In this document: piece after piece, positions 1-64,000 of the stretch
Numbering within the stretch: the stretch's first letter is position 1
Layout: the number at the start of each line of letters is the position of its first letter
Origin: Eutreptiella sp. 'Long Island Sound 2002'
Lineage: Eukaryota > Protista > Euglenida
Direction of reading: 5' to 3'
Assembly (NCBI GenBank): GCA_964036045.1
Contig: OZ038379.1
Coordinates: forward strand, 27,032,001 to 27,096,000
DNA: 64,000 nt
Notes under the pieces: generated by a model
The model's database searches: none
Seen by the model: only the letters and a program-made list of their open reading frames with translations
What the model was told of the DNA's origin: nothing
Program-made: the position numbers and the translations under genes

Positions 1-1244
1 TCCAATCCCAGTGCAAAGTGCCCGTTTAGCAGGAAAGCTTGTGTCTACACATGTCACCACACCCACAGTCCAAGACCTGAGATGAAGTAGGCCTTCTCGT
101 AGTCCTTCCGAAGCCTTTCCAAAGCCTCTGCTGGTGTATGGGCTCTGCCAAGACCAGCAGGCACGGGCGCTGTGGTTGCCACCTCACCTTTCTGGACGGT
201 TGCAGCAGCATTCCCGAACCACTCCGTGGCTTGCCATACCAGCTTACTCAGTGCATTCGCACCTACAGACAACACACAAGGCTTTGTGGTCGACAGTGTT
301 GTAGACCTCACTGCAGGATACAACAGCAAGGCAGCAGGGTGAACCATGAAAGCAAAGAAACCAGTTGAAACATCCAGGTGGCCCATGTGTGTGTGCTGCC
401 TTCGTGCGCAGGGCACTTGTCTGGCACGTGCTTGTGGGGCAACGTGTGGGCCTTGGACCCCGGACCACAGAGTTTGCTCCACTCTACGGCTGGTTGGGCC
501 CTGCGCAAGGGTTTCGCCACCGCACAGTGCACGAGAAAAGCAAACTATCTCGCTCAGGAAGTTTCGTGTCCCAGAGTTACTGCCACAGCACGCACAAATC
601 CGGGCGGCGTCCTGCAGTTGGTCTGATGCACAAAAATTGTCTAGACTTGGCGAGGACTTCACTGCTATGCTCATGCCGCGAAATGCGGCGTGTTGATTGT
701 GAGGCGAATCCTCGGAAGCAATGAGATCTTCCAATACGACGATCCATTTCGCCCCAACAGGTATTTTTGACACACTAACTCTCATATCTGCCAGCTGAGG
801 ATCGGACGCATTGCATTCCATCCCGAAAAGAAGCTTCAGAATACACAGTTTGGTTACATCCCAGGAGCGCCCCATGAAGAACACGCGGCAGTTCGTGGCC
901 TGACTGTTATGCCACAGAGACATACCGCAACCGAATGGCAGCAGGGGTCTGTTGTAAATGGTCAGCCTTTCTGGGGCTCCGTCTCTCTGATCCAGCAGCC
1001 AGACCCATCTCGCCTTATGTTGTGGTGCAACTTGGCACGCAGCTGCGGTTTGTACACCAGTACCACACAATTCTTGGGCCCCCTGTGGGTGTGTGCCCTG
1101 CTGCTGCGGTACACCGGATGAGCAGGGGACAACCGTGAGCCCTCCAGCGGCGGAGGGAGGGCGCAGAGTCCTATGAGCAGGAGTCTCAGCAGAACAACGG
1201 GAGGTCCCCACGTCACACGGCATCGCAAAGCGCCGGACACTTAC

Positions 1245-1478
1245 CTTCGGGCGGCCCACTACTCTTTGGTTCGGAATCGGAGTTGTTGTCATCAGAGGGC
1301 TCATCGGGACCAACAGAGGCCATGCACCACCGTGCGTGGCTGTGGGACTGGGACAACGGCTGCCTCGGTAATGCACTGAGTTCAGAAAACAAGGATGACG
1401 TCGAGGGCAGCAAGGAGCATGACGCAGAGGAGGAGGTCGCTGTGAGCACTGGGGATGTAGACCACGGCAGGTGCTGAG
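1245..1478 (-). CDS. Candidate Ser/Pro-rich then acidic exon, probably a distal exon of the VWA/mucin-like gene
   Basis: The frame reads ...TATSSSASCSLLPSTSSLFSE...GPDEPSDDNNSDSEPKSSGPPE and ends at a perfect GAAG|GTAAGT donor (intron starts 1244, phase 1). Composition mirrors the linker of VWA exon 2. The 5' boundary is uncertain. Confidence 0.4.
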
Positions 1479-4400
1479 TGTAGTGCTACGTCCCTCTGAC
1501 CCCATGCAGCGTGAGTTGGTGGTTCCGAAAAATGGAGTTGTTGCTTTTGGGGGGGGGGGGGGCGAGCCAGGGGTCTCGTGGGGTGCTGCAGTGATCCCCC
1601 TCGTTTCGGGGGTGTGCCATAAATCTGCTCTTATCAGCCCCCCCCCCCCATGCCCCCGATCGCCGAATCCGCTGAATCCCCTGTGGCAGCTGGCACCGCC
1701 GGCCCGCCTTACCCCTGCCCTACCCCCGATGTCGATCAGGGGGGGGGGAGGGGGCAAACCCTGCTTGCACCAGCGTGCCTTGGCACGCGTGGCGACGTGC
1801 GCTGCCCCCTGTCCACCGCCCAAGGCTCATCCCGCCTCGTGCCTCTCATGATGGAGGAACAGCAGTGGCGTACTCCCCTTCCCCTGCACTGGCCCATGCA
1901 TGACCGGCTATCGATTTAAGGAGGGAGTCCCTAAGCGGGTCAAACATTGAATGGTGTGGAGACAATGTGAATGCGTGGAGAGGATGTGTGCGCGGGTGTG
2001 TGTGGCGAGGATGTGCCTGTTTGGAGAGGGTGCGCGTGTGTTGGGCGTGTGTGTGGAGAGGATATCTTTTGTGTGGCATGCACCCAGAAGGTGAATGCCG
2101 AGTGGATCCCTATTGTCGAATGCCCATGTAGAAACAGGACTGGGGGATTCAAAGCATTCAAAGCAATGGCTTCACTGATTTTTTGATGAATGGCCCCGGA
2201 AAGCATTTTCCTTAAGACAGGGGGGGGGGGGGGGGTACTACCCGATTCACCCAATCATGACCGAAAGCATGCACATTGTAGTGTGGTATGATACAACACA
2301 GCAAAACACAACGTTAACTCATGTTACACATGATGTCGAACCGTGTCGAATCTTGTTAATGGGTGGGGGGGAGGGATGGAGGTGTTTGCAGGGGAGTTGT
2401 ATGAAGGTGGTTTCTTCCGTACTGACATTGTGTGCTACCATTCAGCAGATGTGCCATGATTGCGCACATTATCGGCATGTTGTTGATGAAAGGAGACAAT
2501 ATTAAGGATTGGGGGTAAAAGCCGCCTTCACCAAAAGGTTGCAATCACAACGTTCACCTGTGCACATAGGGATTGCAGTCTTAAGCCAGGAGACACTATC
2601 TGCTACAAAGCAGACGTGGTCTACAACTGTCGACACTGGGCATTTCTTCAGATGGGTTTCTTTTGGGGGGGATGATGAGCGGAGCACCGGATTGTGTAAG
2701 AGGTGTGCAGCGCCAATTGTAGGTGGGCGCCAGGGCGGATGGAATGGGGTCATTGGGTGTCATTTGGTGGGAGATGTTGGGGGTACGTCGGGTATTGTGT
2801 GTGCAGCTTAGCAATATCTCACAGTGCGATCCTGCACCCATCCTCACCCTCGAATCATCGCTGTCAGGCGAACTCTTATGGGCTTGCAGATGTAGCCAGT
2901 ACCTGCCGTTTCAACAACGATCTTGAGCCTTCCAAACTGTGCCAAAGAACCCCCCCCCCCCTTTTCCCATCCTTTGACTTGTTGCACCCTCTCCCTCAGC
3001 CATCGGCCATCAAATCCAAATCCAAATACCCATAACCGCCCCCGGCATGTTTGTGAGAATGCTTCACCCACAAAACCCCTTCATGTACACCAAGCCTGAG
3101 ACCCGTGCCTGCAAAGCGGGCAGCCCATTTGCTGTGTAATGAAGCGGCGAAAAGACAACACAAGTGAACCAATCCAGATATTTGCACGCGCAATTTTCTT
3201 CACCTTATGGTTCAGCGTCCCCTTCCCCTCCGCCTTCTCTCTTTCTGTCTCTGTCACACACACTCTCTCTGCACCCTGCGCAACCTTACCCTGAGCATTG
3301 CAGGAGCAAAGGCACGAGAACTGAAGAACGGATGAAAATTGAGGCTACACACAAACCTGAGGCTCCCACGACTGGCTGCAAAAGATCGCCACAGTGCATA
3401 CCCGAGCACTGCGAGAGCACATACGCTCCAGCCCAGAGCAGCTTCCTGAAGCAACAGAGACATGTGCCATGTGTGGAATCACAAACATACAAACATACAT
3501 ACAGCCCAGCCAATGAGACTGGGTCTGTGAAAGGTTGGCCCCCTTAAACAAAGCCGTCTATCAGAAGGCTGTGGGGCCGGCTCATTTGCAAGTACCAACC
3601 CAGTCCTCAGGAAGTGCGGCTAGACCCAGCCTTCTGTTTGTGCATGCACATGCATGCGTTTGTCCCAATGTCCCAGTGCCGCTCCCCTATGCTCGGACTC
3701 CAGGCACCGCACGTGCAGCTCGCATGCACCACACGCACCTTTTGGGACTATTTCACCACGCATTTCACACCCACATCATCCCAGGCTTGCAAACGCACAC
3801 AACATGCAAAAGCAGCTCACTTTGGCATTGAAATGTCACAGTGCATAAAACCACACGCGCGGTAATGGTGCTGCTGTGTGCTGCTGTTCTCTGTGCGGTG
3901 GGACCCAGACCCTGAACCTGACCTCAAACCCTATTGTAGCGCACCAGGGCAGCATAGTGATGGCCTGATCAAGCGGGATTTCAAAGACAATCGAAAGCCT
4001 GCCAGGTTTCAGCAACAAAACAGTCCCAGGCGGGGGAACGATCAGAAAAAGGACCAAAAAAGGAAAACCCCAGACATCACCCACCTCCCCAACAATCCGA
4101 GTCGAAACCGGATCGAGCTTGTGACCAATACTTGACAATGGCCTAAATATTGTCAAAGCTGATTCGGCGACAGCCATTGTTGCCTTCTGGCCAGGTGTTT
4201 GCTTCAGCTGTAGCTGCTGTGTGCTAGTTTTGTGGTGGCCCTCCTGCAAGCAAAGGCGATGGCCATGTCCCTGAGTAGGTCAAAGATATGGAGCAACCTA
4301 AAGTGCCCAAAGCCTTGACAGGCTGCATGTCTGCCCTTAAGGATTACAAATAGTAGGCATCCCATTGGAGGCAAGCAACTTGGCACCAAGTATTGGCAAC

Positions 4401-5742
4401 CATAGCCAGTTGCAGGCACTTCATGGCACACATTTTATCCATGCAAAGCAGCACAACACGTATGGATTGCAAGCAAACAAGCAAAAGCAACAAGCACAAT
4501 GTGGCCCTCCATTTCTCAGCCCAACATCTGCACTATGCGTTCATGGAAATGCTCCTCATACGTATGCTGCTGGGTGCTGGGAAAGCAAGCCGTGCCAGCA
4601 GACTTTGATTTGCCCTCCAAAAGAACCTCATGCCTCTATCTTCGTCTGAGTTGTTAGCAGAAGCCTGGTGGGCCACGGCGGGTTCCTGCTGCGATGGAAA
4701 GTGGTAGCTTCCGATTATTCCACTGGCCTATTATTCCACTGGCGTCATCTTCCTGTTCTTCAGAGTGACCAATGTGTTGCACCAGACCTATAAACCTGAT
4801 CCCGCTGCTATACCTAGAGCTCCTCGAACAAACGGCAGTGAGAAGTTGGCCATTGTGTTCTGTCGTGTCATTCTATCCCTTCTTGTCAAATAAGGGGCAG
4901 GGGCAGGGCTCAGGGCCTCATCTGTAACACCCCAGTTTTTTTAGGGTCCTTAAAGCTTGATGCTTTAAGTTTGCCTGTTTGCAAACACCTCAACCATGGG
5001 TGGTTTTGGGGGGAATTCAAGACCGAAGATAGTGCAAGTGAAGTAAATTGTTAGAGCTTGCTGTGTAAATTATTCAAACCAGGTCTTGGCAGTCTTATGA
5101 CGTCAATGGAACAAATGTGTTGACGTTAAAACCCGTAACAATTGTTCCACCAAGTGTCCGCTGTGCTTACACAGAGCAGTGCAAAAGTTCGTTTGTTGAC
5201 ATTGAAAGAGTTGCGGCCATGTCTTGATGGCAGATGATGCGGTCTGTGCCACAACACCAACAAGATGTCAGTTACCTATATGTTTGTAGTGTCCTCGTGG
5301 CCAATTGTATTACTTCCATCCAGAGATACGTTGAAATAATAGCGACATCGAGGAAATTCAATTTGAACATGAGTACTTGCCTCCACACTACCAGAAGACT
5401 ACTGCTCATGCATGAGACTCATCACATACTGTGCAGATAGGTTATTGCATCTTGTGGTGCAAAACAAATAGGCGAAACAGAAGAAATGAAAAAGATTTTG
5501 CATTTGCTCAGGGCTACAGCCAGGAGTCGATGTAGGTTGCCCGCATGCCCCACCATTGGCGTTGAAGCCGGTACGCATCTTCTATGGTCTGCGACAGCCC
5601 GGAAAAACCTTTGTGTACTGGCATTTGGCCGCAGTATTATTCCTGTGAGCTATTCATGAATTCTGCTGCCTTACCTAATTTCTGTCATTGACATAGGGCT
5701 GGCAGGTTGGCTGGCAGTGATACTGCACCACCGTCCTCTCAT

Positions 5743-6387
5743 TCACCGGTTGATTCCTGCTCCCATTCGAGGCACACTTGCTGCAGCACGTGGTGGCTGG
5801 CCCAAAGGTATGGCGGGGCCTAAGACGCAGGGTGTTGTGCTATTGAGGAGGGTGAGTGTCTCCTGCTGGTTTGTTGTGTTACACACACGTGTATCGACCG
5901 ACGATGGGAATAGGGGGTGGGGAAATGGCCAATGCACAGGACCTCACAGCCTGTGGGCACTTGATGATACAAAATTAGAGGGGAAGCCGCACACCACTGT
6001 GGCGGCTCCCATCTGGAAGACGCCTGCAGAATGCCACTTCATCATTGCACCATCAGCAAAACTTGCAACAGCTTGTGGCACGGGATTAGATGGCCTTGTG
6101 TCCAGAACAGCCCTGAGTGGCTGAAATGTAGGCCTGACTTGACTGTGACGCAATAGTGGTGCTGTGGGTTGCGCAGTTGCAAGGACTGGGCGGGCCGACC
6201 CCGAGATATGGAGAGCAGATGTGTCCGAAGTGGAGATCAGCACCAGTGTGGAGACGCTGAGTGTAAGGACACTGGCAATGGTGATGGGGAAGCGGCTGCA
6301 CTGCACTGTCGGGGTGATGGCAGCATGGCAGTAGGCAGGCTCTGCTGTGGTGAGTGGGAAGCGGTCTTGCGCAGTGCAATAAAGCAT
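5743..6387 (-). CDS. Candidate Ser/Thr-rich extracellular coding segment (exon(s) or pseudo-exon)
   Basis: ORFs 5944-6387 and 5743-5937 are in the same frame, separated by one TGA that overlaps a GTGAG donor-like site. N-glycosylation sequons are present (CNTT, LNST). No recognisable domain. Confidence 0.25.
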
Positions 6388-9300
6388 GGCTCACATGTGA
6401 AAGCGCCCTGAACAGTGCGAATGATTCCGAGAGGCACGTGATAGACGGGTTGGAGGGACGCAATGATTGCTTACCCAAGCCGGTATATCTTTGCACTTGG
6501 AAAATAACGAGGCCCCTTCTCTTTGGTTTCAGTGCACATGAAGCAATTTTCTACTGCACTTCTACATTGCATTTTCTGCCCACCTCCGATGCGTGCCACT
6601 TTTGCAGCAATCGCACCTAGAATGCCCCAATTATCCCCCCCCCCCCTGGCCCCTCAAGAGAGCAAACCCATGAGCCGCCACACTTGTGTACACACCCCTC
6701 CTTCCGACTAACATTTCACAATCAAGAGGCAATACAAACAACTAATCAACGTGTGGGTGTTCAAACAATTGGAACAATGCTATAGGCGACAAACATTGCA
6801 CTCAGAAAGTGGGTCTTTCTTCCTGCAACAGAAAGCACACACAGCACCATCATTGCCTTCAGGTCCCCAATGTGGGGATGAAATCATAGTGGCTACCTTT
6901 GGTGCCCGTAATGTGTTGGGCGCCTTTGGCTTCCGTGGACTCCTGAGGCTAGTAACTTTGATAACTAACTATTGGCCGAGGGCCCCCTTGGAGGGGGGGG
7001 GGGAATCTGCCGTCTTGGACTTGGAGACTCTGCGTTCTTGGACCTGTGGAGCCCCCTCCCCACCCTATTTCCTACCCTTGTGCATTTCTCTTGCACTATG
7101 GATTTTTTGTACCCTTGTGGATTTTTCCCATCCTCCTTCTTGTGTTCACCTGACCCTGCTAGTGTAGGGAAGTACAGCTCGTCCGGCCTAGCAACTGGCT
7201 GGACTATGGGTGCTTGGTCAGGCTAAACCTCGGTGCCGTGCATGCAGCATCACGTGCTCCCCCTCTAATTGACTGTTACCAACAACACAGTGCAGTTGCT
7301 CATAATTGTTCAATGGGGGACTGTGGAATTTCCTCCGATCTGTCAAAAATCAAGCCAAATTTGGGGCTTTTTTTCAATCGCCAATTGAACTATTGTTGAC
7401 CATGTTCCATAGATACCATATGGATTGTGTGTCTTGGTGGTCAATGAATACCCTAACCTTATCCAAACAGGAATGCTAAATCATATATTCATCCCCCCCC
7501 TTTGCCTAAGCAATGGCGAAAGCCCAACTTGACGAAAATATCCCCTCACACTGTTTGTACACATGTGTCTGCGTGCTATGGCGCGCACGTCCACATGTGA
7601 TTCTGATAGTGGTGGTGGTGGAGCAATACATGCTATGGATGCCATCATACCCAAATCACATTCCTTACACAATTGTTAGCCATCTCGCACTCAACTTCCT
7701 AGGCCGTCGCTTTTTTGCTTCGTCGCCACTGTGTTATGGCAACTCTTGCGCCTTGTATCTGTACTTGGATCCCAATGGGACTTCTCCTTGCCGACCGCTG
7801 TAGCCCCCCCCCCCCCGCCCCCCACACCCCCCCACCCAAGCCGGGTGAAGTTAAGACCACACGTCTGTTTGTGCACACATTGAGCTGCAAAGCACTCCGC
7901 CGTGGCAGCGCGTCTGCACTCCGCAGTGCAGGTTGTGGCCATGTAGATCATCAGTGTAATGGTGCCACCACCTGCCACCTGGGAGAAGCAGGAACAGTGG
8001 GCCAACATGGCTTAGTGGCGAGAAGTCAATTGACGCTACCAAGTTCCAAGAGAGCAGCAATATTTCAGGGCTTTGTCCCAATCCCCCAACCACACCCCCA
8101 ACATCCCCGAGTCATTTGTTTGAACGCTGAAAACCTGATAATTCTCACTGTTTTCAAATCCCGTTGCAAGGGGCAGCCGTGGGATGGAATAGAGGGGTGG
8201 ACGAAAAGGGTGCGTGCTCAGCGCGTGCCTAGTGCGCCCCGTTTTTCCAAATGCCCCAGCCTTCAACACCCAAAAGTGTCAAAAAAAAATGGCGGCCCAA
8301 TCACCCAATAGACCCATGGGTCGTCTTAAAGGAGGACCATTAGCCCCCAGTCAATCAGGACAAACAGCCACTCATGCTTACTCCATGATGCTGCTATCCT
8401 CTCTTTGACGTCTACGTACGCCAGTTTTGTCTAGACTGCCAAACATGAGCATAGACTACACCACTCAAAGGGAAATGCGCTGCAGTCGGTGCCTTGGGGT
8501 CGATCGGTATGACATTCACGAAGAGACATTGTCTAGAACCCCTCAGTGCAGCACAGCTCAGGCACAAGGTAAGTGGGCAGGATCGGAAGGTGATGGAAAA
8601 TTGCCCAATATGCTTGCGGCATTGCGGCGGTGTACCCACTGAGTCATCAATCTGTAACAACAAACGTACTCTAGCACCCACAGAGCTCTCGAAAAAGCCA
8701 CTTGACAGTGTTTTGCAGCTGTCTGCAGCTGCCTGTCTCAGAACTCGGCCCACCCTTGCCACTGGACACCACCATTCTAGGCTGCTTGGGCCCCTGGACT
8801 GTTTGCGTGTCATCTTTCGGCAGGAAAATGGGAATCCCCTGTTTTGAGGCTGTCAAATTCAAAAAACCCAGCAGCTTGGGATTCAGTGTTTGTACTATGT
8901 ATGCGCACCGTGCTCTTGTAGAGGCCGTCCCAGAGACCCCACAGCAAGGCAAGAAGAAACAGACTTCCGAGCAGCGAAATCATTCAAAAAGACAGGAAAA
9001 TTGCGATGGGCTTCTGACAGTGAAGAACGATTAGGCCGTGCGCAGGGAATGGGGCCTGAGGTGGCATGCCACTGACGTTTGCAGCGCTGATGTGCACACT
9101 TTCAAAAACCGCCAGCTTTTGATGCATTCCGCATTGTCCTTTTGATTTCCGCAACCCCCCCCCCCCAAAAAAAGGCATCCTTGATGGATTGTGCGATTCC
9201 ACACCTTGCCACACTAAACACGGCAGAAAATGAAACACAAGAAGCATGGGAAACTCAGAAATTGTGATGTGCGCACTTCAGGTTGCCTGCTTAGGCCATG

Positions 9301-9864
9301 GCACCGCAGCTGTAGGGTGAGCAGTCAGAGCATGGGGGCACGGATGACACCCACAGCGGGATGGGGTCAAGCCGAAGGAGGATCCTCCCCTCCATAATCC
9401 AAACGGAAGAGGGTGGCATGCAACGAGAGAGCACACTTCCAGTGCATGCACAGCAGGCAATCAGGGCTGTGCAGCACTGCACACACGGATATGCACAGAC
9501 ATGTGAGAATGCACATATGCCGAAGCCACACACAATTCGTGCGTGCATGTGTGTGCACGTGCCATGGTGTATGAGTGTGCACATGCATACACAACGATGG
9601 GTAGTGCATGAGTGTCAGTGTGTGTATTTGTGCGTGCCTTTCAGTCTTGTGGTTCACTGCGTACGCTTGCGTGCACATGCGCAACTTTGATGGGGGCAAC
9701 AACCTTGGTTTCCGTGAAAGCTTACTGGCTGCTGCTTGTTTGCATGGTGTGCGCACGCACGCACGCACGCATGCACACGTACGCATACACACACATACAC
9801 TGGAAATATCCTTCCTCAAGGATGGAGAGGATTTCAGTGTGCAAGCACAACAATTCCCAGTGAC

Positions 9865-9960
9865 CTGGGGGCGCATCTCTCAACATCGGAAGCCTCTGTG
9901 GGGCGTATGGCTGTTACAATGCCCTCAGCTCTACATACTTCGGTCTGGTCTGAGGAAGCA
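9865..9960 (-). CDS. Candidate exon 4 of the VWA/mucin-like gene
   Basis: Acceptor TTTTTGTTCAG|; reads ASSDQTEVCRAEGIVTAIRPTEASDVERCAP; phase 2-2, compatible with the preceding candidate exon. The donor (GTCACT) is weak. Confidence 0.3.
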
Positions 9961-10201
9961 CTGAACAAAAATATGAGGGATACACGAGCCGCAGGCATCC
10001 GAGAAAGTGCACATTCGGGTGCAATGGGCCTATTCCTAACATGAAGAAAGGAGGGAAGTGGAAGGGAGCAAGGCTGACGCAGGGTCAAAGATGAGCGCAA
10101 CGCCAGGAGTCCCGGCCGACAGGGCACCAAATGTCGCTGCAAACGAACTATGGGGCCAGCGTGGCCGGTCCTCTGCAAAGCGCGTGGTGTGGGAGGACTA
10201 C

Positions 10202-10355
10202 TTTGGCGCCAAGTCAGCATGGCAAGCATCCTCTACCCACTGTTCATCGTGACCTGGGCAGTAGACCCCACCACATTCCCAGTGGCAATATTTGTCCAAC
10301 AGGAACGCCTCGTTTGGGCAGTCCAAATGGACGATTTTCGCCGGCCTCTCGCAAT
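10202..10355 (-). CDS. Candidate exon 3 (Cys-rich) of the VWA/mucin-like gene
   Basis: Acceptor TTCATCGTTTCAG| in phase 1 matches the exon 2 donor. Reads DCERPAKIVHLDCPNEAFLLDKYCHWECGGVYCPGHDEQWVEDACHADLAP. The donor AA|GTAGTC avoids an in-frame TAG. Confidence 0.45.
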
Positions 10356-12012
10356 CTGAAACGATGAAGCAGGATGGAAGAGCAGAGCAGTACCACAGAC
10401 ATGCCGAGGACAAGGGACACTTCAACAAAAAGCAACACTGTCACAAGACAAGGCCTGAAGGCACAGCGTCCATCCAAGTCAATGGACAGGCGAAACGACC
10501 GCGGTCAGCGAGCGGACAATACCGCTTGACACTTGACCGAGCATTGGCTGCAATGGCCAGCGGTTGGCCAGCGAACTGCCTGGTGATGAGGGGCTGCGGG
10601 CGACTACTTCACATGGCGAACTTGGTTTTTGTGTTATACAACGACCCTGATTCCCATTTCACACGTGAGCGGCACACAAATGATGCTCGCAGCCATCTCT
10701 CTGTCCGATGATGATGTGGCTGTGGCTTTGTGCTGTTATGGCGCAACATCTCCTTGCATTGTCTCAAGACGATCCAGTCTCCCATGGCAGAAGTCTGATG
10801 TGTCAGGAGGCCATGGGGTTCAGAGCAGCAAAGGCCCTTGGTACACACTAGAACACCCAATTATTGGTGTTCTAGCCTAGATTGACTAGGACAGCTAGAA
10901 CGAAAAAGACGATTGTTATCCCGACCCACGTGGGCTGGGGGTCGGTGGTACCAATAATGGAACATGGACCTCAGGAACCATACTAGGGGTCCCAGGTCCA
11001 GTTTTCGAGTTTTTGAATTTTTTGACCCACGTTTCAACCCAAAAAACTTTTGTTCTAGTTTCGTTCCAGCATTGTTCCAGCGAACGGGGGGGGGGGTCCT
11101 CACCCAACCCTGGGGGCTTGGCTATCCCCACAGGATGACATGGCAGGCGCCCCATTATGGGCGTGGGGCACAATGCAAAACCAAATCCAGTGTTTCAACC
11201 CCCAAACCCACAAACCCATACAGACAAACAGGAAAGAGCACACACTGACACACCATACCTATAGCCTTTTTAGTTGAATTGGAGCATGGTCTCCACTGAA
11301 AATCCTGCTCATCTTAAAACGGTTGGGACACGCACCGGATATACATGGCACACTCCGACCATAAGACATGAGCAGACCCCATTTTGTGCCCTACACTCAG
11401 CAATTGCACAAGTGGTGTGCGACATCTGTTTGGTTTGGATGCAACATTCGTACTTCCTCCGGTGCTACAATGGCCTTTTATTGCAGACATCCATGAAGCA
11501 ATCAATCTTCCTGAGCGGCTGTGTGTGGCGGTTCCCTTGCACCTCCTAGGGAACCTACCCCAAGTCATGGTTGCCTCGCCCCCCCCGATTACTAGACAAG
11601 GGACGTGCGACACAAAACAAGAGAGCAAACACGAGGGCACGTGGGCCACAAAGTGACCTGGAAACTGTCTGCAGGGATGCATGTCAGGTCTACTGAGCGA
11701 CAGGCTCGGTGTGCCACTTTTTTCTGACGCGAGTATTTCACCTTAAAGAGCTGCACATGCTCAACAGGGGCCATAGGAATGGGCTCTCCAGTCTGAACGT
11801 TGGAAATTGACAACAGCACCAGAAGAGTACGTCACGCGGTGCAGCACAGTGCCATGCGCGGTGCGCACGGTGCAGGAGCACTCCATTGCTGGAGGCGTAT
11901 GCTTTGCCATATGCACAGGTGCCTGGCTTTTTTTGAGAGTGCCTGATATCCCAATTTCCTTCTACGGTGTCCACAGGGGGAACACAAACATCACTCCAAT
12001 CCAGAGACATAC

Positions 12013-12576
12013 CGACACTTGGACTGGGCTCAGAGGGCAGCAAGTCGGTTAGAGGACTGGGTCCAGGTTCCGACTGGGAATCGGACATTGCATCGCAGTC
12101 CCCACTCGCTGACCCATCCGCAGCACTTTCCCCATCCGCTTCTTGGTCTTCCTCTGATTGCTCTGCGTCGGGGGCCTCTGCACATTCTGATGCAGCAGGG
12201 GACGACGGGGACTGTGACATGGCTGGAGACGTGGACGGGGCTGGAGATTGTGTTGACGTTGGGGACAAGGGTGGCGCGGCTGGGGATGTGAGCGGAAACG
12301 GAGATGGCGAAGGGGATGAAGGTGCGGGAGTGGATGGCGAAGGGGACGTCACGTCAGCGGGAATGTGCACGGGGCACCCGGAGGCTGCAATGCCGCGTGC
12401 AAATCCTTCCAGCTCCCGCGCATCCACCTTCCTCCAGCCATCCTCTGTTCCAGCAATGGCCTTTAGCTCCAGAGGATCAGCATTGTGATATCCAATGGCG
12501 AGGATCTCAATGCCTGCGCGCTCTGCCATGAACGCAGAGTAGTAAGGGGGAGCGCTGGCCGGCGCACATGTGACCA
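12013..12576 (-). CDS. Exon 2 of secreted VWA-domain protein: C-terminal half of VWA plus Ser/Pro-rich mucin-like and acidic linker
   Basis: Acceptor CTCTCTGCAG| and donor G|GTATGT, phase 1-1. AERAGIEILAIGYHNADPLELKAIAG matches the VWA pattern (G-I-x-I-F-A-I-G...A-D-x-x-E-L-x-x-I-A). It splices in frame to exon 1, giving RARMIE-VVTC. Confidence 0.8.
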
Positions 12577-13384
12577 CTGCAGAGAGGCAAGCTGTGCAGT
12601 CCAATCAGCGATAGACTCCTACAGTCGGTGAGGGCACCTGCACTGCATGTGTACCATGAGCACACCTTTTAGGCCACTATACTGGGAAACAGCGCGAGTT
12701 TCCCATGCATGAATAAAGCTCCTGCTCCGAGAATTCTGCTCCGAGGATTGCATCACTGGTCGTAGGCAGTTCATCCCAATGTGCACATTCAACTCCTCCC
12801 GGGGCACAGACACTGAAAAGGGGTTCCAACAGGTCCCCTGGAAGACACAATCTCTGCCCAAAACCAGTGAAACCAATGGTTGCCGGGGGTCCACCATGCT
12901 TTGTTTCCTGCAACGTGTACGGTGCCCCCCCCCCCCCCCAAGCATCCTGCCACCCCCTCGGCCCAGGGTTGGGGGCTCCAGAGAACTATTTCGCCAATCC
13001 CTCCTTGGGCTGGCAGATTGGTCCTACTTGGGGTAGGCGTCATCATGGGGGTATATGCTTCGGTTTGTGGATTGCGCAGGGCGACTATTCACGGTCTGGC
13101 TTTCTGCCTCCTCCCGCTTGTGGTATCCCCGATGGCTGATGGGGGGGGGGGGGCTTAAAACTGTTTGAGCCCCTTTTGAGGGACCGCCCCTGGGGGCTCA
13201 GATGTCTGGAGTCAAAAAGAGGGTATGGTTTGGAACCAACCACTCTTTTTGGTCGCAAGCAAATTTAAGGCCATCCCTCCACTCTCCCGTCAAAAGTGCA
13301 TCTTTTCGGACAAAAATTTTCAGGATAGTGCCACCATGGCATCCAGTTGGCGTTGCGAATTCAGGTGTAAATGCCACTCACATT

Positions 13385-13385
<1 letters not shown>

Positions 13386-13450
<65 letters not shown>

Positions 13451-13517
13451 GTGCGAACAGAGCTGTAGAAGTGGTGTATCATAGCGAACGCTATTGAGTT
13501 GTTTCAAGGATTGGGCG

Positions 13518-13548
<31 letters not shown>
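13386..13548. repeat. (CA)n microsatellites (two tracts)
   Basis: An uninterrupted CA run at ~13386-13446 and a second at ~13519-13548. Confidence 0.95.
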
Positions 13549-13553
<5 letters not shown>

Positions 13554-14004
13554 ATAGGTCTCTCACTGTCCATCATTTGGACCTGTGCCACAGCTGCAAA
13601 TAGAAACAAACCACACAGCACATAGGACACCCACATACATACACAAACACACAGTTCAGAAGCACACTTGCACGCTTGCAACATGGCGTTTGTCATCCTT
13701 TCAATGCTCAAGTACCCCCCCCCCCCGCCGCCGCCGCCATTGTGTCTTTGCCCTTGATGACTTAATGGAGTGCTTGTCTATTTGCGTGCGCGCGCGTGTA
13801 TGTGTGTGCACGTGCATTCATATGCCGACGGGTATACAAAAGTGCTTTGCCATGCTGTGTGGTGTCTGTACAATGTGCTGAGTGGTGTGTTGTGCTGTTC
13901 CATGGTGTGATATGGTGTGTAGAGTGTGTGTGTGGGGGGGGGGGGGGTGTACACATGGGGCCATTCCAAGCATCCTCGGTAGATTGTGCACTTTTAATGT
14001 TTTT

Positions 14005-14088
14005 GTTCTAGTTTTGTTCTAGGTTAGACGTTTGCTGATTTAGTAGCTAAACAATAGTAGAATGTCTAGCCTAGAACAAAACTAGAAC
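14005..14088. repeat. CTAG-rich inverted repeat (25-bp arms, 34-nt loop)
   Basis: GTTCTAGTTTTGTTCTAGGTTAGAC (14005-14029) pairs with GTCTAGCCTAGAACAAAACTAGAAC (14064-14088) with one mismatch. Confidence 0.9.
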
Positions 14089-15071
14089 GAACGTGTGAAA
14101 TCTAGCTGCACTCCACAGAGGCACACTACAACACAATGGAACAGACTAAAACCCATTAGGACACTCAACGGCACACTGCCCCACAATACAACACACTGCA
14201 ACACACTGCACCACACTTTGCACTCCACACCAGCCAAACAACCACAACTCGTTGTCAAGGGGTGGTGGTCCCATGCATCGTTGGTGTCACAACCAGTGTT
14301 GGCGAAGGTATAATTGCTACCAGCGGTGTTGGTGTCAGAGTCGCAGCGGTATGTAGTTGTGGAACCATCTCTGCCTTTGGCCGACTACAAGGATCCCAAA
14401 GCGGGGAGGGAACAAAGTGGCTACATAAACCCTGCCGTCTTGGCGGTCAACACATGGAGGAATTAAAAGTCGACATAACCACTACTGTCTCGGAGCATGG
14501 TGTGGGGAGGAAACAAAATGGCTGAATAACCCTTGCTGGCTCCAACACGTGGAGGGTTCAACATAGCTACAAAATAGTTGCCCATCCTCACTTTTGGACA
14601 GTTCGGACATTTGAGCGCCTTTTCCAAACCCAGCCCCCCTCCTTTGAGGGATTTAATTGAACCCCCCTTGGCGTGCCAGTGGGGGATTTACTTCAAGTTG
14701 CAAAATACAAATACACCACAGGAGCCCAGCATGCTGCAGCACCCTGAGTGGAGGGCCCTGCACCATCCCCCCCATCCCCCTCTCTCTGAACTGTTTTACT
14801 GAGGGGCATGCCCCCCTCCCCCCCCCCCATCAGGGCCAGCAGCCTCCATCTCACATTCGGATATGCCACAAACCACCCTCCTGTCACATTTGTAACCCCC
14901 TGCAAATGCCGACCACCGACCCCACCAACCACTTTTGCAACTGCCGATGAAACCTACCTCTGGGTCACTTTGCCCTTAAGCAAAAGCCCTCATGACATGG
15001 CTGGCACGCAGCAGTTGCCTGCCGTTCCGAACACACCATTGAATTCCACTAACTAAAAGCATGTCACATAC

Positions 15072-15531
15072 CCTCAATCATGCGAGCCCGAGACAAATCT
15101 GAGAAATCCTTCAGATGATCCGTCGCAACCCCGATGGCGAGGGCCGTGTCTACCCTGGGCACGGGAGGCCTATTGGGAGGGATGGGCTTGCCCAAGAGCT
15201 GCTCAGCGATGCACCAGTTCAAGTCTGAGCGGGTGTCGTAGAGTCTGCACATGTATCCGAGATGGGGGATTGGGCCAGTGTATGTCAGCACTCCCATGCG
15301 GTGCCCACCGTGTCCAGTGAACTTAGTTCCGGCCACTCGAGCTCGTACGTACTGCATCGCGGATGCAAACAGGGCGGGGTCGGTGGGCAGTGCGATGGCG
15401 AGCATGACGTCCGTAGGGCAATGGGAGGGGTCCTCTGGCAGTTCAGGGCCGGAGAGACCGGGCACTGAGGCATGTGCCAGCACAAGCCCCAGGCAAAAGT
15501 ACAACCACCAACGGCACGGGTGTGGCATCAT
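15072..15531 (-). CDS. Exon 1 of secreted von Willebrand factor A (VWA) domain protein
   Basis: Signal peptide MMPHPCRWWLYFCLGLVLAHA. VWA N-half CPTDVMLAI...FASAMQYV...HRMGVLTY...DTALAIGVATDHL. Donor G|GTATGT at 15071; TTTTACCAG directly before the ATG. Confidence 0.8.
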
Positions 15532-17417
15532 CTGGTAAAAGCGACGTGCGACCAGGGCTCAGACAAGGGCTGGCTCACAGGCGCATGAAACAGCCTCTGA
15601 TCGGCGCCATGAGGACTATCACCAACGAAGTGGGGCCTTTTGGGGGCCGGTTCCTGAGGAGTAGTGTCTACACAGCAAACAGCCTCTGCATCTGTCGGCC
15701 ATTCCGAACGCTTGTGCAAGATCTGTGACGTCCTGCAGGCGTGACCCATTGCAATCAACAATGAACACCACTAACACTGTGCACGTTGCTGTTTTGACTT
15801 TTGTTTTGCGATGAAAGGTTTCTGCGACAAGTCTGAATGTGCCTTGCCCCGGTGCATGCACCGGTTGTGGGACCGCCCCTCGCAAAGCCAGAGCTTGAGC
15901 TAACAAAAGTCAGAAAATACAGTCATGATTGTACACAAGAAACAGCCGAGCGGCTGAAAAGCCGCTCCCTTTTCTGCATCCTTTCTCTTCATGCCCTACA
16001 CTGTATGTCTGCCCTCTGCTCTCTACTTCCATCCTATCCCTGACTCTCTCTCTCTCTTTTTCACTCCTCATACACCATGTGCTGTGTCCCCTCCTTGCCT
16101 TCAGGCTAGATCAAATGCATTACCTCTGCATGCTGTCCTTTTGCCCCCACCACGATGTAGTCTTCCTCCACAACATTGTGGATAAAGTCTGACGTTTGAT
16201 GTCTCATGTGGCATGTTGCGTCTGTGACCTCGACAAGAAGACCTCTAAAGAAAAATCTGGTACCCCCACCCCCAGAAATAATACGAAAAAAAAGGCAGTT
16301 GAGGAAATGGCAACATGGGTGGAGGGGGGGGTGAACCAACAACAGCGGGGGGGGGGGGGGGGTAGCACAAGGCCTCGGCATTAGGTTGTTTGCCTTTGGC
16401 GGCGCCTATTGGCTTCTCATCACTGCTCATTCTGACCCTCTGTGGGTCCAAACGGGTCCCAACTTGTTTTGGTTGTGTCAACAGAGCCCCTGGATGACTT
16501 GTCCTGTTTGACTACTCTAGGCTCGGCTGTCCCGGAGACGGGCTGTTGCCCATGCCGTTGGCCAGGTGCATCAGGGTGCACACTCTGAGTCCATGCTGGG
16601 TTTGCCGACTCCAGCACTGACTTGTGCGCGCTAGGGTGTGCATCTGCAGGATAATTTCCCTAACAGGGGCTTCTAAGAACCACAATGATTCTTTCCCTTT
16701 AGCCCTTTCCTTCTCTGCTACGCTTTGCACCGTTTTCGGCGAGCGTGGTCTGCCTTGTCCTGTGATCTCCCCTTGCTCGTCCCCTTCCCCATGTCCAGTT
16801 TCCTCTGGGCCCCGACTATTCTTTCTGCCCTGGGGGGCATTGGGTGGCGGGGGAGCGTGTTGCTGTGGGGAAGGGGTGGCGGAGGGGGAGGGGGAGTGGG
16901 AGTGGGTTCGTCGCACCCTGTCCCCTCCTTCCCCTTGAGGAGGAAGATCTTGGCTCCAGGGGGCTCTTGTTCGTGTCAGTGTGCTTGGTGTTGGTGCTTT
17001 TGGCCACTTGCTTTTGCTGGCCCACATATCCTAGTATGTCTTGGGCGTAGATGCATGCTGTTTGATGGCATGTTGGCCTTAGTTGGTGCGGCGATGGTAG
17101 ACCATGCACGTAGCGCCCGCCGTTAGTCTAAGGGTTCGGGACCGGGCCTAGTTCCCCTTCGTACGCTTCCCCGCAGCTGGGCTGAGGGAGAAGAGGGTGT
17201 GGCCTCCCCCCCCGCCCCACCCCCGAAAGTGTTTGTTGGCACATCACCTGGGCCCACGGTGCCCCGGGCGTCTTTTCTGGGTTGTCCTGTGCTATGCTAG
17301 GCTGCCCTGTATTGTTGTTGCATGGGTGTGCATGTTCCGCCATTGTTGGTGTCGGTGTTGCTGCGGCGGTGGTGGAGTTGTAGGGGTAGACGCTAGGGTG
17401 TGGTATTGGGGGGGGGG

Positions 17418-17590
17418 GGGATTAAATCAAACGGGAAATAGGGAAACATGGAAATGCACGTCAATGGGAAAATGTGCCAATTGGCAAAATCCGGAAAATG
17501 TGGAAAAATGTGGAAAATGTGGAAAATGCAGAAACTGTGGAAAATAGGAAATGTGGAAAAGAGGAAAATGTGAAAAATGGGAAAATGTGG
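17418..17590 (+). repeat. Degenerate (GGAAAATGT)n minisatellite
   Basis: Many GGAAAA(A)TG(T/C) units follow a G-run. Related arrays lie at ~43183-43255 and ~44137-44180. Confidence 0.85.
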
Positions 17591-17959
17591 TACCGTTGAC
17601 AAACCCCATTAACCTGTGTGGCACATACATCAATTGTTAGGGACCAGAGTGGCATTGGTACACTCAGCAAGCATAGACACATGAAGACTGCACCATCGTG
17701 TTCATCATTGAGTCCATCCATGTCATCAATAGGTGCTTAGGAGCATGGCTATGAGCTACTTGGTGCGGTAGAACGGGTGGCATGGCCCACCTCTGGAACA
17801 AAGGCATCCGATTGGCAAGCAAAGGCAGTGCTTGCTTGCATGGCAATGATCTTGGCTTGCTTATAGGTGTTGCAACTTGGCAGCTTGACACCAAGCACTT
17901 CCAAGAAATGGGAAATGGGAGCCTTGGCCAATCGTGTAGCCTACCAACGTTGCTACATA

Positions 17960-18310
17960 TGCTAGCTTGGCCTACATTCTGGCCACGCCACACTTCGGGC
18001 CGGGCTCAAATGGCTCAACCCGTTCATCTGCACTGTTGTTCTCCATGTCATCACATGCATCATCAGTAACCTCGACCACCACCTCGCATGGCATGCGACA
18101 TGCTGAAAAGCATGCACGGCAAACCAAGCACGTGTTGCACCAAATGCGAACAGTCTGCCCACGTGTGGCACAAGTGAAGAAGTCATGGTTGCTAGCATGC
18201 ACGTCAAGGCTACTTTCCGGTGCAACAACGGTGGCCACATCCGCTTTGTGCCGCTCCACCTGCCAGTCGGAATTCCGGTCTGCATTTCCAAGGATCCCCA
18301 ATCACGCATA
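17960..18310 (-). mobile_element. Degenerate transposon-derived Cys-rich domain, homologous to 42160-42300
   Basis: DVATVVAP...HASNHDFFTCATRGQTVRIWCNTCLVCRAC aligns with VTVVAP...HACNHDF...CATCKQVVRIWCNTCL, which lies downstream of the hAT remnant at 42 kb. Confidence 0.6.
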
Positions 18311-18967
18311 ACACAAACATGTCTAGCTCTAACCGCATACCATTGAATTTCTATGGATCCCCAATTACACAAGCAGCAACTCATCATGAACGAGCAGAGA
18401 CCCACCAAATCCATCTTTCCTTAGTGTGTCTTGGTGTGTTGTCTGCTTGCGCGAGAGCCCAAAAAAATGGGATGGGGCTCCAATATTGAACATGATGTCT
18501 CACACAAGGCAACAAGCAAAGACTTTTTTATGCAAATTGTCCCACCATCTGTGCTTTTTTTTTCTTTGCACTGTATACCACCACCAATCGCTTGTGCAAA
18601 TCACCTTAACGGTCGCTTCTCCAAGTAGCACCATGTAATAGAATGCAAAATAAAATTGAAATCTACTTTTTTTGAAAACACACGGTTTTTCAAGATATGC
18701 AAAAACCCATCGACTTGATGTGTGTTTGATCAAAAATGGAAAGTTGTACCCCGTCGTGCGTCAAATAGAATTCAAAGACAGGATTAGGCAAGCGGCAAAG
18801 ACACAAAGCAAACCATAACACATCAACACAACGAAACAATTGGTGGGAACCTATGAGGAGGTCGTTGGGTAAGGCTGAATCGCTTGGAATCCGCAATTGT
18901 GAGTATTAGACCAACTTCCTTTGTACCTTGTTCCCAATTCATTTACAAATAGACCGGCAAGGCCCTG

Positions 18968-19008
18968 AGAGAGAGAGAGAGAGAGGGTGTGTGTGTGTGT
19001 GTGTGTGT
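18968..19008. repeat. Compound (GA)n(GT)n microsatellite
   Basis: Visible directly in the sequence. Confidence 0.9.
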
Positions 19009-19830
19009 GGACGAATGGCTCAGTGCCATCGCTTGCCTAAGGTTGCCCATTGACGAGTATGTATTATAGTGAAGGAGAATACATTAAAAATTCCTCGTGA
19101 GAGGAGCAAAGCAAAGAAATGCAACATGTGAAGATGATACTCCGTTTTGACAATGCAGTAAAAATGACCCCATTGACTTAAACTGAAATTTTGGAGAAAA
19201 GGCTGACCCCCCCACCACCACCACCACACACGCCACCATTCTAGAACCGACCACCAGCACACACGCCACTATTCCACTATTTTGCCACCGTCCAGCATGC
19301 TTTTTCCCGTTTTGTGCTTGTCTTTAGCCTGTCCAAGTGCAAAAGTGACGACCTCCTCAGAGAATCTTTTTTTTGTCTATTTTCACGGTGCACTAGACAT
19401 GGACGCTATTGGTAAGTCTCAAGCCAACCTCACCATTTCATCACTAGCCTGTCACAGACCGTATTTGTGCTTTGTGTAGATGGGCTAGGAAGCAAAGCAG
19501 CGCTGTAGCTCATGTATGTAACCTCGGTGCTATGGGAAGGGGAGATGGGCGCTTTGCCTGATGTCAACAATCCCAGTGAGGAAGCTTGGCGGTCTAAAGC
19601 TCCATGATGAAGGCTACACTTCCAATGGTACACTGCGGCTTTGCGTCGCGGTAGCATGGAGGGTCTGACAGCTGCTGCACAGAGCTTTGTCCGAATGGTG
19701 AAAGCTGCCGTGGTTGCTGCTTCTGGTGTTTAAAGGCATGGGAGTGGCACTAGTGTTTCACACACCGCATTTGTGCTTTGTGCAGATGGGTTGGGAAGCA
19801 AAACAGTGCTATAGCTCATCTCGCTTAGGT

Positions 19831-21077
19831 GGCCCATTGGCGGTGCCCCTCAAAACCCCACTGTCAGAATTCTGACAGTGAAAAGTGAGTGATGGAAACC
19901 CATGTTTGTGGGCAGCGCGCCTTTGGGATGCAACGCAAACCCCCTCACGCGCCACATTTTGGCATCTTTTGACCCATTTACTGTCGGGCAAAAAACATGC
20001 AAAAAGGGCAGTTTGAGGCGATTTTGACACCCAAATTGGACGGAACAGCCAGTTGCAGGCATGCTGAAACGGGCCAGGTCTGTGTACCAGCGTTTGCAGA
20101 AGGGTTGCAAAGGGGGCAGTTACGTAACTAGGTTCCCAAGGAGGATTTTAAATAGGATGGGCCAGGACATGAAAAAACGCTGTCAAACAGCAAATTCTGA
20201 CAGATGTTTTTCTGCAAACGCTTGTTTCATGACCTAACCGCCACGGAGTAAAAATGCTGCGGGTAAAGGAGGCACTTTGCATATGCAGGCACATGCCGGA
20301 GCAAAGCATTTGCGGCAGTCATTGTGTCGTATGCAGATTCTCATAGGTGCGGACGGCAGTGCACATTACTACAGTTACTACATTACTACTACACCAGGTG
20401 TCACTGTCAGAATTCTGACAGCGAATATAATTGCAGTAAGCACAACAGGCAACGTCCATTCCGTACCCGTGCTATTCGCAAGGAATGCTGTCAGAATTCT
20501 GACAGTGACACCTTATGTTGCTTCTACGTAAACTGTTTGTAGCAACGTGCACTGCTGTCCACACCTATGAGAATATGCATACGACAATTACTGCCGCAAA
20601 TGTGTTTCTCAGGCCCGTCCCTTTCATGCATAGTGTCCAATGTGTGTCCTCTAGCCGCACCATTTTCACTTTGTGGCGGCAAGGTCATGTAACAGGGGTT
20701 TGCGTTGTCAGAATTTGCGTCAGAATTTGCTGTTTGACAGTATTTTTCCCCACCCTGCTTAAAATTGTCCCCGGAGACCCTAGTTATGTGACTGCCCCTT
20801 TGCAACCCTTCTGCAAACGCTGGTACACAGACCTGGCCCGTTTCAGCATGCCTGCAACTGGCTGTTCCGTCCAATTTGGGTGTCAAAATCGCCTCAAACT
20901 GCCCTTTTTGCATGTTTTTTGCCCGACAGTAAATGGGTCAAAAGATGCCAAAATGTGGCGCGTGAGGGGGTTTGCGTTGCATCCCAAAGACGCGCTGCCC
21001 ACAGACATGGATTTCCATCACTCCATTATTGCTGTCAGAGTTTTGACAGGGTTTTTGAGACACCCCCAAATGGCTCT
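19831..21077. mobile_element. Foldback/MITE-like element with ~365-bp inverted arms
   Basis: 19831-20195 is the reverse complement of ~20715-21077; identical conceptual translations appear on opposite strands (QPFCKRWYTDLARF...). The spacer is ~515 bp and the element carries repeated CTGTCAGAATTCTGACAG palindromes. Confidence 0.85.
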
Positions 21078-21309
21078 GCACCACACCATGCGTCAGAGAA
21101 CATTTCAGAAACAGCATGCGACACACAACCTGGAATACACTATATGCACCACACAAGACACAATACACAGCATGTAACACAAAATATGCAATACAGCACA
21201 TGGAACACACTACGTGCCACACACAACACGCAATACATGTTATGGAAAACACAACATGCAATACACGACATGCAGCATGGAAAAAACAACATACAAAGAT
21301 GTGTTGCTA

Positions 21310-21718
21310 TTGCACCCACTGTAATAGGGGTGAGTCGCAGACACCATGTACTGGAGGTGGTCGAGTCGGGCACTGTCAGAATTCTGACAGTGCTTTGCCT
21401 TTTACAGGGTACACTTCATGGAAGGGTGATCAGTCAGATGACTGGGGATGAACGGTGCAAAATGTGGTGGTTTACATTGTCCAGCGATGCGTGCTTGGGT
21501 TCACCATAGTGTCCAAGGCAGGCACACATCACTAGACAAAGCAAACCACCACATTTTGCATCGTTCAACCCCAGTACTTTGCAGCCATGTGACTGATCAC
21601 CCTTCCATGAAGTGTACCCTGTAAAAGGCACAGGCACTGTCAGAATTCTGACAGTGCCGGACTCGACCACCTCCGGAATATGGTGTCTGCAACTCACCCC
21701 TATTACAGCGGGTGCAAC
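21310..21718. repeat. ~410-bp near-continuous hairpin (foldback)
   Basis: TTGCACCC..GTAATAGGGGTGAGT..CAGACACCA.. pairs with ..TGGTGTCTG..ACTCACCCCTATTAC..GGGTGCAA. Pairing runs almost to the centre (~21505). Each arm holds the 22-bp palindrome (21371, 21635). Confidence 0.9.
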
Positions 21719-22229
21719 ATTGCTACGGAAAGGGGTTACTAAACCCTAAAACAAGGGGGGCAAAAGGGTGTCTTCGGGAACCCCCAAATGGGCCGCCCAA
21801 GTGTCTCTAACGTGGGCTCCATGGGAAGGGGAGATGGGCGGTTTGCCTGCTGTCAACAATCCAACTGAAGAAGCAAGGGAGTAGATGCCCCCTCCGACTA
21901 GCCTTAGCAAGTCAGTTTTTTTTTTTTTGAGGACCCCTCCAGGCTACATGCCCACACAGGTGGCGACAATTTGGGTTACAATCATAGTAGGTGCCAGAGG
22001 CACCAGAGAAAACCTTGGACTTCAACGTGCCCGAGAGGGAACTTTGTACCCCCATAAGGGCCCTGCCAGGGACCCCAGAGCACAGTGCCAACCCCCCCCC
22101 CCCCCCTGTTCCCCACATGCTCAGAATGTGATTGGCATTCATCATTTTTGAACCAGCAGTGGGAGGCAGTTTCTTCCCTATTGCATAGAAGCAGGTCACT
22201 CTATCCACCCAAGCTTTGCTTGGGCAACT

Positions 22230-23110
22230 GACAAGCTCAATGGTCCCCTTTTCTGCGAGATTCTTCCAACTGTTCCGACACCAACTCCCATAACAGCGCC
22301 AGGAAGTCCTTTTGGGAAGGCGTGGCTTTGTCCATCAGCCCCATTCTATCTGACTCCCATTTCTGCCCTGCATCTATCATTTGTCCAGCCACATGCCACT
22401 ACATTGCCCTCAGCCCCAAACCTCTAGCACTACATCATTCCGGATCATTGTGATGTTCATGGTGCTCTCCACCCCAGATGCCCGCATCACAAAATTGCGG
22501 AGCGTGTAATCCCACACAAGCACAGCGGTAAAGCCCACCAACAGAAGTGCTCGATAGGCCCACCTCGGGATCAGTACCGCTTTGACCACCGTTGTGTGTT
22601 CAAAGGCGCTGAGTGGAAGTGAGTCATATGTCGCGACATCCGTGTGTCTGTGTGACGCATGTGTTGTGTCACTTGGTCCAAGGCTTGGTCACGATGCGCC
22701 TTGTGCACCAGTATGTGACCCACATACTGGCATACTGGCTTCCTCACCGGGATAATCTCTGTTCCCATTACCGCCTATATCTCATTCCACAGTGCTGATT
22801 GATTCCGTCTTGTGCTTGTTGAAACGCAAACCCATGTGCGTGGCTATGGATACCAACGCCTCTAGCCCCTCAGTCAGCTCTTCCCTGCCGTTGCCCGTGT
22901 TGCTGTGTCACCAGCCTACACGAAATTTCCTCTCGGGACACCGCTGTATGAACTCCCTCACTATCGTAGTAGAGGACAAAGAGCATGGGCCAGCGCGGGC
23001 ACCCTTCCTTGACTCGTTTGGTTGTCACATCCAAAGTGACGAAACCTGGTATTTTCGTGTAGATTTGCTGCATACTGTGCAATATCATAGCTCCTCCTGG
23101 TAAACCCGGC
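22230..23110 (-). mobile_element. Degenerate non-LTR (LINE) reverse transcriptase remnant
   Basis: Motifs in the correct order across frameshifts: KRVKEGCPRWPMLFVLYY (motif B), FV*AGDTA (YADD-like), EGLEALVSIATHMGLRFNKHKTE, CQYVGHIL, IPRWAYR...WD, GLGLRAM. Confidence 0.75.
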
Positions 23111-24392
23111 TTAGCACAGGATACGGGAGGTACGTGGAGAATAGGTTGGGGGGGGGGGATTGCAGCACCGGGACTGGTGGACAATGGTCATGCATGTTTG
23201 CCACAACTGCAAACAGTCACACTGTAATCTGCGCCATTGTCCCCGGGACGGCAACACATGCACAGGGATGGAAGCACGTGCACAGAGGCATGGGCAGCAA
23301 AGGAACTGCATGGTCCACAGAATGCCTGGGGTGTGGCATCTGCAACCGGTCCAGTGGTCTGCGCAGCACCTCCATGAAATGAAGCCTCACTACTCATCAG
23401 TCCTACTGCGTACAACTGCCTGTTTCAGGCACCATTGTGCAAAATCTGGGATGCCTCACTGGTCAGGCCGATCCTGAGCAGTATCAAGAACCCTACGTTC
23501 AGGTTCCTGCGCGGTCCGCAGTTGGAAGGGTCAGGGGTGCCTGAGAGCTGTGCGTCGCCAAGCACAGAGCCCTGACAGCAGGTGAGATATATAACGAGGG
23601 GCAGAGGCGGAGTGGGGGTCCTGGCGTGCACTTGTGACCCCGGATTGCCCCGGCTCAGCACAGGCCTTGCTACCCTGCTGACCTCCCCCTCAGCCTCCAC
23701 CTCCACCTCCGCTTCACGAGGCAGTCACTGAGCCGACCAGGCCGTGGCGTGACGTGAAGTAAAATAGGAAGCCATCGGAAACGACGCCCGAGACCGAGAT
23801 CTCAAGAAAGCGTGAATCCCAACAGCAGTGCATTCCCTGTCCACCATGACTCGACCATTAGCGCCAGCATACTGCCAGCTGCCGTCCGTACGGCAGCACA
23901 CTTCAGTCCAGGCAAAGAACGAGAAATCCGCCGCAGCCACTGATCGGGTATTGTACAGAGAGGCCCTGACATATTTGTGAATGTGGGCTGCGCGGTTCTG
24001 GAGGACCATGGGCCTTCAGAATACCACAGGCTATGCACCGCACTGCAGTACCGGGGGCTGTCCCCAGGGCGTATGCTGATCAACAATCTGCAACGCGCAC
24101 CGCATCTGTGACAAACGAAAGTCCCTATTTCTGTCACTGTTTTGTGGAGGTGCAGACCAAGTCTGGACCCCGAGCGAGGGGACGCTTGCACAGCCCAGGC
24201 TCCGCGTTGGCGTACGCCCATTGCGCAGCAACCACCGTCCCCGGAGCGCAGCGAACACGCCAGCCCCGCAGGCAGCACCCCATTGACACTCGGGGACATA
24301 GCCACCTCATCCTCCGGAGGCCAAAGCCCCACATCACACGACTTCCGGGGCCGCCCCGCCCCCGCCCCCGGCACCGCGCCTCCGTGCCCCCC

Positions 24393-25901
24393 TCAAGCGG
24401 CGCGCTCGTTCTTAATGTAGTGGTACAGAATGTTGGGCCCCCACCCGGTGGCCCCCTTCACGCCCCACGGGCGGTCGTCGGCGCCCATGAGATCCCCGGC
24501 CACCCCCGCGATGTCCAGGTGCGTGTAACTCACGCCCTCCTCGGCGAACTTCGCCAGGAACGCCGCGGCGGTGCACGAGCCGGCGCAGCGGTCCTTCCCC
24601 ATGGAGTGGAGGTCGCACATTGTGCCCTTCAGCTGGTCCGAGAACTCGCTGTACGTGGGCATGCGCCACACACGCTCGTCCGCCGGGATACTCGCGGCCG
24701 TGAGGGCGGCGGCGGTGGAGTCGTTGTCGGTGAACATGCCGGCGGCATAGTTGCCGAGGGCCACGAGGATGGCGCCCGTGAGGGTCGCGACGGTGAACAT
24801 GGTGTCGATGGTGTACTCCTTTTGGAGGTAGGTCATGGCGTCCGCGAGCACCAGCCGCCCCTCGGCGTCCGTGTTCATGTTCTGGACAGTCAGACCCTTA
24901 TAAGACTTGAGGATCTCGTGCGGTTTACACGCATCCTTCCCGATGGCATTCTCTGCCAAGGCCACAGCGCCCACCACGTTGGCCTTCACCCCGGTGGCGG
25001 CCAGCGCGTGCATCAACCCCAGGACCGAGCACGCCCCTCCCTTGTCCATGTGCATGTTCTCGATAGATCCGGTGGGCTTCAGGTTCAGGCCACCGCAGTC
25101 GAATACCACCCCTTTGCCCACAACTCCCATGGTCTTGTCAGAATCCGGATTGCCCTTGTAATGCATGTAGACGATCTTTGGTTCATGAGCAGCCCCTCCG
25201 CCTACCGCCCGAATCAGGTTCATGCCCTTGGCCTTGATCTCCTCCATATCCACGACGCAGGTGTCAATGCTGGGGAACTTGGCGCACAGCTCCAATGCCT
25301 TGTCTGCCATCCAGTCGGTGGTGGCAATGTCCGCGCGGGTGTTTAGGAGGTCGCGAGTGATGCATGTGCTCGTGGCAAGCGTGACGTACTCATCGACGGT
25401 CGCCGGAGGCGTTGAGGTGAGGAGGGTGAGGTGCTGCACGTGGAGGCACCGGTCATCATCCATGATGCCGTAGTCGTAGAAGTAGTCGGACAAGATGGCG
25501 TGCTGTGCCACCAGTGCCGCAGCCGACAGCCCATCGTCTAGTTCCACATCAGGGATGGCGACCCCAGCAGCGGTCGTCTTGCGGGCTTTCAGCTCCTTGA
25601 CCACCGTCGTAGCGGCCACGCGGAACGTGCGGGCCGTCACCTTCTTCTTCTCTCCCAGGCCCACCAGAAGCACGCGGGAGGCGGCGAAGCCCTCGAGGTC
25701 GTACGCCGTGGCCACCTGCCCGTCCTTGCCCTCAAAGTCCTCCTTCTGGGCGTCGGGCAGCGGCAGGGCTTTGGCGTCCTCCTGCGTCACCATGTACACA
25801 AGTGTGGGCCCAGCGAAGGCCTCGGCCCCCGTGGCCTCCACGGAAATCTTCAGCGCCACCTCGCCGATGGTGATCTCTTTCAGACCGGTGGTCACTGCCA
25901 T
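24393..25901 (-). CDS. LAP: M17 family leucyl (cytosol) aminopeptidase, intronless
   Basis: All M17 metal-binding and catalytic motifs are present: VGKGVVFDCGGLNLKP, MHMDKGGA, NTDAEGRLVLADA, ATLTGA, HLDIAG. The ORF opens at 26012, but M-AVTTG (25901) is preferred because pyrimidine-AG acceptors lie 33 and 58 nt upstream. Confidence 0.97.
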   Translation of the reverse strand: MAVTTGLKEITIGEVALKISVEATGAEAFAGPTLVYMVTQEDAKALPLPDAQKEDFEGKDGQVATAYDLEGFAASRVLLVGLGEKKKVTARTFRVAATTVVKELKARKTTAAGVAIPDVELDDGLSAAALVAQHAILSDYFYDYGIMDDDRCLHVQHLTLLTSTPPATVDEYVTLATSTCITRDLLNTRADIATTDWMADKALELCAKFPSIDTCVVDMEEIKAKGMNLIRAVGGGAAHEPKIVYMHYKGNPDSDKTMGVVGKGVVFDCGGLNLKPTGSIENMHMDKGGACSVLGLMHALAATGVKANVVGAVALAENAIGKDACKPHEILKSYKGLTVQNMNTDAEGRLVLADAMTYLQKEYTIDTMFTVATLTGAILVALGNYAAGMFTDNDSTAAALTAASIPADERVWRMPTYSEFSDQLKGTMCDLHSMGKDRCAGSCTAAAFLAKFAEEGVSYTHLDIAGVAGDLMGADDRPWGVKGATGWGPNILYHYIKNERAA

Positions 25902-28900
25902 GCTCCACGTTGGTGTCGCAGTCAGACTGAGACTGAAAACACTCCTGTTTTGACTGGGTCTGCAAAATGCAACGAGCGGGGGCACAACATTGGGGGCTGG
26001 GGGGCTTGCCATGAAGCCTGAGTACGTGTGCCGGTTGGTGTTTTTGGGTGCATGGCACTGTGTTGGGTTTCCAGAGGAAAGGGTCTACAAAAAGACGTTT
26101 TCCCAACGTCTGTGGAGAAGCACAGATGGTCGGTCCATAGACGGAAAAGTCGTTCTGGTAGGTCAGAGTGCAACAATTGTCCCTCTGCTCACAGGCTGCT
26201 TCTGCCCCTTGGCAATGTTCCCATGCCAGCACATGCATGCTTCGCATGGAGTCTTTCCCAATACTGCTCACCATCACTGATGTGGAAATGTAACACAAGG
26301 CCAGGCAAGGGGACAAAAGGATGAGCAGAATTGGGGGAGGTTCACTGCACACAAACCACCACTGGCAGGGGTGGGGGGGGGGCGGTTCAGTTTCGTTCCG
26401 GACCCCAAGTCCCGCAGCGTAAGCAGGGGGTTCCAAATGGAGAGGGGGGATTTTTTCGGGGTATGGGGGCATTTTTTGAGGTCTCCGCTTCATTCCGATT
26501 TTGAATATACACAAAATATAAATAAAATGTATTTTATATAAATAAAATAATATATCACATCAAATATTAATACAATCTATTTTACCCTTCACCACAAATG
26601 AAAAATAATACGGCATTCTAGTGGACACAAAGATCAACTAGCAATGTCACACTGTCACACGTATGCGTGTCAATGCAATCCGTACAATATTGCAGCTGAC
26701 ACTTGTCACACATGGGCATCTTCTTAGGGGCAAACTTGGTGCAACAAAGGGTACGTACATCCCCATTGTCACACTCCTTGCTTGGGCCTTTTGTTGTTGA
26801 ATCAACCAGCACGCCTGAGTTCGCCGTCTCTCAGTGGCATGTGTCAAATATGGTACCATGTTCACAGGCCTCATCCTTCTCTTGCCTTTCTCTATTTTGG
26901 TGTGACGCTCTTGCAGCGCTACTCTTGCAGCGCTACTCTTGCGGCCATTGGGAAATGAATGGGGTGGGGAAAATGACAACACTGTATGGTTGCTCCGAGC
27001 TTCATGCCGGGGGGAAGGGTGTGGTGCAGAGATTCTGATACAGGAATTCTGAGCAAAGGTTCTTGACAATTTTTTCCAGCCTTTTTGGGGGCTTGGTGCT
27101 TTTTTTTTTTGCTCTCAGGATAATTCACCAAAGTGGCACCACGGCAGTTTTGACATTCAAAGCACGAACAGTGCGGTTGTATACATGTGCATTCTACATA
27201 CTGCATTCCACCATTGTAACAGCACCTTGAACTTCCAACAAAGTGCAACGGACCAAGCAGTTTGGGGGAGTATCTTGGGCTTGGCAGCTTTGGGGTCTAT
27301 GGTGTATTACTAAACAACATGTTGCAGGAAGTGGACACCATTACAACAGGCATTCTTAAGGATTATTCACAATCTGTGGAACGATAATTTTCACCACATG
27401 GACCCACCCCCTCGGTAATCTAGTGAACCCTTGTAAAGACAGGCCTCTCGTTGATTGAATCGGCCTAAGCATCGGATTCGCAGTTGATTGAATCGGCCTA
27501 AGCATAGGATTCGCAGCTGCAACACCGGGGGTCCGAACCTCAAGTCAAGCTTGCCTCGAGGCAGGTGGCATATCGGTGTGTCAAGGACGCCCGTAGAGGG
27601 TCATCCCCAAAATGAGTTGATTCTGGACATAGCCATGCTTGGGCATCTGAATCGCTGAAGTGGAGGCTGGGATCCCAGCAATTTTGCAAGGTGGTTCTGT
27701 TGCAATACACCACTAGCGCCTTGATTGGAGCCGCACTGCCGGAGTGCCCAAAAGAACACCCACTGACAAACGCTTCCATGTCCCATGTGTGTGCACTGTT
27801 GGACAAAGGTTGATACCCCCTTTTGGAGTATTTGGGAGCCATCTTGTGTGTCCTCCCTACGCCAATATGGCAGCTCTTATGCCGCCACGGTGCTGCACTC
27901 GGCTTTGGTTGAGATTTTGAGGGCGCACTAAGTGCAGTGAGCGCAATCACACATTGCGCTGAGTCCGAGAGGCGTGCCAGTAGGGGGCTGAGTTTCACGT
28001 GAGTGTTCGAAGCTTCACCTTATTATTTCACCCACATCATGAAAGACCGCCACCACATTCAATGGGGAGATGTGCTACATCCTAAGAAGAAGCAGCTTTG
28101 AACTATGTGCCATGCTCATTTATTCGTTGTACAAATTACTATTGATTGGTCCATTGATCTATGGAGGTTTGCCTACCAGTAGGGATGCACGTCGCTGCAT
28201 GATGTCCGTGACCAGAAACTTGCTGCAAAAGAGGTTTTGACGATAATGAAAGAAAGCTTAGGGAAAAGGTGGTGAAGGCACAGCACGCAGCAGGAAACAA
28301 ACCAATCACCAAAGCACATTTAATGGCGAACCAATTTAAGGCCGTACGACAACATTGCACCATTGTTCTCGCCACCATAACCAGCTCAATGATACTGAAA
28401 AAGAAAACAATGAAACAACGTTTTTTTTTCAAAGTGAGCACCCCAAAAAGTCTTGACCATAAGAGAGAATGATCTGTTCACTCCACGTGTATTCCAGGGG
28501 CAGCCCATATCCAGTGGGCTCGAAGTGCTAATATCAGTAAAAAAAAAAAAAGCGATTGTTCGCCAATGCATACGCTTGCCAGACACTAACAAACAAAACC
28601 CATGCAGGCAGAACTGATGAAGGCAAAATGGTGAATCTGCACCAGTACGCATGTCCAGGCATTCCGCCACAGCAGCAAACAGCTGGATAGCCATGAACGA
28701 GTTCAATCTCCTGTCACAGACTTGTATGCTCGCGCACACGTACTAGCAGCCTTACAGCACCCAGTAACGGGCACTGCTTCCATTTTGGCTCAGCCCCCCC
28801 CTCCCCCCTGACCCCCCCCCATTCCCCTCACACACACATCGCCCCCCCCCCCTCCGTCTCTTCTTCCCCAGTCCCCCATGTTCCCTTTCATCTGCCGTAC

Positions 28901-30647
28901 AGGACGCCCTACGGCTGCCCACCTCTGCCTGTCGGCATGCTGCGCTCGTCACCAACCACGATGCCCCCTTGGCACTGCAGGGCCCTGGCTGTTCAAGGAT
29001 CAGAAGCCCTGCCGGATGTCGTCAGGGTGCCTGCCAAGTGCCGGAAGCCCAATCTGCAGCGGGGCGCATGTGTGTCGCGGGTCCGCGCAATCTGTTCGCT
29101 CATGGTGACCTCCTGTTCCTCCCTGAGCCCAGCCCTTGGTAATGGCCCTCAGAGCGCCAGGGGAACGACAGGATGACTGGGCGGCCACCCGCATCAGGCC
29201 TTCCCCGCCCTTCCCCCATTCTGGCCTGCTTTCCCCTCTTCCCGTGTCTTTACCGGTGCCCGTTCCACATGGGCCCCTTACGGACCGGAATGGTCCCGTA
29301 GCCCTCCGCCCCGGGCCTCCACAACACCCCCCCCCCCCCGCGGCGGGGGGTGATGATCAGGGGACAAGCGTCTGGCGAAGCAGATAACACATGTGGGGGC
29401 CTGCAGGACCGGAGAGCTGAAGGCGCACACGATGATTCGGAGGCCAGCGGCGCGCCGAGGGAGGACTTGGCCGATCCATTCAACGGTCTTCCTGCGCCCC
29501 TTGAACCCCGAAGAGACCTCATGGGGGGCGTTTGAGTTTAGTTCTCGATCCCCAACACTCACGGCATGGCGGGGGATGGGGGTGGTCCCGGGGTGGGGGG
29601 GTCAGTAATTGTAGGTTTTCCTTTGGCATATTTGAATTACCTCTTCAATTCTGAGCATTTTGACTGCACAAAAATGGGAATGAATGTTCGAAAATCTTCC
29701 ACTTCCTCATGTTTGGAACGTCTTCGTAAGTTTCGAAAAGTGCCTCTTTTGGTGAAAAAGCCCCCCCCCCCCACACCCCCCAGGGCGTAGATGTGGGAGT
29801 CTGGAGGCCGCAAAACACATTCAACAAATCCAGGGGGGACTACAGCAGGGCAATAGCACCGTCAAATTGTCAGTCCCGTTAGAGACTCTGTTCCCAATCA
29901 CGTGATCTGCACATGATATGTACAGTGCGTTCAGGCCCTCCTAAGTTGTTGCCCTGCCGGATGCGCCCGTCACCTTCTGGAGGGGGGTGGGGGGGTAGAC
30001 GTGCACTTCAGCCCCCCCTCACCCCCTGTGTGACATTCCGTCTGGTTGTTGTTTCTTTACGGGGCCCTGGACAGTCAACCGTTCTTCCCTTCGCATGTTG
30101 CGTCGGGTCGCTGCTTTCTGTCAGCCGCTGCGGCCGGTGCTCCTGCTGGTGTTGTTTCTGCGTTTGCAGAGCCCAGTGGTTGGTGTGCTGGGGCTGTGCT
30201 GGATGTGGCGGGATGTGCCGTTTGCGCGTCAGCGGCGCCCAGTAGTTGGCGTATTGGGGTTGTGCTGGTTGTTGCAGGGGTCGTTTGAGTATTTTTGCTG
30301 TCCACACACCTCCGTCCTCAGGCCGTCCACAACCTGCCTCGCTGTGTTTCTGTGTGCGTGAGGCCCAGGTGCCCTGCTCCTCCACGCGTTGTCCCGGCCG
30401 TCCACCACAAACACTCCCCCACTCCGTGGGTCGCGCGTGCGCAGGGTGCGTTCCTTGTTGGTTGCGGGTAGCGTGCACTTCGCGGGTGGCGTGCGCTCCG
30501 TCATGGTTGACGCGGGTGGCGTGCAGGCCTGCATGGTGTCCCAGTGTCCCGGTGTCCCCTTGCCCCCCCGACCCCCTGTGCCTTCGTCTAGCAGCAGCAG
30601 TGCCAAAGGGATCGATCGCCCGGCAAACTGCGTCTTCGGCCACTCGT

Positions 30648-31526
30648 TCATCGATTCTGGAAGAGGAATGGATCCACTGACGAATCCATGGGGGGCTCAG
30701 CCGATTTGGAGGCTTTGCCCTCCACAGGCTGTGTGCGCGGATCACAGAGGCAATCCGGAGGCTTGTGTTGGCATTTCCGAGCCTTCGACAACAAACCACT
30801 TGTGAAGCATAAACTGCGGCGGGGCGTCATCTTCGGCTCGTCGGAGCGAAGGACCGGACCCATCTCCCCCACGAACACGTACACGAGCCCCTCCCACGCG
30901 CGCGTCACGTCGGCGGGCGACACCGCCGCCGCCTCTGTACCGCCGTAGTCCAGTGACGCGATGGTCTCGAGGAGCGCCGCCTTGACGGGATGGAAATGCC
31001 GCAGCCGCACGCCGTACCGCGCGTGCCGCCGGCCGAGGGCCTTCAGGGACTCCGAGAGCCCGCCCTCGTTGCCGTTGAGCCCCCCCCCGAGTGCGCGCGT
31101 CACCCACCGCATCATATCGGCGAACTTTCGCCGCTGCTTCGTGCCGTCGTCGTCGAACAGCTGCTTCAGGTCCGGGGCACGCGCAAAGAGCGCGGCGTAG
31201 AACTCCCCCGCGGCGTCCTCGGAGCCCACCGCATCGGCCGTGGCGAAGAGGAGCCGGACAGTGCGCGGAGTCAGGGCCACCGCGGGCGGGTCGAGGGGGG
31301 CGGGCTGATCGGGCGGGTCGAGGGCGGCAACGTTCTTCGGGTGTGGCGTTGCGGGGGGCGTTCCGGTGTGGGCACTTCCGTGTCGACGTCGCCGTAGGAC
31401 AGTTCGATCTGCCCGTCCGCAAGAAGAACTTGTATCATTTGTGGGTGTCGTCATGGAACTTCCCGGCGGCATCCCCGGCGCCTGAGGCCGTACTCGATTC
31501 GAAGACACGTCGTGGCACTCGGTCAT
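30648..31526 (-). pseudogene. Truncated duplicate globin ORF (no hydrophobic helix, no cyclodeaminase domain)
   Basis: 30850-31433 duplicates 32234-32889. The globin is intact up to GEMGPVL, then reads into unrelated sequence. An in-frame net loss of 75 bp removes the N-terminal hydrophobic segment. Could be functional. Confidence 0.75.
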
Positions 31527-31614
31527 GAACGATCACGCACTGCACGCGGAAACTTATGGCGTCCCTCACTGCGATGTGAAGACCGGCCCATGCGCACGCG
31601 GATGCGCCATCGTT

Positions 31615-32850
31615 TCACGGAAGGAGCCTCTCAAGTTCGCCCCCCTGCCACGCCAGCGTCGCGGCCAACACGTCTCCCCGCGCGGCCACCGCACGCAGCT
31701 CAGGCCTCGTCCCCGCGTTGATCCGCACGTTCTGCAGCGCCGTCCGCGCCGCGGTGACGATGAGCCCCGCCCCCGCCCCGGCGTCCCCAACGCCGCTCTT
31801 CGCAGCGAGCGGCACGAGCGCGATCGCGCAGTGCAGCGCGTGGACTGCCCACTCCGCCGCCCGCAGCGGCACCCCCGCCGCGACCCCCAGCGCCGCCCCG
31901 ATCGCCTCCCGCCGCTCCCGCTTCCCGTCCTCGCCCCCAACGAGGGGCTGCCGGACCGCGGCCATGACGCGGCAGTACGCCGCCATGTCCTGCCTGGCGA
32001 GGGCCTCGAAGGCGGACAGGCACCGCATCAGGCGCCCCTCGATGTCCTGGAGCCTCTGCCGCGTGGCACTGCAGTCGCCCCCCCCCGTCGGAGGTGGGCG
32101 CGTCAGCCGCACGGCCATGAGGAGCAGCGCAGCGCCGTGCGCGGCCGCGACGGCTGTGGCAGTCCCCCCCGCGGGCGCCGCGAGGTCGTTCGACAGCGCC
32201 TCGCAGTAGTCCGCCAGCGGGTCGTTGGGCAGGAGGACCGGACCCATCTCCCCCACGAACACGTACACGAGCCCCTCCCACGCGCGCGTCACGTCGGCGG
32301 GCGACACCGCCGCCGCCTCTGTACCGCCGTAGTCCAGTGACGCGATGGTCTCGAGGAGCGCCGCCTTGACGGGATGGAAATGCCGCAGCCGCACGCCGTA
32401 CCGCGCGTGCCGCCGGCCGAGGGCCTTCAGGGACTCCGAGAGCCCGCCCTCGTTGCCGTTGAGCCCCCCCCCGAGTGCGCGCGTCACCCACCGCATCATA
32501 TCGGCGAACTTTCGCCGCTGCTTCGTGCCGTCGTCGTCGAACAGCTGCTTCAGGTCCGGGGCACGCGCAAAGAGCGCGGCGTAGAACTCCCCCGCGGCGT
32601 CCTCGGAGCCCACCGCATCGGCCGTGGCGAAGAGGAGCCGGACAGTGCGCGGAGTCAGGGCCACTGCGGGCGGGTCGAGGGGGGCAGGCTGATCGGGCGG
32701 GTCGAGGGCGGCAACGTTCTTCGGGTGTGGCGTTGCGGGGGGCGTTCCGGTGTGGGCACTTCCGTGTCGACGTCGCCGTAGGACCAATACACAGAACACG
32801 GCTGCAAATGCGGCGGCAGCAGCGGTGGTCGCCGACTTGGAGGTCCACAT
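31615..32850 (-). CDS. Globin - FTCD_C (formimino-THF cyclodeaminase / methenyl-THF cyclohydrolase-like) fusion protein with N-terminal hydrophobic helix
   Basis: Globin landmarks: B9-B10 FY, CD1 LF, E7 Q (KQRRKF), F8 H (LGRRH), YGV..HF..V..ALL, AW..L.Y. FTCD_C landmarks: LADYCEALSNDLAAPAGGTATAVAAAHGAALLLMAVRLT, QDMAAY, RREAIGAAL..AAGVPL, GDAGAGAGL..AARTALQNVRIN. Single open frame of 411 aa from MWTSK, with very high GC. Confidence 0.9.
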   Translation of the reverse strand: MWTSKSATTAAAAAFAAVFCVLVLRRRRHGSAHTGTPPATPHPKNVAALDPPDQPAPLDPPAVALTPRTVRLLFATADAVGSEDAAGEFYAALFARAPDLKQLFDDDGTKQRRKFADMMRWVTRALGGGLNGNEGGLSESLKALGRRHARYGVRLRHFHPVKAALLETIASLDYGGTEAAAVSPADVTRAWEGLVYVFVGEMGPVLLPNDPLADYCEALSNDLAAPAGGTATAVAAAHGAALLLMAVRLTRPPPTGGGDCSATRQRLQDIEGRLMRCLSAFEALARQDMAAYCRVMAAVRQPLVGGEDGKRERREAIGAALGVAAGVPLRAAEWAVHALHCAIALVPLAAKSGVGDAGAGAGLIVTAARTALQNVRINAGTRPELRAVAARGDVLAATLAWQGGELERLLP

Positions 32851-35660
32851 GTTGGACGCAAATCGATCTGCCAGTCCGCAAGAACTTGTCACGTGTGGAT
32901 TCCCAACCGCTTGTATCTACATTTAACTGTTCCAACCGCTTTTCTCTGTCTTCAGCTGACGTTCACGGTTGAGGAAAAGTCAGAGGCAGACATGTCAAAA
33001 ATACTGACCACAATGCTAATTTTGGGGCAACGCTAATTTTGGGGCAACATAAAAAGCAAATGGTTATGTCGATAGAGCCTGCGGCCAACCGTGCAGCCTC
33101 CATCATATCTCTCTTGACGACACCGGGGCAGAATTGCTCAGGGCGTGGGGGGGTGGGGGGGACGCAGTGAGCAGAGGGGGTGAGTGGCAGGGAGGAGGGG
33201 GGGGATCATTGGTCCATCCTCAGCAAGAAACGGCTCAGCCGAACTACATTGCACCGCCACTGTCTCGCACAGTGGAGTGAACAAAGGGTAACACACGGGA
33301 ACGAAACATCAGACAAGGGGTAGCGTCATGGGATTAGCATTGACCAGAGAAGAAAGTATCGATCAACACCGTCAGACCTTTGCTTTGTTGTCTGACCTCT
33401 CTTCCCCCACCTTGAGATTGTCTGGCTACTTGCCCCCACCCGCAGGCCTGCCCCTAGGAATGCCAGTTGGTTCGGGTGTGGTCAGCATGAAGAATGAGAC
33501 CCGTGTGGTCAAAAGACGTGCACATCACGTGTCAAATGGATGCCACAAATGGTGTCATTCCGTGCTGTCGGGTGTTGCGCGCTCGTCAAAGACATGAGTA
33601 GCGCACCAACGGAGGGGGTATGGGAACACCTGTGGTATAGGTGGTGCGGGGCCCGTCACCTGACAGCCCTCTATACACCACTTCCTTTCTTCCAAAATCT
33701 GTCGGCGCACCCCCTGATATCCCGCCGGTTATCGTGCCCGACCCCCACAGCTGGTTACCTGTTGTGCCCCTTCGTCATCCTCACGAGCATGCTGCTGGCT
33801 TGACAACACGCCATCGGCAACAAGGCAAGGGGAAACATGCGTGCGCGAATATGCAAAGGGTTCGGGGCGCCCACGCCCCGCAGGTCCCTGCCCTCCCTCC
33901 CACACGCCCCTCTCTGGTTCCTGTGCAGCGCCCTCAAGATACAGCACTGGGATGAGAGGGGCAGCTGATTGGAGTGGTGTTTGGAACAGGCTTGATGACG
34001 GATTTACAGCCAACCCCGCCCCCCCTTCCTTTTTGTGCAAACAACGCGCTGTCCAAACAACACCCGGTGCAACGTTGGACCCGTGGACCATTTTGGGGTT
34101 TGGAATGGAAATGGGTGTATTTGCTGTGATTTGGCAATGACCATGGCACATCTGGGCTGTTTGACGGGGTGTGGTATGCTTCATCAACCCCCAAGAGGTC
34201 CGTTGGGAGCACAATGCCGCAGGCATGTGGCACAAGCTCGTGCATAAACAACGGCCGAGTCACTAATCATTGGGGATTGGGGATAGCTGGACCCCACACC
34301 CATGGCATGGTGGGAGGGGGAGTCAAAAAATTGTCAAACCCCCTCACAGAGGTTGTTAGATCAAAGCAACCTTACATGGGAAAACGCCAGATAACCCCCT
34401 TTTCTGGGCCCATTCGTGTACCATACCCCAAGGGATTTGTCCAATGAAAACATCCCCCGATGAGTTTTGGTTGGGACCCGCCCTAGAACCCTTCCCGCCC
34501 CACATTTGAGTGAAAGCAACTCCAAGGCCCGTTTCGCCATCTGTTGATGTGGCCTTGGGCCAGGCTTGGGTCATTTTGGTGGCAAGGGAAGTAGCTACAC
34601 CAAGCAGAAGAGCCCAGGAGAGGCACAGTTGAGCATTGAATGAGCCATGGAGCAATTCATCAATTTGAACAACTTCTGCAAATGCACGTCACAATGCACC
34701 ACAGAAAGGCCCTAGAGTTGTCCCTATCCATCTATACAAATGGGCTGGGATAGCCTGGAAACAGCCCTTTCACAGGCCGTTGGGCCCTAATGAATGGGCC
34801 TGGTTGGTGCTGCATAGCTCCCCATGGGTTTACATGTATGCACTCACATTGTCACCATATGATGGCCCATGACTGGCCCAAGGGAACTCAGCTATTATCT
34901 GAGGTTACCCAAAAATTGCAGTTTTTCCACCAACCCATGCCGGCCTGAAAACGGCTTACATCCCCACCTATGGGCCCCCTTAGAGGGCTGGATCGGGGGT
35001 ACCAGGTGATAGACCCTGGGACTCCGCCGTTGGTGAGGCGGTCCATATTGAATAAAAAGAAAAAGGAATGGAACCTGGATCAGCATCCACACAGTGGCCA
35101 CTAAAGGCCAACCAAGTTCTGCCCACCAATAGTGCAACCAAGCCCAAAACGGCGTTTTTAGGGACCAATGGGCACGACGAGGGGCAGTTAATTGGTGCTA
35201 CATGGGTTTAGAGGAATGATGAAAGATGTAGGTATGCTGGGTGAGACTGCGCAACATACTCATCAGAGCCCAAGTATGGTACAGGGGTACGTCAAAGGTT
35301 GCTGGACGCTACGGTTAAAAATAGGTGCAGAACTGTACCTTGAGTCTCTGCAACACTACATATCTCTCAGGACGGTGGGATTTGTGCCAACACGGAGGGT
35401 TTTCGGGGGTCGGAGCCATTCTTGCCTTATTTGTGCTGCCGCTGAGTGTCCCGTAGGGGGGGGTATGTGGGGAATATTCGGAAAGCCCTTGAACAGGGCT
35501 ATTTGGGACACCTTGGGTCTGCATGCTTGCATGCGGCACTGACGACATATTTGAGAATTTCGTCCGTTTTGGACGGTGCCTGTGCTGCCTGCTGCGGCAA
35601 TAGACCATTCTTGCCCCCACCCCCACCCCATTACCGGGTGCGCTTTTTTGGGGGGGGGTG

Positions 35661-36058
35661 ACCCCCCCCCCGCCCCCTAATCCTGGAGTGGGAAATTAAA
35701 AAAAAAAGTTTTGGAGAAGGTTGGGACAGTGGGAGAGCTGCACGTGGGCCAAATTGTGAAAAAAGGGGTCCAGCGTTACTGTTGATAGGATCACCACTAG
35801 TTAAAAAAATAGCCACTTTACCCCTAAAAACAAAATAGCCTATCCCTATCCTTTAGCCCCCACCATGCCATGGAAGTTGGAAACATTCCCCTTCCTTTTG
35901 CTCATTTTCATCATTCACAGTCACTAATGGTTAATAATGGCTCATATCACCAAAAAAAACTTTGTCCCTGAATTGCCTATTTTTAGCAATCTGCGTAGGA
36001 TGATGTCAACTGTTTTTTTTTTTTTGAGTTCCCCACCCTCAAAATGGGGGGGGGGGGG
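35661..36058. mobile_element. Putative MITE with degenerate ~45-bp TIRs bounded by C- and G-runs
   Basis: CCCCCCCC..GAGTGGGAAATTAAAAAAAAAAGTT versus AACTGTTTTTTTTTTTTGAGTTCCCCACCCTCAAAATGGGGGGGG; no coding capacity. Confidence 0.5.
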
Positions 36059-36620
36059 CTGTCCTTACTTCCACACATTGAAGCAAAACTTGCAAAACTT
36101 CCCAACAGATGCCAAAACGCTCCGTGTTGGCACATTATGAATGTCCCCGAGAGATTTTGCACTTCGGCTTTCCGAGACACACGCTCGTTCCAGAGCATAT
36201 CCGTGGTGCAAAATAGAGCAGCACCCCTGCGTAATGATATGTTTGAGCACAAAAGGTATGGGCACAAGCCAAAGGGCACAGGTGCGCTGCCTCACGCCGG
36301 GGTGCAGCGGTATGGACGTTCGGAATGCCACCACATCCTGCGTACCGGATGTGGTACAAGCGCCGGGTGTGGCCCCCAATGGTGCAGGGGGGTGCGCTGT
36401 GTGCAGATGCACCCGCACGTACGTGTGGGGGCTGAAGGCACAGCGTCGCATGAGACCAATCCACCCAACCCACCCTTCGGGTCCACAAGGACAACCCACG
36501 TCCCACTCACTACCGCACGCTGCTCAGAACTCTGTCAGAACCCTCCTATTGTCAACCGAACCTGCTGCAACACGAGCAGGCGGTGCGTTGCGCTGCACGC
36601 TCCGTTCTATTTTGCCTCAG

Positions 36621-36698
36621 AGCTGGGACAAGTTGTGCGACGCCATGCAACCGCTGCTGCAGGACAGTGGAAGGTACGATGCGGTGGAGGATGTGCAG
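36621..36698 (+). CDS. Orphan internal exon of an unidentified plus-strand gene
   Basis: Strong acceptor TTCTATTTTGCCTCAG| and donor CAG|GTATGT; 78 bp, phase 0-0, reading SWDKLCDAMQPLLQDSGRYDAVEDVQ. Confidence 0.5.
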
Positions 36699-38663
36699 GT
36701 ATGTGCAGATGGCCTTGCCAGTGTGTTTTCTTATGTGCCACGTGGACCAACTTGCACTCCGCCCCCCAAAACCGATGGGAACCGACTTGCAGACCGCCTA
36801 TCCCCCTCAGGCAATGTGCCTTTGGGCCGGGGCATGCGGGGGGAGGGGGGGGGGGGGGGGGCGAAACGACAGACAGGATGTGTTGGGGACAGGGGATCCC
36901 TTTCGCCTCGTGACACAGTCCAATTTGGAGACTGCCCATCATTGGTCGCAGTGCAGAGACGTGGAACTACAACGCTGGCTCATAGGAGCAGGCGGACGAG
37001 GTGGTGTCACCCGGTGCAAGAGCAACAATAACGACGCGGTTGCGGACCGATGGCAGTATTGGCCACAGCCCCACTGCGCCCCAGGGGACCGTTCATGCGT
37101 TCTGCAGGACATCACCTTAAAAAACAATGCACATTTGGGCACGCTGGGCGCGGGGCGTGCCCTCTCGTGCTGTAGTTCCCTTGCGGGTGGTAGATTGTCC
37201 GACAAAATTTCAACCCCCTGCCGGCGCCCCTGAAGGCCCTGCACGACCGATTCCAAAGGAAAATCGCTCGTGTAGCAAGACATATTCGCACCGCACCATC
37301 CACCCGTTTTACATCGTTTACAATGAAAATCGCTGTTCTGATGGTCTACTGAGCGAAGGTGGGCACACTGTAAACCTTGCAGAGCAATGCAAAATCGCTC
37401 GCTTGCGAATCCCCCAACTTGTAGGCCACCTGCGCATTTGCACCGGTGCGGCTCGTGACATGTCACTCTTTTTGTTTGGCCATGCTTCTTCAATGCGAGG
37501 CCCATTCCCCAACCGTCCGCATCCCTCCCAAATCCCCCGCTTTGGATCTGTCGCATGCAATGACAACACACACTCCTCCGCGTTGCCTGAAACATCACCG
37601 CCCGTGCACCAGCCCCCATCCCCAGCAGCTCAAAATCATCCACAAACGGAGAACTGTGTCACGGCATTCTCTGGCCTACCAATACCGGGGCCTTTGCGCA
37701 AGACACGTGTTTCCGGAATGCCAAACCAGACGACAAACAGGCGAAGAAATATTACGATAAGCACAAAATCGACCCTCCATCCCCCAGTGGAACAGGAGAA
37801 ATTGGTGTTCACATGGGCAGGAAATAAACCGCATCCTTGAACACAGCGCTGAATACGGCTTCAGATGGAGTGAGTGGGGAAAACATACACATTTGAAGTG
37901 AGAACAGGCGACAGAGGTCGTGCAGAGCATCAGAAAAGCAAGCACAAGGCTGCGGATCTTTGTGAACTTGTTCATACCCCAGAGCAACAGAAGACTACAG
38001 CATCGGCCAGCGATGCTGTGCAAAGGGCAAAGGGGCGGCAGACAACGGGATGCACCATGTAGACTGAATCCGCACTGCATGGTGCCCTGCAGACCCTGCA
38101 GCACCGGATGCATCACGGTGCGCCACAGACCTGCCACAATCCACGGGAGGTCCCACACTCGCATATTGGAAATCTCTGGTAGCCTCGTGGTCTGAGCTTT
38201 GACTGACGGCGGAACGAGGCAGGAAGGGAGAACAGATCCGACGCGTGGAACTGCACCGTTGCTGCACTCAATGAAAAACGCGGGCTAGTGCCCATGGGGG
38301 CCACGACCTACTCCCAACTTGGTTATCAGCCACACCCATACATCCAGACGGTCCTCCACGATGATTGATTGCCGCGGGAGTCACTCTCGTGGCAGCTCCA
38401 GCCTGTCCAACGACTTGTACCAGATGGCATGATTATCTGCTTCTTGGCGACCAGGCCTCAGTTGTGCGACACAGTGCGAGTGTGTTTTTAGATGACATCC
38501 TGTGACCGTTGTGGGTGCGGGTCCCTCAGGTGTGCCCGTGTGACATCCCTCCAATCACTGGACGGCACAGCTCAGCTGCGTGTGTGCCGCACTGAGTAGG
38601 ATCTGCACACATTACCGGAGTCAGCCGCACTCGGCCGGGCCTGGGTGCGGCTGCGAAGTCAGC

Positions 38664-39125
38664 TCAGAGTACCACAGGGTCCATCCCGAGCTCTCCGAAC
38701 AGCAGCTCATCAAAGGCCCTCAGCGGGTCCACGAACATAAAGCGCGTCTCCTCCCAGGATGCGCCCACACGCTGCAGACTCTGCAGCCGTTCCACAACCC
38801 CATAGTACAGCCTCTCCTCCTGCTCGAGTCCCGCCTCTGGCCCCTGCGCCAGCACCACCACTGTGCACTCCAACGCTGGCCATTGCACCTGTATGGTGTC
38901 GCGCAGCTCACGCGCTTGCGCCAGCGTGTCCCTGGGGCCCTTACGCAAAAAAATGACACGGCCTTCCGGAGGCAGACTGTCCATCCGCTCCAGCCACTGC
39001 AGGATCCGCTGAGTGTACTTGGGAACCAAGTCCTCCAGGGCATCATGGGGGAAATGCAGCTCCGGGGCGGCGGGGATCGGGCTCTGGGGGCGTGCCGGAT
39101 GTGCGTGGGGCTCCGCCTGATTGAC
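38664..39125 (-). CDS. Terminal exon of DUF1796 (putative papain-like peptidase) protein
   Basis: Acceptor TTTTTTTTGGCCTTCTCTCGCAG|. HFPHD...KYTQRILQWL...RVIFLRK...ARELRDTI matches the DUF1796 C-half (HDF..KY.RRI.R...LFIR). Ends in TGA. Confidence 0.75.
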   Translation of the reverse strand, partial: VNQAEPHAHPARPQSPIPAAPELHFPHDALEDLVPKYTQRILQWLERMDSLPPEGRVIFLRKGPRDTLAQARELRDTIQVQWPALECTVVVLAQGPEAGLEQEERLYYGVVERLQSLQRVGASWEETRFMFVDPLRAFDELLFGELGMDPVVL

Positions 39126-39919
39126 CTGCGAGAGAAGGCCAAAAAAAACACGGGACATGCGGATCTGCACAAACTCTGGCGAGAGGGCCGACTTCAAATC
39201 CCAGACACTACCTTTGGTGGGCATTGTAGGGGGGCCGAGATTGACGAGGGTGTGTCAATATCTGTAACCACTTCAGTATTCAAGACTGTGCGCATCGCGT
39301 GCGATGACGTGGGTTCAATCTGGGCTGGGGGGCAGAGGCTCCGAAAGCAGCCCCCCCCCCCCCCCCACCCAACGGGAGGTCCGCCGGGAGGTCCCCCTGC
39401 AGCGGCAAAACTCTTCTTCCGAGTGTTTACTCCGATTTTTGGGCGCCTTTGGGAATGCACAAGTCTGCTTGCGGCATCTCACGAGTTGGCTGAAGATGGA
39501 GACGGGGTGGGGCACGTAGCATTTTGAAGGGGAGCAGTCGGCAGGGGTCTATGGTGTGAGCAGCACCAGGATATCGGCAGATGAAAGCACACCAGGACCG
39601 CGCCCGCAACCCCCTGTCGGTCAAGCCCTCCGACCTCGCAAACAGCATCGGCAATCCCTTGCAACACGAAGCAAGGTCTATGTAACTAAACGGAATGGTC
39701 ACGCGTTTGTCAGATAATGTTCCACAACATACCTTGGTATTCGCCCACATTTGCCATCTACGCCATTCCTTGGTGGAGATGTGGCGCCCGGCTGTTGTTC
39801 GCATGTGGCAGTGGGTCTGGCACTTCTGGATTCTGCCCCCCCATCCCCCTCACCTCCTACACAACCAATGAACCAGCCCCCTGCTGCCTCATCCACGGTC
39901 CCGTGCGCTCCTCACAGAC

Positions 39920-40037
39920 CTGCTCAAGGAGGGCACTCCCTCGAGTACGAATCACCTGACAAACGAACGACAGGTCCATCGCAGTGACCCAAGCCAAAGG
40001 CGATGTGGCCCAGCCCTTGTACAAACTGCGCAGATAC
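39920..40037 (-). CDS. Middle exon of DUF1796 protein
   Basis: Acceptor TCATTAG| in phase 2 completes TGG with the upstream exon. YLRSLYKGWATSPLAWVTAMDLSFVCQVIR matches the LR..GL...S.PFDW region. Donor CAG|GTCTGT in phase 0 matches the terminal exon. Confidence 0.75.
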
Positions 40038-40599
40038 CTAATGACATGACCATGAGGCTTAGCGAGACTTGTAAAGCCAGGGTTGGGAAGAGGGATGTGC
40101 TCTTCTGCAAGTGCACGACACGTTTCTTGGTGTATGGGTGTGTGGATGTGTAGGGGCTGGGGGGGATAGGGCTTCATTGTTGTTCCAAGAGGATATCCAC
40201 TGTGGACCCGGTTTTCAGCACCCACTTGCAGAAAAGTGCACATGCACCTGCACGCACGCACGCACGCACACAGGGTGCTCCTACAACACACCACCAGCTT
40301 TGGGGGAAATCCGTGTGTTGCGCACAGGCAGTATGCTACTTTCAAGCCATAAAGCCTCCAAATTGACCCCCTTCCAACCATGCCCCCAAACTAGCCTGTG
40401 AGGAACCCAATTGTGACTTCTTGTTCCATACCTTCCCTGAGGCTAAAAGAACATGCAACATGGACGACAGAGGAAGCATTTTGTGCATCACTTGTGCTAA
40501 AATGTACATTCATATGTACGTAAACGCTTCGACGAATGGTATGAAATTATTCAAGAAACGTGTTTCTGTCACACATGAGTGAATGAATTAACACAATCC

Positions 40600-42350
40600 A
40601 TATAACTGAGAGGGTAAAATCATACAACAAAGGGCAAACATCTTTGAGCGGTCTTGGACGACCACATGACTACTTTGTCCCACTATTGGCATCGACTACA
40701 AGTCATTGGTTTGACCAGATGGTCAAATAGCTAGGCTGCACATGCTATGCCATAGAACCCCCTTGACGGCGGCCACACAGCAGCTACAACTTCCAACTGA
40801 GGCCCACACCGGCTCCAATTGGCAGATAGAGCTTGAGAGGGGGGCTGCTAATGTGTTAAGGTGTTGTTGGGCACTTTGCGCGAAGCGCAACTCCACAAAA
40901 GATTGTCCATTTCTAGCCTTGGTCATCTACCCTTTTAGAACGTTCAAATACCTCCTCCATTGGGCACACGGGGCACAGGAATTGGCTTATAGACCCTTTG
41001 GCTTGTTCCAATTAACACCACTCAAAGCAACAAATCATGCCATGCCCCCCAAATTATCGCCGCAGTTTCAGACATGTGTGGCCAAAGGTTCACTGCTACA
41101 TTCCATCTCATTCAAGAGTGCAATTTCCATATAATGTCCTCACTGGGAGGACGCATGCTGCACACACAATGCAACACCCCTTGCAACACCCCCATATATG
41201 CATGTGATTGGATTGGTCTTGACAACCCACCACTAGAGTTAAAATACTGTGGCGCACCTGGAGCATTCCCTACCCTATTGGTGGTTTCATCGGTGAGTGT
41301 GGCTAATTTTGTGGTGTACATTAAGTAGAATCTCTGGGTGGCGTGCACAATAGGCTTCTTCTTGGATACTCGTGGGGTATCAAACCATACGATGTTTGGG
41401 CACAAGTAGCACTGAAACTGCTGCATGGTAGAGGTCCCTATATTGTAGGGTCACAAATAGAGTACTTTCCTCACATGGACTGTCATCGGTAAGGAGAGCG
41501 CCTACTGTGCGCCGCAGGGTAAGGGTAGTTAGCTTGAGTGTACACCGTCCAACAAATATATACACCGGAACAAAAAAATTTCCGTGCAAGTTGATCTGTT
41601 GACACCATCACCCTCTACAGAGGAGAGACTACAGCACTACCACATCGAGCCGGGGCTGGGCTCGAGGGCGGGAGCACTTTGCAAATGTGCAAATGTCCAA
41701 GATGTGGGAGGCCTTGGCCCCTGAAAAGGCGCATGCACGGTGGGTGAACGTGTGGTGTGTTCTTGCATTGTTGAGAACATATTGCCCTGCTGAAGCTGCC
41801 GTAGAGCGTGCCATGTCATTGCGTGGGAGATTCTGCAGTAGTATGCAAGACATTGTGGAGACACATGTCCTTAGCATGTGCATGGCATTGCATTCCAACT
41901 TGCCCCCTTTACGGCAATGGGCAAAGGGACAAGGCGTTGCAGTGGCACGCCACCTGGCTGCCTGTGCACGTTTCGATCTACGCCCAAGACAGAGGGTTTC
42001 ACAGAAGGTAAATGCACGAGAATCTGTGGAAGGTACGATGCTTCAATGTCTGCAAGGTAATGAAGCAGTGGCTGATGATGGTGACATCCTGCCCTTCTTT
42101 GGAGGGCCGGGTACACCACTGACCTCAACGGCACCCTCAAGAAAGGGCACATAACGGCACAGGGCAGATGTGGTCACCGTTGTTGCACCACATGGTACCC
42201 CTGACTCGCATGCTTGCAATCATGACTTCATCACCTTTCGTAGAGGTATGCAGTGCGCCACATGCAAGCAGGTGGTTCGCATCTGGTGCAACACATGTCT
42301 GCCTGATCTAGCGCTCAAAGCACTCTTACACGCCACCATAGGTTTCGTTT
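40600..42350 (+). mobile_element. Degenerate hAT-like transposase remnant with C-terminal Cys-rich domain
   Basis: LTRWSNS at ~40714 (hAT TRW motif). LALLRTYCPAEAAVERAMSL...LHSN at 41687-41900 resembles the hAT dimerisation domain. Multiple stops; lies inside the DUF1796 gene intron. Confidence 0.55.
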
Positions 42351-43182
42351 AGCTTAGTTAAGCAAATTACCTCCAAAGCCCACAAAACCCATTGTTCCAT
42401 AGACCCATTTTGGGGTCTGTAGAGGGGGGTCCCCCCCACCACCCTTGGGGTCGGGTCCTGGCTAGCAAACATGCCCGTGCATGCTACCTAACCCTTGCAG
42501 GGACGAGGCACATAGCTCACATATGCCCCCGTGTCACAAGCATATGGTCATCGCCACAAACCTCAGTTCATTGTTTGACCCCATCGCCTCCACGGGAGGC
42601 TCCCACGGACCTAGCCTCCAACCCGAAGAGCACTGTGACACGTGTGCTCGGTGCATTTCAGGTATGCTCCTTCCTCGTGCTGTGTCTTCCTTTGTCTGCG
42701 AGGGGGGGGGTTCAAATTTTTAGGTGTAAAAATAAAGTGGCCAACGGGAGGGAGATATCTATGGACCGTGTCGCCAAACCAACCCACTATGAGCCCCTCG
42801 GGGTTCGAACCTACCCCCAGGCAATCCAAGGCTGGGTGCCCGCCCACTATAGTGCCACGACGATGTGTCCATTATTTGTGCATTTGTCCTCCTACCTTCA
42901 AGGTGTCTTGTTAGAATGTTCGCGACGTTCGGGGCTTCCCGACCATCCTTGGGGTTCGAACCCCCGACTTGAGGACTGGCGTTGGGTGTTGTGCTACTGT
43001 GCTACGTCTCTATGTCTGGGGAGGGGGGCATGGGGGGAGTAGGGGGCGACTCTTGTCGGTTTCTGTATTCTTGGCCACTGACTTCTGTGGAGAAGTCCGA
43101 CCCAGATCCCTCCGTGGGGAGTGGGCCTTGCATCACATCACTCTTGGTACCTATGGCAGGTGGGGGGGGGGGGGGGCGGTAA

Positions 43183-43255
43183 AACGGAAAATGAAAAATG
43201 TGGGAAAATGCGGAAAAAATGCGGGAAAATGCAGGAAAATGCGGCGAAAAAAAGG
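43183..43255 (+). repeat. (GGAAAATGC)n minisatellite
   Basis: Same family as 17418-17590 and 44137-44180. Confidence 0.8.
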
Positions 43256-43539
43256 CGATGACCCGAACCTGTTGCATTGCATGTGGTTTTTCAGCAACAC
43301 AGCTTCCCAGTGACCAGGATCTTGGTCCCAGGCCCCAAACACATTGATGGGAAATTTGTTTTTTAATGCACAAACAACACGTGCCACAAGAAGACAAATG
43401 CACACAGGCCTCCGATCAAAACATTGCTGGATTTCAAACATGGACCTGCAAGCGATGCAAGTCTGGTGCCAGGAGAGTGTCAGGAAGTTTCAGGGGTGTC
43501 AGGAGAGGGTCAAGAAGTGTTTTAAACCAAACGATCCTC

Positions 43540-44040
43540 AATATCACCCTCGTACTAAGCCATAAACCGCATGCGCCGGATGTTGTCTGAGAGTGCATTA
43601 TGAGCTGCAGTCACGGTGCCTATCATGGGAAAAAAGCGGTCCACGGCACCACTTGAAGGGGGGGTGAGGATCAAAAAGAGGACAGCTTCACGAAATTCTG
43701 ACTCAAGACTCCCCTCCCACCATTCCACAAATGCCTCACCATTGGCAATATCACGCTGCTCTGTACGCGTATAGATGTTCATTCCTCTTGCACATTGGGA
43801 ATGTTTTCCAATCCTAATAAAGGGTAATCTGCCAAGCTTTTGCTCATATCACGCAGATTGGCTGGGTTTAATACCCTCACCTACCTGAAGAACTCCAATT
43901 GCAATCCCTCCTTAACAAGCCGCTCATCCAGGGCCGTTGCCATTTCCTGCACAATAGAAAGCAATCGGGTGCGCAGATTGTCCCCATTTTTCAGGACCCT
44001 TAAACTGTCCTCAATCCTTGGAGACACTCATACACAGGGA
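43540..44040 (-). mobile_element. Second hAT transposase remnant (C-terminal dimerisation domain)
   Basis: FVEWWEGSLESEFREAVLFLILTPPSSGAVDRFFPMI...NALSDNIRRMRFM matches WW....A..LL..P.SSA..ER.FS. In-frame upstream sequence contains stops. Confidence 0.7.
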
Positions 44041-45292
44041 AATTGAATACTACCAGTCAGAGAGTGGATGGAACCAGTAAACAAGTACAAACGTACAATG
44101 CATCTCCTCTTTGGTAAGCAAAGACCCGGAAGAGGGGAAAATGCGGGGGGAAATGCGGAAAAAATGCGGAAAAATGCGGATCACTTTTATCCCCCCCCCC
44201 TGCTTATGGATCGCGTCCAAGTGAAGCGTGGGAGTGGGAAGCTTGGGCCAGACTAGGCTACCCCCATTTCCCTAGCAAGGGGGCGGGGGTTGGTGCGCCT
44301 CCTTTTGTTGTTCTTACTGGCGATGGTCCTCTTTCTATGGTCCTCTTTCTTCCTCTTTCTGCTGCTGACATCGGTACTGTAATCGGCTCCCTCAGCCCAT
44401 CCATACGGGTTACTGTTATCAGAGCTCGAAGTATCACAGTGGAGTAAGCCTCTCACTGTGGCTTCATGTTCCTGGGATGCCCCCTCTTTTGGCTCACTCA
44501 TTTCAACCAAACGCAGCGACAGCCATATGGCCCCCGGGTGGTCGTTTGGTGAGCTGTCTGTGCTGTCCTCCACCCCAATCACAGTGGTATCTTGTACCGT
44601 ATTTTTTTTCCGGGGGTGGGGTCGCTGCAAGGCAGGGCGATTGTTCATGGGTTGTTTGTGTTTCATCTATCAGTCGTGAAAAAGCTGTACGTGGCAACGC
44701 CCACAGTGTGCTCAGACACATTCCTTCCACTGCCAGTCTGTGCGCTGTGTTATTTCCCTCTAACCAGAATTTGAACAAAAAACACAAAGTTTATGGGGCT
44801 TTAGCTGAAGTCACAAAACACACACTTGTAGATGAGGTCCGCCTTCTTATCTTTGTAGGTGGGTTGTGCTGAGGGAGGATTGTGCTTGCACATGTTGCGA
44901 AGCACGTCCGTGGTCTTCGTATCCAACTCTTCAATCAATTTTTTGTCATACTGCAATTTACCAGAGGCATCTTTGGGGTATTGCTCTGGAACAAAATTTC
45001 CTTGCCACGGATCACCACCTTTGGACAGACCTCATCTACAGAAGGCGGCTTGTCAACCACAAGCCGGTCACCCAACGTGAATGCCAATACAATGCATGCC
45101 AGTGTGGCAGTAAATTGCACTCTCTAGTTGCGCAATGATACACATATCTCTGAGGGACACAGAACGGAAGCATGCACGGCACATTGATAAACTCCACATT
45201 CAGGGCACGTAATGTGGACTGTGTCGTCACAAAAAAAGCACGACGAACAGCTGGGTGAACAATAGGGCCTAGCATACATCCGTGCCAAGGCC

Positions 45293-45482
45293 CAAAGCGT
45301 GGATTGCGAGTCCCTAACCCAACTCAAGGGGCCACGCAACAAAGCGTGGATTGCGAGTCCCTAACCCCAACTCAAGGGGCCACGCTACAAAGCGTGGATT
45401 GCGAGTCCCTAACCCAACTCAAGGGGCCACACAACAAAGCGTGGATTGTGAGTCCCTAACCCCAACTCAAGGGGCCACGCAA
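45293..45482 (+). repeat. Tandem repeat, four units alternating 47/48 bp
   Basis: Unit CAAAGCGTGGATTGCGAGTCCCTAACCC(C)AACTCAAGGGGCCACGCAA with no unique spacers. Followed by a 29-bp tandem duplication at ~45499-45557. Confidence 0.95.
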
Positions 45483-45688
45483 CAAAACTAAGTTTTACCA
45501 CAGACCCTGCATTCTCGGGGGTCCCCGGACAGACCCTGCATTCTCGGGGGTCCCCGAACAGGGGTTCAAAAAGGGCCCTAACCAAGCCGGTGGAAAAAAG
45601 CCCCTCAGAGCGGGGGACAAGATCAGAAGTGGCCAACAAGTGGCCCAAAAGTTCTAAAGCCTAGTTCTTTTGTTTTAGGAGGTTCTAA

Positions 45689-45805
45689 AACCTAGTAAAA
45701 AAAATTTTTTTACTAGGTTGTGAAACCTAGTAAACCTAGTAAAAACTAGTGAACCGAGTAAATTGTTACCTAGTAAAAAAATTTTCAAAAAACTTTTACT
45801 AGGTT
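45689..45805. repeat. Cluster of (A)CCTAGT(AAAA) motifs forming palindromes
   Basis: AACCTAGTA8-T7ACTAGGTT at 45689-45719, further CTAGT units, and a second inverted pair at ~45768-45805. Confidence 0.85.
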
Positions 45806-46314
45806 TTACTACAGACCCTCCCCAAATTGCGCGCCATAGGTGCCGCAAGCGCCGCAAGATAAGCACCCCCAAAGGGGGGGAGCAATTAGTTCCACATGGG
45901 TAAAGGGGCGACAGGAAATTGTGTGTTGCAACCTTCAACACAAAAGTGCAAGCCAATGAAAAGCAAGAATGAAGGCAAAAGCGGAGGTCTAGCATGTGTG
46001 TGGATTGCTCACAATATGTTGTCGACATGTAAACCGAGGCTTAGAATGACACAGGGAGCATCAACCTGCATACTTTTGCCAGGGAAAACTTCGCCACATT
46101 TCGTAACAGCAAAATTGTCCCCATAGCACCCCCTTTACCGCACCTTAGTGTCAAGGCTCCTGCACACGACATGCACACACCCTGCCTCCTCCCAATGACA
46201 CCCGTTTTGCCATGTCAACCACCTCGAACTACTTCCATGAGTTCAATGTACACAATTCTTTCCGACTCAGTGGATGATGTCAGAGGGCTGAGGGACGGGA
46301 CACGCAACACCTAC

Positions 46315-46936
46315 CACTGCACACTGCAATCGCCTCCAAGCCCAATCACTTGCAGCAGCCGCCCCTCCGCTGTGGGGGGGGCCTCCACCCGCGTCATGGG
46401 ACAAATGTGCAGGTGCTGCTCCAGACCACACGTGTCGCCCTGGTACAATATGAGCTCTTCCCCCGAGGCCGTCAAGGCCATGGACAAGTACGTCCCACCA
46501 TCGGAACGCAGCGCCACAAGCGGTCCCGGGGCTGCAGGCGGGTCCCAACCGGGGCCCCCAGTCCCGGAGATGGCCCCCACCGCGTCGACTGCGGGGACTG
46601 CCCTCTCGGGGTCCGTGGCTGCAAGCACTGCGGTGAAGCCGGCGGCCTCAGGACTGGGCAGCGGAAGCACCGGGTGGCGCAGGTGCCCATCTGCACAGAG
46701 GCACGCCCCTGTGTGGGTCACCAGCTCCATGGCGCTGCCGTCCTCCCGCTCTCGGACGGTGAACAGCACGAAGGCGGACTGGCGGTGCCACGCGCCGTCC
46801 GCGGGGACGTGTGTGCGCACCGCACGGGCGTAGGCGCCGTGGCAGGGCCAATACAGCGCCACCAGCGTGCCATCGGGGGGCAGGAGGGGCCGTTGGGCGG
46901 CCGTTACTGGAACCGTCGGGCCGTTGCAGCAAAGGC
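46315..46936 (-). CDS. Exon encoding fascin-like beta-trefoil repeats and the N-terminus of DUF1796
   Basis: Repeats TLVALYWPCHGAYARA, MELVTHTGACLCAD and LVALRSDGGTYLSMA resemble the fascin VAL(R/K)S..G.YL motif. Ends LQVIGLGGDCSVQ-W (DUF1796 SLGxxC) at donor TG|GTAGGT. The 5' boundary is tentative; the frame is open to ~47066. Confidence 0.7.
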
Positions 46937-48890
46937 CTGTGGGTGCGCCACAGGCGGCGGGGGCTTGGGATTCGGAGGCGTGGCCCGGGGCATCAGCATC
47001 ATCTCCTTGACACATGAATTGGAAGGTGCAGGCCCGCCCAGCAGCAGTCACGCAGCAGTAGGCTCAGGAGGCGGCGCCGCTGGAGGAGCACAATCACATC
47101 GGCAAGAGAGGGGCCTGCTGAGGAGCAGGGCACGACGATATGGCGATGGGGCAGGGAGGCAGACTCGGGTCATGGTCACGCCACCGACCACCCACTTGAG
47201 AAGGCTTTCCTCGTTGGGCAATCAAATTGACTGAATGGGCCAGAAATTCGAGGCACTTTTTCAGTACAGAAACTTCTGCCTGGGCTGTGGCAAAATGTAA
47301 GGCGGGGCAGCTGCTGTGCAGGTGCATACAGTGTGTGCTCTTAAGCTCACGGATCAGGCAGCGAACTCGAAGTATCGCTTCCTGGACGAGGGATAGGTCT
47401 TCACTACCAGTCAAAGATCATCGGCGTCGACGGCACATGGCGTGTATGCCTCACCATGTGTGCCTGTTCCATGTAGGCACCAGAGTTGCCTTAATTACTT
47501 TAATTACTTTCGACAAGACTAAGACTGTCTGTATGGCGTATGCTGGGGGAGTGCACAAGCTTTGACATGAACGCTGGCGGGCGGAATGCAAAACGAGTGC
47601 GCCGGCAAAAGGGTGTTTATAATCCGCACAGTCCCATACATACTACCTAATTGGATTCTTGTTGAAGCACCAGCTCGATCACTCAGAGTCCTCGCCTCTG
47701 AAGCATGGGTGGATGGGAGGAGGGAGCGGGACCAAAAAGGAGGGGAAGGGGGTCTGGGGCAAATCACATCCCATTATGGAAAATTGGTGGGAGTGTCAAA
47801 ATCAATATGGAAGGGGAGGGATTGGATTGCAGGAGACACGTGGCTACATTTGAGGGAGACTTTGGGGCTCCTCTAATCACCAACTACCCCCTTTTGTGTC
47901 GCGGGGGTCCGGCGACATGTGTGCATGTGTACAACAGTTGTATCGCGGATGCCGCACGTTGGTGCTTCTGGGCCATGCCAGGCCAAGCCCCGATAGGGAG
48001 AGGTTGTCCCACAAGTGTGAACGTGGGGTGACTGTTGCCGACCCCTTCGCCCGGCGTCAAATCCCGTTCCCAAACTGCCCTGCCCCCTTTTGGAGGCTGG
48101 TGCGGAGGCCCGCATACCACTCCAGTTGCACTCTCCCCTTCCCCTCGGTTTCAGCGTTCGACTCCTAACGAGTCCTAACGATTGTACATAACACAAGAAA
48201 ACGAAGATGAATGGCGTCTCAAACCACCAAAAGACACATGCAAATCAGCCAGGGTGACTTTCTCCACCAGCATCATTCGCCACCCCGTCAAAATAAATAC
48301 CTGTAAATCCAAGTAGAAGTAATGTTTTCAAATAAAATTTTTCACTTGCATTGGATCCAAACACAAAAAACAATAGTTGCCAAATTTTGAGCTTCATGCG
48401 AAAGAAAAAAATCTAGTTGAAATAGCTTGAATGGCACAGGAACCAAACAAACAAAAATACTTGAAACAATGTGAGCTGCAGGTGAATTAAACAAAGGGGG
48501 GGAACCAGTTGAACCATTTTGAACTGCATGGGTATCAATTAAAAAAAAACCTGCCTTGGAGATTTTTCCGTGCATGGGAACCAAACAAAAAATCAGTTTG
48601 TCAGAACGTTTTCACTTTTTGAATTTTTTTTTGCGGATGTCATTTTTGCGAATGGCATGCCGCTGAAAATTAAAATGTTTTGCGTTGTTGTTTTTTTTGC
48701 GGTAAAACAACAGCTTGTGCCGGGAATTAATTATTTTCGCAAATAATCAGCACTTGCACGGTGCTCCAAAACACGCACATGCAACATGTGAATAACGAAA
48801 ATCAGTGCATAATATGAAGCTGAACTGCGAACATGCAAATCTGCTGGCTGGCGTATTTTGAGGTGCGCCAAAGGCGCCAAAGGGAAGTGC

Positions 48891-49040
48891 CCCCCCCAGG
48901 GTGGTAGGGACCAGGGGTGGATATAGTGGGGGGGGGGTCCCCCCCCAGCTCCCCCCCCCATGAGATTACGATCCCCCGGGGTGGTAGGGACCAGGGGTGG
49001 ATATAGTGGGGGGGTCCCCCCCTCAGCTCCCCCCCCCCCC
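48891..49040 (+). repeat. Two ~70-bp direct repeats with G/C runs
   Basis: GGGTGGTAGGGACCAGGGGTGGATATAGTGGGGGG...CAGCTCCCCCC occurs twice. A partial inverted copy lies at ~49450-49470. Confidence 0.8.
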
Positions 49041-49378
49041 AATGACTATTACGATTACGATTTACCCGTTTGACTGAATTGGCAATTTTGCCAGCAGTTT
49101 TACAAGAGGACTGATGGCCAGAAAGGGCGCCAGAGCAGGTGCTACCTTGGATTTGAACCAACGGCCATCGATTCATGAGCCGAGGCATATACCACTGTAC
49201 TACTGAGCCATTCTGCCAACCCTCAACACAAGACAATACATTGCACAGGGGTTGGTGTATCCCATGAAGACAGTCCACACAGTGCAATCATTTCTTGACA
49301 CATTTTGCCAAAATGGCTAGCAATTCCGAATCATCTGTGCCTGAACTGCCTGAGCTAATTGTAATCGTAATCGTCATT
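49041..49378. mobile_element. 338-bp element with 18-bp TIRs
   Basis: AATGACTATTACGATTAC (49041-49058) and GTAATCGTAATCGTCATT (49361-49378), one mismatch. Confidence 0.65.
49139..49217 (-). pseudogene. Degenerate tRNA-Met(CAT)-like sequence
   Basis: A-box-like TGGCTCAGT..GGT, anticodon-like CT-CAT-GA and T-arm GTTGG-TTCAAAT-CCAAG. The acceptor stem does not pair, so it is not a functional tRNA. Confidence 0.55.
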
Positions 49379-51370
49379 CCGTCATCACTGCCTCCTGGCT
49401 CAACAGCCCCCCCCCCCCCCCCCCCCCCACCTTGGTAATGTCGTCACTATTATATCCACCCCTGGTAGGGACTGAAGTACTGGGCCGTTGGTGGCCGCTG
49501 GGGAACGCGGGGGAATGCCCCAGCTCCTTGGATCCGTTCCCAAGCAGAATCCGGCCTTTGGGGAATCCGATTGTGAAGCAGCCATTTGTGACAGGGCACT
49601 TTTCGACAGTAGTCGAATGGGAGAATCGGCTGTCCTTTGTCCAGCTGCCGTGCAGGTGGCATTTGTGGGCAGCTCATGCTCGGATAAGAGGGAGTGGCGT
49701 GGGCAGTAGGGGGATGATCAAGGTCAGGCCTGGTGCATAGCTGTGCAGTAGAGTGGGGGTTGCTGGTGCACCGACCGGGCATTGTTCTTCTGCGTTTAGG
49801 ATTGAGATGGGTACCTTCATATGCAGCCGCGAGGCGGGAGGATGGGGGGCTCGTTCAAGCCGAGTCTTCGGACACCCACCTCCAACTCGGCGCCCCCAAG
49901 TTCTCCCAGGGCTCTTTTGGGTCTCTGTCACAGCAATGATCATTTTGAAGCATACATTATGTGGGAGGAAATGTTAGCATTCTCCAGGCGGCTCTGTGGC
50001 CCATTTTCCAGCCATCGCTAACCATCAGACTTGCCCTTGAAAATCGGCTCTGTTGCGAGAGCCCCTTCTGCCTGACTTCCCACGAAAATTCTGGGGGTTC
50101 CGACGACGCGATCCCATGGATGAATTATTTGACTTCGCAGAAAAAAAGATACGTTTCGCATCAGCATCAAGACTCAAGGGCCGGGCGTTTGTGGGTTAGA
50201 AAGGGTCAGGGTTCGGGTAATGTTTGAGGTTGACGTTGAGGCAACTTCTTGGGTCCCTTAAGATCAGGTGTCTTACTTTTTAGTGTGCCTGTCCTCCTCC
50301 CTTTCTTGCGTCGTAGACCCCCAATCCGGCGGCTCATTCTTGGGAAAGATGGCAATCACCTGCTACGATCGCTGAGCCACGAGACTGGTCCCGCGCCCGA
50401 GTGTGCCTAGAAACACCCTGTTCCTCTTCAAGGGTCTGCCTGGATGCAAATTGTGTGCCTCTCCACAGGTACACCCCCTTCCCCTGCAGAGGTCTGCACA
50501 TACTCAGCCAACAGCCTGCCGAGACTTTGGAGACGCGGCTTGGGTTAAGGTCATACCCACGGCTCGGGACACGGTGGGATTCCAGTACCGGTACCAAGGC
50601 CGGCCGAGTGCAACTGGCCTGGCACTGACCCGGACGCGATGAACGTACCGAAGCCGATATGCAAAGCATTTGAATCAGGAGCTGGAGGCTTGTAGGCGAC
50701 CTGGCAGCAATCGGAGCACTTTACGGCTTTGAGACGCAAAGCAACGGAATGGGAGATCAACCAGCAGCGGTTGGACTGCACGGCAGCTGAAAGCCCAACG
50801 ACATTTCGAGTTGTCTCTCGACACCAAAAAGATGCCCAGTGCTGGAGAGCGTAGGCAGCACTACAGCCACGAAACAGGGTGACAAAGCAGGGCGCCATAA
50901 GGGCTCACTTCGTGCGCAAAATGGGCGTCGCATTCGACCAGCCCGGCCAGAGGCCCTAAGCTCAACAAATTTGGAGTGTGTCATTCGGTGCGTCGCCGAT
51001 GCGTTTTCTCGATTCATCGTCCGGCTTGGGGATCGAGAAGACGTTGTGCTCAAGAAAAAGTGAGAGGCAGCAGAGAGGGTCTAAGCGGGCTGTGGCAATG
51101 TCCCGGTTGAGCAGACCTATCCAGGGTTCGAACCTGGCACGACGCTATGATGGTTGAACCATGAGGAATCCCACACCAAGGCAGGCGCCTGCGGCTGCAG
51201 TGGCGCGGTTTTCGTCGGAAGTGGTGAAGCGGATGTCGGCGTCACGAGCCAATCTTGTGGCGCCACACCCCGACCAGAAGGACTTGCTTGCACAGATTCA
51301 AATGCTGAGTGGTCTCCAGTCTCCAACCTCAGGTCCCATATACAACACAATTTCCACTACACCATTTAGC

Positions 51371-51687
51371 TCACGCCTGAAGGTCCCACCACTGCGTATC
51401 ACTCTGCACCCAATTACACTGCACCTTCTCGCTGTGTACCACCCGCAGCCCAAAGCGACTCAGCAGCACTTCCCGCGTGAACGGCAGCATGTGGGTGATT
51501 GTCAGGATGCCCCCGGGCTTTAGGTGGCGTACCATGTCGCGCAAGATGACCTCCTTAAGGCCGTGGTCGACGTGCTGCAGGACCGAATAGGCCAGAATGC
51601 GGTCAAAAGTCAGGCCGCAGTCGGCGACGTGGGGCTGGCGGTCAGAGTTGTGGATCAAGACCGGCCGCCTGTCTTCAAGACCGTGCA
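51371..51687 (-). CDS. Exon 4 (terminal) of class I SAM-dependent methyltransferase
   Basis: Acceptor TATTTCTGCAG| in phase 1. Reads HGLEDRRPVLI...FDRILAYSVLQHVD...LRDMVRHLKPGGILTI, then stop. Confidence 0.88.
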
Positions 51688-53371
51688 CTGCAGAAATACG
51701 GGGTACAGAGTGCCTTTCCAAGTACCCACCTGCCGGTCATCCGCTGCGCGACTACCCGGTCTGCGACATTGCAGAACGGCCCACAATGTCCAGATCCTGA
51801 TGCTTGGAAATCCTTCCAGCACAGCCCAATCCTAGAGCCCAACAAAGCTCATACCCACCAAAGCAACATCCGGGGAACCTGGACAAGCAACACAACCACG
51901 ATCCCCCTCCCTGCATCGGGGGTCGCGTTCTCCAATTCAACTCGAGCCAATGTCAAGATTCAGTGTGTTTCAAGCTGGAGTGACACACGTTCATTTGAAA
52001 ACTGTGGTTGTGGCCATTGTCGTTCCATATCCTCAACACACGACCGTCGTGGATCTTCACTGGGGATATGCACAACTGTGTGCTGCCCGGCAGCAGCAGC
52101 TGCTGGGGGTTCACGGAAAGGGGCCTTCACATGATCACGGACAGGAATCCCCCGGACTCTACCTGTTTCAAGTTTGGCACCAGCAAACATGAGAACGCTC
52201 GAGGCATTCCGACATGGTGTAGGGTCTTTTAGACGAGTGGAATCAGATGCCGACCCAACATGACACAGAATTGGACCTTTCTGCACAACAATGCAGACCT
52301 GTGGCGCAAAAGATGGCCCAGAAAGGTGCCCTTTTGGACAACCGGCATCAGGCGGTTGGAACTAAATACACCCGATCCCTGAGTTCTGCACGTGGCCCTC
52401 ACCGCATCGCGCCCCCGATTTGCCGTTCAAATCTGTCAATGTCCTCCCCACCCCGACACAGCGGCTTGGGTCGCAGGCGCAGCTTTCATTCCTGTGCCGC
52501 AGCAAGGCTGGGCACATCTCCACTGAATCGCCTCTTCAGAAGATACAGAGAGTGCGGTAGTACGGACTTCTCGGGGAAGGGAAAACAGAGGGTGGGGGAG
52601 GGGTTGCCAAAACTCTCCAACGCAGTGCGGCTCCGATGGACAGGGCCCTGTTTTTTGCCTGACGCGCAATTCCATGACGTTGTCCTGCCGTTGGAGATCC
52701 TCTAAGTGAGAAGGGGGCTCCACCGAGCCTGGAAAAATAATCCCATAACCCCAGCAACAATGAGAGAGCCGCCGACCCAGGATCGGCTGGAAACGGATTG
52801 GCTCGCTAGCAAGATCCGATACAGGCAGGAAAGGACATACACATGTATGCAAAAAGACAATATGAAAGAGATGTCGCATGTGCGTGCGAAGTGAAAATGA
52901 CTGGTGCTTGGCGGGACCCAACGCTTCATGGTGATCACGTGCATCGTTCAACATGCGACAGCATGAGTCTGGCAGATTCGGGATTGGCCTATGGTAGTGT
53001 CGGAACATGGCCCAGCAGACGGCAGCAACACAAGAACCCGCAGCGCTTCTGCTCCAAATGGTCGTGCAATGGGTGAGGGAAACGTGGAATGATGGCACTG
53101 CAGACAGACTTCAGCAGAAAATTACAACCGACACCGTCCTCTCAACCCCCGTTTGCCAAAGGCTGGTTCCTCAGCCTCTCGCTCTGACTGGGCAGGTCAC
53201 TCGTCCTGGGCTCCACAGCGCACTCTTAACAAGACGCCACCGTTTCTTCACGGGGCCGTTGGCAAATGGCCGGCTGTTGAAACAGCCCGTCTGCTTCGGG
53301 TTCGGGCCAGGGGTCTGTACAGACGTGCATGTGTACAAGCAGACAAACGCATATCGAGATGGAAGAATTAC

Positions 53372-53483
53372 CCAGTAATTCGTAAGTCTTGGCAGCCCCA
53401 AAAGAGAAGTCATCGGGCTCAATCCCACAGTAGTGGCCTCGCTCAAGGTATCGGATCAGGTGTATACCGTTGCGCAGTGAGCC
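53372..53483 (-). CDS. Exon 3 of methyltransferase
   Basis: CCTTAG| acceptor and G|GTAATT donor; 112 bp, phase 0-1. GSLRNGIHLIRYLERGHYCGIEPDDFSFGAAKTYELL completes motif I (DYGMGSLR) and motif II. Confidence 0.88.
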
Positions 53484-53821
53484 CTAAGGTCACAAGACCA
53501 GGCAGGATAGACACGGGTGAGACAGTATGCGCATGTGGGCATGGGCCGGAGGGCACTCGGCGAGCCAACAAATAGCTGAGGACATGAGTGACTGTTTATG
53601 ATGTTGTGCACCCGAGAGAGGGTGCACTGGTGGGAAGAGCGGGTCAAATCAACATACATGCCAACAACACCAGCAGACACTGCATGGAAACCCATGGCGC
53701 AGTCATGGTTGGTTGCAGAAGCACTTCGCGTAAGACAGAACCCAGAGCCATCAAGGAGTCCTTCAGGTATCGTCATCGCAACGCATACGACCCTTTCTGC
53801 ACACATGTCACATGCACATAC

Positions 53822-54009
53822 CATGCCATAATCCAGGAGTACGTGCTTGGGCTCCAAACCACTCTTCAGCATTTGCTGAAAAATGTCGCGTCCCAGGCTC
53901 CATGGACGACCATAGGAGAAGTGGTGCGCCTCCCGCAAATACAAAGGGTTCATCCCAGACCCAGGCTTCGGAGTGTAGAATGACGTGGGATGACACGGGT
54001 CACGAGAGC
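53822..54009 (-). CDS. Exon 2 of methyltransferase
   Basis: Reads EAHHFSYGRPWSLGRDIFQQMLKSGLEPKHVLLDYGM with donor ATG|GTATGT. Two phase-1 acceptors are possible (start 54009 or 54018). Confidence 0.85.
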
Positions 54010-54639
54010 CTGGAATACCTATGCAGACAAGGGCGCGCAGGGGGAATTCAGAAAGCAGGCAAGCGGACAAATGACACAAAATGCCCTCTGAGCGACTCTG
54101 AGACGGTGGCGGAAGAAGAAGTATTTGAGTACAGCTGAAGAATTCCAGGCGCGCAGTCTTCTTCTCAGCTAAAGTAAAAATTCCTCCTTCCACTGCGCTG
54201 TTGCCGACAAAAGCGGTGCCACTCAGCATCAGATCCACCAATGAGTGATTTGAGTCCGCTCACGAGACACTGACACCAATGGTTGCTTTGAGCCTCGATC
54301 TGGACACTTGGCCACCCCGTTTGACCAAGCCTTTTCGCCATGCATCTTGTGTATCACCATCACGGGGGCCACCGCCAGCCAATGTGTGACCCCGAGGGGT
54401 GTGCGACAGTTTGGGGGGCCGTATGGGGGGGGGGGGGACCCCCCCCCCTTGGTTGACCCAAACCTTGGGGGTCAGCGGGTCGGGCGGTCAGCCGCCGGGC
54501 CCCCCAGGGGGGGTCGGTGGGTACCCCAACATACATACCTCAAAATGATCCCCATGACACACTGATCATTTTGAATACGCACAAGTGGGGTAAAAAATTT
54601 TCAAAAAAAATTGCCCATCAACTCAGGCTCCCATCAGCC

Positions 54640-55720
54640 AAGGTCCGATGCTCGTCAAAATGTTTTTTTTCAACCGGAACGAAGGCAACTGAAGGGAAAG
54701 TGAGAGAAGGACCAGGCTTCAGTGACAGTGGGGGGTGCTGAGGGGGCCAGGCGTCAAACACAGGCTGAAGCAGCGCAATTTTGTCGTGTGAGTCGCAGAA
54801 ATCAAATTCGCACATCAACGCCCAGAGGCACATGAGACGGGCGCTCAGATAGCCCCGATTGGGACTCCTTTTTTCTGCTGTTGCAACACGACACCCCACA
54901 GGCTGGAAAGGCTATTACAATGCATGTCCCAGTCCACAAACATTAACACTTCTTCAATGGTGACAGTGCGGAAGTGGCGGTTGGAGGCCTTACCAATCCT
55001 GTCAAGGGATTTTAGGCCACCCTTGGCGATACTAAACCAGAAACCACCTTTGATTGATTTTTCTGTAATCCTTCACCAGCTCGGTTGCACGGCGGACAGA
55101 TTCCAAAACCTTTTCCTTATTGGGTTCCCAGTATGCATTATCCACATCTCGCTCCCACAAGTCCAGGACATGCGGGTGGTGTTGCTTTATGTATGAGTGG
55201 GCATCCTTGACACTAGTCATGCTAGGGGTACCCTAGAATGGAAAAGCGATGTGTAAGTCACGGAGCAAGACACTGCGGCAGCGTCCCACGGTCCGAGAGG
55301 TTCGCTTCAAGGGGTGTCCCTTGTGGGAGATAAGAAGTCTCCATTTCCACTCGCTGTGTACTTCGTTTGTTAAGCCGTCAGGCCGCAAGAGCAGGTTTTC
55401 CAAGCACGGAAATTGGTTTGGAGTAGCTCATCAGCACGAAGTAGTGTGGCGCCGAAAGCATGGCACACAGGGGTGCTTGGGGGGAAGGAGGCCCCTGGGG
55501 TAGTAGTAAAGGCAGAGGTGCCTACATTACATTTCACCCTGAGGGTCTCAGCAAAGAAGTCTTCCCAGCCGCTAGTCAGTGCATACCTGAGGTGTGGGAG
55601 ATTTATATTGTGCATGTGGACATTTAAAGTTGCAACTTCTGTACAGAATGCCAATTATCGGTGGCGGCATATAGTCTCCACAAATGTCTGTTGGCAGGGT
55701 TGCTACCCATGCTGAAAAAA
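54640..55720 (-). mobile_element. Penelope-like element (PLE) reverse transcriptase remnant, N-terminal part
   Basis: LWERDVDNAYWE (motif A-like) followed by QQKKGVPIGGYLSARLMCLWALMCE, matching the PLE Q..G.PMGS.LS..LA.L.M..E pattern. Frameshifted; sits in methyltransferase intron 1. Confidence 0.6.
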
Positions 55721-56539
55721 TGAGCCTTCTCTGAGGGAGGCCACAACATAGGGGGGGGGGGGATGCCAGGGGAAACATCCATCACTTAAATGCTGGCGTG
55801 ATGGTACTTGTCCTTGCGCAAGGGGAGGGGTTTCCTGAAATTCATCCCAGTCCACTGGAGGAAAGTGTGTAAGACGAGTCGATGTTGGATGACGGAGAAT
55901 CAGACAGATGGGAGAACAATGGGGTCTTATTTGTCTGAACATCGCAATACTGTAAATCGGAGCAGATGTGTGTGATGGTGTTTTGCAGACACCTGATGGT
56001 GTGTTGGCGTTGTACCATTTCATTCCAATGGATATCAAGGACAACCGTGATGTGGGGTGGCAGGCAAGTACGTAGAGTATCGGGAAGCGGCATGGTTCAC
56101 AGAAGTTAATGCTTCGGTTTGGTACTCCTGGGTGTTTGTGCTCGTTCCAACGCTGCTCGGGCTCCTCCCGCTGTACTATAGATTTGAGTTAGGAAGGTGT
56201 CTGCACCAAATCTTGACTTCCAAGCTTGCATGGGGATGTGTTCACCTCGTGGTTCACAGTTTCCAACAGTTCCGGCCTTTGCAGACCACTCGTGTTTGTG
56301 CTACGACCAGGTCTTCAGTCGTGTGTAGGATGTAGGGTGCGCCGCTAGAAGGTGTGCGCAAGAACCCCCCCCTTCTAGCGCCCTTTTTGCATGTTTACCC
56401 AAGCCTCACCACCTTGTGCGGTTGAAAAGTGGTTTGGGGCCAATCGCCACATGTTTACGCCCCTTTTGGTGGCTGATTTTCACTTTTGTCCGAAACGGTC
56501 CGTTTTCCCAGATTTTCCACACACACCCCTCTTGCTGGA

Positions 56540-56700
56540 AGGGGAGTTCCAGCACCCTTTCCGCACCCTTTCCGCACCCTTTGTGCGCCCTTTGTGCGCC
56601 CTTTGTGCACCCCCCTTTCTGCGCTAGAACCCCCTTTCTGCACCCTTTCTGCACACCCATTGTGCGCTGGAACCCCCTTTCTGCAGCCTTTCTGCGGGGG
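56540..56700 (+). repeat. Degenerate ~12-bp tandem repeat (CCCTTT(C/G)TGCGC-like)
   Basis: Successive GCACCCTTTCC / GCGCCCTTTGT / ACCCCCTTTCT units. Confidence 0.8.
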
Positions 56701-57494
56701 GGTTTCTACGCCAAGGCATTTTGCAAGAAGGGCACCAAATGCATCCACCAGGTTCAAATCTGGTTTCTCAAGCGTACATGCAGTGCCTTTTTCTTCTGTC
56801 CCTTGTGGCCTCGCCAAGGGCAAGCCTTTGCCGGGCCGCTCGGTGTCGTAACCCCACGTTCAGGGTCTCCATGTTCAATACATGGGACCCGGAGGCCGGG
56901 TCAGGGTCAAAATCCTTTTTTGTGCTTTTCAGCCATTTTTGAATTCTCCACAAAATTCTGAGTATTTTGAGTACGGACACATAGGGTCGAACAAAAAAAT
57001 TTCCCCCTGCCGTATGCCTAAAACAAAATCTCCGGCGCCTCTGGCGCCCACAAAACCCATTGTTCTGTACAACCATTTTGGGTTCTGTAGAGGGGGGGGG
57101 TAACCCCCCCGCTTTGGGGTCAGGTCCTGACCAGGATCGGCCCCTGTGATCACCATGTCTGCTCACCCAGGGGGGTAGTGTTGTGGCAAGTGAAAGAGTG
57201 TCTCCTACTCTGCCCTGCAATAAATATCAGTGGATATTTCAACAACCAGTTCGAATGCTAAAGGCCGGCAGCGATCAAAGGGCCGCTTGGCCAAGAATGA
57301 CCCATGGTAGGTCTTGACCTCTTGCATGGGCTGTGGGCATGACCAACTGTGGGTATAGAGCATTGATTGAAAATGAAGATGTGCAGATGATGGAATACTA
57401 CTGCTTCATCCAAGCAAGTGTTGGCAGCGAGAACCAAATGGGGCAGCAAAGGGGAATCTGTAGGTTACTACATCAGGTATCTGCCATAACACAC

Positions 57495-57906
57495 CTGCAG
57501 CCTTCCCTGGGTGCAGCCCTTTCACCTTGTCCTGCATTTCTCCACCACGACATTCTGAGAGCAGCTGTTGCACTAAGGCGGCATCCTCCATTCCCCTGCA
57601 CTCCACCAGCTCCCGCAACATCGCCTGAACATCCCCCGATTCCAAATCCTCCTTGGACCTCCGGGACTCCTGCAGATGATGCTGCTGTCCTGCACAGGAG
57701 CACTCCGTGGGGGTGCAAGGGGGGCAACTCTGCGGAGCTTTGCTACTAAGAGCACTTTGGTGCTTATACTGATCCAATCCCTTTTGAGCAATGGCGAGTG
57801 CTGCACTGGAATCCGGAAGGGCGAATAGCTGCAGCCATGCAATGTACAACGCCATTACAACAATGAGTATCTGGTACATCAAAGCCTCCATCCGACGTGG
57901 TGGCAT
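57495..57906 (-). CDS. Exon 1 of methyltransferase: type II membrane anchor and stem
   Basis: MPPRRMEALMYQILIVVMALYIAWLQLFAL (short basic tail plus TM helix). Pyrimidine-AG 14 nt upstream of the ATG. The 412-bp exon ends at CAG|GTGTGT in phase 1, matching exon 2. Linkage across the 3.5-kb intron is inferred. Confidence 0.7.
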
Positions 57907-58389
57907 TTCTCGGGGAGGCCCTAAAGGAGAAGACAAACGGCATGTGATGATAGCTTTGTATGTGGGCATCACTCCTGGTGTCTGCACCGTCTGCGCCAAG
58001 CCCTTTGCTGAAAAACGCAGCCTACCGTGTTTAGGAGGCCATGAAAAACTTCCCACCCACCCTCACCTGAAGGATCGGCGTGGATCGTGGATCAGAGGTC
58101 CAGAGAATCACCCCCCTTGCCTAGGTGCCCAGATCGAAAATTACAGAAAAGCCCCAAAACGCCAAAAAAAAATTGTTCAAAGGGCACGCGCTGTTGCGGT
58201 GCGACATGCAAGCACGAAGCTAAAAAGGATCCACACATACTTCCTGAAAAAAAAATCGGTATTGCAGTGTAATATGCAAGCACAAAGCAAAAAACAATCC
58301 ACAAATGATAAAAAGAAACTTCTTCTAAGCACACTCAGTATGGTGGTGTGGCATGCAAGCACCAAGCAAAAAAAATCCACATATGCTTC

Positions 58390-59317
58390 TTGATAAAGAA
58401 AAATGCGACGAAATGTGTGTAAAATGTACGATGTATGTTGCAAGTACAATCCAATGGACAACCTGTCTCCTCACTCTACCTGGTCCATGGAGGTAGTGGA
58501 TCGGACCGTGGATCATGGATTGGAGGACCTGACACGCAGGGGCATCCACCACCATCTCCAGGGGTAACCCTTGGCCCTGCACCCCTAAACAATGGTTTGA
58601 AAATTCAGCTGTCGGGCCACAGGGTCAAAGCACAGGGTGGTGGCTTTCAGCACAATGGAAGGAAGCATGGATTGGAGGGTCACAGGGCAGCTTGGGGACC
58701 ATCGATCAGGCCACCGATGCCAGAGAGGGCTGGTGTCTGGGGCTGAACCAGGGGTAGGCAGTCCTTTTAAAACCATCAGGCCCCCCCTTGTAAGGGAGGC
58801 TTCACACCTGGTAACTGTGTTCCCTTCAGGCTCCCATTTCATGGGAATGTCATAAATTGCAGACTGAAACAAACAGAGGAAAACCCGCAGGGGCTCATGC
58901 AACGTGGTGGGGATGTTTAGAAGAGCAACGTAATTAGTATCCATCTATCGCGTGAGCAAGACAGCATGTGCATCGTTTATGGGGTATTGCAGGGCGGTTT
59001 CACTAATGATGGATTTGATTGGCTTAAACTCGCAGAAATAGCCCTGCAGGAAACGCCATTGGCTGCGGGCAGAGCGATCAATAATTTTAGCTACACGTCC
59101 CTCAGGATGGCTGTCCCAAAGGCCCATAGCATACACAGGGACAGGTGTGGCGCCAAAAAACACTGTGAAAAGGAGCTTGTGCTCTGGTTCAAACCAGCCT
59201 GACCGTAAAACGCGTGGGGGGCGAAGGCACCACCCACACATGCTGTTTTTGACAGCAAGTTTGAAAGGCTTATGCCTGTGTTCCACGGGTATACTGCTGA
59301 ACACATAGGACATTAGG
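58390..59317 (-). mobile_element. Second PLE-like RT remnant, C-terminal part
   Basis: AVLLTR*MDTNY (degenerate RYxDD/N motif C), then WEPEG..., LWHRWPDRWSP and KGYPWRWWW thumb-like sequence. Its start overlaps the end of the 54.6-kb remnant in content. Truncated at the satellite element. Confidence 0.5.
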
Positions 59318-60310
59318 CGTGTTAACACGGCCGGCCAACACAGAGGTAGAAAGTACCCCCCCACCCCCTCCTGTGTTGTGTTAACACAGGCCCAACACGG
59401 ACCTGAAAAGTACCCCCCCCCCCTTTGTCCACCCCATGGCAACACAAGAAGCCGAAGATTTTGTGTTGTGTTGTGTTGTGTTGTGTTGTGTTGTGTTGTG
59501 TTGTGTTGTGTTGTGTTGTGTTGTGTTGTGTTGTGTTGTGTTGTGTTGTGTTGTGTTGTGTTGTGTTGTGTTGTGTTGTGTTGTGTTGTGTTGTGTTGTG
59601 TTGTGTTGTGTTGTGTTGTGTTGTGTTGTGTTGTGTTGTGTTGTGTTGTGTTGTGTTGTGTTGTGTTGTGTTGTGTTGTGTTGTGTTGTGTTGTGTTGTG
59701 TTGGGTTGGGTTGTGTTGTGTTGTGTTGTGTTGTGTTGTGTTGTGTTGTGTTGTGTTGTGTTGTGTTGTGTTGTGTTGTGTTGTGTTGTGTTGTGTTGTG
59801 TTGTGTTGTGTTGTGTTGGGTTGGGTTGGGTTGGGTTGCCCAACCCAACCAACCCAACCCAACCCAACCCAACCCAACCCAACCCAACCCAACACAACAC
59901 AACACAACACAACACAACACAACACAACACAACACAACACAACACAACACAACACAACACAACACAACACAACACAACACAACACAACACAACACAACAC
60001 AACACAACACAACACAACACAACACAACACAACACAACACAACACAACACAACACAACACAACACAACACAACACAACACAACACAACACAACACAACAC
60101 AACACAACACAACACAACACAGCATAACACAACATAACACAAAAGGAAAACAACACAACACAACACAACACAACACAACAACACGTACCAGAACACACCA
60201 CCTATTGGACGTGTTAACACGGCCCCAACACAGGCGGTGAAAAGTACCCCCCCACCCCCTCTTGTGTCGTGTTAACACAGGCCCAACACAGACCTGAAAA
60301 GTACCCCCCC
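59318..60310. repeat. Composite element: direct repeat - (GTGTT)n - (AACAC)n - direct repeat
   Basis: Left arm 59461-59838 is (GTGTT)n; right arm 59839-60184 is (AACAC)n; GGGTT/AACCC variants cluster at the centre. ~100-bp direct repeats at 59318-59423 and 60210-60310 each consist of two subunits carrying GTGTTAACAC. Confidence 0.95.
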
Positions 60311-60540
60311 TCCCCCCCCTGCCTATTGCCCATAAAGGTTACGATATTTTTGGAGCACCGCCCCACAATGGGCCACTGTCCAGTGGACCCATGGGGTTGA
60401 CTTCCAACCCAATTGGAGCCATGCCTCACCGACCTTGCGGCAACGAGACTTGGCCTCTTGCACTTGACCATTGGTCAATGGTGTCTTTTGCCTCCACAAG
60501 GCATATAGGCTACGCATATTGCGCAGCAACACTTCAATTA
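60311..60540 (-). mobile_element. Possible DNA-transposase fragment
   Basis: AWLQLGWKSTPWVHWTVAHCGAVLQKYRNLY resembles the H-x4-H region of some DDE transposases; cut by the satellite element. Family unassigned. Confidence 0.3.
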
Positions 60541-60882
60541 GTGTCTACAAGAGGACACCACCAAACATGGTGTTAGGAAAATGGTTCCTGAGGCCATGCA
60601 AACTAAAAGAGAAAGGAGACACGTTCCTGAAAATTATATTTGTGCTGCAAGTCCTGGCCGGTGATCTGAGACTAATGTTTGTGCTGCAAGACGTGAATGG
60701 GGAAGTTTCCAGAAAATGAGTTTTGAACTGAAGGACAGGAAGGGTGAAAAGTATGCATGCGCAGTCCTGGGAAGGATATTTCTGCTGCAAAACGGGGGGG
60801 GGGGTCGTGAAAATGATTTTTGTGGTGCAAGACAGGAAGGGGGAGGTCCTGAAAATAATGGAGACGGATTGAGGAGCTTCCT

Positions 60883-61158
60883 ATGCTCCCTGAATTTCCT
60901 TTCGCTGCGCGAATCTCTGAATATGTGTGTGACCTGGAGTATCCGTTCTCCAGGATGAACGTGGGTTCCTATGGACCCACTGAACCCCACCTGTGGCTTG
61001 TGGGTAAAATTCCCCTACGTACGTGGGAAGATTGCAGGTCTACTTCCGAGAGGAAGCGGCGTACACATACGTACGATGACCTGGTGGACCTGCTCATTGA
61101 GCTGGCCCTGGAGAGGGAGAACGACTCCCATATGGAAAAAATCCTCGAGAGGCACCTG
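60883..61158 (+). pseudogene. Gag-like ORF, 5' part, interrupted by the Harbinger insertion
   Basis: Reads ...THTYDDLVDLLIELALERENDSHMEKILERHL. Removing 61159-63803 and one CTG restores the frame into 63807-64000. Gag identity is an inference. Confidence 0.55.
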
Positions 61159-61365
61159 GGGGGAGCCCACCGCCTGCGACCGCCTGTGACCGCCTGCGAC
61201 CCTTGAGAAAATTTTCGTACACGTCTAGCGCTAGCATAACCCATACACTCCCTCCCTCACTCCCTCGGGCTGCCTTCCCTCCCTCTTCCCTCGCTCCCTC
61301 CTTCCCCACAAGGCTGCAACACATGAACCCATTGATGGAAAGACATATCACAAATGTCTCTTGCA

Positions 61366-62520
61366 CTAAACAGTAGCATTGGCAATGGCTTGTTGCCTCC
61401 TTGTCAGCACAAGTGGTTGGAGGCAAGGAGCCTTGGCCCTTCGCCGCTTGGCACGCTCAACGCGCACCTTGTTAGCTTCCACTGGATCTGAGGTATAGTC
61501 ACTATCAACACTTACCTCACCATCCGATACAACAATCTCTGAATCCTGCACATTATTGTTGTGAGGTGCACTTGAGCTAGAGCTTGAACTAGAGCTTGCG
61601 TTGAAGGGGGAAGCCGCGGGCTTAGGTGCCCTTGGTTTCTCCTTAAGGTCTGGGTCGTGGCGCCAAGGACCCACAAGCTCATACTTCTGGAAGCGACGCA
61701 AATAAAATGCTACCAAATTAATAAGCACCTTCATTCGCCGGAACAACTTTTCCATCCCCGCCTCACCATGTCCACGCCAAGGAGCGCGTACAATGGCAAA
61801 AGTCCAAAAAATAGCATACAGCTGCTCCACACGAGAACGGAAGAATGCATGCGTGTCATTGTATATGGATGCTGTGCGACCAAACTCTTTTCCTGCAGGT
61901 TTGCGAGCAGGTGCAACAACATGTGGGCGACCACTATAAGCACCATCCGCCAACCCAAATTCCCACGGCTTCATTTTACCCCAAGGTACAAAGTTGGTGA
62001 ACAAACTGCTGTCTCCTGCCACACCTGGGTCTGGACCACACCAAAATGGGATGCGACCATGAAAAGTGAGACCCACACTCAGCAGCTGCATACTTAGGTT
62101 GGTAGCATGCATCACCGTGGTCACCTTGGAAGCATGCAATTGGGAAGGAATCAAACGTATAAGTGACCCAATGGGGAAAAGCAATGCAATGATTCCAAGG
62201 GTCATATAAATCGGACTCCCGAACGTCATCCATAACGGAACACAGGAAGTTAATATCCTCGTCAACTTCTTTGTGCAACGTAGTTGAAGAACGCTCATCA
62301 TTAAAAACAAAAGAGATGGCCTCCCAAGACCCCAGGTAAGACTCGTTCACAATGGCAGTGGGGAAACCCATTACGGCACGAACACTTTTCTCCCTGCCTC
62401 CACACCGCTTCTTCCACCATTCTAAATCTTCCTCACTTGTCAAAGATGCAAATGGCAAGTCAGACCATTTGACCTCGGTGTTGCGCATCCATTTGCTTGT
62501 AGGAGGCAACTCGGCCCGTG
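61366..62520 (-). pseudogene. Harbinger/IS5-like DDE transposase, frameshifted
   Basis: TYTFDSFPI (D1)...YQPKYA, a frameshift near 62090, then GRIPFWCGPDPGVAGDSSLF, LADGAYSG (D2), APARKP and YNDTHAFFRSRVEQLYA (E). Confidence 0.85.
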
Positions 62521-63404
62521 TCATAGTCACCCTTGGCCTTTGCCTCGTCATCCATCTCCTCATTGGGTAGCGGCTCCTCAACAGGCTTGGGTTTCGGAGC
62601 CACAAAAGAAGACAACGTTGCTTGCCCCTTTTGTTTGGCCGCTTTTTGTAGGGCCTTGCGGGTGCGCTCGTCGCGATCCTTTCGAACATTCAAGATACCT
62701 TGCAACGCTGGTGACCGTGACACTGCCTGTTGTCGTTCATTGAATCCCTCCTCCTCTGGTGCTGGGCGATGACCATGAAAAGAACGCAACACACGACTAA
62801 CGACCAGAGGCACATCGAACTGTGAAGCCACTGGAGGATACCCATTTTGACGCCACGCTTTTACATGAAGGTTATGAAATACTTTTTGGGCTTCACGTGC
62901 ACGACGGACGTCAAAAATCGGAATAGGAACTGGGATGGGTTCAACAGTTGGATTCAATTGCGAGACAATGTAGGCCCACCAATCATCTTCCATTTGCCGG
63001 AAAGTTGGAAGTCTTTCAATCGCCGAAGAAACCCGGATTGCTTCCGTTGAAACACTTTGGGGTTGTGAGGAGGCTAGAGGACTTTGGTCTTGCTTTTGCT
63101 GGTATCGGATGTGTCGCTGTCGGTTGATTTTCTCCTGCTTGTTGTAAATGTGCATCACTTGGTGCCGAAGCCAACCATGAGGGAAAGGCCATTCCAGCTC
63201 CTTGATGAACCGATTTGCTACACTAGCAAAATTTGGTCCTTTAGACCCCATTGTCCCACGAACAAGGTCCGCCACCAATTTCTCCCGCTCCTCCGTGATA
63301 ACGAAGCGGCCCGACTTCAAGATGTCTTGGGCCTCTTGTTCCTCCCTTTTGCGTTTCTCCTTCTCTTTTTGTCTCTTGTGTTCAATACTTTCCTTGGGAG
63401 CCAT
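62460..63404 (-). CDS. Harbinger accessory ORF with Myb/SANT-like N-terminal domain
   Basis: Open for 314 codons from MAPKES. TEEREKLVADLVRG...PNFASVANRF...WLRHQVMHIY fits a three-helix Myb/SANT pattern, with basic NLS-like tracts. A Myb-like partner is established for Harbingers. Confidence 0.65.
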   Translation of the reverse strand: MAPKESIEHKRQKEKEKRKREEQEAQDILKSGRFVITEEREKLVADLVRGTMGSKGPNFASVANRFIKELEWPFPHGWLRHQVMHIYNKQEKINRQRHIRYQQKQDQSPLASSQPQSVSTEAIRVSSAIERLPTFRQMEDDWWAYIVSQLNPTVEPIPVPIPIFDVRRAREAQKVFHNLHVKAWRQNGYPPVASQFDVPLVVSRVLRSFHGHRPAPEEEGFNERQQAVSRSPALQGILNVRKDRDERTRKALQKAAKQKGQATLSSFVAPKPKPVEEPLPNEEMDDEAKAKGDYDTGRVASYKQMDAQHRGQMV

Positions 63405-63806
63405 GGGACAGAAAATTCCTAAATCAAAAAAATTGAAACAAAAAAAAGAAATAAATGGAGAAAAAAGAAATAAATGCACAAAAAAAATGACATTTGGATC
63501 TTCTTCGAAACCTCAAGAAAGCTCAAGAAAACAAAGGGAATTAATCATCACCTTTTTCATAGTCATGATGTCATCTGCCTATGAAACGGTTACTTTCAGG
63601 TAGGAAAACGGTTTTTTCGGTTAAAGATAAAATGGTGCCGAAAGTACTTTCATGTCAAAGAGCACAAGAAAATATGTACGTAGAGAGGTCACAACCCATA
63701 GTCCGCTCATGTAGAGCCCTCAAAAGGGGGTTTTTGGTAAAAAAAAAAAGGCATCTCAAGCGCCTGCGGCCGCCTGCGACCGCCTGCGACCCCTAGCTCC
63801 CCCCTG

Positions 63807-64000
63807 GGTAAAGGTGCCAACCCCACCCCTGATCGTGGTGAGTTGAGAGGGTCCAAAACCCCCACTAACCCCAACAAGGGTGGAGGTAAAGGGGGGGGTA
63901 ACCTACGTGGCATGAATGAGGTGAAACCCGAAGCAGGTGTACCCCACTCTTCTACTGTAAACCTGTCAATGACAAGGGGGGGCCTTGTCATGCCCCTGAC
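63807..64000 (+). pseudogene. Gag-like ORF, 3' continuation
   Basis: GKGANPTPDRGE...KGGGKGGGNLRGMNEV...LFYCKPVNDKGGPCHAPD is open to the window end and in frame with 60883-61158. Confidence 0.55.

Follow-up and report, generated by a model that had tools for sequence, protein, structure and literature searches.

A putative membrane-anchored globin fused to an FTCD_C folate-enzyme domain in Eutreptiella and in a small family of algal proteins

The main cases in nature of haem chemistry wired to other activities are the chimeric globins, whose established partners comprise reductases, signalling domains and NO synthase. A locus in the euglenid Eutreptiella sp. 'Long Island Sound 2002' (GenBank assembly GCA_964036045.1, contig OZ038379.1) raises the question of whether an enzyme fold from folate one-carbon metabolism belongs on that list, as a single open reading frame there appears to encode a hydrophobic anchor, a globin and an FTCD_C (cyclodeaminase/cyclohydrolase) domain. 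Is this one genuine gene, does it have relatives, and what might a haem domain do when joined to such a partner? Throughout, the window means the whole stretch of DNA that was analysed (64,000 nucleotides; contig positions 27,032,001 to 27,096,000), and all coordinates are positions within it.

The frame runs on the minus strand, without interruption, from the first in-frame ATG at 32850 to a stop codon at 31617..31615 (−), and its translation is 411 amino acids long. Upstream of this ATG the ORF list adds 14 codons, none of them an ATG, as far as a GTG at 32892; both termini of the protein coincide with the termini of homologues in the family alignment. The coding sequence (31615..32850, −; 411 codons plus stop) is complete on the evidence of the ORF list, the translation and Pfam matches to both Globin and FTCD_C. 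An intron at the globin/FTCD_C junction was considered and rejected: no splice-donor-like sequence was seen there and the homologues are collinear. The gene is intact, intron-free and nuclear. An earlier reading made from the sequence alone (hereafter the sequence-only reading) had described one uninterrupted ORF, with its strand left unstated, containing a hydrophobic helix, an Arg cluster, a Pro-rich linker, a 3/3 globin with B10 Tyr, E7 Gln and F8 His, and an FTCD_C domain. We recovered every one of these elements: the ORF from the ORF list and translation, the N-terminal parts from the sequence and its Kyte-Doolittle profile, the globin from Pfam, alignments, AlphaFold and Foldseek, and the FTCD_C domain from Pfam and Foldseek.

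The surroundings of the gene are gene-poor and a very high-copy repeat adjoins the locus; a neighbouring M17 peptidase gene drew only bacterial-like matches in the atlas and PDB searches. No Rfam match was found within the 64-kb window. A C/T-rich tract read directly from the sequence some 280–350 nt upstream of the ATG (33125..33205, −) is, given the euglenid host, a possible candidate for a trans-splice acceptor region; a query with an assumed spliced-leader pattern gave no match.

Could the fusion be a product of assembly, with separate globin and FTCD_C genes misjoined at a repeat? The suspicion is reasonable, as a near-identical repeat of 551–568 bp stops at the domain junction, a classic place for a misjoin. 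A 568-bp segment (copy A, 32784-32218) recurs 1384 bp downstream (copy B, 31400-30834) at ~99% identity, and a further 22-nt match lies upstream of the repeat (A 32884-32863, B 31425-31404). As defined by blastn and global alignment, copy A (32233..32884, −) takes in the 5′ leader, start codon, anchor, linker and globin, and its repeat stops precisely where globin and FTCD_C meet. Copy B, identified from the ORF list, Pfam and alignment, is a partial duplicate, with its repeat at 30849..31425, and carries an ORF at 30648..31526 (−). This ORF encodes the globin only, is without the 75–78 nt bearing the ATG and anchor, and finishes in an unrelated 86-residue tail. Over 183 shared codons, the copies differ at two nucleotides, both synonymous. 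Copy B is a recent partial tandem copy of the fusion gene.

Contigs from three sequencing runs (two samples) were placed on positions 29000-34500; we treated these runs as genomic DNA because depth was even across non-coding sequence. In all three, a 551-nt contig corresponding to the repeat (32234-32784) stood at about twice the local single-copy depth. An 893-nt contig at single depth (31371-32263) contained the whole of FTCD_C, overlapped both repeat ends and, in each of the three runs, spanned the globin/FTCD_C junction by 30 nt. Another single-depth contig of 385–388 nt (~30492-30879; in two pieces in the third run) bore the tail of copy B, and the upstream contig began at 32755. The sole path that uses every contig—upstream, repeat, FTCD_C, repeat, tail—reproduces the order in the window. 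Since all the pieces fit this single path, both fusion and duplication are present in the sequencing data themselves rather than introduced during assembly. Contradicted by the junction-crossing contig, by that path and by the presence of the same fusion in independent genomes and metagenomes, a misjoin is highly improbable; the locus very probably holds a real, conserved fusion gene.

A real sequence may still be silent or in decay, as at a transposon-flanked locus that was recently duplicated, and it would then be of evolutionary interest only. Searches for a transcript returned three DNA-like runs and zero RNA runs, the partial tandem duplication has only just occurred, and the very high-copy border repeat and gene-poor setting fit such an origin. 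Against decay stands a 411-codon frame that is intact, matches its homologues at both ends and keeps all of the family-invariant residues, with a GC3 (0.88) similar to that of the neighbouring M17 aminopeptidase gene (0.82). We consider a silent copy improbable. Nor did 15 billion predicted proteins, searched with the single domains, include a near-identical fragment of the window protein.

More distant relatives do exist. A search of 5.8 billion proteins recovered homologues of 400–512 aa that cover 78–87% of the query at 37–50% identity; there are about ten, all with a hydrophobic helix, a K/R cluster, a variable linker, a globin and FTCD_C in the same order. They come from the haptophyte Diacronema lutheri, marine-metagenome contigs (including Tara Oceans), JGI metagenomes and Logan assemblies, some of them pavlovophyte-like, and together they form a small, conserved group of algal proteins in which four parts keep a fixed order. 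The D. lutheri protein, found by profile search (KFE25_008859, our P0166; 453 aa), shares 41% identity with the window protein across 81% of its length and is encoded without introns in the long-read assembly GCA_019448385.1. This orthologue is entered in NCBI/UniProt as a 'hypothetical protein' and is named 'Globin domain-containing protein' in UniRef. Its gene lies downstream of TPR and aldo-keto reductase genes, and the same pair precedes a homologue on a Logan contig (L002).

The architecture is rare. When 1.84 billion cluster representatives were scanned exhaustively with HMMER, about six full-length fusion clusters emerged, and searches of AFDB fold clusters and ESM Atlas clusters, by features and by shape, gave no convincing two-domain structural match. 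Pfam detects the globin in 11 of 19 family members; since it misses the others, architecture queries under-count the family. The sequence-only reading had recognised the architecture from no described protein. This stands for the searchable literature, in which we found no description of a globin–FTCD_C protein, and fails for the databases, which hold the D. lutheri entry and two metagenome members that JGI labels automatically as 'formiminotetrahydrofolate cyclodeaminase/hemoglobin-like flavoprotein'. The architecture is present in public databases solely as unstudied automatic annotations.

In two distant relatives (P0092 and P0069) the RAWEA..Y junction motif and FTCD_C persist but the proximal His is lost; judged from these sequences, the globin–FTCD_C partnership in their lineages appears not to need haem. 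A tree of 17 family members left the position of the window protein unresolved, with a marine-metagenome group nearest to it. Its rooting is unsafe owing to the long branches of P0092 and P0069, and we claim no direction of transfer between euglenids and haptophytes. L011, which encodes P0069, has no repeats in common with the window, and paralogy within one genome is not supported. A Tara metatranscriptome unigene, P0019, represents a relative at its FTCD_C end only; P0170, from the same cluster and from a run that may be DNA or RNA, crosses the junction.

What kind of globin is it? The domain (residues 64-209; 32224..32661, −) was delimited by Pfam, by comparison of the family profile with the PDB, by Foldseek and by the AlphaFold helices. 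Pfam Globin (PF00042) matches residues 88-171 with 36 bits (E 9e-9; cut-off 22), and Pfam reports no Protoglobin match in the protein. The family profile found 3wfw (E 3e-18, the single best sequence match) and 3s1i (E 4e-13) in the PDB; the nearest solved relatives of this half are 3s1i, 3ubc, 3wfw, 1cqx and 1vhb. Foldseek superimposed residues ~65-209 on Hell's Gate globin I (3s1i) with a TM-score of 0.83 by target and an rmsd of 2.8. Alignment to solved flavohaemoglobin (FHb)-like globins and to the family places F89/Y90 at B9/B10, F104 at CD1, Q111 at E7 and H148 at F8 (codons of Y90, Q111 and H148 at 32581..32583, 32518..32520 and 32407..32409, all −); F104, Y90 and Q111 fall on the same positions in 3wfw and 3ubc, F104 is conserved in the family alignment, and G5 is Phe. 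H148 is invariant in 19/19 aligned sequences, as are an LG.RH..Y motif around it and A190-W191-E192 in the family alignment, while Y90 and Q111 are kept in almost all rows covering those columns. The globin half is an FHb-like (F-family) single-domain 3-on-3 globin.

A TyrB10/GlnE7/HisF8 pocket is of the type found in NO-dioxygenating FHb-like globins. Such a globin would bind haem b together with O2 or NO, avidly as in flavohaemoglobins. This pocket and the nearest solved relatives favour an account in which the protein has two activities without allostery, the globin being an NO dioxygenase or nitrite-handling haem protein and FTCD_C an independent folate enzyme or a dimerisation scaffold. 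FHb-like globins of marine phototrophs are indeed tied to nitrate and NO metabolism: those of a marine diatom are among its most nitrate-responsive genes (PMC6779911), and a 3S1I-type globin is fused to NO synthase (SyNOS) in a marine cyanobacterium and diatoms (PMC6104048). Sustained NO dioxygenation, however, requires a reductase partner, which is absent from the protein.

At the N-terminus, a hydrophobic helix (residues 6-24; 32779..32835, −) is a predicted signal-anchor: the Kyte-Doolittle mean over its 19 residues is 2.1–2.3 and AlphaFold places a helix at residues 5-28. The Arg cluster and a Pro-rich, low-complexity linker follow (32662..32778, −; read directly from the sequence, pLDDT 54–77), with RRRR at residues 25-28 (32767..32778) and the Pro-rich stretch at residues 29-63. 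One ~19-residue N-terminal hydrophobic helix with basic residues C-terminal to it is the pattern of a signal-anchor, and full-length homologues have an equivalent hydrophobic segment and then K/R (of the nine homologues whose N-terminus is complete, eight carry 3–7 K/R within 12 residues past the helix). Microsomal P450s have the same N-terminal layout of anchor, basic cluster and Pro-rich stretch. On the strength of that shared layout and the positive-inside rule, the helix and basic cluster would tether the protein to a membrane, the globin and FTCD_C lying on its cytosolic side.

The C-terminal half (residues 210-411; 31618..32223, −) was assigned from Pfam, Foldseek and family-invariant residues. 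Pfam FTCD_C (PF04961) matches residues 212-380 with 92 bits (E 4e-26; cut-off 24.5), and Foldseek aligned residues ~207-411 with 7vg4 and 1o5h (both TM 0.85 by target) and also with 1tt9. Neither formiminotransferase domain (PF07837, PF02971) was found in the window protein by Pfam; both are present in one search match, P0011. Conservation was measured against 34 stand-alone FTCD_C proteins, in which P226, G227, G228, G229, L242, M245, D288, R313, D356 and N378 are fully conserved. The window protein retains all of these except G227, which is Ala here and in 88% of fusions. Further departures from the consensus of the stand-alone proteins, each shared by most fusions, are P224A, K303L and N350A, and the glycine-rich motif is altered family-wide from PxPGGGS to AxPAGGT. 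With the NCBIfam FchA equivalog model (NF045657; cut-off 275) the domain reaches 63 bits, which marks it as a relative rather than an equivalog.

A domain of this type would interconvert 5-formimino-THF or 10-formyl-THF with 5,10-methenyl-THF. With its conserved residues, the window FTCD_C appears to represent a functional, though separate, branch within the family, and folate chemistry may have been altered or lost in the fusions in view of G227A, P224A, K303L and the sub-cut-off FchA score. Another proposal is that FTCD_C has replaced the FAD/NAD reductase and keeps a reduced folate beside the haem to donate electrons to it, much as pterin or THF does in NO synthases, to give a folate-dependent NO dioxygenase; the family-wide change in the glycine-rich motif might reflect a folate site put to another use. 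FTCD_C does occupy the position of the flavohaemoglobin reductase, C-terminal to an F-family globin, and NO synthase oxygenase domains take BH4 or THF as cofactor (PMC6104048). This proposal is nonetheless speculative, and THF is a poor catalytic reductant unless recycled; we rate it as distinctly improbable. Solved FTCD_C domains also oligomerise (there are several chains per 7vg4 entry and the title of 1tt9 says octamer), which suits the scaffold form of the two-activity account, in which a helical FTCD_C pairs two globins on a membrane.

How the halves meet bears most directly on whether they work together. An AlphaFold2 model of the window protein, built on a shallow alignment of 56 rows, has a mean pLDDT of 90.3 and a pTM of 0.85, and the D. 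lutheri protein was modelled equally well (pLDDT 90.0, pTM 0.84). In the globin, the seven helices A, B, C, E, F, G and H (67-80, 83-96, 98-103, 109-130, 134-150, 155-171 and 184-209) have pLDDT >85. FTCD_C begins about five residues past the H helix, its first helix is 212-219, and pLDDT is 91–96 over the junction; in both models the H helix passes nearly straight into that first FTCD_C helix. The longest and most conserved block in the family straddles the junction: RAWEALLYVFVGEMGP..L...L....AL.NDLAAPAGGT. Such pTM and pLDDT values would be unexpected for freely moving domains of ~150–200 residues, so the models imply that globin and FTCD_C hold a defined mutual orientation. Extreme conservation of the junction and the confidently predicted packing between domains exceed the needs of a passive tether, and this argues against two activities without allostery, an account that we think unlikely, though we rank it second.

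We rank first a regulatory mechanism in which the haem state controls the folate domain: a change in haem ligand or in haem oxidation would be relayed to FTCD_C along the unbroken H helix and across the packed interface. We hold this tentatively, as somewhat less probable than an even chance. Taken as a whole, the best reading of the protein is a membrane-tethered, cytosol-facing, globin-coupled folate enzyme, to which we assign a probability of about 0.45, a figure that blends the reality of the gene with the mechanism. Weighing against it are the searches that gave zero RNA runs, the changes at G227, P224 and K303 with the low FchA score, the loss of the proximal His in P0092 and P0069, and the dependence of the predicted domain packing on a shallow alignment. 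The sequence-only reading had proposed a haem sensor or NO scavenger that couples O2/NO status to folate C1 flux at a membrane or organelle, which is plausible. A stronger claim, of a new class of haem–folate enzyme in which FTCD_C stands in for the flavohaemoglobin reductase, seems to us improbable. In such an enzyme either a bound reduced folate would supply the haem with electrons, or methenyl-THF production at the membrane would be gated by whether the haem is present or liganded. Were haem gating true, O2/NO or haem status would act directly on one-carbon, glycine and photorespiratory fluxes of secondary algae.

A conserved fusion of a globin to a folate one-carbon enzyme, rigid according to the models, has no described counterpart among known chimeric globins. 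If the globin-coupled reading is right, it would provide the first direct link of O2/NO or haem status to the tetrahydrofolate pool, in algae, where such pools underlie NO metabolism, nitrate assimilation and photorespiration alike. Direct biochemistry is feasible, as the family is small and intron-free and one member belongs to a culturable haptophyte with a genome.

Of the systems with which the protein can be compared, D. lutheri KFE25_008859 is the closest, sharing the four-part architecture, key residues, junction motif, intron-free gene and an equally confident AlphaFold model. It differs in its haptophyte lineage and in a 30–40-residue acidic insertion between helices G and H that is missing from the window protein, and it is likewise uncharacterised.

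Flavohaemoglobin (Hmp) and FHb-like globins (Vitreoscilla Hb, 3S1I) are the best sequence and structure matches of the globin half, with the same 3-on-3 fold without a D helix and the same TyrB10, GlnE7 and HisF8. In contrast to flavohaemoglobin, the window protein is without an FAD/NAD(P)H reductase (Pfam found no FAD or NAD domain in it), has Phe rather than Tyr at G5, is predicted to be membrane-anchored and has a folate-enzyme domain joined to it. PRK13289, the NCBIfam model for Hmp, reaches 16.6 bits against a cut-off of 432, over the globin part only. The protein is not a flavohaemoglobin.

HGbRL (3WFW; an FHb-like globin with Roadblock/LC7) and the globin-coupled sensors likewise place a globin at the N-terminus and a non-haem output domain at the C-terminus; their output is signalling, whereas that of the window protein has a metabolic enzyme fold. 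Classical globin-coupled sensors use globins of the sensor/protoglobin family. With its F-family globin and enzyme-fold C-terminus, the window protein is not one of them, though it may work in a sensor-like manner.

The FTCD_C half has the all-helical fold and, G227 aside, the invariant Pro/Gly/Asp/Arg/Asn residues of FchA methenyl-THF cyclohydrolase (7VG4), the Thermotoga TM1560 cyclodeaminase (1O5H) and the cyclodeaminase domain of rat FTCD (1TT9). Identity to these proteins is only 20–26%, and the window protein differs from them in its altered glycine-rich motif, its fusion to a globin and its want of a formiminotransferase domain.

SyNOS, the globin–NO synthase fusion of Synechococcus PCC 7335 and diatoms, also carries an FHb-like globin (3S1I template) N-terminal to an enzyme in marine phototrophs and is also linked to pterin/folate cofactors and nitrogen metabolism (PMC6104048); its partner enzyme, its chemistry and its domain order past the globin are all unrelated to those of the window protein. 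The globin–FTCD_C fusion is a variation on the chimeric-globin theme rather than a categorically new system.

Directly behind the globin-FTCD_C fusion gene lies copy B, a partial tandem copy of that gene on the same (-) strand, with an ORF at 30648-31526 and the repeated segment itself at 30849-31425. The copy comprises leader, linker and globin, but the 75-78 nt encoding the start codon (ATG) and the membrane anchor are missing; after the shared part it continues into an unrelated tail of 86 residues. Across 183 codons shared with the main gene only two substitutions were found, both of them synonymous. Copy B is either a dead fragment or a duplicate of very recent origin, in which case translation starting at an ATG further upstream would give a soluble globin. 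Directly after it comes an extremely high-copy sequence (29920-30490), where the summed contig depth in three DNA runs reached 2e5-1e6, compared with 8-40 in the flanks; many loose contig ends from these runs fall at 30020-30022, and the sequence occurs a single time within the window. On the other side of the main gene, about 160-200 nt upstream of its ATG, a 17-bp unit, CAACGCTAATTTTGGGG, is repeated in 2.2 copies (33011-33048).

Two different members of the fusion family, P0162 and P0004 (contigs L004 and L005), were recovered from one sample, ERR14847148, each with GC3 above 0.9, and they therefore represent either two paralogues of a single organism resembling a pavlovophyte or DNA of more than one organism in a mixed sample. 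Top matches to the family profile also included giant proteins, each a tandem array of 6-14 globin domains (P0012, 2461 aa; P0168, 3326 aa; P0015; P0018; P0021), whose domains are of the same flavohaemoglobin-like type as the fusion-family globin. One of these giants comes from an animal and is named 'uncharacterized protein' (an XP_ entry in EukProt, marked 'PREDICTED' by NCBI); others come from JGI metagenomes.

Among more distant relatives, P0092 and P0069 (the latter encoded at 4001-5500 of contig L011) keep both a globin-like half and FTCD_C and are missing the proximal histidine; P0091 instead pairs FTCD_C with a DUF4202 domain. FTCD_C apparently recurs as a partner in domain fusions.

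Elsewhere in the window, an ORF on the (-) strand (61366-62310) gave a weak Pfam match, just under the gathering score, to DDE_Tnp_4, the PIF/Harbinger-type transposase domain; a DDE_Tnp_4 ORF also adjoins the P0069 gene on L011. An intact, intron-free gene for an M17 leucyl aminopeptidase occupies 24393-26012 on the (-) strand (Pfam E-value 9e-98), and its product is less close to the trypanosomatid enzymes in the PDB than to their counterparts from bacteria and plant chloroplasts.
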